From Candidatus Poribacteria bacterium (GTDB lineage Bacteria > Poribacteria > WGA-4E > PCPOR2b), in assembly GCA_965116925.1 (NCBI GenBank), contig OZ220744.1, forward strand, positions 5,568,001-5,632,000: a stretch of DNA of 64,000 nucleotides, read 5' to 3'. Positions 1 through 64,000 of this stretch are shown one piece after another. A program made the position numbers and the translations under genes. The notes below the pieces were generated by a model. It did no database searches. It saw nothing but the letters and a program-made list of their open reading frames with translations, and had not been told where the DNA came from. Position 1 is the first letter of the stretch. Each line of letters opens with the position of its first letter.

Positions 1-310
1 GATAGCTTAAAAAATAGACTAGCAGAATACTCGCTAAATCGAAGGCAAGGTTGGTCAACCTGCCAACTAATACCCAGTGTTTTGGATTAATCTGTGCGAT
101 AATAGCGTGTGGCAGTGGGGGATAGCCTCTAATTCCGGGGACGAGCGAATCTTTCACGTGGTGCTTGCCGATACCCTTGAGTCCCCCTAGGTCGCGCCGC
201 AGCTTCGTGAGCCAAAGATGTGCGTCAAGGTCGCTGCCTGTGTGCAGCAGAAAAATCAGACGTGTCACAAGACCCAAGAAACAGATGCCTACCACTTCAA
301 CGTAGAGCAT
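1..310 (-). CDS. 5' part of a membrane protein, possibly a GT-C-fold glycosyltransferase (runs off the window; not in the ORF track)
   Basis: Manual translation from ATG at 310 (GAAAGGA upstream) is open to the window edge: MLYVEVVGICFLGLVTRLIFLL...GYPPLPH...LAFDLASILLVYFLSY; hydrophobic segments and YPPL; continues the polysaccharide cluster. Confidence 0.6.
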   Translation of the reverse strand, partial: MLYVEVVGICFLGLVTRLIFLLHTGSDLDAHLWLTKLRRDLGGLKGIGKHHVKDSLVPGIRGYPPLPHAIIAQINPKHWVLVGRLTNLAFDLASILLVYFLSY

Positions 311-365
311 TTACGCGGCTGTCCTTTCTTGCTAAGCAACCGGAATTTATGGGAACTGCGAGCTC

Positions 366-1196
366 TTAGTATACCATAGATTCCATCATATCGCCTGCAA
401 TCTGATCAAATGCGTTTCGTTGTTCTTGTGTCCAGTCAGTCCAACGCGGAAAATTATCAGGTAAGCCTGCCCGCTCTTGCAATGAGTTAATACGTGCGTT
501 GATCATCGCTCCTATCTGATTGGTGTTAAATCCGTCTAGGCTCAAAAAATCGAAAATCTGTTCCATTTTGAGCGCGTCCAAGGATTTCATATCCACCTGA
601 AGCCAATGTTGATTATCGAGTTCAGAGAACAACTCCAGCGCTTTCTTATTAAAGTTAGCCCAGTACCAAGCACACTTTTCAAAACGCGAGAGCTGTTGCC
701 ATTCCTCAAAATATGGATCGCCGGGACTAGGGCGTAGGCGACTATAATCCCACCAATCCTGTTCAGGCGAATCAGTTAGCGATTTTGGATCGTCCTCCTT
801 CATGGCGAAGATCCCACTATGCGAGAATTTCTGACTATAGAAATCGTGCCAGTCCATCAAGGAGCGTACAACCTCTCGTCCATCCCGCACCGGAAACAGG
901 AATTTGCAATCCCATAGTTCGGCGATGTATGGAATAAACGGTAGATAGTTTGGATTTTTGTCTCCATACCTTAGACCACTAGACAACACCTTTTGGATTG
1001 GCTCTGACTTTGCTTTTTGAATGACCTGCTTCGGATCCTTTAATAGCCCCCGATATAAATTTCGTGCCTCGATGCACAGGTTCGGTTTCTGCTCCACAAA
1101 GATAGTTGCGTTCTGTGACGTATTTAGCATTTTTACCAGTGCCGTCGTTCCACTTCGCGCGCAGCCAATGATGAAGAAAATATCAGCCATAACCAT
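366..1196 (-). CDS. Sulfotransferase family protein
   Basis: 5'-PAPS-binding motif IIGCARSGTT, GDKNP, and RDGREVVRS. Confidence 0.85.
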   Translation of the reverse strand: MVMADIFFIIGCARSGTTALVKMLNTSQNATIFVEQKPNLCIEARNLYRGLLKDPKQVIQKAKSEPIQKVLSSGLRYGDKNPNYLPFIPYIAELWDCKFLFPVRDGREVVRSLMDWHDFYSQKFSHSGIFAMKEDDPKSLTDSPEQDWWDYSRLRPSPGDPYFEEWQQLSRFEKCAWYWANFNKKALELFSELDNQHWLQVDMKSLDALKMEQIFDFLSLDGFNTNQIGAMINARINSLQERAGLPDNFPRWTDWTQEQRNAFDQIAGDMMESMVY

Positions 1197-1290
1197 TTTA
1201 GTTCATTAGTTCACTAGTACATTAATGAGCCAATGAACTAACAAAGCGGTTCATTAACTCCCTTCCTCACCTACTCGCTTCCCCGTTCTA

Positions 1291-2061
1291 TTAGGGCTTA
1301 TGGGCAATCACTTCAAACACATTAACAAGTCCCATATATGTTGCATCATAGTTTGGGGACGGTTGGCTGGTTTGTCCATTGCCAAACCCCAAAGTTCCTT
1401 CAGCTCCTAGTGCAACAACCTCGAAGCCAGATTTGTCCAAGGCACGCTTGGTGCCACCGAGGGTCATTATACGGGCACCGGTACTCAGCGAAAACCCACT
1501 TCGTTTGCGGATTAACGTATTCCAGAAGGTCTGAATGCCGTAGCGTCTGGGGCGGAAATCCATCGACGGATTCGGTCCTTCGATAATATTATAGAGATAC
1601 CAGCCGGGTCCATTGGTACAGATGTATAGGGTTCCACCCTTTTTTAGGCTGCGAAAGAAGTTTCTAAAGACCTTATGGTAATCCGTTAGATACACAACGC
1701 TATAACAAAAAACCGCATCGAATGTATCTTCAAAATTGGGCATCTCTTCCAAACTGGCTCGATGAAATTCTACATTTTTGACATCATTTATCGAGGCGAG
1801 TTGAGTGCTAACAGATAAGCGTTCTGAGTCAACGTCCACACCAATAACGTGCTTTGAGGTCTGCGCCATTGCGAATGTCCATTGTCCGAATCCGCAACCT
1901 GCATCTAGAATCCTTTCCTTATCAACGCAGCCGATATGAGCCAAGCGTTCTCTATATTTATTCAATCCACCGGAATAAACCCGCTGCAAAAAGCCTACAT
2001 CATTTGCGCTTAAACGTTGAAGTAGCCGATCTGGAATCTCTATGTTGTCTGTTCCAGACAT
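1291..2061 (-). CDS. Class I SAM-dependent methyltransferase
   Basis: ILDAGCGFG motif I, FDAVFC, LKKGGTLY. Confidence 0.9.
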   Translation of the reverse strand: MSGTDNIEIPDRLLQRLSANDVGFLQRVYSGGLNKYRERLAHIGCVDKERILDAGCGFGQWTFAMAQTSKHVIGVDVDSERLSVSTQLASINDVKNVEFHRASLEEMPNFEDTFDAVFCYSVVYLTDYHKVFRNFFRSLKKGGTLYICTNGPGWYLYNIIEGPNPSMDFRPRRYGIQTFWNTLIRKRSGFSLSTGARIMTLGGTKRALDKSGFEVVALGAEGTLGFGNGQTSQPSPNYDATYMGLVNVFEVIAHKP

Positions 2062-2075
2062 TGGAAGTTGAACCT

Positions 2076-3176
2076 CTAAGATGTTTGCGTATATTTGTGT
2101 GAGTGACCAAATCCCATGGCGAACGGTAGATCGTGCAAGACCTTTTTTTCTGCTTCAATCGGGTTGAAACCTGCAAGGCGCGTCCGTGCCATTGCCTCAC
2201 CAACCTTCAATCCGGCGGTATGCAGGGCGATAACCGGTTTAGGACCTAAGTAATCGGTTGTAACGCTCATGTAACCGGGTGCTGCCGATTTTTTCGGAAG
2301 GCACGGGATGGCGGCGTTATCGATTTCTTCGCGATTTATATTTCCTGCGATGTGGACAATCGACACATGTGGGCTCAACGCTAACAGTTCATCAACCGCT
2401 ATCTGTCCTTCACTGCCGATTAAACAAACTGGATTGCGGTGTTCTACTAGAACAACGAGATCGGCATCACGAAGCGTAGATTTAGCAGATTCGGTCTCCA
2501 AGGAAGCACCCGCAGCAAGGTCAATATATTTTATATCAGCCTCTAACTTATCAAATGCCTTGACGCAGCTTTCACCAAAGACACCGCTTCCGACAACCAC
2601 AACTTTCGATCTGTAAATTTCGATCTCTAATTCAAACGCTAGTTTAACTGCCAAATATCCGACATAGGTGAAAAGGTTTAGCCCCACCTCCCGCTCATTT
2701 GTACCCAGAACCATAATTCCCACCCGCCGACATTCTGAGAGATCGAGATCCGCTTCGCGAAATTCCCACGTTTCCCACATCAGTGGGAGAACGGCAGTTG
2801 GTTTTAGGTGGGTAATTATATTCTTATCGATTGGGCGCACAAATCCAAGATTCGTTACAATATCAACCTGCGAAAGCGTTGATGGAATTTTATTGGAAAC
2901 TATCTCAATCCGATCCCCTACTCCCCACCTTTGCGCTAGTTCAAGCGTGAAATCTCGCACATCAGCCGCTTTGCCGTACCGAGAATCCCGCGTGATTGCG
3001 AAGACCCGATCCGAACCAGCCAACGCCGCAATCAAGGGGGTTACGACATAGTTGCCACTTGCCGCCTCTGTGAAAACAGTGAGTCCTGATAGGTCTAGAT
3101 TGTACGTGTCTATTGCATCACCAATGAGTTTCTCAATACGCTTGATGTTCATTTCAAAAATTGTTTCAACCACCAC
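2076..3176 (-). CDS. Hypothetical protein with a Rossmann-like segment, in the polysaccharide cluster
   Basis: 366 aa ORF, VVVVGSGVFG, overlaps the asnB end; exact start uncertain. Confidence 0.6.
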   Translation of the reverse strand: MVVETIFEMNIKRIEKLIGDAIDTYNLDLSGLTVFTEAASGNYVVTPLIAALAGSDRVFAITRDSRYGKAADVRDFTLELAQRWGVGDRIEIVSNKIPSTLSQVDIVTNLGFVRPIDKNIITHLKPTAVLPLMWETWEFREADLDLSECRRVGIMVLGTNEREVGLNLFTYVGYLAVKLAFELEIEIYRSKVVVVGSGVFGESCVKAFDKLEADIKYIDLAAGASLETESAKSTLRDADLVVLVEHRNPVCLIGSEGQIAVDELLALSPHVSIVHIAGNINREEIDNAAIPCLPKKSAAPGYMSVTTDYLGPKPVIALHTAGLKVGEAMARTRLAGFNPIEAEKKVLHDLPFAMGFGHSHKYTQTS

Positions 3177-5194
3177 TCAAAACTCAACAACGACCAGATT
3201 AGGAGTCGCTTGTTCTCTGCGCCAGAACTGTGGGTTTCAATGACCTGTCGCACATATTCGGGGTTGAGATATTCGTTAATTCGCGCCTTATCACTCAGCA
3301 ACAGATCTCGCATATACTTTTCACTGCTCCCACGGAACCACGACTCATCGGGTCCACTAAAGCCCTGTTTCTTGGCTTGTGTAATTGATTTGGGGATAAT
3401 CCGTCCCATCGTTTTACGTAGGATGTCTTTGCCAACATCTGTCCGTTCCAAACCAACCTTCCCCGGGCGTGGAGTGTTTTCATTGAACGCCTTCCAGTTG
3501 TGCAAGTTGGCAATTTTGTAGCGGACGGGTGTTTGGCAAGCGAGATTAACCAAGTCATTATCCAGAAGTGGCACCCTTGTTTCCAATGAATGTGCCATCG
3601 AAATTTTGTCTTCAACCACCAGCAACCCGTGTAAAAAGGTTTTGCATTCAAAGTAGAGTGAGTGGTTGACCTGTTCTTCCCGGCTGTCACACCGAATGTC
3701 TTTCGGATAGACATTCCGAAATACCGTCAAAGTGTGGTTTTTGAAGGAGGGTCCTCCATCAATATCCATTTTGTGAAGTTGATTTGTAATCTCTTGGTTG
3801 AAAAGCAGGGGTTTCTCTTTATTATATACCAATCTCTGCCAGTAGCGGTAATAATTGTTCGTGTAACTCTCGACACTGTTTCCAAGCCCTGTAGCATATC
3901 GCCAAGGATAACCGCCGAATAATTCGTCGCCACCTGTTCCGGACATGACGACTTTAACCTGCTTACTTGCCAGCTGAGCCGCATAGTAGTTAGGATAGCA
4001 CTGTCCGACCCGCAAATCTTCGAGATGCCAGATGAGATCTCCCATGGCAGCTTCCATATCGCCAGAATGCAGCACCTGCTCGTGATGCGCTGTCTGAAAC
4101 AGGTTTGCCATATATTCGGCTAATTCCCGTTCATCAAAACTCAGTTCATGGATTGCGGCTTCCGAGAGATCAAAACCTATTGTGAACGTGGCAATTTGTC
4201 CGAAGACAGCGGCAGTGATAGCGGTTACAGTTCCTGAGTCCATGCCGCCGCTCAAATAACTACCAACCGGAACGTCGCTAACACACTGGCGTTTGACAGT
4301 CTGTGTCAACAGGTCGTAGAGTTGGTCTTCAAGTTGATTTGCGGGAACATCCGTCTCCTGCCCGAAGTCAAAATCCCAGTATTTGGTCTTAGAAATCTTT
4401 CGCTCAATGAGATCAGGAGGCAAAGCAGTGTGCGATAAATCGAGTTCCAAGCAGTGTCCGGGCGGGAGTAGCTTAATCCTTGAGAAGAGGGTGCGGTCAG
4501 TAAAAATATTTTGGAATGAGAAGTATTCGTTTAATGCCGCGAGATCTACATTTGGTCTGTCGGGCAAGTATTCCAGAATGGACTTAATCTCGGATCCAAA
4601 CAGAAATGTGCCTTCATCGGTGAGGGTATAGTAGAGCGGCTTGATGCCGTAACGATCGCGAGCAAGCCAGACTTTTTGATTCAGGCTGTCATACAGCGCG
4701 AAGGCGAACATCCCGTTGAATCGATGAATACAGTCCGCTCCCCACTGGTGGTAGGCGTGGATGATGACTTCGGTGTCAGAAGAACTGAAAAAGTGGTAAC
4801 CGAGCCCTTTTAACTCCTGACGTATTTCTCTGAAATTGTAAATTTCCCCGTTGTAGATAAGCCAGATCTTACGTGATTTATCACACATCGGTTGATGCCC
4901 ACGCGAGGAGAGATCAATGATCGACAACCTTCGGTGTCCGAAAAACAGATCCCATTTTTCTGAATGCAATCTGTTCTGTTCGACAGCTGAATCAATTACG
5001 GGCAGCGACGGGCAAACTTCTTGAAATTGGCTATCTGTAAAATCTTGACCGAATGGGTGATGCGCCCCTGTCTGATAGACGAGATAACCCGCATCGTCTG
5101 GTCCCCTGTGGGCGATCACATCTACCATCGGTTTCAGACGTTCTACTTGAAGGGGTCTATGATTGAGAGATATTGCTCCGGCTATACCACACAT
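3149..5194 (-). CDS. asnB: Asparagine synthase-like glutamine amidotransferase (probably a sugar-amidating WbpS-like enzyme)
   Basis: MCGIAG N-terminal Cys, HRGPD, GHRRLSIID, LSGGMDS, SGTGGDELFGGY. Confidence 0.9.
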   Translation of the reverse strand: MCGIAGAISLNHRPLQVERLKPMVDVIAHRGPDDAGYLVYQTGAHHPFGQDFTDSQFQEVCPSLPVIDSAVEQNRLHSEKWDLFFGHRRLSIIDLSSRGHQPMCDKSRKIWLIYNGEIYNFREIRQELKGLGYHFFSSSDTEVIIHAYHQWGADCIHRFNGMFAFALYDSLNQKVWLARDRYGIKPLYYTLTDEGTFLFGSEIKSILEYLPDRPNVDLAALNEYFSFQNIFTDRTLFSRIKLLPPGHCLELDLSHTALPPDLIERKISKTKYWDFDFGQETDVPANQLEDQLYDLLTQTVKRQCVSDVPVGSYLSGGMDSGTVTAITAAVFGQIATFTIGFDLSEAAIHELSFDERELAEYMANLFQTAHHEQVLHSGDMEAAMGDLIWHLEDLRVGQCYPNYYAAQLASKQVKVVMSGTGGDELFGGYPWRYATGLGNSVESYTNNYYRYWQRLVYNKEKPLLFNQEITNQLHKMDIDGGPSFKNHTLTVFRNVYPKDIRCDSREEQVNHSLYFECKTFLHGLLVVEDKISMAHSLETRVPLLDNDLVNLACQTPVRYKIANLHNWKAFNENTPRPGKVGLERTDVGKDILRKTMGRIIPKSITQAKKQGFSGPDESWFRGSSEKYMRDLLLSDKARINEYLNPEYVRQVIETHSSGAENKRLLIWSLLSFEWWLKQFLK

Positions 5195-5197
5195 AGC

Positions 5198-6412
5198 TTA
5201 ACCCCTGACCTGCTGAAGACTTTGGCACACCAATTCCTGTTCAACGTCTGTCATCTGTACATAGAGCGGCAGCGTCAATCCCAATCGATCCGCTAAATAA
5301 GCGTTGGGAAATTGTTCAGGATGTAGCGCGTATTTTTTCGTATAGTAACCCTGCAGCACCGGGGCGTGTGTGCCTTGGCGGGTCGCAATCCCTTTCGCCT
5401 CTAGTTGCATCATTAGTTCGTTACGTCCTTGGTGGAGTCGATCCACATTGCTCAGGGTGGGTTCTTCAGGACGAAATAGGCAGACATAAGCCTGATACCC
5501 GTGGACGAAACCGTCGGGAATTCTTGGTGTTTCCAGCCACTCTACCTTAGTTAGCAGCTGATCGTAGTGCTGGGCGCGTTGTGAACGTATGTCCAAGATC
5601 CACGCTGCCCGATCCATCTGTGCACAACCGAGCGCGCCTTGGATGTCCGTCATGCGGTAGTTATAGCCGAGATGATTATACTCTGATAGCAGGAACCCGG
5701 CTTTGCCCGTGTGGCGTGAGAGATCAGAACGTGAAGCACCGTGATCCCGTAAGATGCGCGCTAGTTGATCGAAATCCTTGCGCTGCGTTGTGATCATTCC
5801 CCCTTCGCCGGTGGTAATCGACTTACGTGGGTGGAAGCTGAAGCAGCCCATTTCGCCAAACGTACCTGCATGTTTGCCGTGATACTGGGCACCGAACCCA
5901 CACGCGGCATCTTCCACAACCCACAGGTTATGTTTTTGAGCGATTTCCTGAATTGGCTGCATCTCCGCGCATAGTCCAAACAGGTGTACCGGGATAATCC
6001 CTACCGTTTTAGACGTAATCAACCCTTCAATCTGCTCTACATCGATATTGAAGGTGGGCAGATCAATATCGCAAAAAATAGGTTTTGCCCCCATGTATTC
6101 CACCACGTTAGCGGTGGAGATCCATGTGAAGGCGGGCACAATGACTTCGTCACCGGGCTTTAATCCTAATGCAGCGACAGCGATGTGCAGTGCTGTTGTA
6201 CAGGAGCTTGTTGCGATTGAAAAACTGGCTTCTGTGAAGGCTGAAAACTTCTTCTCAAATTTCCCGACAAACGGCCCCTGAGCTACCCAACCGCTGTGCA
6301 AAGGGGCGCGGATCGCAGCCTCTTCCTCCGCTCCGAAAAATGGTTTGGTGATTGGGATCTGTTGGAGTGTTGTCTCAGCCTTCAACGGTAACACCGCCTT
6401 TTTTATCGGCAT
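5198..6412 (-). CDS. DegT/DnrJ/EryC1/StrS sugar aminotransferase (WbpE-like)
   Basis: SSCTTALH, VEDAAC, FSFHPRKSITTGEGG, GYNYRM. Confidence 0.9.
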   Translation of the reverse strand: MPIKKAVLPLKAETTLQQIPITKPFFGAEEEAAIRAPLHSGWVAQGPFVGKFEKKFSAFTEASFSIATSSCTTALHIAVAALGLKPGDEVIVPAFTWISTANVVEYMGAKPIFCDIDLPTFNIDVEQIEGLITSKTVGIIPVHLFGLCAEMQPIQEIAQKHNLWVVEDAACGFGAQYHGKHAGTFGEMGCFSFHPRKSITTGEGGMITTQRKDFDQLARILRDHGASRSDLSRHTGKAGFLLSEYNHLGYNYRMTDIQGALGCAQMDRAAWILDIRSQRAQHYDQLLTKVEWLETPRIPDGFVHGYQAYVCLFRPEEPTLSNVDRLHQGRNELMMQLEAKGIATRQGTHAPVLQGYYTKKYALHPEQFPNAYLADRLGLTLPLYVQMTDVEQELVCQSLQQVRG

Positions 6413-7355
6413 TCCGCCAATCGATCAATCGGCGCATCCCGTCTTCTATATCGACTTTCCACCGGAACCCTAAATCCCTTTCAGCGGCGTGGGTAGAACC
6501 GATCCGGTTTGTCACAAAGGTTTGATCAGCGGGTGCATACTGAATCTCAAGATCGCTGCCCGTCAACCGCAGCAGCAGCTCCGTCAACGCTTTGATTGAT
6601 GTGCCGATGCCCCGTCCAACATTGTAGTTTTTGTCAGTCACGTCAGCCCGCATAGCACAAACGTTCGCACGGGCGATATCACTCACGTAGATGAAGTCGT
6701 ACTGCTGGCTGCCGTCTCCGTAAACAACTGGAGGCAATCCTTGATCAATGCGGTCCAGAATCTTCATCATGACAGCGGTATAAGCCCCCTTATAATCTTG
6801 GCGGGGACCGTAGGCGTTCATGTAACGCAGCCCCACCCAATCCAGATTGTAGCGATGTCCCAAAGCCTTAAACATCTGCTCACCGGCAATCTTGGTCGCC
6901 CCATAAAAAGTATAGTTATTATAAGGATGCTCCTCCGTCATTGGCAACTCGACAGCGTCCCCATATACGGAAGCAGAGGAGGAATAGACCACGCGCTCTA
7001 CGCCCTGTTTAATCGCCGCTTCCAATACGTTGAAAGTACCTCCGACGTTGACTTCAAAGGCGGAACGAGGGTATTCATGGCAATGTAACAGCCACAGTGC
7101 CGCCAAATGGAACACACCGTGAACTCCCTCCATCGCCGACTCCAATATATCACGGTGTAGTATATCTCCGCCGTGGGGATTTATTGAGACCCTAGGGTCT
7201 TTCAACGCCTCCTGCAAATTTTCTTGAATTCCTCGCGTGAAATTATCATAGACAATAATCTCAGCGACATCTGTCTCGATTAACTGATCAACGACATGGC
7301 TTCCGATGAAGCCAGCTCCGCCAATAACTAAGATACGTTTATCTTTTAAGTCCAT
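6375..7355 (-). CDS. NAD-dependent epimerase/dehydratase
   Basis: GGAGFIG, SSASVYG, YGATK; start moved to MDLKDK because the track start lies inside a repeat. Confidence 0.9.
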   Translation of the reverse strand: MDLKDKRILVIGGAGFIGSHVVDQLIETDVAEIIVYDNFTRGIQENLQEALKDPRVSINPHGGDILHRDILESAMEGVHGVFHLAALWLLHCHEYPRSAFEVNVGGTFNVLEAAIKQGVERVVYSSSASVYGDAVELPMTEEHPYNNYTFYGATKIAGEQMFKALGHRYNLDWVGLRYMNAYGPRQDYKGAYTAVMMKILDRIDQGLPPVVYGDGSQQYDFIYVSDIARANVCAMRADVTDKNYNVGRGIGTSIKALTELLLRLTGSDLEIQYAPADQTFVTNRIGSTHAAERDLGFRWKVDIEDGMRRLIDWRNADKKGGVTVEG

Positions 7356-7364
7356 AATGATTTT

Positions 7365-7529
7365 ACCGCAGAGACACAGAGAACGCAGAGGTAAAACGTG
7401 AACGCTCATGTTAAGAAATAGTGCACCAGAAACCGAGTTTTCAAGAAAAAACTCGGTTTCTTTGTGTGCTTTGCACTTTCTTTTTACTTAATCTTTTGTT
7501 TTTCTCTGTGCACTCTGCGCCTCGGCGGT
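7365..7529. repeat. Inverted-repeat pair (ACCGCAGAGACACAGAGAACGCAGAG / CTCTGTGCACTCTGCGCCTCGGCGGT) enclosing a family-A MITE (7403-7493)
   Basis: Arms at 7365-7390 and 7504-7529; inner CTCATGTTAAGAAA element with a degenerate right end. Confidence 0.7.
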
Positions 7530-7535
7530 GATTTT

Positions 7536-8117
7536 TCAATAACCGGCAGATGTAAGCTGATTATCGCGACACTGATATTTTCGATGACAGTGACCACACT
7601 GTGCGAAATTGTCTATCAGCTCCAAACGGGTTCCACATTGACACATCCAACCGTGTTGCCGCGCAGGGTTGCCATAGACTAAGGCGTAGTCGGGGACATC
7701 CCGCGTTACCACAGATCCCGCACCGATGAAGGCATGTTCACCAATGGTGATACCGCAGACAATCGTCGCATTGGCACCAACTGTCGCTCCCCGTTTTACC
7801 AACGTGGAATCGTATTCATCAATTGTTCTGGGGACAGCACTTCTCGGATTGATGACGTTTGTGAACACCGCTGAGGGACCACAGAAAACGTCGTCTTCGA
7901 TTGTGACCCTCTTGTAGACAGAGACATTGTTTTGAATCTTGACATTGTTTCCGACGCTCACGCCACTATCAATATTAACATTTTGCCCAAGTGTGCAATT
8001 TCGTCCAATTTGGCTGTCCTTCATAACATGGCAGAAATGCCAAATCTTGGTGCCATCACCAATCGAAACAGGCTCATCGATATAAGAGGACTCATGAACA
8101 AAATAAGATTTTTTCAT
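7536..8117 (-). CDS. Hexapeptide-repeat N-acetyltransferase (WbpD-like)
   Basis: IGDGTKIWHFCHV, KIQNNVSVY, VFCGPSAVFTNVINPRS, GNPARQHGWMCQCG. Confidence 0.9.
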   Translation of the reverse strand: MKKSYFVHESSYIDEPVSIGDGTKIWHFCHVMKDSQIGRNCTLGQNVNIDSGVSVGNNVKIQNNVSVYKRVTIEDDVFCGPSAVFTNVINPRSAVPRTIDEYDSTLVKRGATVGANATIVCGITIGEHAFIGAGSVVTRDVPDYALVYGNPARQHGWMCQCGTRLELIDNFAQCGHCHRKYQCRDNQLTSAGY

Positions 8118-8159
8118 ATTATTCCCCTTTCTCGACGATATAGACGATACAATTATACA

Positions 8160-9182
8160 TCACATTTTGATGTCCACCGGTTCACCGTTCTGGTTGCGTG
8201 ATTGCTGCGCTGCTTGTAGGACTCGCACAACGCGAAGCCCATCTCTCCCATCGCTTCTGGGTTTGCGATGATCTGTGATACAATCGAGAAAGTGTTGGCA
8301 TTCCAACTTGAGCGGCTCGGTCATTTTGATGTACGGTATTGTGACATCACCGAACCGCGGGCTTAAGGCTTCACCGTAGGAGGTGTAGCCTGCGCTGTGA
8401 TTGACCCCTTTGTTGTAAATTTTCACCATTTCTGTCGTTTCCATATCATCAAAAACGACCATTTTTTCGCTGCCGACAATTGTTGTTAGGCGCAGCTTAT
8501 GAGGGTCTAGCCAACTCAGTTGGATATGCGCCATTATCCCACCGGGAAATTGAAGGTTGACAAAGACCACATCGTCAATCCCCTCTTGCAGATAGGATGC
8601 TCCACGGGCGGATACGTTCTCCGGCTCGGCATCAAGCAGGTACATGGCGACGGAGAAATCGTGAGGGGCGAGGCTCCACATCGCATTTTCGTCGTGTCGG
8701 ATTCTTCCCAAGTTGACCCGTTGTGCATAGAGATAGTGGATCCCCCCAAGTTCTCCCGACTGGATGAGATCTTTTAATTTTTCAATCGCCGGATGGTATT
8801 CCATCAGGTGCCCGACCATCAGGATTCGATCCGTATCTTCAGACAATTCGACCAATTCGACAGCCTGTTGTACCCTTAGTGTTAGCGGCTTTTCAATGAA
8901 GATATGTTTGCCGTGCTGAAGGGCTTTCAGGGCAAAAGTGTAATGTGTGCGCGCTGGCGTTGCGATGACTATTGCGTCGAGATCGGGGTCGTTCAGCAGG
9001 ACATCATAGTTATCAGTGACCATGAGATTCGGATATTGCTCTTTGGCACTAGCGAGACGGTTTGAATCTAGGTCACAGCAGATTTTGACGCAACAATCGG
9101 GTAGTTGATCAAAGTTCCGCAGTAGATTTGGTCCCCAATACCCTAATCCAACCATTCCGAGGGTTATCTTGGATGTTTTCAT
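8160..9182 (-). CDS. Gfo/Idh/MocA oxidoreductase (WbpB-like)
   Basis: VGLGYWG, IATP, HIFIEKP, MVGH, LAPHD. Confidence 0.88.
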   Translation of the reverse strand: MKTSKITLGMVGLGYWGPNLLRNFDQLPDCCVKICCDLDSNRLASAKEQYPNLMVTDNYDVLLNDPDLDAIVIATPARTHYTFALKALQHGKHIFIEKPLTLRVQQAVELVELSEDTDRILMVGHLMEYHPAIEKLKDLIQSGELGGIHYLYAQRVNLGRIRHDENAMWSLAPHDFSVAMYLLDAEPENVSARGASYLQEGIDDVVFVNLQFPGGIMAHIQLSWLDPHKLRLTTIVGSEKMVVFDDMETTEMVKIYNKGVNHSAGYTSYGEALSPRFGDVTIPYIKMTEPLKLECQHFLDCITDHRKPRSDGRDGLRVVRVLQAAQQSRNQNGEPVDIKM

Positions 9183-9333
9183 ACTGTTATCTCAACCCGC
9201 GCTTTGTAGTGGGATGTTGGGTTTCACTCAATTTATCTATAAGCGGGTGTTGTTAAAAAGCATAGGTTCTTTTGTCGTTGATAGGGATTCACCTTTACCG
9301 TTCAATCCAACCTACCTACTGTTAAATATCCAC

Positions 9334-10281
9334 TTAGTATCCCTTTTGTTTATCCACAACATTTTCTAATGGCTCGCCCTTGATGTAGCGATGTAAGTTG
9401 TCAACAAACAGTTGCATGGCACGTGCACGGATGTGCTGAGATGCGCCTGCACTATGACCGGTTAAGATTACGTTAGGTTCTGTCCATAGTGGACTATCCG
9501 GGGGACACGGCTCCGTGTAAGTTACATCCAACCCTGCTGCTGCCAATTTGCCACTGCGAAGTGCAGCGATTAAGGCATCTTCATCGATAATTCTCCCTCG
9601 ACTGACGTTGATGAGGTAGCTACCATCAGGCAATAGATTAAACTGTTCATGCGATAGGAGTTGATGCGTTTCGGGGGTGCTTGGGCAGCAAACCATCACC
9701 ACGTTGGATTGTGCCATCAACTCCGGCAGCCAATCTAACTTCCCAAGTTGAGTCACCGTATCCGGTTTCTCCATAGATTCTGGATCAACGGCAATCACAT
9801 TAAACTCGAATGCCTTTGCCCGCGCGGCGACTGCGCGCCCGATGCCACCAAGTCCTAGAATCCCCATTGTCATCCCCGCCAATTCGATACACGGCACACG
9901 TTCCCAATGCTTGCGTTTCATAAACTCTAGTTGCGCCGGGATGCTGCGGGTAAGAGAAAGCAGGAGGGCAAAGGCGTGTTCAGAAATCTGTCGCCCGTAC
10001 AATCTTCGACAATTCGTCAACACCACGTTGCTTGCTTTGAAAGCGGGGTACATGAAACCTTCAACACCTGCATGTGGCTGATGCACCCATCGTAATGATC
10101 CGGCTTTTGGGAAGTCCGCCTCACCTATTGAGCCATAGATAATCTCGATTCCGGAGAGATGGTCACTAAGTTGTTCCCCCGGTGGCAGAAGGTGTATTTC
10201 GACATTTGGCGGGGCATCGTCGAGTATGGCTTCAACTTCCGGGGTTTGACGGCTTGCAATGAGAATTTTTGGGGTAGGCAT
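9334..10281 (-). CDS. D-2-hydroxyacid dehydrogenase family protein
   Basis: GILGLGGIG, INVSRG, LDVTYTEP, LTGHSAG; start MPTPK follows AAAGGA. Confidence 0.9.
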   Translation of the reverse strand: MPTPKILIASRQTPEVEAILDDAPPNVEIHLLPPGEQLSDHLSGIEIIYGSIGEADFPKAGSLRWVHQPHAGVEGFMYPAFKASNVVLTNCRRLYGRQISEHAFALLLSLTRSIPAQLEFMKRKHWERVPCIELAGMTMGILGLGGIGRAVAARAKAFEFNVIAVDPESMEKPDTVTQLGKLDWLPELMAQSNVVMVCCPSTPETHQLLSHEQFNLLPDGSYLINVSRGRIIDEDALIAALRSGKLAAAGLDVTYTEPCPPDSPLWTEPNVILTGHSAGASQHIRARAMQLFVDNLHRYIKGEPLENVVDKQKGY

Positions 10282-10404
10282 CATAATTCCTTTCATGAGT
10301 TGTGTGGGACATGTTGGAAAACATTTAACATGGGTTGTATAAAGATTCGTGGGGATTGGGTGAACCAGTATTCCCAACATTTTTTGCCAAAGTAATTCAA
10401 GTTG

Positions 10405-10514
10405 GGTTCATGTTAAGAAAGCGTGTAACAGAAACTAAGTTTTGGGCACGGGCGGGGCAAGATGCCCCGCCTACGGTTTCTTTCGGTATTTTGCCCTTTC
10501 TTTTTACATGAGCC
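10405..10514 (+). mobile_element. Family-A MITE with REP cargo
   Basis: Ends GGTTCATGTTAAGAAA and TTTCTTTTTACATGAGCC; flanks TCAAGTTG / TCAAGTTT (7 of 8 match, target duplication). Confidence 0.8.
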
Positions 10515-11204
10515 TCAAGTTTTGTAGACTGTTGGATCTTCAACGCCCGCTTCTTCAAAGCCCTTTATTCGTAACAGACAGCTATCACACGCACCACACG
10601 CTCTACCTTGTGGATCGGGGTCGTAACAGCTGAGGGTGAGTCCGTAGTCAACGCCGAGTTCCGCACCTTTTTGTATAATCTGCGCTTTAGTCATTGAGAT
10701 TAGGGGGGTTTCGATCTTTAGCTTCGCTGTACCTTCAACTCCAGCCTTAGTCGCCAGATTTCCCATCTGCTGATATGCTTCAATATATTCTGGTCTACAG
10801 TCGGGATAGCCGCTATAATCAAGAGCGTTGACACCGATGAAAATTGTGTCGATTTCTAACGTCTCCGCCCAAGCGAGTGCAAAAGATAGGAATATCGTAT
10901 TTCGTGCAGGAACGTAGGTGATTGGGATGCCGGTCCCAATTTCCTGATCTGACCGCTCTTTGGGAACATCAATATCATCCGTCAGTGCAGAACCGCCAAA
11001 TGCACGCAGATCTATATCGACGATGACATGCTTTTTTGCCCCCATTTTCTCCGAGATCTGCTTTGCGCTGTCGAGTTCCAAAATGTGTCGTTGGCCGTAC
11101 CGGAAACTTATGGTGTATACATCGTATCCTTGGGATTGTGCAATTGCGAGGATTGTCGTGGAATCAACACCCCCGCTTAAAAGCACGACCGCTTTTTTTG
11201 CCAA
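10515..11204 (-). CDS. queC: 7-cyano-7-deazaguanine synthase
   Basis: [28 protein letters not shown]...CGACDSC. Confidence 0.97.
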
Positions 11205-11289
11205 TCTGAATTCCTCCTTTGTTTATTTGTAATAATGTAAGATTTGACCCACCGATGATTGGAGTTGTCAGCGTTGATTCGGGCATTTG

Positions 11290-11318
11290 ATTATAGCCAA
11301 ACATCAGAAAATTCTCAA
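11290..11318 (-). promoter_or_regulatory. Sigma70-type promoter for queC
   Basis: TTGAGA-17 bp-TATAAT on the minus strand. Confidence 0.7.
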
Positions 11319-11347
11319 GCGAAAATGACCTGACTTTCACCGCTCAG

Positions 11348-12334
11348 TTAATCACGCTTCTTATGTTTTAGATTTTCGGCGGCGTTGAACACCTGCTCAA
11401 CTGTTACTGCTTCTATGACCGCACAATTCCCCTTTCTACATCCGCCGGGACGCTTACCGGGGTGGCATGGGTTGCAACCGAGCTCAACACCACTCTGGAC
11501 GACGATGTGTTCCTCGCCATAGGGACCACTGCGATGGTGGTTTGTTGATCCAAAAATAGCGATGACAGGGGTCCCGACAGCAACGGCAATGTGCATTGGT
11601 CCCGTATCATTGCCGATATAGAAATCGCAGGCTGCGATAAGTCCAGCGATTTGACACAAATCGTCTGCTTTTACGCAGATTGGTTGTTGGCACATTAGAT
11701 CGGCAACTCGCGCTTGTAGCTGCCTCTCGTTGGGTCCAGCAAATAACAGAACCTGCACGTTCCATTTTTCACACAGCCGGTCTGCAATTTGTGCAAAGCT
11801 CTCCGGTCCCCATAGCTTATAAACCCAATTTCCGCCGGGGTGAATCCCAATTAGCACCTGATGTCGATTAACTCCATTTTCAGTTAAAAATGCGTCGCGT
11901 TTTGTGAGCCTTGAAGCGGTGAATTGTAGTTGTGGTCGTGCGCCATCGACATCGAGGCCGTGTCGCTGGAGCACATCAAGGTATCGTGTGACAGCGTGGA
12001 TATTTCCTCTCCTGAGCCGCATGTTCCAATGTTTTCCACCAACGAATCGGGACCATACGCTATCTCGGAGATCGACAACCAGATCGAACCTCTCACGGCG
12101 CAAAAATTGAATGAGGCGGATTTTTCCGCGCCAGCCAGCGTGCTCGCCTAGATTGTCGTACACAAGGACCTGATCTATTTGTGGGTCGGCAGCCAACAGA
12201 TCGAAGGCATGGCCGCCAACAAGGAAGGTAATCTTTGCATCGGGAAAATGTTGGCGTAACGGACTGATGACCGCTGTCGAAAGAACAGCGTCACCGATGA
12301 AACTGAAGCTGAATACCAGAATCTTTTCGATCAT
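11348..12334 (-). CDS. Glycosyltransferase family 9 (LPS heptosyltransferase-like)
   Basis: IGDAVL, IHPGG...KLW, IGNDTGPMHIA. Confidence 0.92.
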   Translation of the reverse strand: MIEKILVFSFSFIGDAVLSTAVISPLRQHFPDAKITFLVGGHAFDLLAADPQIDQVLVYDNLGEHAGWRGKIRLIQFLRRERFDLVVDLRDSVWSRFVGGKHWNMRLRRGNIHAVTRYLDVLQRHGLDVDGARPQLQFTASRLTKRDAFLTENGVNRHQVLIGIHPGGNWVYKLWGPESFAQIADRLCEKWNVQVLLFAGPNERQLQARVADLMCQQPICVKADDLCQIAGLIAACDFYIGNDTGPMHIAVAVGTPVIAIFGSTNHHRSGPYGEEHIVVQSGVELGCNPCHPGKRPGGCRKGNCAVIEAVTVEQVFNAAENLKHKKRD

Positions 12335-12405
12335 GATGTGTAGTGGTAGTTCAGAAGTTCATTTAATGGGCCAATATACTAATGCACTCATGAACAAATT
12401 ATCAC

Positions 12406-12632
12406 TTATAGTGGATCTTAGAATTAATGAGACACTTCAAATCGGCGCAGTTGGATGAAAATTAAAAAAATGATTCGGTAATTTCTAGCGACGCCGGCGC
12501 GGTTGAAAACCGCGCCTACCGTATGTTTGGAGGAAAATAGGGATTACCGATTTAAATACTTAAACTTCATGAAACAGCGCCTACCAAACATGGGAGGCGA
12601 CAGTGTCTATTTATGTTTAGAATTCACCATAG
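12406..12632 (+). mobile_element. Family-B nested MITE/REP composite, copy 1
   Basis: Near-identical to 15149-15370; outer ends TATAGTGGA / AATTCACCATAG; inner element 12455-12570. Confidence 0.8.
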
Positions 12633-14100
12633 TTACCGCATAAAACTGAATTTGGCTCCCCTTTTGACTGCGTAGGCAGACGATTAGTTCGGGTAGATCA
12701 TCATTGTCAGCGTCGGCAATTTTCATGTCCATAATTTGCCCATTGAGTAACGGGCTTCTCCACGCCTCTACATACAAATCTCCCTTTTGTTCAAGGATGA
12801 TAAATTGATCTGAAAAATCAAGGGTACTCGGCAGGTTTTTCACTGTCCCAACAATCTCCGGAGCACTATCCCCGTTCAGGTCCCCAATCACAACTCCCTC
12901 ACCAAAGATTGGTGGTGTCTGCCATGAGAGCTGCGTCGTGTTGTTGTCAATGTGATAGATTTGCAGATGTCCCTCCAAATCGACAAGGGCAACTTCGCTT
13001 GTGGAGCGATCTATCGCCCCTACGTGTGTGGCAATTGAATGGTAATCAACGGGCAACGGGCAGGGATGTTTCAGATGAATTTTTCCCATACGCCACACCC
13101 AACAGCTCGTCGATTGTCCGCGATAGGTCAGTTGATTGGCATCAGTTTTCCCAAAGATTAGCCGCTCCCCACCTTGGGCAAGTAATACCGAATCCTCTGC
13201 GAAAGTTGTTACCTTTGTGTCCTCTTCCCATTCGATTCGCTGTGTTAGGTTTGGCGTGATGCCGATATAAATCTCATCCCGATCATTCCCATCTCGGTCT
13301 GCGGCAAGCATTATCCGTTGGGGTCGCGCCAAAACCGGGGTCTCATCGGTGCCGTATTGTGCGTCTGACAGGTCAGGGTGTTCCCAAAGATCTACTCTGG
13401 TCCATTGCAATACTTTCACATACTTTTCGTCCGCGACCAACACTTCATTAAAACCATCTCCGTCCGGATCTGAGACCTCGATTGCGAGTGCAAAATAGTC
13501 CGCCTCCGGTAAACTTTGCCATTTGAGGAAGTAGGGTTGAAAGTTCGCGTCAGGTGCTGCCCTATAGAGTCCCGCCAATGCAGCAACAGGGGATAGTTGA
13601 CGATTGGCAACATATCGGAGATATCCTGTCTTCACATCCCATAAAAAAAGATTGAGGTTGACGACTAGATCAAGTCTTGCGATGTGCCCCGTGATTAGCC
13701 ATCGACATGCCAAGGATTTGCCATACTGCTTCACCTGCTCAGGAGTCAACAGACTGCCATCTGTGGGGTATTGACGCCAATCTAGACGTTCTGAGCCGAT
13801 AAGAGCCTCGCCGATTGCCCCTGCCAACTGAGAGGCAAGTAGACTTGTCAAAACACGACTCACCGTTTTTAGATCTGGTTCTGTTGTGTTTAGGGGAATC
13901 AACGCGGTTCCAGCTTCGCTGGAATCCTGCGGTAGTTCCGCAATCACCTCACCTGCAATACCTGCTATTGCACGATTCAGATCCCGCTCTGGCGCAGCAA
14001 AGGCTACAATCACACAGTACCAAAAGAGGATAAAAACGGTGAGGGGCAGACAAGCTTTGATCTTAAAGGAATCCTGAGTTACTGTAGTATTTTGCGTCAT
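12607..14100 (-). CDS. Exported protein with FG-GAP/VCBS-like repeats
   Basis: Signal-like N-terminus; DPDGDGFNE, DRDGNDRDE, DLNGDSAPE, DADNDDLPE repeats. Confidence 0.75.
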   Translation of the reverse strand: MTQNTTVTQDSFKIKACLPLTVFILFWYCVIVAFAAPERDLNRAIAGIAGEVIAELPQDSSEAGTALIPLNTTEPDLKTVSRVLTSLLASQLAGAIGEALIGSERLDWRQYPTDGSLLTPEQVKQYGKSLACRWLITGHIARLDLVVNLNLFLWDVKTGYLRYVANRQLSPVAALAGLYRAAPDANFQPYFLKWQSLPEADYFALAIEVSDPDGDGFNEVLVADEKYVKVLQWTRVDLWEHPDLSDAQYGTDETPVLARPQRIMLAADRDGNDRDEIYIGITPNLTQRIEWEEDTKVTTFAEDSVLLAQGGERLIFGKTDANQLTYRGQSTSCWVWRMGKIHLKHPCPLPVDYHSIATHVGAIDRSTSEVALVDLEGHLQIYHIDNNTTQLSWQTPPIFGEGVVIGDLNGDSAPEIVGTVKNLPSTLDFSDQFIILEQKGDLYVEAWRSPLLNGQIMDMKIADADNDDLPELIVCLRSQKGSQIQFYAVTMVNSKHK

Positions 14101-14313
14101 TCGTCACTCCTTATCGGCACGCGTCGTGTTTCGGTTATAGGGCTACTTAGTTTGCGTCTCCCTATCTGAGCGATGCGTCAGGATTTGGGGATCTCTCCTA
14201 CAAGAGAACTAAATCTCCCTATTTCAGTTAAAGTTTATCTTGACAAAACAATCCCATGTGTGGAATTATAAGGTGTTATCATACTTACTGTCAATCGTAC
14301 ACCGTTAAACCAG

Positions 14314-15147
14314 ATGCAAATTCCAGACTACTACCGCACATTAGAAATAGATCGCCGCGCAACAGCAGAGGACATTAAACAGGCTTACCGTAAGCAGGTG
14401 AAGCGGCACCACCCGGATAAAAATCCGGGGCAGGAGAAGTATGCCGAGCGAATGTTTCGCCGGATCTGTATCGCCTATGAAATTCTTAGCGATCCCCAGC
14501 GGAAGTTAAAGTATGATCTCACGCTTAAGTCAGTCGATGTAGAGCACGCGTGGCACCTCCGTCCTTTTGAAAATCTCCGGAAATCAAACCAAACTCGACA
14601 CAAGTATCAACTCATGTTTCAGGAACTGCTGAACGAGAACATTGAAGCGGGTATCGAAATTTACGAGCAGTTGCAGTGTGAGAAGAGAAAGGGCTGTATT
14701 GACGACTTTTTGGGCTATGCAGACAGCCGTGACTGCGAATTCCTCATCGCAGAAGCCTACCAGACGCTTGGGGATTATCGAACGGCGATGGAAATTTATG
14801 AGTCTTTAATTGAGTCCGAAAAGCGGCGTCCCTGTTTCCACCACTTCATTGATGAAATCAAGGAACGATTGAAACGGGTCTATTTCCGTGTCCTGACGAA
14901 CCCTCAAAACCTTGAAGATATCCCAACGGATTTAGAAAAGATTCGCGCTTTGAACCTATCGAAACGTGAAACGGCATGGATTTATAAAAGATTATCGGAG
15001 TGCTACATTGATATTAACCAGATTAACCAAGCGAAAGAGATGTTGAATATGGCATTTGAACTCCACCCGGGCATGGCGGGTGCAAAAAAGATTTGTCAAC
15101 AGCTAGGCATGGAACACTTACTGTTACAAAATGGCAAACGATGGTAA
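14314..15147 (+). CDS. J-domain (DnaJ-like) protein with TPR-like C-terminus
   Basis: DYYRTL...IKQAYRK...HHPDKN...AYEILSDP. Confidence 0.88.
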   Translation: MQIPDYYRTLEIDRRATAEDIKQAYRKQVKRHHPDKNPGQEKYAERMFRRICIAYEILSDPQRKLKYDLTLKSVDVEHAWHLRPFENLRKSNQTRHKYQLMFQELLNENIEAGIEIYEQLQCEKRKGCIDDFLGYADSRDCEFLIAEAYQTLGDYRTAMEIYESLIESEKRRPCFHHFIDEIKERLKRVYFRVLTNPQNLEDIPTDLEKIRALNLSKRETAWIYKRLSECYIDINQINQAKEMLNMAFELHPGMAGAKKICQQLGMEHLLLQNGKRW

Positions 15148-15148
15148 T

Positions 15149-15370
15149 CTATAGTAGATTCTAGAATTAATGAGACACTCCAAACCGGGGCGGTTTGATG
15201 AAAATTAAAAAAACAGTTCGGTAATTTGCTAGCGACGCCGGCGCGGTTTCCAACCGCGCCTACCGTATGTTTGGAGGAAAATAGGGATTACCGATTTAAA
15301 TACTTAAACTTCATGTAACCGCACCTACCGGGGGGCGCAAGTGTTTCTTTATTTTTTGAATTCACTATAA
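15149..15370 (+). mobile_element. Family-B nested MITE/REP composite, copy 2
   Basis: Outer ends CTATAGTAGATTC / GAATTCACTATAA; inner element 15198-15314. Confidence 0.8.
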
Positions 15371-15670
15371 TTCAAATAATCACTCCGATGAATTATCTTA
15401 TTTTAGGTTACAGATAGTATAATATCATAACCCCCCGTGTTTTTCTATTGATAATGCATCCAGTCTAGGGGCATTTAATTCTCCCCTATTATTTTTTGAA
15501 TCACGGATAAACACGGATTGAGGGATTACACGGATAAAAGGCGATCTCAATACCTACCATAAGAACGCGCAATGGATTGCGCTACTGCAAACAGCGGGGC
15601 AGGTCTGATCCCGTTCCATTCATACCGTTCAGGTTCAATATCAAAGCATCTAAATGCCTAGGTTTCTGCC

Positions 15671-16897
15671 ATGCTCCAACAAATCAATCCAACCCTAAAA
15701 GTCAGAGGAAATTTGGTTGTCGGACAATCCGGGAATCCATCGGCAGTATTCAACGCTTGCCTCTATGGCGCGATCCAAGAGGCAAAGCAACACCCTGAAA
15801 TCCAAAATATCTACGGTATGGTAGATGGCATTGGGGGACTGTTGAAAGGCGACCTGATTGATCTGGGACGGCAGAACCCGACGATCCTTGAAGGACTGAA
15901 AAACGTTCCATCTGCCGCACTCCCCTCCAACCACGATGCCCTTGTGGACGAGGATTATGATCGCGCTCTGGAAATCTGCAAAAAATATAAGATCCGCTAT
16001 GTCATTTATATGGGCGATAAGGGGGCAATGTCCACCGCCGAGCAACTTGCGGAATTCGCTGAGGTTGAAAGCTACCCGCTCTGTTGCATAGGAGTTCCGC
16101 ACTCCGTGGAGAACACGCTTGGCTTCACAGATCACTGTTTCGGTTACGGCACCGCCGCACGAGCAAACGCTATCGTCGTGCGAAATGTTGGACGTGATAT
16201 TGAGGCAATGGGTGTCACGGCAGGCGTAAAAATTATTGAGACGATGGGAAGTAATTCCGGTTGGCTCGCCGCAGCAACTGTCTTGGCAAAAGATTCCGAT
16301 GATAGCCCACCACACCTGATTTATCTCCCGGAAAGTGGGCTGGATCCGGCGCAATTCCTCGCCGATGTAGAGGGAGTGTGTCGGCGGTTAGGCTATTGTC
16401 TAATTGTCGTCAGTGAGGGGTTGAAAGGGGTGGACGAATGCACACTTCCGCCGGGCAAGCGTATAGGGGAATATCTGTGTGAACTCCTCGCAGATCGACT
16501 CCAGCTGAAGGCAAGTTGGGATAAACTTGAGGATCTCTCTCGATTCGGAATGCAGTCCGCTTCAGTCGTCGATTCTGGGGAGGCGGTAATGGCGGGGCAA
16601 GCGGCTGTCCGCCGCGCTGTTGATGGAATGAACGGCTTCATGATTACTATTGCTCGACACTTAGACCCGAACAAGCCTTATAGCTCTTTAATCGGTATGG
16701 TGCGGCTCAGACTGGGGGCGAGGTCTGAAAAAAGGGTGCCAGCGACGTTCATAAACGAGGCGGATAACTTTGTCACGGAGGCGTTTGAGAAGTACGCAAC
16801 CCCATTGATTGGCGGAAAGCTGCCTGCTACTTTAGAGTCAGATCCTATCGGGGAGGATGTACAGTTGGAGCCAATGCCTGTCAGCGTCCCCGACTGA
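15671..16897 (+). CDS. 6-phosphofructokinase (PfkA/PPi-PFK family) homologue with degenerate active site
   Basis: GQSGNPSAVFNA, TDHCFGYGTAA, ETMGSNSGWLAAA, HLIYLPE, VVSEG; GGxD, PKTIDND and MGR motifs altered. Confidence 0.8.
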   Translation: MLQQINPTLKVRGNLVVGQSGNPSAVFNACLYGAIQEAKQHPEIQNIYGMVDGIGGLLKGDLIDLGRQNPTILEGLKNVPSAALPSNHDALVDEDYDRALEICKKYKIRYVIYMGDKGAMSTAEQLAEFAEVESYPLCCIGVPHSVENTLGFTDHCFGYGTAARANAIVVRNVGRDIEAMGVTAGVKIIETMGSNSGWLAAATVLAKDSDDSPPHLIYLPESGLDPAQFLADVEGVCRRLGYCLIVVSEGLKGVDECTLPPGKRIGEYLCELLADRLQLKASWDKLEDLSRFGMQSASVVDSGEAVMAGQAAVRRAVDGMNGFMITIARHLDPNKPYSSLIGMVRLRLGARSEKRVPATFINEADNFVTEAFEKYATPLIGGKLPATLESDPIGEDVQLEPMPVSVPD

Positions 16898-16924
16898 TAG
16901 TTCAGAAAAGAGTGGATTTTCATC

Positions 16925-17506
16925 ATGAGCATGTTTCGTGAACATTGGATTGGTGGATTGGTGGTCTACACTTCGTTTTTCGCGATTTCGCTTGCAGCAA
17001 CGCTAATCGGCATCTTCGCTTTTCGACTGCCAATCGACTGGAACCCAACAGTTCCCCTTGATCCCCTGAAAATCGCTGCTTGTTTCGCCATCGGTGTTCT
17101 TTCAGGGTTGTGGCCCGATGTGGACACCAAGAGCAAAAGTCAACAGATATTCTATCGACTCTTCCTTATCTCTAACGTTGTATTGATCTATAAGGGACAT
17201 TACGCCATATCCGCATTTTTTGGCTTATTTGCTATGCTTCCGCTCATCGGCAATCATCGAGGCTGGACACATTCCAAATTGACGATGCTGTTGTTACCCG
17301 CGGTTTTCCTGATTTTGCCGATGGCCTATTTCCAACGTGATCAGTTGGACCGAAATGAGTTGTTGGCATCGCAGAATCTGGTCTTGCTCAAAGGGTGGCT
17401 GCCCTTCTATACAGCCAGTTTAATCGGGTATGCAACGCATTTACATTTGGACGGTATTCTATTACGGTCCCGCAAGGCACAAAGGCGTCAGGCAAGGACT
17501 GGTTAA
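16925..17506 (+). CDS. Membrane-bound metal-dependent hydrolase (YdjM-like)
   Basis: N-terminal His, PDVD, HRGWTHS, HLHLD; several TM helices. Confidence 0.85.
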   Translation: MSMFREHWIGGLVVYTSFFAISLAATLIGIFAFRLPIDWNPTVPLDPLKIAACFAIGVLSGLWPDVDTKSKSQQIFYRLFLISNVVLIYKGHYAISAFFGLFAMLPLIGNHRGWTHSKLTMLLLPAVFLILPMAYFQRDQLDRNELLASQNLVLLKGWLPFYTASLIGYATHLHLDGILLRSRKAQRRQARTG

Positions 17507-17777
17507 AGCGATTCTTTTCTCTTTATTTTTAGGACTTACGCACTTCAGTTTTAAGAGTAGAGACGGACGCAGATCTCGCAGATAAAGGTCGCATGAGCGA
17601 GATTAAAAAGGTTACGTTTTGCCTGCGAAAATCAAATTTTCCCATTTTTCCCGCGCAAATGGGAAAATTGTCCCTATTTCAGGGTGAAACGTTTTGTCAT
17701 AGACCTTTAATCGTGTTACAAACAGTTACAAACAATTACATTTCATTGTCGTCTTATCGTTGGGATTCTTATTGTTG

Positions 17778-17943
17778 TAGGAGTTACGCACTTCAGTAGT
17801 GAACAACGATCATTGTTCACTACGAACTCCTTGATGGTGCGTCTACTGTAGTTGCCCGTTTCTTAACAGGCGTTGGAAGTTGTGTCCTACGGCGATGAAT
17901 CGCCGAGCTACAGGATTTTGAGCATTCAACTGCATAAGTCCTA
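17778..17943 (+). mobile_element. Family-C MITE with REP cargo (an orphan left end also at 17530)
   Basis: TAGGAGTTACGCA ... TGCATAAGTCCTA terminal inverted repeats. Confidence 0.75.
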
Positions 17944-18096
17944 ATTTTATTACTATCATCGCTGATAGTGCCTGCATTAGAATCTTGCGATAGAAATTTC
18001 ATGTGGTTGCCACGATTATGTAACATTTCTTCAGTATACTTTTTTGTTTTTCAGGGATAAATAGTTTTCAATAGAATTGATACAGAAGGAGAAAAA

Positions 18097-19839
18097 TTGA
18101 TGGATTGTAAACAGATTTTGAAAGTTTTTGCTGTGTTGCTTTTATGCCTTGCTGCTGGTGGTGTTGTAGCACAAGCCCCAGACTTTCCGGACCGGATGCC
18201 GATTGTCGAACGACCATTTTCAGAGGATCCGGACAAATTCACTTTCGCGATTATTGGCGATAAAACCGGGGGCGGTCTAGATAAGTGGCACATATTTGAT
18301 CGTGCAATCAGTGAAATTAATGCGCTGCAACCTGACTTTGCCATCATGGTGGGTGACCTGATACAAGGGGTAACGACTGATATAGCACAACTCGACGCGG
18401 AATGGGAGGAGTTTTGGCAACATGAATCCCCTCTGAACGTCCCATTCCTACCGTTACCGGGGAACCACGATATCACCAATCCGGTGATGTATGACTATTG
18501 GGTTGAGCATATCGGACGAACCTATTCCGCTTTTACCTATAAAGGTTGCCTGTTTATCATACTCAATACGGAGGAGAGACACGGGTTGCCTCAAGGCGTG
18601 GAAGATTGGTTTGGAGAGGCGCAGATTCGCTATGCAGCGGAAGCCTTGGAACAACATACGGATGTGCGCCACACTTTTGTTCTGCTGCACAAGCCCGCAT
18701 GGTTACATGAAGATTCCGGTTGGGATCAAATTGAGGAAATGCTGGGGGACCGGGCATACACCGTTTTTGCTGGGCACTACCATAACCTGACACTGCACAC
18801 GCGCAATGACCGCCGATATTTTGTACTGGGCGCGACCGGCGGCGGACTAACTCCTCGTGACGTAAAAGAGTTTGGTGCGTTTGATCATTATAGCATTGTG
18901 ACGGTGGACGGTGATGATGTCACTGTTGCGATTGTTGAACCGGGCAGTATCCATCCGGCAGACATCTCGACCACCGCGTTCAAAGAGAAGTTCGGAGATC
19001 TGCTCACTTTTCAGTCGGACTTTGAGGTTGACAGAGCGCAGCCCGTTGCCAGCGGAAAGCTGGAAATCGAGTTAAAAAATAGGCTTGAAAAACTGGTAAA
19101 GGTTGAAATTGCGTTTGACCCAAGTGATAATTGGCAGATAACTCCGAATCAACTCACCTTTGAAGTGAAGCCGGGGCGGGAGACACAGAGTGTGGTGACG
19201 TTTTTAGGTGCGTCTGATGCGTTGCTACCCTTACCAACGTACCACTACTCCATCCTGTACGGTGGGGAGCAGTTGTATAGCCGGAGCGAGAAGGTTAAGT
19301 TTGTCGATGAGGCAGATCTGCACGCGCTCAAAGACTGGCAGATTCTCGGTCCGTTTGACCTCGGCATGACAGAGCGACCGACCGACTCGCAAACTGCGCC
19401 GGCGCAGTTTATTGCTGAACAACTTCCAGAGGAGGGATTAAGTGCTAAGACCTATCCGGGAAAGAATGGGGAAATCCACTGGCAGGAGCACCGTGCTGAC
19501 AGCGAAGTTATCAACTTAAACAAGGCATTGGGGGATCCGGATTGGGCACTCGCTTACGCAGTAACGCATATCAAGAGCCCTGACGACCGGACGGTTTTCG
19601 CTCAAATTCGATGGGGAAGTGAGTTGGGACGGCTTTCTGTCAACGGCGTCGAGATTCGGGAGGCATCCGTACCGGAAGCGGACCTATTCTTCAGCTGGGC
19701 TTACGTTGAGTTGCCGTTGAAGGCGGGTTGGAATACCGTGATGGTCAAATCCGCAGATTATACGGGCGGCTGGCACTATCGGATGTGGGTTGAAAACCGG
19801 ATGGATACGCTTGTTTTTTCCCATCAGATGCCGCACTAA
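18097..19839 (+). CDS. Secreted calcineurin-like metallophosphoesterase with C-terminal beta domains
   Basis: Signal peptide; IIGD, VGD, PGNHD, LLHKP, FAGHYH. Confidence 0.88.
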   Translation: MMDCKQILKVFAVLLLCLAAGGVVAQAPDFPDRMPIVERPFSEDPDKFTFAIIGDKTGGGLDKWHIFDRAISEINALQPDFAIMVGDLIQGVTTDIAQLDAEWEEFWQHESPLNVPFLPLPGNHDITNPVMYDYWVEHIGRTYSAFTYKGCLFIILNTEERHGLPQGVEDWFGEAQIRYAAEALEQHTDVRHTFVLLHKPAWLHEDSGWDQIEEMLGDRAYTVFAGHYHNLTLHTRNDRRYFVLGATGGGLTPRDVKEFGAFDHYSIVTVDGDDVTVAIVEPGSIHPADISTTAFKEKFGDLLTFQSDFEVDRAQPVASGKLEIELKNRLEKLVKVEIAFDPSDNWQITPNQLTFEVKPGRETQSVVTFLGASDALLPLPTYHYSILYGGEQLYSRSEKVKFVDEADLHALKDWQILGPFDLGMTERPTDSQTAPAQFIAEQLPEEGLSAKTYPGKNGEIHWQEHRADSEVINLNKALGDPDWALAYAVTHIKSPDDRTVFAQIRWGSELGRLSVNGVEIREASVPEADLFFSWAYVELPLKAGWNTVMVKSADYTGGWHYRMWVENRMDTLVFSHQMPH

Positions 19840-19953
19840 TGCGCTGTTAGGGAGCTTTACGTAGGGACGCAATGGTGTCGAACCGTTCCACAGCATTTGG
19901 GTGAGTCAACCTTGTCCCTACCACCACGATTAAATTAGACCGTTCATGAATAG

Positions 19954-20126
19954 TAGGAGTTACGCACTTCAGATTGTAGGGAACGCAGATCTGCGTTCCC
20001 TACGAATTACTGTAGTTGCCCGATTCATCGGGCGTTGAGAGTTGGCCTGTGTGGCGATTTATCGCCGAACTACAGGTCGCAGACTCTCGGAACGGAGACT
20101 TTGAGCGTTCAACTGCGTAACTCCTA
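19954..20126 (+). mobile_element. Family-C MITE with REP cargo
   Basis: TAGGAGTTACGCA ... TGCGTAACTCCTA perfect 13 bp TIR; internal GTAG hairpins. Confidence 0.8.
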
Positions 20127-20154
20127 CATAAGTCAAATAGTGAGGATGTCAATT

Positions 20155-20946
20155 ATGTCGAATTACCTAGAACCGACACATCATAGAGATTGGAAAAATA
20201 ACAACTATCTAAAAATTTCGGGCTTCTTCTCAGATGAAGAGGTGACGGCATTGCAAGCGTGGGTCAAGGACATTGAGGGACGGAAACCGACCCATGACAA
20301 ATGGCTGCACCATTTTGAAGCCACGCCGGACGGGACGCGGCTTTCTCGTTCGGAAAATTTTGTGCCGTACCACACAGGTCTGGAGAAACTGTTGACGGGT
20401 GGCAAGGTGTTGGACGTTGTTTCGGAATTGATGGGCGAGCCGGCAGTCCTCTATAAGGAGAAAATCAATTACAAGTACCCCGGTGGTGGTGGTTACGCCC
20501 CACATCAGGATGCGCCCGCTTACGAGTTCGTTACATTCCATATTACCTGTTTGATTTCCGTTGATCCATCAACACCGGAGAGCGGTTGTCTCTCTTTCTC
20601 GCCGGGGCGATACGAAAAAGATTTCATTGCGCTCGATGAGAAGGGTTGTATTGCTGAGGAGGTCGCTTCGGAGATGGAATGGGTAGAGGTGCCAACAGAG
20701 CCGGGGGACATCCTGCTTTTTGGGTCCTATATCCCACATAAGAGCGGAGCAAACAGCTCCAATCAACCGCGACGCATCATCTATGTAACCTACAACGCCC
20801 TCTCCGAAGGCGATTGGCGGGAGCAGTATTACGAGGATAAGCGACAGGCCTTTTCGGAATATAAAAAAAGCAGTTCAGCAGAAGCAGGTCAAATCAGTAA
20901 AATTGGACACTTTCAGGGGAGGACGGTGCTGAACCATGAAAGATAA
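20155..20946 (+). CDS. phnY: PhyH-family Fe(II)/2-oxoglutarate dioxygenase, PhnY-like
   Basis: KEKINYKYPGGGGYAPHQD, PHKS...N...RR; adjacent to a PhnZ-like gene; track start lies inside a MITE. Confidence 0.7.
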   Translation: MSNYLEPTHHRDWKNNNYLKISGFFSDEEVTALQAWVKDIEGRKPTHDKWLHHFEATPDGTRLSRSENFVPYHTGLEKLLTGGKVLDVVSELMGEPAVLYKEKINYKYPGGGGYAPHQDAPAYEFVTFHITCLISVDPSTPESGCLSFSPGRYEKDFIALDEKGCIAEEVASEMEWVEVPTEPGDILLFGSYIPHKSGANSSNQPRRIIYVTYNALSEGDWREQYYEDKRQAFSEYKKSSSAEAGQISKIGHFQGRTVLNHER

Positions 20947-20952
20947 TGAGAC

Positions 20953-21285
20953 AATCCCAATGCTGTAGCGTTGGGTCAAATCGTATAACTTTAGTTGATT
21001 TTGCGTGTAAATGATGGTATACTTTTGGTACGTTCAAAAGCGGGAGAATGTCACCCTTGCAGCCTTGCAAGGTCGCCCGTCTCTCCAGTGACATGGGGAC
21101 TTTGGACGAGTGGCTAACCAAGCCACATAAGGACGAAAACCAAGTCCAAAATTGTATCACCGTCGCGGCGGGACACGCCGAGACGTAAAAATGCCTGTGG
21201 AGGGGCTGTAAGACCACGCTATTTTGCATGGCAAATCTCATCGAAGCAGGTATACGGTAGGGGTGCCCTTAGCGGGGCACACCCG
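20953..21285 (+). mobile_element. ORF-less IS200/IS605-like element with a promoter and structured omega-RNA-like sequence
   Basis: Hairpin 20956-20975; TTGATT-17-TATACT (20995-21023); pseudoknot 21040-21094; tnpB-3'-like GCCTGTGGAG...GTAAGACC...GAAGCAGG. Confidence 0.55.
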
Positions 21286-21319
21286 TAAGTCCGTTAAAAA
21301 CTCTCGAAGGAGATACAAA

Positions 21320-21958
21320 GTGATTACTAATAAGAATCCCAATGTTTCAACTTTGGGAGCGGTCAACAGTCGGATTGATCAAACGCTCGCGGAACAGCTG
21401 ACAGGTGCAACAGCAGCGGAGAAGGTTGCCACGCTGTTCGATTATATGGAACGTAGAGGACAGTCGTTTTACGATGAATCGGTGACGCAACTGCAGCACG
21501 CGTGTCAATGTGCGAATCAGGCACAGCTGCACGAAGGAAGTAGGACGCAGGTTGCGAGTGCTTTGCTGCATGACATCGGGCATTTCCTGCTAGACGAACA
21601 CAATGCCGAGAGTGACTTTTTGGAGGAAGATCAGAACCATGAGGAGGTTGGCGCAGATTATCTAGAACCGTTCTTCCCGGAGGCGGTTACAACGCCGATC
21701 CGATTGCACGTACCGGCGAAGCGGTATCTGTGCACCACCGACGCATCATACTACGACGGCTTATCCGAGGCGTCGAAAAGGAGTTTCCGAGTTCAGGGCG
21801 GGGTTATGTCGGACGAGGAACGGACAGCGTTTGAGGGCATCCCGCATTATCAAGACGCGCTCCAGCTGCGGCGGTGGGATGACCTTGCCAAGGTGAGGGG
21901 GTTAGAGACACCGACGCTTGATACTTACCGCGAGATTGTGCAAGCCTGCCTAAAATAA
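21320..21958 (+). CDS. phnZ: HD-domain phosphonate oxygenase (PhnZ/TmpB family)
   Basis: TQLQHA, ALLHDIGH, HEEVGA, HVPAKRYL, QGG, RRWDDLAK; GTG start after GAAGGAG. Confidence 0.8.
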   Translation: MITNKNPNVSTLGAVNSRIDQTLAEQLTGATAAEKVATLFDYMERRGQSFYDESVTQLQHACQCANQAQLHEGSRTQVASALLHDIGHFLLDEHNAESDFLEEDQNHEEVGADYLEPFFPEAVTTPIRLHVPAKRYLCTTDASYYDGLSEASKRSFRVQGGVMSDEERTAFEGIPHYQDALQLRRWDDLAKVRGLETPTLDTYREIVQACLK

Positions 21959-22205
21959 CGCAAGTTGCTAGTTATAAAACCCGCTCGGCTCCGACTTCGC
22001 CAATCTGTTCTTAGGACTTCAATTTATCGGCAGTGCTTGGCCCTGGCTATACACATTGCGCTCCTCTGGAGCGCGGGTATCCAACCTATTGCGGTTCTAT
22101 AGACATATCGCTTCTCTGGAGCGAAAGACAAAGGACCTACCAGATGGTCGGGGAGGCTCTGCCCTGACAAAAAACGGTGGACTTTCAACGACTAGCAACT
22201 TAGGT
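21958..22205. mobile_element. Family-E MITE with REP-like cargo and a 7 bp target duplication
   Basis: Ends ACGCAAGTTGCTAGT / ACTAGCAACTTAGGT; TAAAATA at 21951-21957 and 22206-22212. Confidence 0.75.
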
Positions 22206-22244
22206 TAAAATAGTGCAGAAATTTCAAGGGTGTTCATTATCTCC

Positions 22245-22273
22245 TTGACAAATTGAGGATCATCGTCTAAAAT
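22245..22273 (+). promoter_or_regulatory. Sigma70 promoter of the tRNA operon
   Basis: TTGACA-17 bp-TAAAAT, 12 bp before tRNA-Asp. Confidence 0.85.
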
Positions 22274-22285
22274 ATATGCCCTATC

Positions 22286-22364
22286 GGACCCGTAGTGTAG
22301 CCTGGTTTAACACATCTGCCTGTCACGCAGAAGATCGCGAGTTCAAATCTCGTCGGGTCCGCCA
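22286..22364 (+). tRNA. tRNA-Asp(GTC)
   Basis: Cloverleaf GGACCCG/CGGGTCC, anticodon loop CTGTCAC, TTCAAAT, encoded CCA. Confidence 0.97.
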
Positions 22365-22415
22365 ACTATTTATCTGTTTTGTATCAATATCTTTGCGGAA
22401 TTAAGGTTGGATTTT

Positions 22416-22489
22416 GGGCGGGTAGCTCAGTTGGCTAGAGCGACGGCCTTACAAGCCGTAGGTCACAGGTTCAAGTCCTGTTCCGCCTA
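22416..22489 (+). tRNA. tRNA-Val(TAC), CCA not encoded
   Basis: GGGCGGG/TCCGCCT acceptor stem, anticodon loop CTTACAA, TTCAAGT. Confidence 0.95.
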
Positions 22490-22543
22490 TCCCGATTCAT
22501 CGGGACGAAACGTCGAAATCAGAATTAAAAGCGACCCCTTGTC

Positions 22544-22622
22544 GGACCCGTAGTGTAGCCTGGTTTAACACATCTGCCTGTCACGCAGAAGATCGCGAGT
22601 TCAAATCTCGTCGGGTCCGCCA
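22544..22622 (+). tRNA. tRNA-Asp(GTC), identical second copy
   Basis: Exact repeat of 22286-22364. Confidence 0.97.
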
Positions 22623-22628
22623 GTTATT

Positions 22629-22665
22629 AAAGCCACAGGTTGTTCCAAATAGCCTGTGGCTTTTT
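22629..22665 (+). terminator. Rho-independent terminator
   Basis: AAAGCCACAGGTTGTT-loop-AATAGCCTGTGGCTTTTT. Confidence 0.85.
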
Positions 22666-22695
22666 CATATCTATAGATCGAAGGAGGACACTCTT

Positions 22696-23994
22696 GTGTT
22701 AGATCTCAAATTCATCCGCGACAACCCCGATGCAGTGCGAGCGATGCTAACCGCTCGCCGCATGACAGCACCGTTGGAGGAGCTTATTGAAGCAGACCGC
22801 AAATGGCGTGAACTGTTGGGGGAGGCAGAGTCACTCAGAAGTCATCAGAACACCGTCTCAAAAGGGATTGCACAACTCAAGCGAGACAAGCAGGACGCCT
22901 CCGAGCAGATCGCTGAGATGAGAACGGTGTCTCAGAAAATTAAGACGTTGACCGACCAGTCACAGAGCTACAGAAGTGAAGTCGATAAGATTATAGCACT
23001 TATCCCAAATATGCCGGATGCCAGTGCACCGATCGGGAATAGTGAAGCGGATAACGTTGAGATTAAGCATTGGGGAGAGATCCGGAACTTTGATTTTGAG
23101 CCGAAGCCGCATTGGGAACTTGCGGAGGCGTTGGACATCGTTGATTTTCAACGGGGAGCGAAGGTCGCCGGTAGCCACTTTGTGTTATACAAAGGGTTAG
23201 GGGCGAAATTGGAACGTGCACTGATCAACTTCATGCTCGATCTGCATGTCTCTCAACACGGCTACACAGAGGTCTCTCCGCCTTTTGTCGCTAACCGTCC
23301 AACGATGACGGGCACCGGGCAGTTGCCGAAATTTGAGTCGGATATGTATCGGTGCGATCGCGATGAGGAGAATGAGGAGATGGATCTCTTTCTCATACCG
23401 ACCGCAGAGGTGACGGTCACCAATATTTTCGCCGATGAGATTTTGAACGGCGAGGATCTGCCGATCTACTATACCGCATACACCCCCTGTTTCCGACGGG
23501 AAGCGGGTTCTTACGGTCGGGAGACACGCGGATTGCAACGGCTCCACCAGTTTGATAAGGTCGAGATGGTGAAATTCACCTTTCCAGAGACATCTTACGA
23601 TGAACATGAATCGCTGCTGCGTAATGGTGAAGCGGTCTTGCAAGCCCTCGATTTGCCGTATCGTGTCATCTCTCTTTGTACAGCGGACCTCGGATTTAGT
23701 GCGTCTAAATGTTACGATATTGAATTATGGGCACCGGTCGACGAAAAGTTCAATTTGGAAATATCTTCGTGTAGTAATTTTGAGGATTTTCAGGCGCGTC
23801 GTGCGAATATCCGTTTTCGTCGTGAGCCGGGCGCGAAACCTGAGTTGGTGCATACCCTCAACGCCTCTGGGACAGCGTTGCCGCGATTGGTTATCGCTAT
23901 CCTTGAAACGTATCAGCAGGCGGATGGGAGTATTCGGGTTCCGGAGGCTATTGTGCCTTATATGGGCGGGGTTGAGACAATTGAATTGACGTGA
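22696..23994 (+). CDS. serS: Serine--tRNA ligase
   Basis: MLDLKFIR, LIPTAE, FRREAG, HQFDKVE, EISSCSN, HTLNAS. Confidence 0.98.
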
Positions 23995-24147
23995 TAGGTG
24001 GAAAATTTCCTAGAGCTTGGGGGTGTTCACAATCATTGTCTGAATCGCGGATTAAACTGATGACGCGGATTGCGCGGATTATTGTCCCGATGCTCCCCAA
24101 TAGATCGGGGACTCCGTTCCGAGAGCAGGCAGGTCGATCGGGCTTCA

Positions 24148-24238
24148 AAGCAAATTGATTTGATAAAACAGTGCCTCAAAATCGCGCAACAACTGGAGGC
24201 AAAACAACGAGTGAAGATGTTAAAGTTGAGCAGAGCTC
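24148..24238 (+). pseudogene. Remnant of a RelE/HigB-like toxin C-terminus plus HTH antitoxin N-terminus
   Basis: KQIDLIKQCLKIAQQLEAKQ followed by (ACG)SEDVKVEQS; 52 bp match to 25996-26047 with 4 mismatches. Confidence 0.6.
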
Positions 24239-24291
24239 AATTAACTTGGGATCCGAAAGACACCGAATGTTGAAGAAGGGAATAGATTACG

Positions 24292-24528
24292 ATGATTCAA
24301 ATTGCTGAACCAGTTACCCTAGAAAAACTGTTACCACTTGTCGAAAAACTGTCGAAAGTGGAACGTGAACAACTGCGTAAATCCCTTGAAACGGACCCGA
24401 CCACGTGGCGAAAAGAGTGGGAGAATATCGTCGCACAGTTTCACGATGCTTTTGCTGATACACCAGAGGAAGAAGTGACGCGAGATATTGAGGAAGCACT
24501 GGCAGAGGTAAGGCATGGACGAATCTGA
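24292..24528 (+). CDS. Small hypothetical protein, probable antitoxin partner of the PIN gene
   Basis: 78 aa acidic ORF overlapping the PIN gene start. Confidence 0.65.
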   Translation: MIQIAEPVTLEKLLPLVEKLSKVEREQLRKSLETDPTTWRKEWENIVAQFHDAFADTPEEEVTRDIEEALAEVRHGRI

Positions 24529-24988
24529 AAGCCGGTGGCGCGTTTATCGAGTAACGTTCGACACCAATATCTTCCTCCGCGCATTGATTCGGAAGGGAAA
24601 CCTCGCTGATAATCTACTCTCACTCTGGCTTGATGGACGGATTGTCCTTGTGCTATCGCAGACGATTATTGATGAAATTCAGGCAGTCCTGTTACGTCCT
24701 AGGCTTATCCGAAAGTATTCATACACATCACAGGCTGTTACCGAGTTGATCAATCTGTTGGTGCAACGGACAATTATCGCTGAGGTGCCTTTCTCGCTTG
24801 ATCTATGTAGAGATCCAAATGATAATCCGTTTGTCGATTGTGCGGTACTGGGGCGCGTGCAATTCTTGGTATCATACGATAATGACCTTTTAGATGACCT
24901 TACCCTCCGACAAACTCTATTTGAATTTGGGGTTGAGATTGTTGATCCCCAGGCTTTTATGGAGAGAATACAGGAGGAGGTAAGGTGA
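24515..24988 (+). CDS. PIN-domain putative toxin
   Basis: FDTNIF, CRDPNDNPFVDCA, LVSYDNDLL. Confidence 0.88.
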   Translation: MDESESRWRVYRVTFDTNIFLRALIRKGNLADNLLSLWLDGRIVLVLSQTIIDEIQAVLLRPRLIRKYSYTSQAVTELINLLVQRTIIAEVPFSLDLCRDPNDNPFVDCAVLGRVQFLVSYDNDLLDDLTLRQTLFEFGVEIVDPQAFMERIQEEVR

Positions 24989-25299
24989 AGCGAACAAACA
25001 TGAGAGAGCAGAATACCTCTGTCAAATACACCCGTTCTGAAATAGACACCCTTCCTGATGAAACTGATTGGGAGCGCGTGGATGCGCTGACAGATGAAGA
25101 CATCAACGCGGCAGCCGCCTCCGATCCGGACGCTCCGCCAACGGAGGCATCTTTCTGGAAGGATGCAACAGTGGTTATGCCAGAAAACATAGTCATCGTT
25201 GATACAGATCTGTTAGCATGGTTCAAAGCCCATACCCCAGATTACGAAACACGAATCAATGCGGTGCTTCGATCGCATGTCGAGGCGAATGACAGTTAG
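24985..25299 (+). CDS. BrnA-like antitoxin (no BrnT seen)
   Basis: TDWERVDALTDEDI...DPD...WFK...YETRINAVLR. Confidence 0.8.
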   Translation: MKRTNMREQNTSVKYTRSEIDTLPDETDWERVDALTDEDINAAAASDPDAPPTEASFWKDATVVMPENIVIVDTDLLAWFKAHTPDYETRINAVLRSHVEANDS

Positions 25300-25340
25300 G
25301 GCACACGTCCAAACACCAACCTCGTGGCGAAACTTCTCGA
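25298..25340 (+). repeat. Junction repeat R, copy 1
   Basis: GGCACAC...CTCGTGGCGAAACTTC shared with R2-R4. Confidence 0.7.
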
Positions 25341-25393
25341 AGATGCACAACGGGAACGCGAAGTAGAAGGCTAAGAGAAGAAAGGTTGATAGA

Positions 25394-25576
25394 ATGAAAA
25401 CACTTTATGAGTCCGACGGTGGTGGTGGTTTTGATGGTGGATTAGGCTACCCACCCAACCCTTCCGATTTTGAGCAGCCTAGCTGCAGGGGGTGTTTGTG
25501 GAACGCGATTAAATTGGTAATAATTTTCATAATACTGTTTTTCGTTCTGTTTTTCATTCTTCCCAAGTTTTTTTGA
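25394..25576 (+). CDS. Small single-TM hypothetical protein
   Basis: AAAGG RBS, 60 aa, hydrophobic C-terminus. Confidence 0.6.
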   Translation: MKTLYESDGGGGFDGGLGYPPNPSDFEQPSCRGCLWNAIKLVIIFIILFFVLFFILPKFF

Positions 25577-25581
25577 TGAAA

Positions 25582-25609
25582 ATATCCTATAAAATCGGTT
25601 ATCGGACAT
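25582..25609. repeat. dif-like 11-6-11 palindromic site 1
   Basis: ATATCCTATAA-AATCGG-TTATCGGACAT. Confidence 0.8.
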
Positions 25610-25633
25610 CCTTCCAGAAAGGAGGAGATATAA

Positions 25634-25930
25634 ATGGATTTTTCAGCATGGTCGCCATCACATCTGATTGTGGCAGCACTGGCACTGGCAACGATAATAG
25701 GACAAGCCATCGCCGTGTTAGCACGACTGAAAGCGAACACGGAACAGCTGCAAAAGCAAGGCGAGACATTCGTTCAGGCGATGGAACGGCTAGAAGATCG
25801 GATCGACAAGCGATTCGAGGGAGTGAATCAACAACTTACGGATATGCAAGCAGAGATTCGTGACGTTAGAGGTGAAATGCGACAACTCAACCAGAACCAC
25901 ATCGACCACCTGAACCGGCATCACGATTGA
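25634..25930 (+). CDS. TM-anchored coiled-coil hypothetical protein
   Basis: AAAGGAGGAG RBS; hydrophobic N-terminus, heptad-rich RLEDRIDKRFE. Confidence 0.75.
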   Translation: MDFSAWSPSHLIVAALALATIIGQAIAVLARLKANTEQLQKQGETFVQAMERLEDRIDKRFEGVNQQLTDMQAEIRDVRGEMRQLNQNHIDHLNRHHD

Positions 25931-25937
25931 AGTGATA

Positions 25938-25991
25938 AAAGCCCCAAGGCAGGCACACCTCCCCACGCCTCCCTTGTGACGAAACTTCAGA
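25938..25991 (+). repeat. Junction repeat R, copy 2
   Basis: AAAGCCCCAAGGCAGGCACAC...CTTGTGACGAAACTTCAGA. Confidence 0.8.
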
Positions 25992-26015
25992 CACTCAACA
26001 ACTGGAGGCAAAACA

Positions 26016-26344
26016 ATGAGTGAAGATGTTAAAGTCAAGTAGAGCTCCGGGGATGTGTTTAAGATGTAGGATTTTCTGATGCCGAAGCCGATCGAGCCTT
26101 GTTAAAGACAGATTTAGCTCTTGAGATCTGTAACATCATTGAAGCACAAAAACTCACACAAGCAAAAGCGAGAAAAATCCTCGGTGTTGACCCGTCTGAT
26201 ATTTCAAGACTGAAGCAAGGTGATTTTAACCGCTTTAGTGTGGAGCGATTGTTTACACTTCTCAATCGTTTTAACAGTAACATTGAGATTCGGATTACAT
26301 CGGCGGAAGATAGAGAGGGACATCAGCAGGTCGTTGCGGTTTAG
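26016..26344 (+). pseudogene. XRE/HigA-like HTH antitoxin pseudogene
   Basis: ATG at 26016, in-frame TAG at 26040, 1 bp loss near 26062; rebuilt MSEDVKVKxSSGDVFKDVGFSDAEA...LTQAKARKILGVDPSDISRL...FSVERL. Confidence 0.8.
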
Positions 26345-26378
26345 GGCTGTTTAACACCTGTATGATTTTCTGGGTTGA

Positions 26379-26870
26379 GTGATGATCTATTTTATTCAAG
26401 CGGGCAATGATGGTCCCATCAAAATTGGCAAGGCGCAAAGTCCTGAAGCCCGTCGTAGAGAGCTGCAAACAGGCAATCACGAAAAATTAAACTTAATTAA
26501 AGAGATTCCCGGTGATGTGGAGAGGGAGAATAGCATTCATAATGATTTACGAAGCCATCGGTATCGTGGTGAATGGTTTAGCCCAACGCCAGAAGTTTTA
26601 GATTACATAGATGAAATAGCACGAGTGGACTATCAAGACATCAACGGTGTTGCAATAGCAGTGATTTGGCGCAACGATAGCGAACTATTTATTACAGACT
26701 ATTGTCCATTTTGTGGTGAACGTCATTATTACGAAGGTGAGGATGGCAGGACAGAAGTTGGGTGCTTTGATGAATCACCATGCTTGTTTCCAATGGACGA
26801 CCGAACTGTTGCGGATGGCACGGTTCTTAAACAGTCTGATGGTTATATTGTTCGGACGCGAAAGAAATAG
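26379..26870 (+). CDS. GIY-YIG-superfamily protein (T5orf172/MUG113-like) with a CPFC motif
   Basis: IYFIQ...IKIG...RRRELQTGN...E..IH...GEWF. Confidence 0.85.
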   Translation: MMIYFIQAGNDGPIKIGKAQSPEARRRELQTGNHEKLNLIKEIPGDVERENSIHNDLRSHRYRGEWFSPTPEVLDYIDEIARVDYQDINGVAIAVIWRNDSELFITDYCPFCGERHYYEGEDGRTEVGCFDESPCLFPMDDRTVADGTVLKQSDGYIVRTRKK

Positions 26871-26951
26871 CAAAGAGCAATCTCCCCCCACATAGGCTCA
26901 TAATAATCTGGTCTCACATCATCGGATATTAATTGAATCATTGGAGGACTT

Positions 26952-27509
26952 ATGTTTGCTAGATTACTGGTATGTGTCGGGCTTGTTACGCTCTTTGGGT
27001 GTAGTAACACGAAGTATCAGTATGTGGTTCTGCGTGATGTCCCGCAGTCTCCCACTTTCGTTGTTATTCCTCCCAATCGCTATATGTATGAGATTGAGTT
27101 TGCCAATACGGTAGAGGAAATCATCATGAGTCTTGGGGTAAAAGTGGTTGATAGACCTGCAACGAAGGAGGTAACAGAGACAACAGAGAAAGGAATTGCA
27201 GGAGCGAAAGCGGAAGATAGTAAATTGATGGCAGGGGAGAGAAGTCATCAACGAGTTGAGAGCTATTTCGCGTATGAAGATCTCAAAGCCGATTATATTG
27301 TGCGTTCCTATAGTAATTCCAAACAGGTTCGGATAATCAAAAGACAGAGTGAGGAGATTTTAGCTTCCATAAATCTGAGTCATTACTCTACTCCCGTTGA
27401 TGATATAGGGAAAAGAGATTCTTATAGATACATAATCTTTGCTTTCTTGGATAACATGGGGATTCCTGTTATACAACCACCTAACCCAATGCGGGTGAAA
27501 CCTTTTTAA
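26952..27509 (+). CDS. Putative lipoprotein
   Basis: GGAGG RBS; lipobox LFGC. Confidence 0.75.
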   Translation: MFARLLVCVGLVTLFGCSNTKYQYVVLRDVPQSPTFVVIPPNRYMYEIEFANTVEEIIMSLGVKVVDRPATKEVTETTEKGIAGAKAEDSKLMAGERSHQRVESYFAYEDLKADYIVRSYSNSKQVRIIKRQSEEILASINLSHYSTPVDDIGKRDSYRYIIFAFLDNMGIPVIQPPNPMRVKPF

Positions 27510-27581
27510 CATAATAGAACGTCCAAGGGGGTATATCCCCATGCCTCTCTTGTGGAGAAACTTCAAGAAATTGGGATTTGA
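27510..27581 (+). repeat. Junction repeat R, copy 3
   Basis: CCAAGG...ATCCCCAT...CTTGTGGAGAAACTTCAAGAAATTGGGATTTGA. Confidence 0.8.
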
Positions 27582-27594
27582 TGAGGCTGAAAAT

Positions 27595-28347
27595 ATGATA
27601 AATCTAAAAGATAGCTGTGTCATTGATAGGTTCGTAGCACATCTGAGGAAAAATGGTTATCCGAATCTCCAGGTTGATCGACGTCCGGACGAAGAAAATC
27701 GAGTTTCTCCAGATATAGATGCAATTGCCGGTCCCTTTGCGATTGAGCATACAAGAATTGACACCCTCCCAGATCAATCTCGTAATAATGATTGGTTCGA
27801 TAAAGTAACCGGTGGTCTTGGGAAAGAACTCTCTAGCCGACTTCCGTTTCGTCTGAGTATTATACTTGAGTATAATGCTATTACTACAAATCAAGATTGG
27901 AAGGCAATTAAAAAAGCACTGAGGAAATGGATTATCAACGAATCTCCCAAACTGGTGAACGGGCACCATGTTTTTGGCAACATTCCTGATATACCTTTCA
28001 AGCTAACTGTGTTCAAAGATATTGATATGCCTCCGAAACTTGTTTTCTCTCGTTTTGACCCGAATGATAACACGCTTTCCAACCGGCTCAAGGTGTTGTG
28101 TGATAGAAAGGCAAAGAAACTCGCAAAATATCAGGGAACTAGAACAACGACGGTGCTTCTTATTGAAAACAATGATATTGCTCTTATGCACCCAATTATA
28201 ATGCGGCAGGCGATACAAAAAGCCTACCCGAATGGACTCCCTCCGGGAGTTGATAAGATCTGGTATGCGGATACAGCTGAAGTGAGAGAGATGCCCGTAA
28301 AAGCCAGTGATATTACTTTCGAGGATTTCACCCCATATCTCTGCTGA
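27595..28347 (+). CDS. Hypothetical protein, possible PD-(D/E)xK nuclease fold
   Basis: PDIDA...AIEHT spacing; start after GAGG (track start lies inside repeat R3). Confidence 0.6.
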   Translation: MINLKDSCVIDRFVAHLRKNGYPNLQVDRRPDEENRVSPDIDAIAGPFAIEHTRIDTLPDQSRNNDWFDKVTGGLGKELSSRLPFRLSIILEYNAITTNQDWKAIKKALRKWIINESPKLVNGHHVFGNIPDIPFKLTVFKDIDMPPKLVFSRFDPNDNTLSNRLKVLCDRKAKKLAKYQGTRTTTVLLIENNDIALMHPIIMRQAIQKAYPNGLPPGVDKIWYADTAEVREMPVKASDITFEDFTPYLC

Positions 28348-28383
28348 TTTCCTCCAGTATTTGATAATAACAACGGCTTTGCC

Positions 28384-28452
28384 GAAAGCCCCAAGGCAGG
28401 CACACATCCCCATACTTACCTTGTGGCGAAACTTCAGAAAATGGGGATTTAA
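28384..28452 (+). repeat. Junction repeat R, copy 4
   Basis: GAAAGCCCCAAGGCAGGCACACATCCCCAT...CTTGTGGCGAAACTTCAGAAAATGGGGATTTAA. Confidence 0.8.
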
Positions 28453-28473
28453 TCTTAAAGGAGATGGTCAAAT

Positions 28474-28779
28474 ATGGATGTCTTTCATCCGAAGATGCTA
28501 ACGCGGATTGCTTTAATTTATCTGGAGGAAGCGGTCTTAGATGTTTTGTTTAAGGCGAGGCAAGACCATGAGGGTCTTCAGCCTGCGGAGATAGGTACAT
28601 TGATAGGTATTCCTTCATCTTCCCGACGTCTGACGGGCATTGCGTCTCCAATTGTTCGCGGCATTCTGGATAGGCTTGAAGTTGGAGGGTTTGTCCAGCA
28701 AAAAGAGTCGTATGGATCGTGGGAGCTTACAGTTAAGGGAATTGAAAACCAACTCGGTAAGTATCACGCAAATATCTGA
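28474..28779 (+). CDS. Small winged-HTH-like hypothetical protein
   Basis: AAAGGAG RBS; LQPAEIGTLIGI...ILDRLEVGGFV...WELT. Confidence 0.6.
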   Translation: MDVFHPKMLTRIALIYLEEAVLDVLFKARQDHEGLQPAEIGTLIGIPSSSRRLTGIASPIVRGILDRLEVGGFVQQKESYGSWELTVKGIENQLGKYHANI

Positions 28780-28799
28780 TAACCAGCCTTATCGGATAT
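28772..28799. repeat. dif-like 11-6-11 palindromic site 2
   Basis: ATATCTGATAA-CCAGCC-TTATCGGATAT; contains the upstream gene's TGA. Confidence 0.8.
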
Positions 28800-28855
28800 T
28801 CGGGGTGTCAATCTCCATCTAAAAATAGCACTATCACAAATAGGAGATGAAGCAA

Positions 28856-29692
28856 ATGGCAATAAAGGTAGCACTAATCAATATGAAAGGTGGGGTTGGA
28901 AAAACAACGCTTGCCGTGAATCTCGCACAGTATTTTGCTGATGCCATCGACGGAGTGGCAATAGAAGTCCTGCTAGTTGACCTTGACCCCCAGTTTAACG
29001 CAAGCCAATATATACTCGGCAAGTATAAGTATATGATGCTTAACCAAGCAAATGCACCGACAGTTCAAAACATATTTGAGGACAGTGTAACTTCATTAGA
29101 TCATAATTCAGTTATCCACAACGTTTATGAGGGCTACCATGATGAAGGATGGTATGGAAGACTGGATTTGATTCCTTCACGTTTGGAATTAGCTGATACC
29201 CTGCGCCAGCCAGCGCAGAAGGAGCATCTATTCCCGGAGTTTATATCCAAAGTAGAAAATAAATACCAGCTGATATTCTTTGATTGTCCACCAACGGAGT
29301 CATTGTTCACGACCGCGGCATATTTAGCGAGCGATTATCTGCTAGTGCCAGTCAAACCAGAATTTCTGTCTACGATTGGGCTTCCATTACTGCACCGGTC
29401 AATGGAAGATTTCCGCAAAAAATACCCGGACAGGGATCTTCAACTTGCAGGAATAGTGTTTAATGAATCTGACAACTATATTCCAGAAGCCGAGAAATCA
29501 AAAGACGAGGTGTGTGAAGTGGCAAATCGGCGAGGCTGGTACGTTTTTAAGGAGAAAATAAGTTACTCACGTTCATACGCCAAAGGACCGCGTGAGGCGG
29601 AGCCCATCTTCCGCACTTCCTACGCAAGATGGGACCGGAAAGAACAATTCCGTGACTTCGTTCATGAATTTCAATATAGAATCGGACTATGA
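28856..29692 (+). CDS. ParA/Soj-family ATPase
   Basis: NMKGGVGKTT, VDLDPQFN, FDCPP; alternative start 28847. Confidence 0.9.
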   Translation: MAIKVALINMKGGVGKTTLAVNLAQYFADAIDGVAIEVLLVDLDPQFNASQYILGKYKYMMLNQANAPTVQNIFEDSVTSLDHNSVIHNVYEGYHDEGWYGRLDLIPSRLELADTLRQPAQKEHLFPEFISKVENKYQLIFFDCPPTESLFTTAAYLASDYLLVPVKPEFLSTIGLPLLHRSMEDFRKKYPDRDLQLAGIVFNESDNYIPEAEKSKDEVCEVANRRGWYVFKEKISYSRSYAKGPREAEPIFRTSYARWDRKEQFRDFVHEFQYRIGL

Positions 29693-30216
29693 TTACACGA
29701 AAACAAAAAGAACTGTTGATGGATCTGGTGAAGTTGTTCGACAAGCACGGCACACAACCCTTTGAGGAACTTGCCGAATTACTTTCTTCGCCTGAAACTA
29801 TTGAATTATGGGTAAATTTTTTAAGGCAGAGCTCGACTGCAGCTCGGAAGGCTGGATTTGAGCAGAACGGTAAACGGAGAGGGGGACCGCGCCGCGCCGT
29901 AAAATCGGAATTGGAACGGATCAAGTCTGAGGATCCAGAGAAACATCAGGCACTCGCCTCATTCCGTGATGTGCTCCTATCCAAAACTATTTTGCCACAG
30001 CTGAAAGATGTTCGTAATTTCGCGCAAACCCGTGGCTTGCCTGCGATAACAGCTAGGAGTCGAGAACAGGCAATATTCTTGCTCCTTCAATCAATGATTG
30101 CGTTGGACACCAATGTAATTAACAAGATTATTGAGTCATTACCTTCTTCCCCCACAGAAACTGTAAACGACCTGGAGGAATGGACTAGAATCATTATGGC
30201 TGAGAAACGTAAGTAA
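29689..30216 (+). CDS. Hypothetical protein translationally coupled to ParA
   Basis: ATGA overlap; 175 aa; no ParB motifs recognised. Confidence 0.7.
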   Translation: MITRKQKELLMDLVKLFDKHGTQPFEELAELLSSPETIELWVNFLRQSSTAARKAGFEQNGKRRGGPRRAVKSELERIKSEDPEKHQALASFRDVLLSKTILPQLKDVRNFAQTRGLPAITARSREQAIFLLLQSMIALDTNVINKIIESLPSSPTETVNDLEEWTRIIMAEKRK

Positions 30217-30232
30217 TTGAAATTTTACCGAT

Positions 30233-30257
30233 TTTGGCTTTAGTCTATAAAGCCAAA
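30233..30257. terminator. Hairpin after the ParA pair
   Basis: TTTGGCTTTA-GTCTA-TAAAGCCAAA. Confidence 0.5.
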
Positions 30258-30307
30258 GCGTTCCACGAGCAAAAGGAACTAAGCCACTTAAGGTAGAAAT
30301 GTGAAAC

Positions 30308-30335
30308 ATATCCGATAAATTAGCTTATCGGACAT
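30308..30335. repeat. dif-like 11-6-11 palindromic site 3
   Basis: ATATCCGATAA-ATTAGC-TTATCGGACAT. Confidence 0.85.
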
Positions 30336-30356
30336 TCAGCATTTATAGGAGGCGAC

Positions 30357-31034
30357 ATGGCATTAGACGAAAACACACAGATACAAACTGGGATTGAGAA
30401 AATACGAGAACTGATCGAAGGGGGCGCAGGGAACAGAATCAAACTCTCTGAAGCGGTTTCCTTAGCGCGGTCAATCGTTTATGATATACGCGGGGATAAG
30501 CATCCACTCATGGAGGATCTCTCGGTAGCTCTGAAGATGCTGCCTATGTCTGGCCCGTCTGGTTTTCATGCTGCTATTGCAGCGTGTAATAGTGTAGTAA
30601 CATTGCACGACCAAGGTGGTCTCAGCAGTCCCCGTCTGGAAATTGCTCGCGAGATAGAAGGGGATATTCTCGACATCGCCCATGAACAGATTAAAGCATC
30701 TGAGAGAAACCCTGATGCAACGCATAAGCAATTGCAACTTGGGATCGCCGCATTTCTGGGTGGGGCTGCTTTGGAGGACGCACTAAGACGATTGTGTGAT
30801 GCCAATGGTATTAGCTACAATCGACAGCGAACATCTATATCAACACTTCAAGCAGCACTTTATCAACCATCGAAGCAAATTGAGGTGATTTCCGTGTCAG
30901 ATAATAAGCAGATCACTGCGTGGGGTGATACGCGGAACAAAGCTGACCACGGACGATTTAGCGAAATTGCCTACTCAGAAGTTTTACCGATGGTCATTGG
31001 TGTGCGGGGATTTATAGATAAGCATCTTCCATAG
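30357..31034 (+). CDS. HEPN/DUF4145-like protein
   Basis: AAFLGGAALEDALRRLC and an RxxxxH motif RNKADH. Confidence 0.75.
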   Translation: MALDENTQIQTGIEKIRELIEGGAGNRIKLSEAVSLARSIVYDIRGDKHPLMEDLSVALKMLPMSGPSGFHAAIAACNSVVTLHDQGGLSSPRLEIAREIEGDILDIAHEQIKASERNPDATHKQLQLGIAAFLGGAALEDALRRLCDANGISYNRQRTSISTLQAALYQPSKQIEVISVSDNKQITAWGDTRNKADHGRFSEIAYSEVLPMVIGVRGFIDKHLP

Positions 31035-31050
31035 AATCTATTTTGAGAAC

Positions 31051-31079
31051 ATGTCCGATAATAAGATGTTATCAGACAT
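31051..31079. repeat. dif-like palindromic site 4 (7 bp spacer); half-sites at 31158-31168 and 26919-26929
   Basis: ATGTCCGATAA-TAAGATG-TTATCAGACAT. Confidence 0.8.
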
Positions 31080-31267
31080 TTTAAGCGGTTTTCAGGGAAA
31101 ATCGAAAATCTTGACATAGTAAATACGCGGGTTTTGCCAGTCTCGATAAGCAAAAAAATGTCCGATAACCTTACCCGATTCAACTGCATGGACTGACGCC
31201 AGAAGCAAAAAAAGAGTCGATAGAAGTCATTTTCAATGAGCAACGCACCAAGAATAAGGAGAACATA

Positions 31268-32107
31268 ATGAATGACACAGGCTATACCAATCCACAACTG
31301 CTGATTTCCGCTGAAGAGTTGATGGGCAAACTCGACGACGGTTCAATCTGCCTTGTGGATGTCCGACCGACGCATGAATATGTCGCGGGACATATCCCCG
31401 GTGCTATCCATCTTGATCTATTCGCAATCAGCCTCAGCGACACGAGCGAACAGGTGTTCGACGCGTTTATGTGGACGATTGCGTACCTCTTTAAGGACCG
31501 TGGAATTGACCCGACCAAGACAATCGTATGGTACGAGAACGAATCTGGCGTTAAGGCAGCGCGCGGATTCTGGTTCTGCGAGTATCTGGGGCATGAGGAT
31601 GTCCGGGTGTTGGACGGTGGACTCAGTGCTTGGTCTGCGGCGGGTGGAGAGGTCAGCACTGACGCCGTAGCACCAGACGAGGTAGCACAATTCTCGACCG
31701 ACTCAAAAGCAGATGCCCACATGGATGCGGAGACCATCCACGGGTTACTCGATGCCGGTGATTTTGCTGTCCTCGACACGCGCGCCGCTGCCGAACATTA
31801 CGGAGATGTCGCACGTTCCGCACGGGGCGGTGCTATCCCCGGTTCCGTCCATATCGAATGGATGAACAATCTGGACGAAAACGGTATGTTCAGACCTGCC
31901 GCAGAACTTCGTGAACTCTACGAATCCGCAGGGATTACGCCGGAGAAGCGCGTCATGTCCTACTGACAGGGCGGATACCGCTCTTCCCACAGCTATCTGG
32001 CGTTGCGGCTTTTGGGCTATCAGAAAGTCAGCAACTACATCGGCTCGTGGAAAGAGTGGGGAGATCGGCTGGATCTGCCGATCGAAATGCCGGGGCGTGA
32101 TGCGTGA
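31268..32107 (+). CDS. Tandem-domain rhodanese/sulfurtransferase with in-frame TGA (probable Sec) at the catalytic Cys
   Basis: GHIPGA, LDGG, GAIPGS; past TGA 31964-31966 the frame continues [20 protein letters not shown]...NYIGSWKEW...LPIE; 279 aa. Confidence 0.85.
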
Positions 32108-32139
32108 AACGTAATTCGTAAAGAAAAGATTTTACGCAT

Positions 32140-32232
32140 GGGTCATGTTAAGAAAGCGTGCAACAGCAACCGAGTGTTCGTAGGGGTTGGGTCCCCCAAC
32201 CCTTACTGCGGGCGGGGAAACCCCGCCCCTAC
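32140..32232 (+). mobile_element. Family-A MITE left part with a GTAG REP doublet
   Basis: GGGTCATGTTAAGAAAGCGTGC followed by GTAGGGGTTGGGTCCCCCAACCC...CCCCGCCCCTAC. Confidence 0.75.
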
Positions 32233-33413
32233 AATAATGCTTGATCAAGGTCTGCGATAATATCTTCCACTTCCTCCAACCCGACAGAAACCCTGACCAA
32301 ACCATCCGTGATTCCGGCGCGTCTCCGCGCTTCCGGCGAGACATGCAGGTGCGTCGTCGAAGCGGGGTGACAGATCAGCGTCCGCACGTCGCCCAAGCTG
32401 ACCGCAAGTGCACAGAGTTCGACCCGATTCACCAGTTTCTCTCCTGCTGATACACCGCCTTTGAGCTCAAAAGAGATCATCCCACCGAAATCGCTCATCT
32501 GCTGTTTGGCGAGCGCGTGTTGTGGGTGGCTTGGCAGACCGGGATAGTGCACCCTTTCGATTGCCGAATGACTTTCCAGAAATGCTGCGAGCCCACGTGC
32601 ATTGGCACAGTGACGCTCAAAACGCAGTGGTAGCGTGGCGACTCCGTGCAGCGTCAGCCAAGCGTTGAACGGACTGATTACACCCCCGAAGTGTCGTAGC
32701 GCACCTTTCCTCGCCCGATCGATAAAGTCCTTTGATCCGACGATCACGCCGGCGACCACTGTTCCATTTCCACTGAGATACTTGGTCATGCTGTGAACGA
32801 CGACATCAATACCGAGAGAGATTGGCTGCTGTCCACACGGTGTGGCAAAGGTGTTGTCGATGACGGATGTAATCCCGTGGGCGTTTGCAATCTCCGCGCA
32901 GGCAGCGATGTCTACCAGTTTCAGCGTTGGGTTGACAGGACTTTCGATGTAGATGATTTTCGTATTCGGTTGGATTGCTCGTTTGACTGCATTGATGTCG
33001 GTCGCGTCCACAAATGTGGTTTCGACTCCCATGCGACGGAGATCTTCGTTCAGGATGTTGTATGAGCCGGAGTAAAGAGAATCCATCGCCACGACGTGGT
33101 CTCCGTGAGCGAGTAGTGTCAGCAACGCTGTGCTCACGGCTGCCATCCCCGACGCTGTTGCGAGTCCCGCTTCACCGCCTTCCAAGGCGGCAATCTTGTT
33201 TTCGAGCACAGATTGCGTCGGATTTCCCCATCGTGTATAGACATAGCCCGAATCTTCGTCCGTGAACGCAGCGACGCATTCCTCCGCTGTCTCAAACTGA
33301 AAGGTGCTGTTCTGGTAGATGGGTGGGATGAGGGGACCCGTTTTGGGGAGGGATTCTTCGCCGGCGTGGATGGCTTTGGTTGACCAGCCGGTGGATTTGG
33401 ATTTCGTTGTCAT
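32229..33413 (-). CDS. Cys/Met metabolism PLP lyase (methionine gamma-lyase-like)
   Basis: YTRWGNPT, ASGMAA, DNTFATP, HSMTKYLSG, AVSLG, RVSVGLE. Confidence 0.92.
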   Translation of the reverse strand: MTTKSKSTGWSTKAIHAGEESLPKTGPLIPPIYQNSTFQFETAEECVAAFTDEDSGYVYTRWGNPTQSVLENKIAALEGGEAGLATASGMAAVSTALLTLLAHGDHVVAMDSLYSGSYNILNEDLRRMGVETTFVDATDINAVKRAIQPNTKIIYIESPVNPTLKLVDIAACAEIANAHGITSVIDNTFATPCGQQPISLGIDVVVHSMTKYLSGNGTVVAGVIVGSKDFIDRARKGALRHFGGVISPFNAWLTLHGVATLPLRFERHCANARGLAAFLESHSAIERVHYPGLPSHPQHALAKQQMSDFGGMISFELKGGVSAGEKLVNRVELCALAVSLGDVRTLICHPASTTHLHVSPEARRRAGITDGLVRVSVGLEEVEDIIADLDQALL

Positions 33414-33437
33414 AATCATCTATCCGTTGGTTACTCT

Positions 33438-33758
33438 CAGGACTTACGCAGTTGAACGTTCAACCCCTCGTAGTTCGGTGACTCATTACCGGAAAATACG
33501 ACTTACGACGCCTGATGAATCAGGCAACTACAGTTAGCCCTTACAGTTCACGACGCCTGATAAATCAGGCAACTACAAATACGATTTACAACGCCCGATG
33601 AATCCCCGATAAATCGGGCAACTACAATTAGCCCTACAGTAGTGGGCACGCTTTACTGTGCCGTAATTTGGGCAATGGTTACGGCATACGGAGTATGCCT
33701 ACTACCTTAAAGACGCGCAATGAATTGCGCTACTACAAACTCAAGTGCGTAACTCCTA
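33438..33758 (-). mobile_element. Family-C MITE carrying about six REP hairpins
   Basis: CAGGACTTACGCA ... TGCGTAACTCCTA; three GCC(T/C)GAT(G/A)AAT...GGCAACTAC units plus other GTAG REPs. Confidence 0.8.
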
Positions 33759-33762
33759 ACGT

Positions 33763-35085
33763 CTATAGTTTTTCTAAAATCTGTTCTGTGATCTCTATGG
33801 TGTGTTCGATGTCTGCCTCTGTGTGGGCGAAGGAGATGCTCCCCTGTTTGGTGGGAAGCGGGAAATGAAAAACGCCCTTCTCAATTAAGAGCGTTCTATA
33901 CTTTTTGTCGAGATCCATATCGTGGAACTGTGCAATTTGCAGCCAATTGGTGGGAACCTCCTCCATGAAATAGACGACAAAGGCGGATCCTTGCCGGGCG
34001 ACTGTTGCGGGGAAATCTTTCGTGGACAGGAGTTCCTTTAAGCCAGCTTCCATCATCTGACCGAGATGTTCTATATGACCATAAATCTCGCTTTCTTGCG
34101 CCTTCAATTTCTTCAAGGTTGCGATTGCCGCTGCGGTCGGGACAGGATGCGCGCTATATGTGCCTGCGATCAATACCTTCTTTTCCGGCTGCGGGTGATT
34201 GAAATACTCCATATATTCGCGCTTGCCCCCGACGACGCCGAGTGGGTAGCCGTTGGCGACCGCCTTTCCGAATACCGACAGATCGGGCTGCACCCCACAT
34301 ATCGACTGATAACCGCCTAGGGCATGGCGGAACCCCGTTTTCACCTCATCAAAAATTAACAGAGTACCGTATTGATCGCACAGGTCTCGAAGCCCCTCTA
34401 GATATCCGGGGTTCGGTTTGACCACACCGATGTTTTGTAGAATCGGCTCAAGAATAATGCACGCGATATTCTCCGTTTTTATCAGGTTTTCTACGGCGTC
34501 CAAGTCGTTGAATTGTACGACATGGACATGTTGGGAGGCGGATGCCGGCATACCGGCTGTAATCGGATAGAGCGGTAATTCTTCACCCGGCTGATGGTCC
34601 GCGATTCTTTCAAGCGAATCCATTAAATTGAAAGCCACATCGTTATGCCAACCGTTGTAACCGCCCTGCATAATAATCACTTCGTCGCGCCCGGTGACAG
34701 CCCTCGCGACCCGCACGGCGAAAAAGGTCGCCTCTGACCCCGTATTGGTGACCTGCACTTGGTCTAGGGTGGGAATACACTCTACTAACAGATTCGCTAG
34801 TTCGCCCTCCCAAGGGGTTGTCCCCGCACCGATCAGGGATTTGCCCTCCTTTATGGCTTGAACCACCGCACCATCGACATCTGGATCGCTGTGACCCAAT
34901 AGATAGGGCGAGAAGGCGGCGTGATAATCGATGTACTGCATCCCATCGCTATCCCAGAGATAGGGGCCCTCCGCTTTCACAAAAACGCGCATCGGATCGA
35001 TCACCCGATTTAGTGAAACGACGCCACCGGGTATCACCTTTTTGTGCTGTTCCCAGACTGCTGCTACTGTGTCTTTTTGTGTCAT
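33763..35085 (-). CDS. Class III aminotransferase (glutamate-1-semialdehyde aminomutase-like)
   Basis: IPGGVVS, NTGSEAT, GYNGWH, FDEVKTGFR, FGKAVANG. Confidence 0.88.
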   Translation of the reverse strand: MTQKDTVAAVWEQHKKVIPGGVVSLNRVIDPMRVFVKAEGPYLWDSDGMQYIDYHAAFSPYLLGHSDPDVDGAVVQAIKEGKSLIGAGTTPWEGELANLLVECIPTLDQVQVTNTGSEATFFAVRVARAVTGRDEVIIMQGGYNGWHNDVAFNLMDSLERIADHQPGEELPLYPITAGMPASASQHVHVVQFNDLDAVENLIKTENIACIILEPILQNIGVVKPNPGYLEGLRDLCDQYGTLLIFDEVKTGFRHALGGYQSICGVQPDLSVFGKAVANGYPLGVVGGKREYMEYFNHPQPEKKVLIAGTYSAHPVPTAAAIATLKKLKAQESEIYGHIEHLGQMMEAGLKELLSTKDFPATVARQGSAFVVYFMEEVPTNWLQIAQFHDMDLDKKYRTLLIEKGVFHFPLPTKQGSISFAHTEADIEHTIEITEQILEKL

Positions 35086-35117
35086 CGTCTTTTCTTTCTT
35101 CGATATATTAACGCCAT

Positions 35118-35250
35118 TCTACACACATGTCGCCCCGCTGGGGCTTGGGGTATGTAGGGGATCGGCGTTGTTATACACATTGCGCTCCTCTGGAGCGCAG
35201 GATTGACCCTATATCGCTATCTATAGACATATCGCTCCTCTGGAGCGAAA
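35118..35250. repeat. Three CTAYABACAT-hairpin REP-like units (also at 22047-22126 and about 50861-50897)
   Basis: CTATAGACATATCGCTCCTCTGGAGCG and variants. Confidence 0.7.
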
Positions 35251-35372
35251 AGCAGAGCAATTGACGGACGGGAAACCTATGGATTCGCAATACATAGGTT
35301 CTGTTGACATTTCACCGCAACTAGATAATCGAGCGGTGGTGCACAAACGCATCGTCCTCCGTAGGGGTTGGA

Positions 35373-35756
35373 TCTCCCAACCCGTCGGGCGAGGGGACCT
35401 CGCCCCTACAGTTACAGGTAGTTTCACATAAATATCAATACGCCCAGCAACTTGGGCTATCTTACCCGAATTATTACTGCCTTTCATAGACTTTCGTTGG
35501 ATCAATCACCGATTTCTCATTATGCAGTTCTTCGGTCAATACACCGTCCCGGAGTTGTGTTGAGTCTCCCAACCCGTTGGGCGAGGGGACCTCGCCCCTA
35601 CGATTACAGGCAGTTTCACATAAATATCAATACACCCAGCAACTTGGGCTATCTTACCCGAATTATTACTGCCTTTCATAGATTTTCGTTGGATCGATCA
35701 CCGATTTCTCATTATGCAGTTCTTCGGTCAGAGCACCGTCCCGAAGTTTCGTTATG
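35373..35756. repeat. 192 bp tandem duplication including the 3' end of the AAC(3)-family gene
   Basis: 35373-35564 vs 35565-35756, about 15 mismatches by manual count. Confidence 0.9.
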
Positions 35757-36505
35757 CTATCACCGGTCTTGACCAGCAGGAGCGGATCTTTCCGGTATTC
35801 AGCGAGACCGATCTCAAGCGCGTCCCGTGCCCGAAACCGTCGAGCCACGGCGTTACCCAACGCACCGACCTGAGCGAGTCCACGTTCTTCGAGTATCGCT
35901 CCAAACTTGTTGAAGTCGTTGCCCACAAAGCCCGGTCTGGGACTATAGGCGAGTGCGGGGAGTGGTCGTTTTCGCCCCTCCGGCTCTTGAACCCATGCGT
36001 CGACCTGCCGCCACTGCCGGTAACGCACTTGTACAAGCTGCTCGATAACGTGGAAGAAGGTGCAGCGGAGATAGGGAACGCCAAGCATTAAGATGTGTGC
36101 GTCCAATTCATAGAGTTGCCAGAAGGGACCGTCGGCTGCCCAAGCGGAAGCTCCATGGACAGCGGTGATCTCTTTCGCGTGGGGCCCCAAAGCAGCGACA
36201 GAGTGCAGGAGGTGACGGCTCCGCCGTGCACCGGGGCGCGTTCGAGTTACCTCCGTGATACGTCCCATCTCCGATGGATCCCGAATAGGATCAAACACCG
36301 GATCAAGTTTTCCGCCGTGGGAGAAGGTGAAGGTCGGCACGACGAGTGTGCCCGTTGAACCGAGCACATCCAAGAGCGCGTCAACCATAGCGTCCGCGCC
36401 GCCTTCGACATAGCCAATACTGCTCAGCGAACTGTGCACAAAGACAATATGACTTGCTCCCAAACCCAGCGTTTGTAGTGCTTCGGCGATCTCTTCCTTT
36501 TTCAC
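35666..36505 (-). CDS. AAC(3)/YokD-family N-acetyltransferase
   Basis: VHSSLSSIGYVEGG, GTLVVPTFT, MGRITE, TFFHVIE. Confidence 0.9.
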   Translation of the reverse strand: MKKEEIAEALQTLGLGASHIVFVHSSLSSIGYVEGGADAMVDALLDVLGSTGTLVVPTFTFSHGGKLDPVFDPIRDPSEMGRITEVTRTRPGARRSRHLLHSVAALGPHAKEITAVHGASAWAADGPFWQLYELDAHILMLGVPYLRCTFFHVIEQLVQVRYRQWRQVDAWVQEPEGRKRPLPALAYSPRPGFVGNDFNKFGAILEERGLAQVGALGNAVARRFRARDALEIGLAEYRKDPLLLVKTGDSITKLRDGALTEELHNEKSVIDPTKIYERQ

Positions 36506-36508
36506 TGT

Positions 36509-37765
36509 CTATCCTAGCGATGCGTCCACCTTGTTAATCGCCGCAGCCATCAATCGGGCGTGGTCTTCCTGCATATTGACATTGAACCCAAACCGCAAGG
36601 CTCTGCCCAAAATCGAAAGGGTCTGCGGGCACATATCCCGTGAATACTCGACGTTCCCTTTGTAGGCTGGATCTTTCCACGGATAACCCGATGGGTGGTG
36701 GGAGTGCTTAAACAGGATTGAATCCCAGTAATAGTAGATGTGACGGTCTGGAAATCCTTCGTTGTACGCCGTGCCTGCGCCCAACCCTTCTGCCTTGAGT
36801 GCTTCGACGTATTTCGGCGTGAGTTCTGGATCCTTAACAATGATTGCTGCACTGATGCCGCATTCGCCATCAGGATCATCTACATGCTGTGGAATATATC
36901 CCTTCGGCGCATCCAACTCTGCGACGAACGCCTTTTTCAGCCGACGGGTATGGCTTAAGATGTCCTCAAGTTTGGAAAGTTGTACCCTCGCAATTGACCC
37001 CATAATTTCGCTCGGACGGTAGCCCTGACGTGAAAAAGGTGGATTTTGCCACTCCTTATCGCTCATCCACATCGGCATTGCAGCATCGCTAGCGAAGGCG
37101 GTGCGTTCATAGATATCGTAGTCATCCGTGAATACCATGCCTCCTTCGCCGCAGCTGATTACTTTGAAGTAGTTTAGACTCCACGCACCAGCCTCTCCCC
37201 ATGTTCCGGTATACGCGCCGTTATACCGTCCGCCGACACACTGACAACAATCTTCGACCATTTTGAGGTCATGCCGCTTGGCGATTGCCATGAGGTCATC
37301 AAGGCGGCACGGCACCCCTTGCATGTGGACGGGCAGGATTGCTTTTGTGTGCGGGGTAATCTTCCGTTCAACATCGGCGGGATCCATGCCGAGCGATTCA
37401 TCAATTTCGGCGATTACAGGGATAGCACCTACGCCAACGACCGCCGCCGCTGTCGCAATAAAGGTATAGCCCGGAACGATCACCTCGTCGCCGGGACCGA
37501 CGCCAATCCCTGTCAGCGCACAGATGATCGCACTCGTACCAGAATTGACCATCAGCGCGTGATTCACGCCAAGCAGTGCCGCGGCTTCCTTTTCAAACGC
37601 AGCGACGTGAGAATCCTCAACAAACCGGAACAGTCTACCGCTCCGCAGCACTTCCGTGACCGCGTTAATCTCCCGATCATCGATAGCACTTGGGCCGTGC
37701 ACACCGCTGGGAATAGGTTCCACAATAACAGGATTTCCACCATCAATAGCCAATCGATCCGCCAT
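36509..37765 (-). CDS. DegT/DnrJ/EryC1/StrS aminotransferase
   Basis: LAIDGG, NSGTSA, VEDCCQ, SLNYFKVISCGEGG; start MADRLAID. Confidence 0.9.
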   Translation of the reverse strand: MADRLAIDGGNPVIVEPIPSGVHGPSAIDDREINAVTEVLRSGRLFRFVEDSHVAAFEKEAAALLGVNHALMVNSGTSAIICALTGIGVGPGDEVIVPGYTFIATAAAVVGVGAIPVIAEIDESLGMDPADVERKITPHTKAILPVHMQGVPCRLDDLMAIAKRHDLKMVEDCCQCVGGRYNGAYTGTWGEAGAWSLNYFKVISCGEGGMVFTDDYDIYERTAFASDAAMPMWMSDKEWQNPPFSRQGYRPSEIMGSIARVQLSKLEDILSHTRRLKKAFVAELDAPKGYIPQHVDDPDGECGISAAIIVKDPELTPKYVEALKAEGLGAGTAYNEGFPDRHIYYYWDSILFKHSHHPSGYPWKDPAYKGNVEYSRDMCPQTLSILGRALRFGFNVNMQEDHARLMAAAINKVDASLG

Positions 37766-38044
37766 TTTTTTTCCTCCAAAGTCCCGTATAGCGAGGGTCC
37801 TCAACAAGTCGGGACCTTCGTTTTTTGATATCTGTTATTCATCTTTATATGAGACTTGAAAACTATATCACAGCGAGTGATCTCTGTCAACGATTGTTTT
37901 TCAACCTCAGTCGCCTCGCTGATAGGATCATTTAATTCGTCGGGCGGGGAAACCAGATGCCCCGCCTACGATGCAGGAGCCAACCTTACCAATGAACATA
38001 ACCCCTCAGAAAAAACTGGGGCAAGCGAATCAGAGGATTTTCAC

Positions 38045-38074
38045 TTGCATTTACAGATTCGGATGTGCTACAAT
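38045..38074 (+). promoter_or_regulatory. Putative sigma70 promoter of the infC operon
   Basis: TTGCAT-18 bp-TACAAT with TGn extended -10. Confidence 0.55.
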
Positions 38075-38211
38075 ATATTAGGAATGTATCGTATCCCATA
38101 ACAAAACTTCAGACTCTTAACTTGTTTCATTGAAATCACGATTAACAGATGGAACTCACTGTATATCGTAGGAATCGATCTCCGCGATATGCACTAAAAG
38201 ATTGAGAAGGG

Positions 38212-38775
38212 GTGTCAAAGATTCAAAATAGAGGTCGCCGTTACCAGCAAAAAACGCAACAGCAACAAAACAGGGTGAATCGACAGATTCGGGCAAGGCA
38301 AGTTTTGTTGATCACTACCGAAAACGACAAGCTTGGACCCATGCCCGTTTATGAAGCACTCGACCGTGCACAAGAAGAAGGACTTGATTTGGTGGAAGTC
38401 TCTCCAAATGCCGATCCGCCGGTTTGCAAAATTATGGACTACGGTAAGTTCCAGTATGAGAAAAGCAAACGGGCAAAAGAAGCTAAAAAGAAACAAGCCA
38501 AAGTTGTCCTGAAAGAGATAAAGTTTCCCTCTGTAAGAACCGGGGATCACGACTTTCAATTCAAGCTGCGTCATGCTCGCGAGTTTTTATCAAATGGCTG
38601 GAAGGTCAAAGCAACTGTTAGATTCAGTGGGCGTGAAATGCTGCACACGGATCTCGGAATGGAAATGCTGCGACGATTTGCAGCAGATGTTGCAGAGGTC
38701 GGCGAGATTGAGTCGCCTCCACGGATGGAAAGTCGGTCTATGTTCATGGTCTTGACGCCAAAGTCAGAAAAGTAG
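38212..38775 (+). CDS. infC: Translation initiation factor IF-3
   Basis: [32 protein letters not shown]. Confidence 0.97.
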
Positions 38776-38789
38776 AGGAGCCCAGTCAG

Positions 38790-38984
38790 ATGCCAAAAAT
38801 GAAGACACATAAAGGTTCAGCCAAGCGTTTCAAAATCACAGGAAATGGGAAAATTCGCAGACGCAAGGCTTATTCCAACCACCTATTTATGTCAAAAACG
38901 GCGAAACAGAAGCGAAATCTCAGGAGAAGTGCCCTCGTAGATGCAACAAACGAGAAGAGGCTGCGTCGCTTGCTGTCCAACTAG
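38790..38984 (+). CDS. rpmI: 50S ribosomal protein L35
   Basis: [21 protein letters not shown]. Confidence 0.97.
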
Positions 38985-39017
38985 GTGGTTGTCAATATCG
39001 TTTTTAAGGAGATTGTA

Positions 39018-39368
39018 ATGCCAAAAGTAAAAACAGGTAGCGTCCGTCGCCAACGCCGCAAAAGAATCATGAAACACTCAAAGAGCTATCGCGGCGGTCG
39101 CAATAATCTGAAGCGGTCTGCGATGGAGGCTGTCGAAAAGGGCTGGAATTACGCCTATGCCCACCGGAGAGCGCGGAAACGGGAGTTCCGGCAGTTGTGG
39201 ATTGCCCGTATCAATGCCGCCGCACGGATGCACGGCTTATCCTATAGCCGTTTTATGAACGGATTGAAAAAAGCAGGAATTGACCTCAATCGCAAGGTCC
39301 TCGCTGACCTCGCTGTCCATGATGAGGCTGGATTTGCCCGTATTGTGGAGCTCGCAAAAGGACAGTAA
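39018..39368 (+). CDS. rplT: 50S ribosomal protein L20
   Basis: [24 protein letters not shown]; start after AAGGAG. Confidence 0.97.
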
Positions 39369-39383
39369 AATTGAGTTTGCGTA

Positions 39384-39661
39384 AAGGCTATGAAAGGACA
39401 GAGTAAGCGGTTCGAGCCTTCTAATTAGAGAGGATGCGTCACCGGCTGAAAGCGCATCTTTAGAACGAGTCGCTGAATTTCATCCTGGAGCCGCCGAGTT
39501 GAACGCCGATTGTGGCAATTAGGCTTGTGCCGGGAGTTTCACCGTTACCGAAACAATTAATGAAGTGGGCAGATACTATATCTGCCAATAAGGGTGGTAC
39601 CGCGGAAGATCTCGACGCCTGTCACTTTCGTCCCTTGGACGGGGTGATAGGCGTTTTTTTT
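39384..39661 (+). ncRNA. T-box riboswitch (Phe, UUC specifier) with antiterminator and terminator
   Basis: K-turn base, AGTA/GAA loop E, AGAGA and GCTGAAAG, TTC at 39479-39481, CCGTTA, AATAAGGGTGGTACCGCG at 39587-39604, terminator 39615-39661. Confidence 0.93.
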
Positions 39662-39682
39662 GCAATTTTACAGGAGATAAAT

Positions 39683-40699
39683 ATGCAAGAAGAGTTAAAG
39701 CAGATCGAAACTGAAGGGCTGACAGACCTCGAAACTGTAAGCGACTTGCGCGAATTGGAATCCCTACGGATTAAGTATTTCGGACGCAGGGGTTTGCTCT
39801 CCACAGTGATGCGAGGGATGGGGAAACTCTCCAAAGCAGAACGACCAATTGTTGGTAAACTCGCGAATGAAGTGCGAGCGGGGCTCACAGAGGCATTTGA
39901 TCAAGCCGAAAGAGCTCTCAACCAACAAGCGCGAGAACAGCAACTTGCAGCGGAGGCTGTGGATATTACGCTGCCCGGTCGCCCACCGCAGCTGGGGAAA
40001 AAGCATCCGGTGACCCAAACCTTCGATCGCATTCAAGAGATCTTCCGGGGCATGGGATTCCAGATTGCTGAAGGTCCCGAGGTTGAGCATGAATATTACA
40101 ATTTTGATGCGCTGAACACTCCCGCGGAACATCCCGCCAGAGATTCACACGATACATTTTATATCACTGATAGCTTACTGTTGCGGACACATACCTCACC
40201 GGTTCAAGTCCGCTATATGGAAAAACAGAAGCCTCCCATACGGATCATCGTCCCGGGCCGAGTGTATCGCTGCGATTCCGATGCGTCCCACACACCGATG
40301 TTCCATCAGGTCGAAGGTCTATTGGTTGCCGAGCAAGTCACCTTCAGTGAGTTGAAGGGTGTCTTATACGCTTTCGTGCAGCAGATGTTCGGAGAGGGAA
40401 CCCGGACTCGTTTCCGCCCCCACTTCTTCCCATTCACAGAGCCGAGTGCAGAAGTTGATATTTCCTGCACAACCTGCCACGGTGGCGGGTGTCGCCTCTG
40501 CTCAGGCACCGGTTGGCTTGAGATCTTGGGGGCGGGCTCGGTGCATCCAAACGTCTTCCGTTATGTCAATTACGATCCGGAACAGTTTACTGGCTTTGCG
40601 TTCGGAATGGGTGTAGATCGGATTGCGACTCTGAAATACGGCATCCCGGACCTACGGTTGATGTTTGATAATGACATGCGGTTCGCCCAGCAATTTTAG
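39683..40699 (+). CDS. pheS: Phenylalanine--tRNA ligase alpha subunit
   Basis: HPARDSHDTF, LRTHTSPVQ, FHQVEG, FPFTEPS, GFAFGMG; true start follows the T-box. Confidence 0.98.
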   Translation: MQEELKQIETEGLTDLETVSDLRELESLRIKYFGRRGLLSTVMRGMGKLSKAERPIVGKLANEVRAGLTEAFDQAERALNQQAREQQLAAEAVDITLPGRPPQLGKKHPVTQTFDRIQEIFRGMGFQIAEGPEVEHEYYNFDALNTPAEHPARDSHDTFYITDSLLLRTHTSPVQVRYMEKQKPPIRIIVPGRVYRCDSDASHTPMFHQVEGLLVAEQVTFSELKGVLYAFVQQMFGEGTRTRFRPHFFPFTEPSAEVDISCTTCHGGGCRLCSGTGWLEILGAGSVHPNVFRYVNYDPEQFTGFAFGMGVDRIATLKYGIPDLRLMFDNDMRFAQQF

Positions 40700-40721
40700 G
40701 ACTAGTGGAGGAAAATGAATA

Positions 40722-43118
40722 ATGAACGTAAGCATCAAGTGGTTAAAAGAATATGTCGATTTCGATCTATCCCCTGAAGCACTAGCGGAGCGGTTGCTGA
40801 TGCTCGGTATGGAAATCGAATCCATCAAACAACTTGGAGAGGGATTGGATCGGGTGGTTGTCGGCAGAATCAATGCCGTAGATAAGCACCCACAGGCTGA
40901 CAAACTAGTGCTATGCCATGTTGATGTGGGATCGGGTACAGACGCACAAATCGTCTGTGGTGCCCCGAATGCACGCGAGGGGTTAGTTGCTCCTGTTGCG
41001 CTCGTTGGCGCACAATTGCCCAACGGATTGACGATTAAGCGGGCAAAGATCCGGGGTGAGGAATCGCAAGGGATGCTCTGTTCGGAACAAGAGCTGGCAA
41101 TTTCAGATGAGGCATCGGGGTTGATGGAACTCCCCGACGCCACACAAATTGGCGCACCGATTGTCGAAGCTCTCGGTCTGGACGATGTTGTGTTGGAACT
41201 TGAGATCACACCCAATCGCCCGGATTGTCTCAGTATGATCGGGGTCGCTAGGGAAATTAGCGTAACCACGGGAAATCCGCTCAGGCTGCCCGAAGTAAAT
41301 ATCCAACAGGGGCTGACGGATAGCCATGATCTTACCAGCGTAACGATTGAGGCACCAGACCTGTGTCCACGTTACGCAGCGCGAGTTATCCGCGGGGTAA
41401 AAATCGCGCCTTCCCCCGATTGGCTGCAGCGTCAACTTGAAAGTATCGGCGTTGGAACAATTAACAACATCGTTGATATTACAAATTACGTCCTTATGGA
41501 ATACGGACACCCCTTGCACGCTTTCGATTACCATCGACTCACTGAAAACCGGATCGTTGTCCGTCGCGCCAAGCCGGGTGAGAAATTGAAAACAATCGAT
41601 GCAGAAGAACGGGAGCTGACCTCCGACATGCTTGTCATCGCCGATGCGGAGAACCCGGTCGCACTGGCTGGTGTGATGGGTGGATTCGATTCGGAGATTA
41701 CCGATCAGACGGTTGATGTGCTGCTTGAAAGTGCGTACTTCCACCCCCCAAGCATTCGGAAAACATCGAAGGCTTTGGGGATGCACACCGAAGCCTCTCA
41801 CCGATTTGAACGCGGCGCAGATCCTGAAGGCGTTATCCCCGCTCTCAACCGTGCAGCACAACTCATCACGGAAATCGCCGGTGGAGAGATCTGTTCGCGG
41901 ATTGTTGATGTGTATCCGGGTAAGCGAGAAGCTACCGATATTAAATTCCGTCCAGAGCGCGCCAACTTTGTATTGGGAACTGAAATTAATGCGGATAAAA
42001 TGCGTAACATCCTGACCCGCCTTGGCTTTACTGTGTCCAATACGTTTGAAGTTACAGTTCCCACCTTCCGTCCCGATGTGGGGCAGGAGATTGATCTGAT
42101 CGAGGAAATTGCACGTGTACACGGCTTCGATAACATTCCAACCACGCTGCCAAGAGGTGATATCCCTATTCCGCAGGTTGACCCAAAGGAAGATCTGCGT
42201 GAGCGCGTGAAAACATACCTCCTACAATGTGGCATGATGGAAGCGATGAATTACGCATTCTATCATCCGGACGTTTTTGATCGTATCCGCCTTGCGCCGA
42301 CAGATCCACTCCGTCAAGCGGTTCAAATTGCTAATCCATTGAGCGAAGACCAGTCGATTATGCGAACAACCCTGCTTCCTAGCTTGCTCGCAAACGCCCA
42401 GCGTAACCGGAACCATCAGATTAACGATGTGCAATTCTTTGAGTGCAGCAAAGTCTTTATTTCAAATGGAACAGGTGAATACCCAAATGAACCTGAACGT
42501 GTTGCGGGTATCATAGCGGGTAATCTCGGTGCCGGTGTATACGGCGATCCGCTCCGTCCGGCAGACTTCTTCGACATCAAAGGAGTCGTTGAAGGCATGC
42601 TAGACCGATGTGGTATCTTAGATTATACCATCACCCATACCGACCATCCAGCCTTCCATCCCGGACGCCGGGCAGAAATCTGCATTGAAGATAAAGCGTT
42701 GTGCGTCTTCGGTGAAGCCCACCCGGAGGTGCTGGAAACTTACGATCTGCCCCATAAGGCTTATCTGTTTGAGCTCGATTTTGAGAGATTGGTTGGCGTG
42801 GGTGAACCGATAAAACAATTTGAGCCTATCCCAATCTACCCCAGTGTCAATCGGGATCTCGCTATTGTGCTAGATGTGGATACGCCCGCCAACCGTCCGA
42901 CCGAAATCATTAAATCTGCCGGTGGCGAGTTAGTCTCTGGGTTGCATCTGTTCGATGTCTACACAGGCGAACAGGTCCCCGAAGGAAAGAAAAGTTTGGC
43001 ATTCGCAATTGAATATCGCTCGACAACGGAGACGCTTACGGATGAAATCGTCGATCGAGTTCACGGCGGAATTTTGAAACAGTTAGAACGGGAACTGGGG
43101 GCGACACTGCGTAGCTGA
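40722..43118 (+). CDS. pheT: Phenylalanine--tRNA ligase beta subunit
   Basis: IVCGAPN, TPNRPDCLS, RFERG, DLIEEIARVHG, FDVYTG. Confidence 0.98.
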   Translation: MNVSIKWLKEYVDFDLSPEALAERLLMLGMEIESIKQLGEGLDRVVVGRINAVDKHPQADKLVLCHVDVGSGTDAQIVCGAPNAREGLVAPVALVGAQLPNGLTIKRAKIRGEESQGMLCSEQELAISDEASGLMELPDATQIGAPIVEALGLDDVVLELEITPNRPDCLSMIGVAREISVTTGNPLRLPEVNIQQGLTDSHDLTSVTIEAPDLCPRYAARVIRGVKIAPSPDWLQRQLESIGVGTINNIVDITNYVLMEYGHPLHAFDYHRLTENRIVVRRAKPGEKLKTIDAEERELTSDMLVIADAENPVALAGVMGGFDSEITDQTVDVLLESAYFHPPSIRKTSKALGMHTEASHRFERGADPEGVIPALNRAAQLITEIAGGEICSRIVDVYPGKREATDIKFRPERANFVLGTEINADKMRNILTRLGFTVSNTFEVTVPTFRPDVGQEIDLIEEIARVHGFDNIPTTLPRGDIPIPQVDPKEDLRERVKTYLLQCGMMEAMNYAFYHPDVFDRIRLAPTDPLRQAVQIANPLSEDQSIMRTTLLPSLLANAQRNRNHQINDVQFFECSKVFISNGTGEYPNEPERVAGIIAGNLGAGVYGDPLRPADFFDIKGVVEGMLDRCGILDYTITHTDHPAFHPGRRAEICIEDKALCVFGEAHPEVLETYDLPHKAYLFELDFERLVGVGEPIKQFEPIPIYPSVNRDLAIVLDVDTPANRPTEIIKSAGGELVSGLHLFDVYTGEQVPEGKKSLAFAIEYRSTTETLTDEIVDRVHGGILKQLERELGATLRS

Positions 43119-43133
43119 GTGGCACGGCAGCGT

Positions 43134-44165
43134 TTACCGGTGCCACCATCTTCTCTTAGATTTGGTTTCCGGCAGGTGGGGTTGGAGGGATTTTTCGGAG
43201 CGTAGGGATTTGAGCAGGTTCGACATTTCCTTATTCCTTTTGTCGGTCTCTAAGACAGTTTCACATATTGCAATGGCGCGTCCCCCAATCGCCGGATCCT
43301 GCGTCGCTTGATAGGCAAGCCCACAGATTGTTGCTGCGGCAGTGTTGTACTCCACCGGCTCAATCCCGCTCGGTAGTTCATCAGGGAGCCAATCAAGAAG
43401 GGCAAGCCCAACCTGCCATTTCTGAGACTTGGCGTCACAAATCAGCTTGTGATACAGCAAATCCGCCAACGAATCATCGAGCCAATACGCTTGCTCATAA
43501 CAAGCAGCCGCTTCGTCATACGCCTCATTAGCAATGTGGAGTTTCGCCAACTCCGTATAGAACGCATATAATCCGTGATCGGTGATGGCGTACACTTCGT
43601 GTTGTGTACTCATCAACCATTCTCCTGCTTCCAGAAATTCGATTGCCGAATTTTTTTCCTCCTCCGTAATAATAATGCCTGTGAGGAGGTGCTTCGCCAC
43701 CGCTGCATTCGGGTAGATTTTGGTACGACTTTTCATCAGGGGATACGCTTGCACCGGTTTGTCCATCTGAAGCAGCTTGAGTCCCGTTGCGATTCGGAAA
43801 AGCGAGACGATTGAATCGCTGTTTTTTCGCGCCCTTTCATCGAAAACCGACGTTTGATTGTCAGCGATGTAGCGATTGAGGGACTCTAATTCCGAGCGGA
43901 TTGTTGGATCGGCAGGCACTATTTCGTGCGCCTTCGCAAGGAACCTTTGGGCGGTGAACAATTCATCCCACTCCCGATAGATCCGTCCCAGTGATCGATT
44001 CGCCTGTGCCAGAAGCGGCGGTGCAACGGCGACAGACGCAATGGTATCCCACGCTTGGATCGCCGTTGAAAGTTCCTTCGGCTCCGTCAGGGCTTGGGCA
44101 TGATCGACAAATCGATCCAACTCTGCTCCGATTTTCGCTCTGTCGAATATGAAAATCTGGTCCAT
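43134..44165 (-). CDS. TPR-like hypothetical protein
   Basis: Helical TPR-like segments (LGRIY...AQRFLAKA; YDEAAACYEQA). Confidence 0.65.
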   Translation of the reverse strand: MDQIFIFDRAKIGAELDRFVDHAQALTEPKELSTAIQAWDTIASVAVAPPLLAQANRSLGRIYREWDELFTAQRFLAKAHEIVPADPTIRSELESLNRYIADNQTSVFDERARKNSDSIVSLFRIATGLKLLQMDKPVQAYPLMKSRTKIYPNAAVAKHLLTGIIITEEEKNSAIEFLEAGEWLMSTQHEVYAITDHGLYAFYTELAKLHIANEAYDEAAACYEQAYWLDDSLADLLYHKLICDAKSQKWQVGLALLDWLPDELPSGIEPVEYNTAAATICGLAYQATQDPAIGGRAIAICETVLETDKRNKEMSNLLKSLRSEKSLQPHLPETKSKRRWWHR

Positions 44166-44183
44166 TGGTGATCCTCTCAGATC

Positions 44184-44393
44184 TTAGGCTCTAGCGGATA
44201 CCCAATCCTCCGTGTTTTTCTCAAATTCCTCAGCAACTTCATCGGAGATAGTATCCTTGATAACCGTAATCAGATGGTCTCGGAATTTGCCCCAATCTGC
44301 CCCGCGCCCGGTAAAGCGGTATCGGTTGTCGATTTCGACAAACATAGTATCATTCGGTTCGTGATGTGATTCAAAATAGCGATTAACTTTCAT
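44184..44393 (-). CDS. Small hypothetical protein (69 aa)
   Basis: GGAGG RBS before MKVNRYFESHH. Confidence 0.65.
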   Translation of the reverse strand: MKVNRYFESHHEPNDTMFVEIDNRYRFTGRGADWGKFRDHLITVIKDTISDEVAEEFEKNTEDWVSARA

Positions 44394-44477
44394 AACTTCC
44401 TCCAGAAAAAGAAAGGGAACAAGTGAGAAAAGACAAGAGACAATTACACGTTTTCGACCTTGCACACTTTCTGTTTT

Positions 44478-44569
44478 GACTCATGTTAAGAAATAGTGCA
44501 ACAGAACCCGAGTTTTGCCGAAAAAACTCGGGTTCTCTTCGTGCTTTGCACCTTCTTTTTATATGAGCC
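44478..44569 (+). mobile_element. Family-A MITE, minimal form, with 8 bp target duplication
   Basis: GACTCATGTTAAGAAA ... TTTTTATATGAGCC; TCTGTTTT at 44470-44477 and 44570-44577. Confidence 0.85.
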
Positions 44570-44622
44570 TCTGTTTTTACTCGTTTTCACGTTTTCACGT
44601 CTTCCCGTTCTCATCTGTACCT

Positions 44623-45312
44623 CTATTTGCTGCCGATCGTCCACTCACTAATCTCCCATCCAGATTCTATTGCGACCTGTCGTAACCCTTTGCTCGGATT
44701 GACGACGATTGGGTTGCCAACGCATTGTAGCATGGGCAGATCTGCACGGCTATCGCCATAGGCATAGCTTGCGGCGAGGTCAACGTTATACCGTTCGACA
44801 ACAGTCTGGATAGCGCGGACCTTCTCCTCTTCGCTCAAAGGCAGCGTTGTCAATTCCCCCGTAAATTTTCCGTGTGTCTCCTCAAGTTGCACAGTCAACG
44901 CAGCGTCTGCTTGGACATAGTCGGCAAGGGGTTGGATGATAAAATCAAGAGAGCCAGTCACAAGCACAATCAGATCGCCCCGGCTTTGGTGTTCCCGAAT
45001 ACAATCTAAGGCGGCGGGAAAGAGTTTTGGGCGCACATAAGTCTCAAACTGCTCGACAGCGAGCTGCTTGACACTTTCCGCATTTAATCCTCGATAGTTA
45101 CGATAGAAAACTCGGTTGAATCTCGTGCGACTCACTTTATCTAGAAAAAAGTAGTAGACAACTTTCAACGCGAACCAAGCAAGCCAGAAGGGGCGTAGAA
45201 AGGGAGGAAGCAGGTGGGAACGGAATTGGACGTAATAGTGGACAATAGTCGTGCTCACGATGGTGCCATCAACATCAAAAAAGGCAGCCGTTTTTTTTTC
45301 TTCCGCTGACAT
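44623..45312 (-). CDS. HAD-IB family hydrolase
   Basis: AAFFDVDGT, VTGS, AYGDSRADLPML, VNP. Confidence 0.92.
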   Translation of the reverse strand: MSAEEKKTAAFFDVDGTIVSTTIVHYYVQFRSHLLPPFLRPFWLAWFALKVVYYFFLDKVSRTRFNRVFYRNYRGLNAESVKQLAVEQFETYVRPKLFPAALDCIREHQSRGDLIVLVTGSLDFIIQPLADYVQADAALTVQLEETHGKFTGELTTLPLSEEEKVRAIQTVVERYNVDLAASYAYGDSRADLPMLQCVGNPIVVNPSKGLRQVAIESGWEISEWTIGSK

Positions 45313-45313
45313 C

Positions 45314-48300
45314 TTACGCCTCACGATTTACATGATCCGCTCGCAATGATTCAATCTCAGCCCTGACGGCGTCGGCAAGTTTTCTGTAAGTTTCCTGTTC
45401 TAGTCCTGAAGCGGCGTCCGTCTTCCCTATTTCGTGTCCGCTAGATGGCATGATAGGCTTACCAAAAGTCACCCGAATGCGGCTCTTACGCGGCAGATTT
45501 CTGCCCTTAGGCAGCGCATGGTAGGTGCCGTTAATATAAGTGGGGATGATCGGGGATCCAGATTCATAAGCCAACAAGCCGAGTCCGGGTTTGAACGGTT
45601 GAAGCTCCCCGGTGACAGAGCGGGTGCCTTCGGGATAAATCAGCAGGCACTCGTTCTGTTTCAGTACCTCTTGTGAGATTCGGAGTCCCTGCAAGAAATT
45701 AGCATGCCGATCGAACGGCACGAATTTGAGCAGTTCACCAGAAAACCACGATTTGAAACGGGTGCTAAACCAGTAGTCTTTTGCAGCGAGAACTCTCAAG
45801 CGTTTGGATTCGTCACCTAAAACAGTCATGACCGCGAGCGTATCGAGGTGACTTGAATGATTGGCGGCGATGATATACGGCTGTTCGCGCGGAAGGTTTT
45901 CCAGTCCATTACACTTAATCGAGAAGTAACACTTATAAATCGCCCACACACCGAATCGGAATAGCCCCGCTAGTGTAGCAGATATAAGTGAGGATTCAGG
46001 TCGCACAATATAGGCAGATGTTTCTTCATCAATGGGAGGCGGTGCGGAATCAGATTGCAACGTCTTGACTGTTTCCGTTACGTCACCAACCGTCTGGATT
46101 TTGGCAATCAACTCATCGGGAATTGAGCGTTGCAGTCTAGACTCCAGCAGAAGCAGCAATTCCACCCGCGCCATTGAATCCAGTCCGAGTTCTGTCCCCA
46201 AATTGCTGTTTAACTGGATCTGATCCGCTGGCAGACGCGCCAAACGGCTGAGTTCAGAAATAATAACCCCCTCGACTCCCGCAGGTGTATCAGTAGCCAC
46301 CGTTGACTTCAAGGTATCCTCGTTTCCATCGGTAGCCAGAGTATCTTTGACAGGATCGGGCTGCGGAGTCACCTGTGCTTGTCGAGAGAGTTGCTCTTGC
46401 AAGACCTCTTTAACACGTCGGCGATTTACTGCTGCGTCCGATGTCTTGGGCAATTCAGTATCCCAAAAGTGCACTGTTTGGAGGTGTTGATACGTCGGCA
46501 AATCTTGGGCGCGTTCCTGAATGTGTTGATGGATGGCTTTCTCAACCTCAGTCCTATCCCGATTATCATCATGAACTGGAACGATGATGGCATGAGCCGC
46601 TTCAAACAGATTATCAGTGCTCATGCCAACGACGCAGATCTCTGAGATCAAGGGACTATGTTGGTAGAGTGCTTCAAGCTCGACCGGGTAGATATTTTTA
46701 CCGGCACCGGACACAATCACATTTTTGCTGCGGCCGGCGAGATACAGATAACCCTCTTCATCAAAGTACCCCAAATCGCCTGTATAGAGCAGCCCGTCTC
46801 GAATGACCTGTTCTGTCACGGCTTGGTTTCGATAGTAGCCTTGCATCAGGCTTGGGCTGCTTGCGACGATCTCACCAACACCGTTTTCATCAGGATTGAT
46901 AATCTGAAGTTCTACTCCCTGAACTTCAGGTCCCACTGTCCCCCGCTTGCTTTTGTGGTGAGGGTTTACGCTCAGAACAGGAGAGGCTTCTGTCATGCCA
47001 TAGCCTTGATAAATTGTTAATCCAAACTCCATGAATCGATCGTATACTTCGTCCGGCAATGCAGCACCCCCGCTGACTAGAACGCGGATATGCCCTCCTA
47101 ATGCAGCTTGAATCTCCTTAACAGTTTCTGGGTCGAGCGGTGCTTCCATCGCTTCAGGGGACTGCACGACATAACGTTTAATCGTATCGTACAATAGCTG
47201 GAACAAGCGCGGCACCCCAATAAGCACAGTGGTCTTGGTTTCCCGCATGATCGCCAAAATCGAGGTCGGTCTCAAACTATTGGTGTATGTGATGGTTGTA
47301 CCGGCGTAAATCGACATTAAGAAATTGCAAGAGAACCCTAGCGCGTGGTACAACGGCAGAACTGAAAGGAATCGATCCGTATCTTCGGGAGGCAACGCCT
47401 TTGAGACAGCAACAACGTTCGCAACAAAACCCCTGTGTGAAATCATCGCCCCCCGCGCATCTACAGTAGTGCCCATTGTGAAGATGATCGACGCAACCGT
47501 ATCTGGATGAATATCCACGTCGGGAAAATTATCAGGAACTGCGGGAAGTGACGAGTCCGTAGGCACAGAGGTTTCAGTTTGCTCACATTCACAAGGTTGG
47601 CAGAAACGATTAATATTCAAAAAGTCCAGCGACGCGGATCCTGCGCTTGATTTTATAGGGGTACTGTGTAAACGAGTGAAGCAAGCTTCAGAAGTCAAAA
47701 TTGCCTTCGCTTCAGTGTATTCCGCAAGCGCGAAGATTTCTTCTTCAGCGGTCTGTGGGTCAATTGGAACCACAATCACCCCAATCTGTACAGCGGCTAA
47801 ATAAGCGATACCCCACTCCGGCTGATTTTCAGCAAAAAGGATTGCTCGATCGCCTTTTCGGTAACCCCGTTCCCACAGTGTAAAAGCAACCTGCCGCGAA
47901 ACCTCATAGAGTTGACTATAAGAATAGCGCACCCACTCACCACCCCGTTTCATCTCCAACGCAATTTTATCGGGAATGGATGCTGCCTGTTGGGCGACCA
48001 AATCTATCATTGTCTGATCCTCGATCGGTTTGGAAGATCCATTGATAGATTGCTCCTCGGATTCCTGACGCGCTCTAAATTCTTCTTCGGAAGGGGTATC
48101 CACCGGTAATTCGTCAATACGATTAGGTGTCGGTTCGCTGATTCTCTGACTTCCTGAGTCGTCGCCTAGTTTGAGAAAGTGCCGTTTGATTCCTGGGATA
48201 TGTATTTCTTGGAAATAACGTCGCCAATCAATCCGTGACATGTCAAAGTTGAACTGTTGTTGATCGGCAGGCGAAAGGGAATCGTAGAGTGCTTCTGTCT

Positions 48301-49759
48301 TACCAATTTCAAACTCAAAACTGAGGCGGACATAGGGACCATAAATCTGCACATAGTGTAGTAGGGTTTCAATGGCATTCTTTTTAACTGCGAGGCGGCG
48401 GTCCTTCCGTTTCGCCCATCTCAATGGAATGCGATTGAGCCAACGGCTGGCTGTGTCGAGCAGACGCATTTTATAACGCAAATCGCTCTGAAATTTCGCC
48501 TCATCTGGAAACTTCCACACAGGAACAGAAATCGGCTTGCCGTTATCTAACAACGGTTGTCGCGTAAAGTAGTCGTGAGTGATATTGACGATATCACCAA
48601 AAGTTAGAGGATTGCGCGCTCCACTCGCTACGTGATAGACCTCTATGCCTCGACGGTAATAGGTCTGCACAGTCGCTGCTAAAATAGCGTTGATAACGAA
48701 ATCAGCAGGGATAATATCAAGGATGCTATCCGGGTCGCCGGGAAAATCCGGCAAACGTCCTTTTCCAAAACCGACAATAAGCGGATCCGCCATGCGTAGC
48801 GCACCACCGAGCCACCCCGGCTCCGGATCCTCGAGGCTGCTCTCCATAATCGATTGGCGAATAATTGCCGTCGGCAGATCACCTCGCGTTTTCGCAATCA
48901 TCTGCTCGCCGAGGGCTTTCATATAGGTATAGGTATCGTTCCAACCGCGTGCATGGGCTCGTTTCAAGCCCTCATCAATTAAACGCTGTTCAACCCACTT
49001 CTCCCGTGCGATATCAATCTGGCTGTTCAGTTTCTCCTCTGTATCAGCACCTGAGTTGCGTAGGGCTTCACGCCGGAACCGATCGAGTCTCTCAGGCTGG
49101 TTCGCGTCGATCCTAACCTGTTCGCTCAGTCGTTGGATATCTTCAATCTCGGCATCAAGGGTGCTAGGGATTAATTCCCCCTTTTCTGCTTGATATTGTT
49201 CGGCATAAGTTTCGTACGGTGGATGTAATTCTTCGGGCACCTTTCCCGGTTGAACTCCACGAACATAAGCGGTCGATACATGCAGAAAAATCGCATTGTT
49301 ACAGCTTTTTGCCAGTTCAACCGCGTACTTTGAACCGAACACATTGCTCTGCAAGGACGCATCGATCGGTGGGTCGAATTTGACGAGACCGCCGCTGTTA
49401 ATGAAGATTTGCACTTCGCGCTGTAATGTTTCGTAGTCGGTATCAGAGAGACCGAGCCGCTCGTAAGCCATATCGCCTTCTACTGCGTAGACCTTTTCAC
49501 GAAGCCACTCCCTCAGCTGTTCCCCATGAATCTGTTTTAGCTTCGCAAAAGCACTTGAAGTAAATACCTCATTTTCTAGCCGATCTGTTGCGGTACGCTT
49601 TTCTCCATTCGCTACAGTCTGACTGCGGATGAGGAGGTAGATTCGCTTCACATCAGGAAGTGCAGTGAGAATTTTCGCCACAAGTGCTTGACCTAGAAAT
49701 CCGGTCGCCCCGGCGATCAATATCACTTTACCATGAAAAAATTCAGGAATTGTCTGCAT
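45314..49759 (-). CDS. Multidomain fatty acyl reductase - acyl-CoA synthetase-like - ACP - PlsC acyltransferase (ElbD-like)
   Basis: GATGFLG and YTYMK; QGYGMTE and YTGDLG; LGLDSM; NHSSHLD and YPEGTRS; start MQTIPE after GAAGGA. Confidence 0.88.
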   Translation of the reverse strand: MQTIPEFFHGKVILIAGATGFLGQALVAKILTALPDVKRIYLLIRSQTVANGEKRTATDRLENEVFTSSAFAKLKQIHGEQLREWLREKVYAVEGDMAYERLGLSDTDYETLQREVQIFINSGGLVKFDPPIDASLQSNVFGSKYAVELAKSCNNAIFLHVSTAYVRGVQPGKVPEELHPPYETYAEQYQAEKGELIPSTLDAEIEDIQRLSEQVRIDANQPERLDRFRREALRNSGADTEEKLNSQIDIAREKWVEQRLIDEGLKRAHARGWNDTYTYMKALGEQMIAKTRGDLPTAIIRQSIMESSLEDPEPGWLGGALRMADPLIVGFGKGRLPDFPGDPDSILDIIPADFVINAILAATVQTYYRRGIEVYHVASGARNPLTFGDIVNITHDYFTRQPLLDNGKPISVPVWKFPDEAKFQSDLRYKMRLLDTASRWLNRIPLRWAKRKDRRLAVKKNAIETLLHYVQIYGPYVRLSFEFEIGKTEALYDSLSPADQQQFNFDMSRIDWRRYFQEIHIPGIKRHFLKLGDDSGSQRISEPTPNRIDELPVDTPSEEEFRARQESEEQSINGSSKPIEDQTMIDLVAQQAASIPDKIALEMKRGGEWVRYSYSQLYEVSRQVAFTLWERGYRKGDRAILFAENQPEWGIAYLAAVQIGVIVVPIDPQTAEEEIFALAEYTEAKAILTSEACFTRLHSTPIKSSAGSASLDFLNINRFCQPCECEQTETSVPTDSSLPAVPDNFPDVDIHPDTVASIIFTMGTTVDARGAMISHRGFVANVVAVSKALPPEDTDRFLSVLPLYHALGFSCNFLMSIYAGTTITYTNSLRPTSILAIMRETKTTVLIGVPRLFQLLYDTIKRYVVQSPEAMEAPLDPETVKEIQAALGGHIRVLVSGGAALPDEVYDRFMEFGLTIYQGYGMTEASPVLSVNPHHKSKRGTVGPEVQGVELQIINPDENGVGEIVASSPSLMQGYYRNQAVTEQVIRDGLLYTGDLGYFDEEGYLYLAGRSKNVIVSGAGKNIYPVELEALYQHSPLISEICVVGMSTDNLFEAAHAIIVPVHDDNRDRTEVEKAIHQHIQERAQDLPTYQHLQTVHFWDTELPKTSDAAVNRRRVKEVLQEQLSRQAQVTPQPDPVKDTLATDGNEDTLKSTVATDTPAGVEGVIISELSRLARLPADQIQLNSNLGTELGLDSMARVELLLLLESRLQRSIPDELIAKIQTVGDVTETVKTLQSDSAPPPIDEETSAYIVRPESSLISATLAGLFRFGVWAIYKCYFSIKCNGLENLPREQPYIIAANHSSHLDTLAVMTVLGDESKRLRVLAAKDYWFSTRFKSWFSGELLKFVPFDRHANFLQGLRISQEVLKQNECLLIYPEGTRSVTGELQPFKPGLGLLAYESGSPIIPTYINGTYHALPKGRNLPRKSRIRVTFGKPIMPSSGHEIGKTDAASGLEQETYRKLADAVRAEIESLRADHVNREA

Positions 49760-49975
49760 GTTATCCTTCATATTCAGCCAAATTAACGATGAGATTCGGC
49801 ACCATAGGCGTACCAGCATACTTATACAGTTTGGGATAAGCCGCTGTGTAATCTCATCGCTGAAGATGTTTTAGTATAAGGGATTCAACGGCTTTCTGTC
49901 AATAACAAAACGTGAAACGCGATACAAACGATTGCCCCTGTTCAGACTAATCCTATTGCTTAACCATATAGTCAA

Positions 49976-50776
49976 TCAGAAACTAACATATCCACCACAC
50001 ACAGGAATGCACTGCCCCGTCACATAATCCGAGAGATCTGTGACAAGAAACTCAACAACCTTGGCACAATCTTCTGGCATCCCCATGCGGCGCAGCGGGA
50101 TTTGTGGCAACAGTCTTTCGCGTGTTTCAGGGCTATTCCTGCCGCCGGCGATGCCACGGGACGAAAGAATGTAGCCCGGCGCAATGCAGTTCACGTTAAT
50201 TCCGTATGGTCCCAACTCAGCGGCAAGGAGGCGGGTATACTGTACAACCCCTGCCTTAGCAACGCTATACGCCATACCTCCCCCGTTCCAAGCACTCCAT
50301 AAACCCGCCTGTGAACTGACGTTGACAATCCGTCCGTAACTCGCTTTTATCATTGGGGAACTTACTGCCTGACAGCAGAGAATCGCGCTGCTGAGGTTAA
50401 TTTCCATAATATAGTTGTAATATTCCTCTTCAGTGTCCGATGCCATTGAAGATTTTGGTTGACCCAATGCGCCACCGGTGTTATTGACGAGAATATCAAT
50501 TCGCCCTAGTTTATCTACAATCTCGTCAACCATTGCAAAGACAGCATCGCGTTCCGTAACGTCAACTTCAAAGCCGAGTGACCGACGACCGAAATTTTCA
50601 ATCTCCGCCATGACGGTTTCCGCCGTCAATTCTTCGTTATATTCCTTCGCTGCGTCCAGATCAATGTCATTAATGACAACATCTGCTCCCAACTGAGCGA
50701 GGTGGAGCGCGTAAGCCCTACCTAACCCGCGTCCTGAACCGGTAACAAGTGCAACCTGTCCATCTAATTTACCCAT
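49976..50776 (-). CDS. SDR-family oxidoreductase
   Basis: TGSGRGLG, VNNTG, YSVAK, NCIAPG; track start lies inside a REP. Confidence 0.92.
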   Translation of the reverse strand: MGKLDGQVALVTGSGRGLGRAYALHLAQLGADVVINDIDLDAAKEYNEELTAETVMAEIENFGRRSLGFEVDVTERDAVFAMVDEIVDKLGRIDILVNNTGGALGQPKSSMASDTEEEYYNYIMEINLSSAILCCQAVSSPMIKASYGRIVNVSSQAGLWSAWNGGGMAYSVAKAGVVQYTRLLAAELGPYGINVNCIAPGYILSSRGIAGGRNSPETRERLLPQIPLRRMGMPEDCAKVVEFLVTDLSDYVTGQCIPVCGGYVSF

Positions 50777-50794
50777 CGAAATCTCCTTTTGATA

Positions 50795-50824
50795 GTAGTA
50801 GGCATACTCCGTATGCCGTAACCC
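50795..50824. repeat. GTAG REP GTAGTAGGCATACTCCGTATGCCGTAACC (identical copies at 62989-63017 and, reversed, 33677-33705)
   Basis: Exact dispersed hairpin repeat. Confidence 0.85.
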
Positions 50825-50904
50825 TTGTGCACATCTAGGTGGATAATAGTGCCAAATTCCCAAACACCCAAGCACCAACGGGGCGATATGTGTATAGTAA
50901 TCAA

Positions 50905-53646
50905 CTACCGAACAACCGCAATTTTCCCCGACCTATGAACTGTCTCTCCCTCTCGTTTCGCTTCCAGGACGTAGATATATACCCCGCCAGCGACCGATTC
51001 GCCTGTTTGATTTGTGCAATCCCAAACGAAGGCTTCATCGAGTGAGGCTGACTGTTGACCAATCACATCCCGCAATACATCCGTATAGAGCAACCCCCCG
51101 GTGACATCGTAAATCTCCAGCGTAACGTCGGCAGATTTGGTGAGTTGGAATGTAATGATGGCATCGTGCGAAGTAGGATTCGGATATGCAATAACCTTAT
51201 TGGCAAAGTCGAAAATGTCCTGAGTAAAGAATTCCATCGTCTGGCGTGCTTCATTGCCAGCTCGATCCGTCGCGCTAACCTCAAGAGTATGCCTGCCCGG
51301 CCCCAGATCAGTTGGGAGGTAGGTCAAGTGTCCCGTTGTATCCTCGTATAGGAATTGCACCGCCCGATTGTCCACCCACAACTGAACAACATCAACACCG
51401 GAGCCTTCGTCGGTAATTTCATGTACTATAAGGAAGCGATCGGGCTGAACCTCTGCGGAATCTTCGGGAAAAATGGTATTTATGATAGGTGGCGTCCGAT
51501 CTATAAGAAGGGCATAGCTCCCGAACCGATCGGCGGTGGCTTCAAGCATACCGAATTGGTTTCTGAATCCATTCAGCGGCAGCCATTGTTGGAACTGGCT
51601 ATCCCACTGAAACATCGTAACCCCGTTTTCGCTCTTATTGTGTTCTAGAGGAAGTGGAAGTACAACCTGAAATGAAACACCTGCTGTCTCCACAAGGGAT
51701 TCGATAACGTAGATGGGCTCCAGTATTGTCAACTGACGTGTATCGGCGTTTTGTTGTTGTGCGCGAATCGTATTTCGATTCGATCCGCCTTGACTTCGTA
51801 AGATAACTTGAGATGCTGCGTCACCTTCGGGTAGTCGGACGCTGGGTCCACCATCAATAGAAAGGAGGATCGTCTCCGATGAAGAATCCTCTCCCCGAAT
51901 CAATCGTGGGAACTGAATATCTTCAAAAAGCCGATTCTGATCTGCGAAATAGCCGCGCACAGGAAGCACTTGCCCGCTGAGAGAGCGAACTTCGGTAGAA
52001 AACGTAAACCCTGTTTGCGAAGAAGAGATCGGAAAGTCAAGGGCATAGCGAAAGATCGATGGTTGGTTTCCCATTTTCAAATTCGCGTTCAGCTCTTCAC
52101 CCGAAACGCTGAAATGATCGAGATTAGGTGTATACCCTAAACGCGCACCCGATGGAAGAATTTTAAGGACGGGCACTGTCGCCAATCGCCTCGTTGTCGT
52201 TAATGTGATTCTAAGTGTATGATTTGCCCCTTCAATCCGTTCCGCCGAAATTGACGCTTGAAATGGTCGCGTGTCAATGGTAAACGTAAAATCGATTGGT
52301 ATTGCCGAATTGCCTGCGGTATCCTGAACCTCCAGCTTGAAGCGATAGATGCCGTCGATCAGTTTGGTCGGTGGGGTGTAGGTGAATTTGCCCGTCCCTG
52401 GTTGAAAATCGAAAAGACCTCCATCAAACTTGGCAGCCCCCGGGCTCCCATCGAAAACAGATGTCTCCTCACCAAAACTGAAACGAATCGTCAACGGATC
52501 TATCTCCATATCATCAATCAAGAACCCTGTGATTTTTACGTCTGAACGATCAAGGAACGCACCATCAGGCGGCAAAACCTCCGTTATTGCCGGTGGGCTA
52601 AGATCTATTTCAAGAAGCGGATCTTTCCTCTTATAACTAATATGACGTTGTACCTCCGTTCTGCGTCCCAGCCGGTCAATAGCAGTCACAGTGATGAGAT
52701 TAGCTGTTTCCCCTCCTACACCCTTAGCGGAATCATTTTCCTTTAGTCGTAATGTGCGCTCAAAACGCCCCTCTACCTTGAGGGGTACAACCGTCCCATT
52801 AATCAAAAGCTGTGCACCAGGGTCACTGATCTGGCCAGACACAGTGACATAAGGCACCTCTAGCAGAGCGAAATTAGTTGGAGATGTCAATGTAATCTCC
52901 GGCGGTTGGCTATCACGCACAACGGTCCGGGTTACGCTTGTCTCCAGACCAATCGGGTTTGTCACTTGGATCTCGATTCGGTTTGGACCTTCACTCAAGG
53001 GTAACTGTGCGCTAAAGCCCCCTCCTGAATCAACAGGTAAGGACATCTCCACCTGCTCAGATTTAAGAATAACAATGTTCGATTTCTCTGTTGTCCCTCG
53101 CACTGTTATCTGCTTCTCTAATGTCAACAGATCCTGAGATGGATCAGAGACCTCTAGGCGTGGGCGTTCATTCTCAATGAAAATTTGGATTTGGTCTTCC
53201 GCTTCACCGCCTTGCGTCGAAACAACGACAAGCCGCACAAGGAATTCTCCACGCAACCGTTGTGCATCCCACTGTCCGAGAAAACCGGTCTCCGTCACTG
53301 GCGCTGTCGCTCTGCCACCAATCTGACGCCAGCCGGTCGAGACGGTTTTTCCCTGATCTGTGGAAATAGGGATATACTCCAAACGATATTCCTTGAACAT
53401 CGTGCCTCGAGCCAGTCCAAAGATTTCAACTTTGCCGCTCAACAGTTCCCCTGTATCAGGACGATCTATTTTCGCTTCCACTGTTGAGAGTGTCGGGAAG
53501 GCATAGAGTAACGTGGTAAAGCTGAATAACCAGAGCACAATTGCCAAGAACGTAGAGGTGAGCAGAATTGAAGAGTGGAAGGATAGGAGGGTGGAGAGAA
53601 AGGAAGGATTCGTTTTACGTTTCACAACTCCGTTCCAAGAGGACAA
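50905..53646 (-). CDS. Large exported Ig-like-repeat protein with a FlgD-Ig/T9SS-CTD-like C-terminus
   Basis: Repeated D..PP.I / D.AGN units; AYPNP...IYDVTG...WD...GGVYIY...GKIAVVR; start uncertain. Confidence 0.75.
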   Translation of the reverse strand: MSSWNGVVKRKTNPSFLSTLLSFHSSILLTSTFLAIVLWLFSFTTLLYAFPTLSTVEAKIDRPDTGELLSGKVEIFGLARGTMFKEYRLEYIPISTDQGKTVSTGWRQIGGRATAPVTETGFLGQWDAQRLRGEFLVRLVVVSTQGGEAEDQIQIFIENERPRLEVSDPSQDLLTLEKQITVRGTTEKSNIVILKSEQVEMSLPVDSGGGFSAQLPLSEGPNRIEIQVTNPIGLETSVTRTVVRDSQPPEITLTSPTNFALLEVPYVTVSGQISDPGAQLLINGTVVPLKVEGRFERTLRLKENDSAKGVGGETANLITVTAIDRLGRRTEVQRHISYKRKDPLLEIDLSPPAITEVLPPDGAFLDRSDVKITGFLIDDMEIDPLTIRFSFGEETSVFDGSPGAAKFDGGLFDFQPGTGKFTYTPPTKLIDGIYRFKLEVQDTAGNSAIPIDFTFTIDTRPFQASISAERIEGANHTLRITLTTTRRLATVPVLKILPSGARLGYTPNLDHFSVSGEELNANLKMGNQPSIFRYALDFPISSSQTGFTFSTEVRSLSGQVLPVRGYFADQNRLFEDIQFPRLIRGEDSSSETILLSIDGGPSVRLPEGDAASQVILRSQGGSNRNTIRAQQQNADTRQLTILEPIYVIESLVETAGVSFQVVLPLPLEHNKSENGVTMFQWDSQFQQWLPLNGFRNQFGMLEATADRFGSYALLIDRTPPIINTIFPEDSAEVQPDRFLIVHEITDEGSGVDVVQLWVDNRAVQFLYEDTTGHLTYLPTDLGPGRHTLEVSATDRAGNEARQTMEFFTQDIFDFANKVIAYPNPTSHDAIITFQLTKSADVTLEIYDVTGGLLYTDVLRDVIGQQSASLDEAFVWDCTNQTGESVAGGVYIYVLEAKREGETVHRSGKIAVVR

Positions 53647-53712
53647 GGATCGGACCTACGCTCCGATGTAAGATTGGGGCGGACAGATCTATCAGGGGTC
53701 ACATTTTACGTT

Positions 53713-54321
53713 CTACATCCTGCGGAAAAGCCCGACAACCTTTCCTAAAATCTGGACGTCATCAACGATAATCGGAGACATCACCGAATTTTCAGGTTGC
53801 AGACGAATTCTGTTTCCATTACGGAAGAACCGTTTCACTGTTGCTTCATCATCAAGCAATGCGACAACAATATCTCCGGTATCTGCGTAATGTTGTGACC
53901 GTACAATCACGAGATCGCCCTCAAAGATACCAGCTTCAATCATACTTTTCCCGTTGACACGTAAGGCGAAACAGGTATCTTCCTTGACGACCTCCCGCGG
54001 TACAGGTAAAGTACCTTCAACATTCTCAGAAGCAAGTATAGGTTCACCAGCGGCAACTCGTCCAACGATAGGAACTTCGACCGCTGCTTGTGGCAGCTTT
54101 TGCGGCACAAACTCCAAAATTTCTATCGCACGAGGTTTCTTGGGGATGCGCCGTATGTAACCTTTCTTTTCGATTGCATTTAGGTGATCGTAGGCACCCT
54201 TTTCAGAAATGCCAAAGTCCATCCCAATTTCGCGGACGGTCGGTGGATAGCCTGTATCTTGCACATGCTTCCGAATAAATTCAAAAATCCGGTCCTGTTT
54301 TTTGGTCAATGGTTTTCGCAT
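53713..54321 (-). CDS. lexA: SOS repressor LexA
   Basis: GYPPTVREI, GRVAAG, GKSM, ATVKRF. Confidence 0.96.
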   Translation of the reverse strand: MRKPLTKKQDRIFEFIRKHVQDTGYPPTVREIGMDFGISEKGAYDHLNAIEKKGYIRRIPKKPRAIEILEFVPQKLPQAAVEVPIVGRVAAGEPILASENVEGTLPVPREVVKEDTCFALRVNGKSMIEAGIFEGDLVIVRSQHYADTGDIVVALLDDEATVKRFFRNGNRIRLQPENSVMSPIIVDDVQILGKVVGLFRRM

Positions 54322-54337
54322 GATCGTCTCCTACATC

Positions 54338-54383
54338 CTATATAGATACCTTTTAATATACTATACATAGATTAAGTCGTCAA
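54338..54383 (-). promoter_or_regulatory. lexA promoter with candidate operator palindromes
   Basis: TTGACG-17-TATATT; CTATACATAG in the spacer and CTATATAG downstream. Confidence 0.55.
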
Positions 54384-54460
54384 GGAAAAAGTGCTGCGCT
54401 CGTACCGGTCTTTTCTATTTTTCCGCTTAATCCCGATTACCACTGGGTTTAACAACCCAA

Positions 54461-55336
54461 TCATCCGCTCATTTTTTTATTTTCATCCTCATGGTAATCG
54501 TAGGGATGATTCCGAAAAATATAGTCAATTGGCTCGTCAGTGAATTCGACGTTTGGATCTATCTGGCAATTTTCAAAAACATCCTCACATCCCTTGTTGA
54601 ACTGTACCTCTTTCTTATGTCGGAACCAGCGGACATTGTGGACCATCGCAATCATCTGTCTGGGTCGGTCAGAATAGTTGGGCATACCCCGATGCCAAAG
54701 GCGCATATCCCTGATAAGAACACTCCCCTTTTTCGTATTGCCACGCACCGGCGGCGCAATCTCCCGACGCGCTTCGACCAGTCGCTCATCGACCTTAATT
54801 GTCGCGTCATCCAGCGCAACATTTGTGTCTAGGTGGGATCCGGGCCAAAGTTCAATGCTACCATTGTGCTCGGTGACATCCATCGGTGCGATGTTGATGA
54901 CCAACGATACCGCTGGATGTGCCATTTTCAACCCTGACCATAATTGTCCGTTATCTACATGAACCGGCTGCGTGCCACTGCCGGGGCAGTTGGTGTTACC
55001 GGTGTAGCAGCTGTTAAATAAACCCTCACCGAGAATCTTTCGAGTTACCTGTATCACCCACGGATTAGCGACAATATCACGAAAAACATAAGGAGCAAAG
55101 GGCGGTGGGTCTTGCTGGAGATGTTGCTTGACGAAATTAATTGGGAGGACAGACGCTGTCATCAATGTGTGTAAATCCTCATCCATCTTTTCGCGAAGCA
55201 GATCCAAATGGGCGTGCGATATGATGTCTGATAGGATGATATATCCATCCTCGCGGATTGCACGGACAGCCTGATTGAGATGTGTTTCGGACATCTCGTC
55301 GTTGGCTAGCTCTTCGGGACCAATCGTGATTTCCAT
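54461..55336 (-). CDS. PhyH-family dioxygenase
   Basis: QPVHVD, WPGSH, LWHRG..N...R. Confidence 0.88.
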   Translation of the reverse strand: MEITIGPEELANDEMSETHLNQAVRAIREDGYIILSDIISHAHLDLLREKMDEDLHTLMTASVLPINFVKQHLQQDPPPFAPYVFRDIVANPWVIQVTRKILGEGLFNSCYTGNTNCPGSGTQPVHVDNGQLWSGLKMAHPAVSLVINIAPMDVTEHNGSIELWPGSHLDTNVALDDATIKVDERLVEARREIAPPVRGNTKKGSVLIRDMRLWHRGMPNYSDRPRQMIAMVHNVRWFRHKKEVQFNKGCEDVFENCQIDPNVEFTDEPIDYIFRNHPYDYHEDENKKMSG

Positions 55337-55470
55337 CGTTTATTCCTCGTGAGTTTATTGCTTTGATGAGATAGTATCAGACACATATCAAGCGGTCAAG
55401 CGAAATATTTAGTTCAGCATTTGGGACTTTCAATCGGCGAGCAGATGTGCTAAAATATGTTTTTCAGAGT

Positions 55471-55602
55471 GGCTCATGTAAAAAGAAAGTGCAAAACACG
55501 AATCGAAATCGTAGGGGCGGGGTCTCCCCGCCCGCCGTAAGGGTTGGGGGACCCAACCCCTACGAATATTGGGTTTCTTTGCACTAAATCTTAACATGAG
55601 CG
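55471..55602 (-). mobile_element. Family-A MITE with a REP doublet and 8 bp target duplication
   Basis: GGCTCATGTAAAAAGAAA ... CTTAACATGAGCG; TTCAGAGT at 55463-55470 and 55603-55610. Confidence 0.88.
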
Positions 55603-55676
55603 TTCAGAGTTTAGAAGTGTCTATAACAGTCAGGAATATGCTTGATAATATTTACGAGATTCGGAGAGGTACATAA

Positions 55677-56546
55677 ATGGCAAGAGTAAATCGAGCAATT
55701 GAACTGCTCGAACAGGGGCAACCGGTCTACTATTCCAGTCCAAGAGAACTCAGCTACGAAGGCGGGGTGGAAGCCTCCCAGACGTGGTCGGATTATCTCG
55801 TGGTGGAGATGGAGCATGGAACGTTTAACCTCGCGGGATTGGACGCATTTATGAAAGGGCTCGCTGCAAGCGGTCCCACGAAAAGCGGACATCACACACC
55901 GACGGTCATCACCACGCTGCCGACGGATGGCACGGACGAACATGTCATGCGTGCAAATGCGTGGATGATTAAACAGGTCCTTGCGAGAGGCGTCCACGGC
56001 ATCCTACTATGCCATGCAGAAACGCCCGGTGCGGTGAAAGTGTTTGTTGAATCTGCTCGTTATCCGATCCATACAATCGGTGTCGGAGCAGGGCTTGATG
56101 TCGGCCGTCGCGGGGCTGGCGGACAGGGTGGTGCGGCAGCGATTTGGGGTATATCCACAGAGGAATACATGGAGCGTGCCGATGTTTGGCCCCTGAATCC
56201 AGACGGTGAAATCTTTCTCGGCTTGAAGATCGAGAACAAACGGGCATTGAGCAATGTTGAGGCGACGGTGCGGGTGCCGGGCATCGCCTTTGCAGAATGG
56301 GGACCGGGGGATATGGCACTGTCACACGGTCATTTCGATAGGGATGAGTCGTCCTATGCAGAAGTGAGTGCAAACGCACGCACGCGCGTAAAGGCTGCCT
56401 GTGACGCTGAAAATATCGCGTTCCTAGATGGTGCGACTTCAGACAACATAGCTGAGAAAATCGACAGCGGTGTTCGCATCCCTTCATGCGATGAGGAAGT
56501 TGCGAATATCGGTCGTAAACACACCAATCGCACAATGCCGTGGTAG
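55677..56546 (+). CDS. HpcH/HpaI aldolase-family protein
   Basis: EMEHG, LARGVHGI, LKIEN, EWGPGDM. Confidence 0.8.
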   Translation: MARVNRAIELLEQGQPVYYSSPRELSYEGGVEASQTWSDYLVVEMEHGTFNLAGLDAFMKGLAASGPTKSGHHTPTVITTLPTDGTDEHVMRANAWMIKQVLARGVHGILLCHAETPGAVKVFVESARYPIHTIGVGAGLDVGRRGAGGQGGAAAIWGISTEEYMERADVWPLNPDGEIFLGLKIENKRALSNVEATVRVPGIAFAEWGPGDMALSHGHFDRDESSYAEVSANARTRVKAACDAENIAFLDGATSDNIAEKIDSGVRIPSCDEEVANIGRKHTNRTMPW

Positions 56547-56565
56547 GAATGCGGTGTAAAATTGA

Positions 56566-57621
56566 TTAATCCTTGAGGAGCTGCCTGACCGCTGTCGCAG
56601 CAACCTGCGTGTCCTGTAACGGCTTGATGGGACTTGTGTCTGTCAAGGCAGCCTCAAGGTTCGTCTCCAAATCTTCAACACCAGACCACATCACTGAAGC
56701 ATGGCGCATAATGTCTGAATAGACTTTGCCCCGTTTGGGACGACGATGGGTTTTGTGATCTACCTCCAAAATAATCACCCGCTTACCGCTACTTGCAGCC
56801 TCGCATACCATTGAGAAACTATCTTCGGTAACGAGAATCACGTCCGACAGGGCGAAAATTGTCCCAACTGGATCCGTGAACGAATTTTCACCATGTGCCA
56901 GCACAAGGATTGGACAATATTGGGGGTTTGAAAGGCGTTTGGCAATCAGATTTTCAACGGAGAGCGGGGTTCGACGCGAAGTAGTCAACAGGAGTTGGCT
57001 ATCCCATTTCGTTGCAAACCCCTGTAAGACTTCGATGAGGCGCGCTGCGGCTGTTTCAGTAATTGTATCGTACCGGTCTTCGCCACCAATTAGAACCCCA
57101 ATGCGTTTCTGATCTGGAAGATCTAAATCCATTTGGAGTTCGTTGCGCTGCATCTCCAGCTTCTCTGGGCGCACTCGATTTGGAACGCCAAGGGTCTTGC
57201 AAACGTTAGCTTTGTTGCGGGGGGACCAATACATACGGGGAAGGATAGCGAGATCAAAGTGGTGAACCCCGACCGGTGAGGGACGACGGCACGTAACTGT
57301 CTTTGCGTCGAAGAGTTGTCCGATGAGCAAGTTAGGCGCAGCGACAGATGAACCAGTTGAAAGGATGAAATCAGGCGCGACGGCATAGATTTCATCCAAT
57401 GTGTCTCGCTGGAGTGCCATGTGTAAGCAGGCTTTGATAAGCCGGCGCGGTAATCTAAATCCACCGAATAGACGCGTTAACAACCTTAGCAGATTATCTC
57501 GCGGTTTACTGCGAAGCTTTACATCAATCCAGTGATAGTCACACTCCGGCATCCGCTCAATCACGCCTAAAGATTGGTTATAATGACCGGGCTTCCCGTC
57601 ACTCAAGAGAATAGCTCGCAT
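56566..57621 (-). CDS. ELM1/DUF1022-family protein
   Basis: LSDGKPGHYNQSLG, VLIGG, TTSRRTP, VTEDSFSMVCEA. Confidence 0.85.
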   Translation of the reverse strand: MRAILLSDGKPGHYNQSLGVIERMPECDYHWIDVKLRSKPRDNLLRLLTRLFGGFRLPRRLIKACLHMALQRDTLDEIYAVAPDFILSTGSSVAAPNLLIGQLFDAKTVTCRRPSPVGVHHFDLAILPRMYWSPRNKANVCKTLGVPNRVRPEKLEMQRNELQMDLDLPDQKRIGVLIGGEDRYDTITETAAARLIEVLQGFATKWDSQLLLTTSRRTPLSVENLIAKRLSNPQYCPILVLAHGENSFTDPVGTIFALSDVILVTEDSFSMVCEAASSGKRVIILEVDHKTHRRPKRGKVYSDIMRHASVMWSGVEDLETNLEAALTDTSPIKPLQDTQVAATAVRQLLKD

Positions 57622-57760
57622 AGAAGTGATTAGATGGTGTCTTACGCAACGTGCAAAAGTCAACAGTTCATCAGCAGACCTTTCGAGATCTGAATTGATC
57701 CGCTCAATAAACAAAGATATTAATCACGACAGAGCTGAAAAGCCTAAGAGTCAGCCTCCG

Positions 57761-58108
57761 TTAGAAATCCGTCAACGCTTTTTCCTCTGAAGCAAAGATA
57801 TCAATACTTTGGGATAAACCAATTATATCGAAAACCTGCCGCATATGATTTGATGGATGGGAGATCCGTAGGACTTGCCCCCTGTTGCGCGTTTTCCAAA
57901 TCAGTTTGACGATGACACCAAACCCGCTACTAGTGATAAAACTTTGCCGGTCAAAGCGAAGCAGAATTTTTGCTGCATTGGCACTTTGGTCATAAGCTGT
58001 GTTTATCCCTTCTGCTGAGTCTTCCGTAAAATAACCGGTGATGTCAAAAATTGAGATTTCTCCATCGTGCCTGACTGTTACTCGAGGTTCTGACCGCGTA
58101 TACCGCAT
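57761..58108 (-). CDS. STAS-domain anti-sigma factor antagonist
   Basis: FITSSGFG, VFDIIGL, EEKAL. Confidence 0.85.
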   Translation of the reverse strand: MRYTRSEPRVTVRHDGEISIFDITGYFTEDSAEGINTAYDQSANAAKILLRFDRQSFITSSGFGVIVKLIWKTRNRGQVLRISHPSNHMRQVFDIIGLSQSIDIFASEEKALTDF

Positions 58109-58241
58109 ATAAAGTAATCCGTTCTCCTTTCGGCGTTCAGGACAGACAAAAAATTCAAGATATCTGCAATGGAGATTTTAGCCGATCTGAGAAAAACTGT
58201 CAATAAGGTAAAAAGAAATTTGTAATCAAAGGAGAAAACCA

Positions 58242-59048
58242 ATGACCGCCGCAATCCAGCGAGGCAAGCCATTTTCTGAGGAAGAAACACAACGAATCGT
58301 CGAACAGTTCAATCGTGACGGCTACTATTTCTTCGGTGAAGTGTTCACCTCAGAAGAAGCAGCCACACTTAAAGCATTAATGGAGCAAAAATATAACGAC
58401 CCACGCATGCACGATGAGGCAGGCGACCATATCCGTGGCATCAGCATGATGCGCATGTTTGAATATGACAAGGCTTTTCGAGATCTCATCGTGCGAGAGC
58501 CTTATGTCAGCCTCGCTGAAGCAATCTTGGGTGAGGACTGTCATATGATGTCCCAAAATGCACTACGTTACGCGCCCGGACAGGGGGGCGGGTGGCATAG
58601 CGACGACAAACTCCACTTTCCGCTGCCGGATGGTGTGCCTCGACACGATCCTCGTATCACGCTGCCCTGCTTCGTTATCAACGTGCTTATCCCGCTTATC
58701 GATATTGAAACAATGGACGATGGTCCAACACAGGTTGTCCCCGGCAGCCATTATTCGGGGCGTAGACCACCCGCTGAAGAGAATCCAACCTTTGAAGGGA
58801 AGGGTCCCGTCAGCTTCTTTACAAAGGCGGGTGGTGCCTATATGTTTAATAGTCAAGTCTGGCATCGCGGCACCCCTAACAATCGAAATCAGATTCGATA
58901 CGTTGCAGCGGTCACATACAGCCAGCGGATCATCGCACAGCGACTCTATCCGTTTATCGACTACCGGATGCCTGAACATGTTTTTGAGGGGGCGGACGAA
59001 CGGCTGCAGAGATTGTTGGGGAGGCATAATAAGGGAGCCTTCGGCTAA
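58242..59048 (+). CDS. PhyH-family dioxygenase
   Basis: WHSD, VVPGSH, VWHRGTPN...R. Confidence 0.88.
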   Translation: MTAAIQRGKPFSEEETQRIVEQFNRDGYYFFGEVFTSEEAATLKALMEQKYNDPRMHDEAGDHIRGISMMRMFEYDKAFRDLIVREPYVSLAEAILGEDCHMMSQNALRYAPGQGGGWHSDDKLHFPLPDGVPRHDPRITLPCFVINVLIPLIDIETMDDGPTQVVPGSHYSGRRPPAEENPTFEGKGPVSFFTKAGGAYMFNSQVWHRGTPNNRNQIRYVAAVTYSQRIIAQRLYPFIDYRMPEHVFEGADERLQRLLGRHNKGAFG

Positions 59049-59052
59049 ACGT

Positions 59053-59730
59053 ATGAGCGAATCACACTATGAAAAATTCTTTGAACTCATAGCGAAGCGA
59101 TCCGCTTTAATAGATCTTAGGGAAGATAAGCAGATCAGTCTGACTGAGATCACTCCCCCAATTGATTGGGGTGAACTCTTCGGGAACAAGAATCCCGTTG
59201 AGATAGAAATCGGATGCGGTAAGGGACGTTTTCTGCTTGAGACCTCAAGGCAACATCCAGAGATTAATTACGTTGGTGTCGAGCGAGCGTTGAAATATGT
59301 CCAACATACAAAGAAGCGGTTACTGAAAGGAAACACTAAGCGGGTTTTCCTAATCTGGAGCGATGCTGGTTACCTCGTTGATCGCTACATTGGAGAAGAC
59401 ACCATTGATGCGTATCACGTCTACTTCCCAGATCCCTGGCCCAAGAAACGGCATCATAAGCGTCGGCTCTTTAGAAATGAGGTCTGGCTAGACGGATTGG
59501 TTCGGACACTGAATTCGAGTAGAGGACGTATCCACATCGCTACCGATTACGCCGAGTATTTCTATGAAATCCACGACTGTCTAACGCATACGCCTCCGTT
59601 GGTCTACCTACCATCTGACTCCCTTGAGATAGGGCACATCCCAACCAGTTTTGAGATAAAGTACCGGGAAGAAGGGCGAAAGATCTATCGTGCGGTGTAT
59701 CAGATGGATTCATCCTCTTATAAGCCGTAG
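59053..59730 (+). CDS. trmB: tRNA (guanine-N7)-methyltransferase
   Basis: EIGCGKG, FPDPWPKKRHHKRR, ATD, TSFEIKY; start MSESHY. Confidence 0.93.
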   Translation: MSESHYEKFFELIAKRSALIDLREDKQISLTEITPPIDWGELFGNKNPVEIEIGCGKGRFLLETSRQHPEINYVGVERALKYVQHTKKRLLKGNTKRVFLIWSDAGYLVDRYIGEDTIDAYHVYFPDPWPKKRHHKRRLFRNEVWLDGLVRTLNSSRGRIHIATDYAEYFYEIHDCLTHTPPLVYLPSDSLEIGHIPTSFEIKYREEGRKIYRAVYQMDSSSYKP

Positions 59731-59760
59731 GATCTGCCTCTCACGTTTCATGTTTTGCTG

Positions 59761-61230
59761 CTATATTTCATGGAGCGGATACAACTTCCGACCAAGATTG
59801 TGGAACGGCAACTCTTTCCCCACCGGATCGTGCACACTCGGTTCAGACACCGCATAGATTGCCCCTGCCCACGACTCAAAGCCTGCCCGAAAGTGTACTG
59901 TCGATTTGACCCCGATGTAGCGCATCTGGCGCGGGTCTAAGCCCATGGTTCGTGAAAACGCAGTATCAAACGGCTGCTCCCGCTCCGTTACTAACAGCAC
60001 ATGAATCCCGTCCTGTCGGATATATGCTGAGGGCCCCATGCTGCTCTCCAACCCTGCATTCCTCGGACCATCGTAACGGAAGCTGCCATCTGACAGTGTG
60101 ACCACCTCCGCTGTCATACGTACCGGTTGTCCTTGAAGGGGTGTTGATTTCGCACCTACATCTAAGGTCAACGTTGCTCCTACACCCGCTTCTTGGCAAG
60201 CACTCACCGCTTCCGGATCCACGATGTATAGGATACAAGCATCCTCTAACCCTGCTTCAATGAACGTCCGCAACACGCCGGTACTATCTCCCGGCGAACC
60301 ACCGCCGGTGTTATCATTCCGATCAGCAAAAATTACCGGAAATTTCCCTTCTGCTGTCGCCTGTGCTAGTGCTTCGCGGGTCGGTGGCATCGGTGCCTGC
60401 CAGTCCGCACGGCGTTCCCAGATCCATGCTGCCAACTCATCTGCATACCGTTGCGCCAAGTCTGGATCGTTGTCGGTGACGATATAAACCGACGCACCCA
60501 TGTCCGGAATGTCAGCCAACGGATAGCAGGTCGCGATCGAACCACAAATCACGCCCGGTTGCGCCTCGATTCTGTGCAATTCAGCGATTGCCTCTCGCAT
60601 CGGCGAGTGTGCTGTGACCTGATTCAGTCCCCAGACCAACGGAATTTGGTGCAGTGCCATGGTAGGGCACACCCCCTCTCGGTGGATGCGAACCAGAACA
60701 TCAGCGCATTCGCGGGCACGTTCTGCCTGATCAATCTCCGGGTAGGTCTCCCTTCCAATCAACACGTCCGCCATCTCGATCATGCGGCGGGAGACATTGG
60801 AATGGATGTCCAACTCCGCCAAGATAGGCACTTGGGGTCCCACCAATTCTCGCACAGCGGTCAGAATATGCCCCTCGCCGTCATCAATCCCTTCCGCCAC
60901 CATCGCACCGTGTAGATCGAGCAGGACACCATCAATGGAGCCCGCTTCAGCGATTCGATCCAGCATATCCTTCAGGATAGCATCGAAGATGTGTCGCGGT
61001 GTTGGACCACTCGGATGCGCGTTTGCATAGATTGTGGGGATTAGCTCGAATCCGTGCGCTTCCGCACCTGCAATATACCCGCCGATGGTTGTGTTGCTGC
61101 CGCGAAACTTGTCAATGATTTCGTCTCCGATCAGGTAGCCGAATCGCTGATCACGGTAGCTTGCCCACGTGGTGGCAACAGTAGTAAAAGTGCTGGTCTC
61201 ATGACCGATTGCACCGGTAATGACTCTCAT
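59761..61230 (-). CDS. M81 metallopeptidase (MlrC-like)
   Basis: HETSTF, LHGAMV, LDIHSN, DNTGGG, KSTVHFRA. Confidence 0.9.
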   Translation of the reverse strand: MRVITGAIGHETSTFTTVATTWASYRDQRFGYLIGDEIIDKFRGSNTTIGGYIAGAEAHGFELIPTIYANAHPSGPTPRHIFDAILKDMLDRIAEAGSIDGVLLDLHGAMVAEGIDDGEGHILTAVRELVGPQVPILAELDIHSNVSRRMIEMADVLIGRETYPEIDQAERARECADVLVRIHREGVCPTMALHQIPLVWGLNQVTAHSPMREAIAELHRIEAQPGVICGSIATCYPLADIPDMGASVYIVTDNDPDLAQRYADELAAWIWERRADWQAPMPPTREALAQATAEGKFPVIFADRNDNTGGGSPGDSTGVLRTFIEAGLEDACILYIVDPEAVSACQEAGVGATLTLDVGAKSTPLQGQPVRMTAEVVTLSDGSFRYDGPRNAGLESSMGPSAYIRQDGIHVLLVTEREQPFDTAFSRTMGLDPRQMRYIGVKSTVHFRAGFESWAGAIYAVSEPSVHDPVGKELPFHNLGRKLYPLHEI

Positions 61231-61733
61231 TGGTTTCGTGCTCCCTTTCTAAGCGGCATGATAAATGCCAAACTCGGTTCCTCGCGTTCCATTGGCTCTA
61301 CGGCAAAGCCCATAGAGAGTTTGAGTTGGTGGTTTTCTGGGTGGTCCATGTCACTGACAGATCGAACCTGGTAACAATCAAGCTCCTTCGCCCGTTTCAG
61401 CGTATATTCCTGAAGTGCTTTACCGATGCCTTGCCGTCGATAGGCTTTCTTTACGCCAAACGCAATAATCTTCGCTTCTTGCAGCGTCTTTCCGTCCATC
61501 TGAACAGGGGGATGGTCGCGATCATGGGGACCAATGTCCCAAACGACAAACATGAGAAACCCAACGATATTTCCATCCTGTTTAGCAGCCAAGAAGTAAC
61601 GTGCGAACTGTTCAAAATGTTGATTAAATGCCCACCCTGCTTGGTTTTCCTGCGCGATGACATCAACCAACTCCTGCCACTCTGGATGGTCGGGCGTCAT
61701 CTCTTCGATTGGGAAAGGTGGTGATTTGTACAT
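61227..61733 (-). CDS. GNAT acetyltransferase
   Basis: YRRQGIGKAL, MGF. Confidence 0.85.
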   Translation of the reverse strand: MYKSPPFPIEEMTPDHPEWQELVDVIAQENQAGWAFNQHFEQFARYFLAAKQDGNIVGFLMFVVWDIGPHDRDHPPVQMDGKTLQEAKIIAFGVKKAYRRQGIGKALQEYTLKRAKELDCYQVRSVSDMDHPENHQLKLSMGFAVEPMEREEPSLAFIMPLRKGARNQ

Positions 61734-61830
61734 CCGTTGGCTGCTTTCATTCGGTCTGTCAAATTAACTGTTTGGTTTTGCCTAAAAATTGCACCCTTCT
61801 GGACTGTCGGTCAATTTTAAGGGTGTTACC

Positions 61831-62933
61831 TCATGCCGGCAACGCTTCTTCATAAAACCGCTGCCAGTTGCGGTACATCACATTGGCAATGTCCTCTTCA
61901 GCATAGCCGCGCCTATCAAGGATATTTGCAATTTTCTGATAATCTGCCACTGTGTCAATTTCGTACGGTGCACCATCGTTGCCCCCCTGACCGTCCGTAT
62001 CCCCGCCGATGGCGGCGTGCTGCGAGTTGCCCGCCAACTGGCAGACGTGATCCATGTGATCTACCAGATGCTCTAGCGTAACCGCCTCTCTTGGGAAGAC
62101 GCTGCGACGTGGTGGAATATCCCCACCCCAATCAATGCCCCCTTCTGCGTAAATCATCCACGTATCCATCGATGCGCCGATAACACCACCGCGTTCAAGG
62201 AGGGCTTTGAGTTGTTCGTCGGAAAACTGTCGCTCGCCGGGTGCTAATGCACGACAGTTCTGGTGGCTTGCCATCACCGGTCCCGAAAATAGATCCAGTG
62301 CCTGCCAAAACGCCTCATCGGCGGTGTGGGTGAGATCGAGAACCATCCCTAACCCATCCATCTCATGTAGTAGGGGTTTGGCCGGTGGCAACAATCCACC
62401 GGGTCTGCCCGTTCCGTGAGAATAGGTGCTGATGCCGTAATGCGCTAAGTTAATTGTGCGCAGTCCGCTCTCCCACCATCGTGGACATGTTCGGGCCAAA
62501 GGATAGGGTCCGCCCCCTCCATGCCGAGAACCATGCCAACTGGCAAATTTTCATAGCTTGTGGCTTCTGACCATGTTTGTATATGTTCGCTGAAGTCCTT
62601 GCGGGTTCTCAAGATACGCGCCTCACCCCTACTCTCCAGAATTCGGTAGTAGGCGAGGTGTGCCTGTGCTGCAGCGTAAGCGACATCGCCACTCCTGTAT
62701 CCCCAGATGGGGCTGTTTTTTCGTTGAATCCGTCCTGATATTTTAACCAACGCCGCTGCAATTTTTCCGCGCCGCATCTCAGGAAGCGAAGCCATTGTTC
62801 CAGAAGCAGGCCACCGGTCTCCCTCCCGCGATCCCGCTTGAACTGCTCGGACCTCCTCAATCGGCAAGGTCAGATCTCGATTCAAATCAATCGCGCCATA
62901 CGCCATCGGATAGTCACCGTCAAAAATTAACAT
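61831..62933 (-). pseudogene. Membrane dipeptidase (M19) split by a 1 bp frameshift
   Basis: MEGADPILWPEHVHD joins WWESGLRTINLAHYG if one base is restored near 62478; DLTH, ASHQN, IGGD motifs. Confidence 0.8.
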
Positions 62934-63072
62934 GATTTACCTCTACCTTTATCGTAATGGATTGTCAAATAAATTGAGTTGCCACAAAGTAGTAGGCATA
63001 CTCCGTATGCCGTAACCCTTGAATATTTGGAGCAGCGTGTATACCAAGAAACCGCGTTTTGTCGGGGATGAA

Positions 63073-63798
63073 TCAACCACGCAGCTGATACGCAATCGCA
63101 TAGGCACACTTATGAACTCCAGAGTTGTTAGGCTCAGAACGATGCCAGGTGTAATTGGTGAAGAACGCCGCATCTCCCGGCGACATAGGCAACAGCACCT
63201 CCCCGGAAAAATCGATCTCCGCTATCGGAATACGCCATCGCTTGAACGCTTCGCCGCTTCGAGCGTTGTGATAGCTTGGCTCATCGTAGTAGCCCTCGTG
63301 CTCGATTAGCGTCCACGACTGCTGCGTACCGGGCATGATTGCCAAAGCGCACCCATCCACCCCCACCTCATCGAGCGCGATCCACGAATTGCATCCCTGC
63401 TCAGGTGCCAAATGCCAATAGAACGAATCTTGGTGGAAGAACGATTGACCACTAATAGCGCGATGCTTGATCAACGCCTGATCGGTGAAACGTTCCACAG
63501 GACCGCCGAGCAGCTGTTCCATCACGCGCTGCAAGTTTGGGTGATCGGCTATCGCTTTGAAAACATCTTCCTGCATAGCGGGACGTTGCACACCAATCGG
63601 AAGGAAACCGTCCTTCTTATTTCGGAATTTCGACGGATCCAGCACCTGAAAATGGGTGTCGGGCCAATCATGGTCGCCAGTTAGCAGATCCATGAGACGG
63701 TTACGCACACCACAACCCTCTTCGGACGAAATTAACCCACGCACGACGGTGTATCCTTCGGTTCTATATTGCTCTATCTGTTCTTCAGTCAGTTGCAT
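63073..63798 (-). CDS. PhyH-family dioxygenase
   Basis: FHQD, WIALD, WHRSEPN; start MQLTEEQ. Confidence 0.88.
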   Translation of the reverse strand: MQLTEEQIEQYRTEGYTVVRGLISSEEGCGVRNRLMDLLTGDHDWPDTHFQVLDPSKFRNKKDGFLPIGVQRPAMQEDVFKAIADHPNLQRVMEQLLGGPVERFTDQALIKHRAISGQSFFHQDSFYWHLAPEQGCNSWIALDEVGVDGCALAIMPGTQQSWTLIEHEGYYDEPSYHNARSGEAFKRWRIPIAEIDFSGEVLLPMSPGDAAFFTNYTWHRSEPNNSGVHKCAYAIAYQLRG

Positions 63799-63847
63799 GT
63801 TACCCCCAATTATGCAAGTCGGTTTGAGTCCGATTTTTCCATGTCTT

Positions 63848-64000
63848 TTACACATCATTTTTTATTTTCGCAAATACAAGTGTATCTCGCAATCCCCCGG
63901 CTAGCGAAAGCGAATCATTTCGCAATGTGCCTTCCAATTTGAACCCAAGCCTGTCGGGGATCCGTCGGCTCCTAATGTTTTTCGAGTCACAACGAATTCC
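63848..64000 (-). CDS. 3' end of a RimJ/RimL-type GNAT acetyltransferase (partial; not in the ORF track)
   Basis: Manual translation IRCDSKNIRSRRIPDRLGFKLEGTLRND...LRDTLVFAK, ending in TAA. Confidence 0.8.
   Translation of the reverse strand, partial: GIRCDSKNIRSRRIPDRLGFKLEGTLRNDSLSLAGGLRDTLVFAKIKNDV

Follow-up and report, generated by a model that had tools for sequence, protein, structure and literature searches.

The window (the whole stretch of DNA that was analysed, 64,000 nucleotides) comes from a genome of the sponge-dwelling Poribacteria. In it, a phnY-like gene is followed by a phnZ-like gene, which belongs to phosphonate breakdown, and the second codon of phnZ is interrupted by a gene-less IS200/IS605 mini-element of 426 bp. 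The features are as follows.

20155..20946, + strand: phnY-like methylphosphonate hydroxylase gene (NF052437, 337 bits, below the cut-off of 500)
20936..20940, + strand: original phnZ start ATG plus AA, based on empty alleles; holds the target TGAA (20937-40)
20941..21366, + strand: whole mini-element, 426 bp, based on empty sites and an exact 426-nt joint
20952..20975, + strand: left end, with guide CAAT (20952-55) and a subterminal hairpin (20956-75), also present at a tnpA+tnpB element of a relative (genome G014, locus L245)
20995..21023, + strand: sigma-70-type promoter TTGATT-17-TATACT, the -10 box preceded by TG; predicted transcript start near 21030
21030..21108, + strand: leader RNA, based on covariation; no Rfam match
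21031-37/21102-08, + strand: closing stem of the leader, 5'-terminal
21040-47/21073-80 plus 21055-61/21066-72, + strand: long hairpin of the leader, with a 7-nt bulge (21048-54)
21083-87/21094-98, + strand: short hairpin of the leader; its loop (21088-93) pairs with the bulge, forming the knot
21110-26 and 21131-47, + strand: two hairpins with AACCAA-type loops, in the place of the tnpB gene
21162..21366, + strand: omega-RNA-like scaffold, starting in a remnant of the tnpB C-terminus (VAAGHAET*, 21162-88)
21162-70/21176-84, 21191-98/21246-53, 21214-17/21228-31, 21254-57/21291-94 and 21261-64/21281-84, + strand: scaffold stems, based on covariation
21295..21330, + strand: 36-nt insert found in a sub-lineage of minis; carries AAGGAG (21307-12) and, in the phnZ frame, GTG (21320-22)
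21320..21958, + strand: phnZ-like HD dioxygenase gene, predicted 212-residue fusion (NF052439, 274 bits, below the cut-off of 300)
21334..21366, + strand: right end, with guide GAAT (21334-37), hairpin (21338-57) and cleavage tetranucleotide TCAA (21363-66)
21367..21386, + strand: predicted guide made of phnZ codons 2-8, which match what follows TGAA at the empty site; its role is putative

Boundaries, ends and copies of the element

The phnY-phnZ junction is empty in all ten relatives' loci that were read, with ATG AAC AGT/AAT CGG or similar in place of the element. In addition, public contigs connect position 20938 to 21365, omitting 426 nt (two letters of the joint are ambiguous), in 4/4 runs of one contig set and 2/4 of another. 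Therefore, the element spans 20941-21366 and was inserted after ATGAA, within phnZ codon 2. A sequence-only reading of the window had placed a structured RNA at 20953..21285, between phnY and phnZ. The element it saw is real and its flanks are indeed phnY- and phnZ-like, but the extent was too short at both sides, missing the right hairpin and TCAA, and the interruption of phnZ with its restart was overlooked. The phnY stop codon TAA (20944-46) is provided by the first bases of the element, so that the protein ends in NHER* here versus NHEQSD* at empty sites. One relative (genome G005, locus L022) carries this insertion as well, and occupied and empty phnZ alleles are found side by side in the same sponge samples; any drive is thus incomplete. 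Other repeats lie nearby or in related loci. A short palindromic repeat with the core ATCCCGA..ATCGGG is repeatedly inserted in L023, L043, L045, L051, L035 and L040, and also in phnZ codon 3-4 of two relatives. Within the window, palindromic REP-like repeats are found at 19840-20135, between a metallophosphoesterase-like gene and phnY, and three tRNA genes, two of them identical, at 22286-22619, upstream of a seryl-tRNA-synthetase-like ORF at 22696.

The open reading frame listing gives no protein gene in the element, and copies are found at unrelated sites. Subterminal hairpins are present at both ends (20956-75 and 21338-57) with no terminal inverted repeats; the left one is the CCCAATGCT/AGCGTTGGG hairpin of the sequence-only reading. 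Insertion takes place 3' of a fixed tetranucleotide and duplicates no target sequence, the target being TGAA at 29 of 33 distinct mini sites and TGAC at two, with none identified at the remaining two. The tetranucleotides at the hairpin feet obey the IS608 pairing rule at 30/33 left ends and 31/33 right ends. Three IS608 guide pairs were used for this rule. Guide changes track the variants, CAAG occurring with TGAC and GAAC with TCAG. Two of the three guide pairs come from PMC3201880, and the GAAT/TCAA right end is the same as that of IS608 (PMC5934647).

Three short copies are present in the same genome (100, 95 and 75% identity), along with split matches about 1.25 kb apart, four of which carry long tnpB frames. 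These four have the same ends as the mini-element and C-termini of the form VAAGHAET*/VAVGHTET*, and the one long frame scanned matches NF040570 above cut-off. Matches are found in 21 of 41 genomes searched, 20 of the 21 within the genus, and congeners carry more than 30 short copies. Both end hairpins are present in 34 of the 37 short-copy loci parsed; six of the 37, with long inserts, other middles or missing ends, were dropped from the alignment of 31 mini copies used below. The same genome has five weak Y1 matches and no TnpA with the ends of the element, and relative G014 has an autonomous tnpA+tnpB element behind the same left end and a TTGAA site (L245). Thus, with its IS608-type ends, target, copies and empty sites, this is a non-autonomous IS200/IS605 mini-element (a PATE or stand-alone omega-RNA, a known kind), as the sequence-only reading had supposed, and a Y1 transposase presumably moved it in trans. 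Other mini lineages have different middle hairpins, with or without the leader (L009 at 5407700-5408080 in the same genome, L074, L068, L070, L048, L029 and L218), and one of them has its match in the guide scaffold of another TnpB family; minis without a leader are L029 and one near 863400 in the same genome. The shared end hairpin has about 60 matches in this genome, several in very short terminal-only remnants.

Start codons near the right end

The right end of the element (21334-21366) is without a stop codon in the phnZ frame. The GTG of the 36-nt insert lies 47 nt before the end of the element and its frame is open into phnZ. Residues 16-212 of the predicted fusion match positions 2-199 of the NF052439 profile, leaving about 15 element-encoded residues in front. 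A longer ORF from a TTG (21224-21958) was rejected; it crosses the scaffold and gains no support from the profile match. The insert is found in 11/34 minis, at 10 sites. Long fusions occur at two of these ten (phnZ and a GDSL hydrolase) versus none of 23 copies without the insert, and eight of the ten sites are not at gene starts.

The tnpB-carrying elements show the same arrangement more widely. From 69 loci, three without a parsed right end and three duplicates were removed, leaving 63 distinct sites, at 39 of which the right end carries a Shine-Dalgarno sequence and start codon. The start frame has at least 90 open codons at 29 of the 39 (the other two frames at one and two), compared with 5 of the 24 sites without such a start, one of the 24 being mis-parsed. 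Fisher's test gives p 6e-5 for this contrast, which is overstated because the contrast follows lineages and the sites are not independent. Pfam matches are found in 26/29 fusions, 16 of them beginning at residue 18-30, and the partners include CTP synthase, DHBP synthase/GTP cyclohydrolase II, GidA, NAD kinase and a penicillin-binding protein. Among the 21 fusion sites with a parsed left end (the other eight were dropped from the target count), 15 have ATGAA-like targets, one of them doubtful, and two have TTGAA. In these elements the start is an ATG 56 nt from the end, within a scaffold hairpin, while the mini GTG is in a separate insert in the same frame. This shared frame at a different position suggests that the start originated a second time in the minis. 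The ribosome site and GTG near the right end likely keep the interrupted phnZ working, with translation presumably starting at the GTG. A third variant, with its own GAGGA and ATG, is seen at the right ends of L146 and L185, the former fused to CTP synthase.

Scaffold, leader and transcription

The sequence from 21162 onwards translates as VAAGHAET*, the C-terminal residues of the sister TnpBs, and is colinear with their 3' ends as far as TCAA. The scaffold through to the right end is therefore homologous to tnpB 3' ends of the same genome, as expected for a stand-alone omega-RNA, and the omega-RNA-like 3' half described earlier stands, including the broken-frame readings AGHAET*, NACGGAVRP and SKQ. 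The region folds more stably than shuffled sequences (z-score -3.44). Over the 31 mini copies, with a mean identity of 69%, an 88-pair model has 90.9% of cells paired, and both sides have changed at 24 pairs, in 163 cells versus 58 in shuffles. None of 500 shuffles matches the model in paired percentage, cell count or score, with the caveat that related sequences can beat shuffles; slid controls reach 33-43%. Compensatory states recur two to nine times for 11/13 pairs on a tree from which the leader columns were left out. Core positions of the scaffold are invariant at this mean identity, and the second AACCAA loop is conserved in sequence across the mini copies.

Most helices proposed from the sequence alone are present: the ATGTCAC/GTGACAT pairing (21048-54/21088-94), the CCTTGC/GCAAGG hairpin, the TGGC/GCCA hairpin, the ATGCCTGT/GCAGGTAT pairing and the crossing strands 21040-47/21073-80, which form seven of eight pairs in the window copy. 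The exception is the GGACTTTGG/CCAAGTCC stem, which is 67.7% paired with no compensatory change, two of its pairs forming in only five and six of 31 copies. In its place are the stem 21031-37/21102-08, the hairpin 21083-87/21094-98 and a GGAC/GTCC hairpin (21131-47). In TnpB omega-RNAs a pseudoknot joins the scaffold and its 3' end. The candidate for this here, GACC/GGTC, shows mixed pairing and clashes with another stem. The mini version of the last inner 3' hairpin is found in none of the 69 tnpB loci, nor is the AACCAA loop motif, so no cognate TnpB was recognised among these loci. The 20-mer of the predicted guide is identical behind ATGAA in 3/10 of the empty alleles read. The scaffold is presumably used by a TnpB in trans.

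The leader folds as a three-way junction, made of a closing stem at the predicted transcript start, a bulged long hairpin and a short hairpin whose loop pairs with the bulge (6-7 nt among copies). Rfam 15 searched at E up to 10 gives no match to the element in the window stretch, and searches of the window stretch, of ten and of nine related loci (E up to 10, 5 and 1) give only tRNAs and chance matches. The sequence-only reading suspected a new RNA module in this 5' domain; it is uncatalogued in Rfam, but it is not peculiar to the element. By descriptor scan and inspection, the same fold occurs 5-15 nt after the -10 box and just before the tnpB start codon, in five or more tnpB families, whose identity to the query family is about 25-35%. 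Most tnpB messages in this genome have the 5' knot as their leader, and the mini inherited it. In 28 diverse leaders 88.8% of cells pair, and both sides have changed in 21/24 pairs, including all six loop-bulge pairs (0/500 shuffles as high). Leader models hit 33 and 39 places in the same genome, 25/29 genomes of its family and 79/150 of its phylum, across three families, as opposed to 0/150 genomes of another phylum (that of G153, titled Chloroflexota; with stricter filters) and chance-level matches only in three further non-Poribacteria sequence sets. Most of the distant matches directly precede tnpB; others are in minis, in non-coding repeats behind sigma-54-type boxes, and before ORFs with lipoprotein-like starts and without a Pfam match. 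By eye, tnpA-carrying elements are without the leader. A leader copy at 2911462 in the same genome was considered as a conserved single-copy locus and rejected, as its matches were other leader copies.

The repeats outside transposons are about 250-300 nt long, with the leader fold behind TGGCAC-N7-GC, which we take to be a sigma-54-type consensus. Copies are found in the same genome (C1 319821, 322168, 338628, 3117430 and 3232600), at L227-L243 and, up to seven, in genome G032; two of those in the same genome follow genes resembling PAS-domain sigma-54 activators. The leader directly precedes lipoprotein-like ORFs at L225:1535-1640, L237:1329-1580 and L238, and in L237 two leaders are back to back on divergent promoters.

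In 49/52 distinct non-mini leaders, the first strand has two tandem complements, in most cases separated by 7-9 nt, and the second of them lies at the ribosome site, its end a few bases ahead of the start codon. Shuffled downstream halves give this in 12% of cases and random re-pairing of leader halves in 63%, the latter value being high because most leaders share one strand type. The two-partner case therefore rests on the shuffle control and on divergent strand types, among which the first strand is wholly different in sequence. Seven leaders were folded, and the first strand was on the first copy in six and on the second in one. In coding elements, the leader is predicted to be a two-register translation gate, with the first strand on either the decoy or the ribosome-site copy. 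In the mini, the second partner copy (GGACG, 21131-35) is held inside the invariant hairpin 21131-47, making a 5'-end shield the likelier role, and the leader in the window most likely acts in this way. The leader conserves shape and few bases, which argues against a ribozyme or a small-molecule aptamer; a metabolite aptamer is disfavoured. Control by CsrA, or a CsrA decoy, was rejected, as PF02599 was not found in the 99%-complete genome.

The promoter match is weak by itself, since one site was found versus 0.6 expected in shuffles. Its -10 box is invariant or nearly so across the 31 copies. Eight of 14 public runs are RNA or guessed RNA, and six RNA runs from two sponge studies were used for depth; their contigs are unstranded and summed over related strains, so that all values are for the family and not the window copy alone. 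Depth at 21114-64 is 22, 281, 284, 935, 329 and 324 in the six runs, compared with maxima of 58, 40, 22, 10, 7 and 11 in flanking bins. At 20961-21011, over the left end, it is 0 in five of the six and 21 in one. Family RNA thus covers the interior and, in 5/6 runs, not the left end and promoter, a pattern compatible with the stand-alone transcript that the sequence-only reading had proposed. None of the three outcomes named as refuting that reading was seen: tnpB 3' ends are similar, the structure covaries, and there is RNA at the level of the family. In two large runs of unrecorded kind, by contrast, depth at 20961-21011 (123 and 675) exceeds that at 21114-64 (72 and 576). The pattern in the RNA runs is a weak hint of transcription from the internal promoter. 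Low cover at 21012-62 was rejected as a transcript boundary, because contigs continue upstream with diverged leader sequence. The unstranded contigs of the two studies show neither a transcript of the window copy itself nor read-through into phnZ.

Interpretation and relation to known systems

We consider it probable that the RNA of this gene-less mini-element in phnZ codon 2 is both a TnpB guide precursor and the phnZ message. The internal promoter would give a single RNA, its 5' end shielded by the leader, which would provide the guide-RNA precursor to a TnpB borrowed from relatives that carry tnpB and would also be, through AAGGAG and GTG in the right end, the message from which phnZ is translated. 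The TnpB would load the scaffold with about 20 nt of phnZ and cut TGAA-flanked empty alleles, repair of which would restore the element. A bolder version is possible but doubtful. In it, a gene-less transposon would have re-invented start-codon rescue, and one RNA would combine the phnZ message, a guide and a two-register leader of a new class; translation would then be in competition with 3' trimming and TnpB loading, putting phnZ under a borrowed nuclease, and the leader would be a Poribacteria-wide regulatory RNA common to transposons and host genes.

It is unlikely that the element is a mobile but functionally dead deletion derivative, with an inherited fold, a by-product RNA, no TnpB use and a GTG that is a lucky survivor. 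No cognate tnpB or tnpA is identified in the same genome, most GTG-insert sites are intergenic, and hairpin-templated repair in single-stranded transposition intermediates could yield some of the compensatory changes. However, these changes recur within the mini lineage in both scaffold and leader, including the loop-bulge pairs, the scaffold core is invariant at 69% mean identity, and a start was gained at another position in the same frame. There is a still smaller chance that the RNA is mainly a decoy, its leader and AACCAA hairpins titrating TnpB or a host RNA-binding protein that controls leader messages, with guiding secondary. The occurrence of the leader outside transposons (repeats behind sigma-54-type boxes, lipoprotein-like ORFs), the depth of family RNA relative to its flanks and the conserved second AACCAA loop would fit this, but scaffold and right end are retained in full and covary, the leader keeps shape and few bases, and no candidate protein was found, CsrA included. 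HDV ribozymes have a 3-bp P3 with a conserved L3, a P1.1 and a catalytic C in J4/2. It is very improbable that the 5' knot is a self-cleaving ribozyme of this type maturing the guide RNA: its helix order resembles P1-P2-P3-P1'-P2', but the Rfam ribozyme models gave no hit at E up to 10, the inner stem has 7-8 bp and a loop that varies (3-7 nt), no GG follows P1, no junction of catalytic type is conserved, and the fold sits at the predicted transcript start. The defining bases of HDV-like and hammerhead ribozymes are absent from the leader, and nothing in support of self-cleavage was found.

Gene-less guide-RNA elements are already known, whereas the leader and right-end start rescue are not in the literature searched, supplements excluded; elements of this type may appear in the supplements to Meers 2023 and Altae-Tran 2023. 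PATEs (Dyall-Smith 2011, PMC3119063) are likewise protein-free, share subterminal palindromes with IS605-type elements and make no target duplication, and those of G. stearothermophilus encode omega-RNAs for use in trans (Meers 2023, 10.1101/2023.03.14.532601). Unlike PATEs as described in these sources, the present element retains the tnpB promoter together with the knotted leader, adds two hairpins and brings a start of translation to the gene that it interrupts. With the stand-alone omega-RNAs of OMEGA systems it shares a mobilised guide scaffold without an effector, in a genome with effector-containing elements; activity in trans was shown there (PMC10691335), whereas here it is presumed, with no cognate TnpB among the 69 loci. 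The natural mini RNAs may serve directly as guide scaffolds, complete with a promoter, for a TnpB family that targets TGAA. Compared with IS608 (PMC5934647, PMC3201880), the right end, insertion 3' of a tetranucleotide and the two end hairpins are alike, but the left guide is CAAT and the target TGAA, versus AAAG and TTAC in IS608, and the element is without genes.

The 5' UTR stem-loop of IS200 tnpA (PMC4513863) is also a structured leader able to cover a ribosome site, of comparable purpose, but it is a simple stem-loop that controls tnpA; the present leader is a three-way junction in which loop and bulge form a knot and the first strand has two tandem partners, and it is found before tnpB and some non-IS genes. 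A 2026 preprint reports that Arc represses tnpB promoters, and the words 'leader' and 'pseudoknot' are absent from its available text (10.64898/2026.09.24.754181). As a compact covarying fold with no Rfam match, the leader offers a testable handle on what limits tnpB expression. IS605B/ISC elements with N|ATGA targets likewise have a target word overlapping the commonest gene start, with a different cut position, and the main text describing them uses neither 'start codon' nor 'translation' and does not relate ATGA-type targets to start codons (PMC4810608). In IStrons, an IS200/IS605-type element also renders its insertion harmless and one RNA has two uses (PMC4227781, PMC13565253). The 426-bp element has no Rfam intron match, and so no group I intron of the IStron kind; rescue would instead come from a start codon that the right end supplies, and only at gene starts. 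A replacement ribosome site and start codon would be an alternative to IStron splicing for neutralising an insertion, apparently gained a second time by a protein-free derivative.
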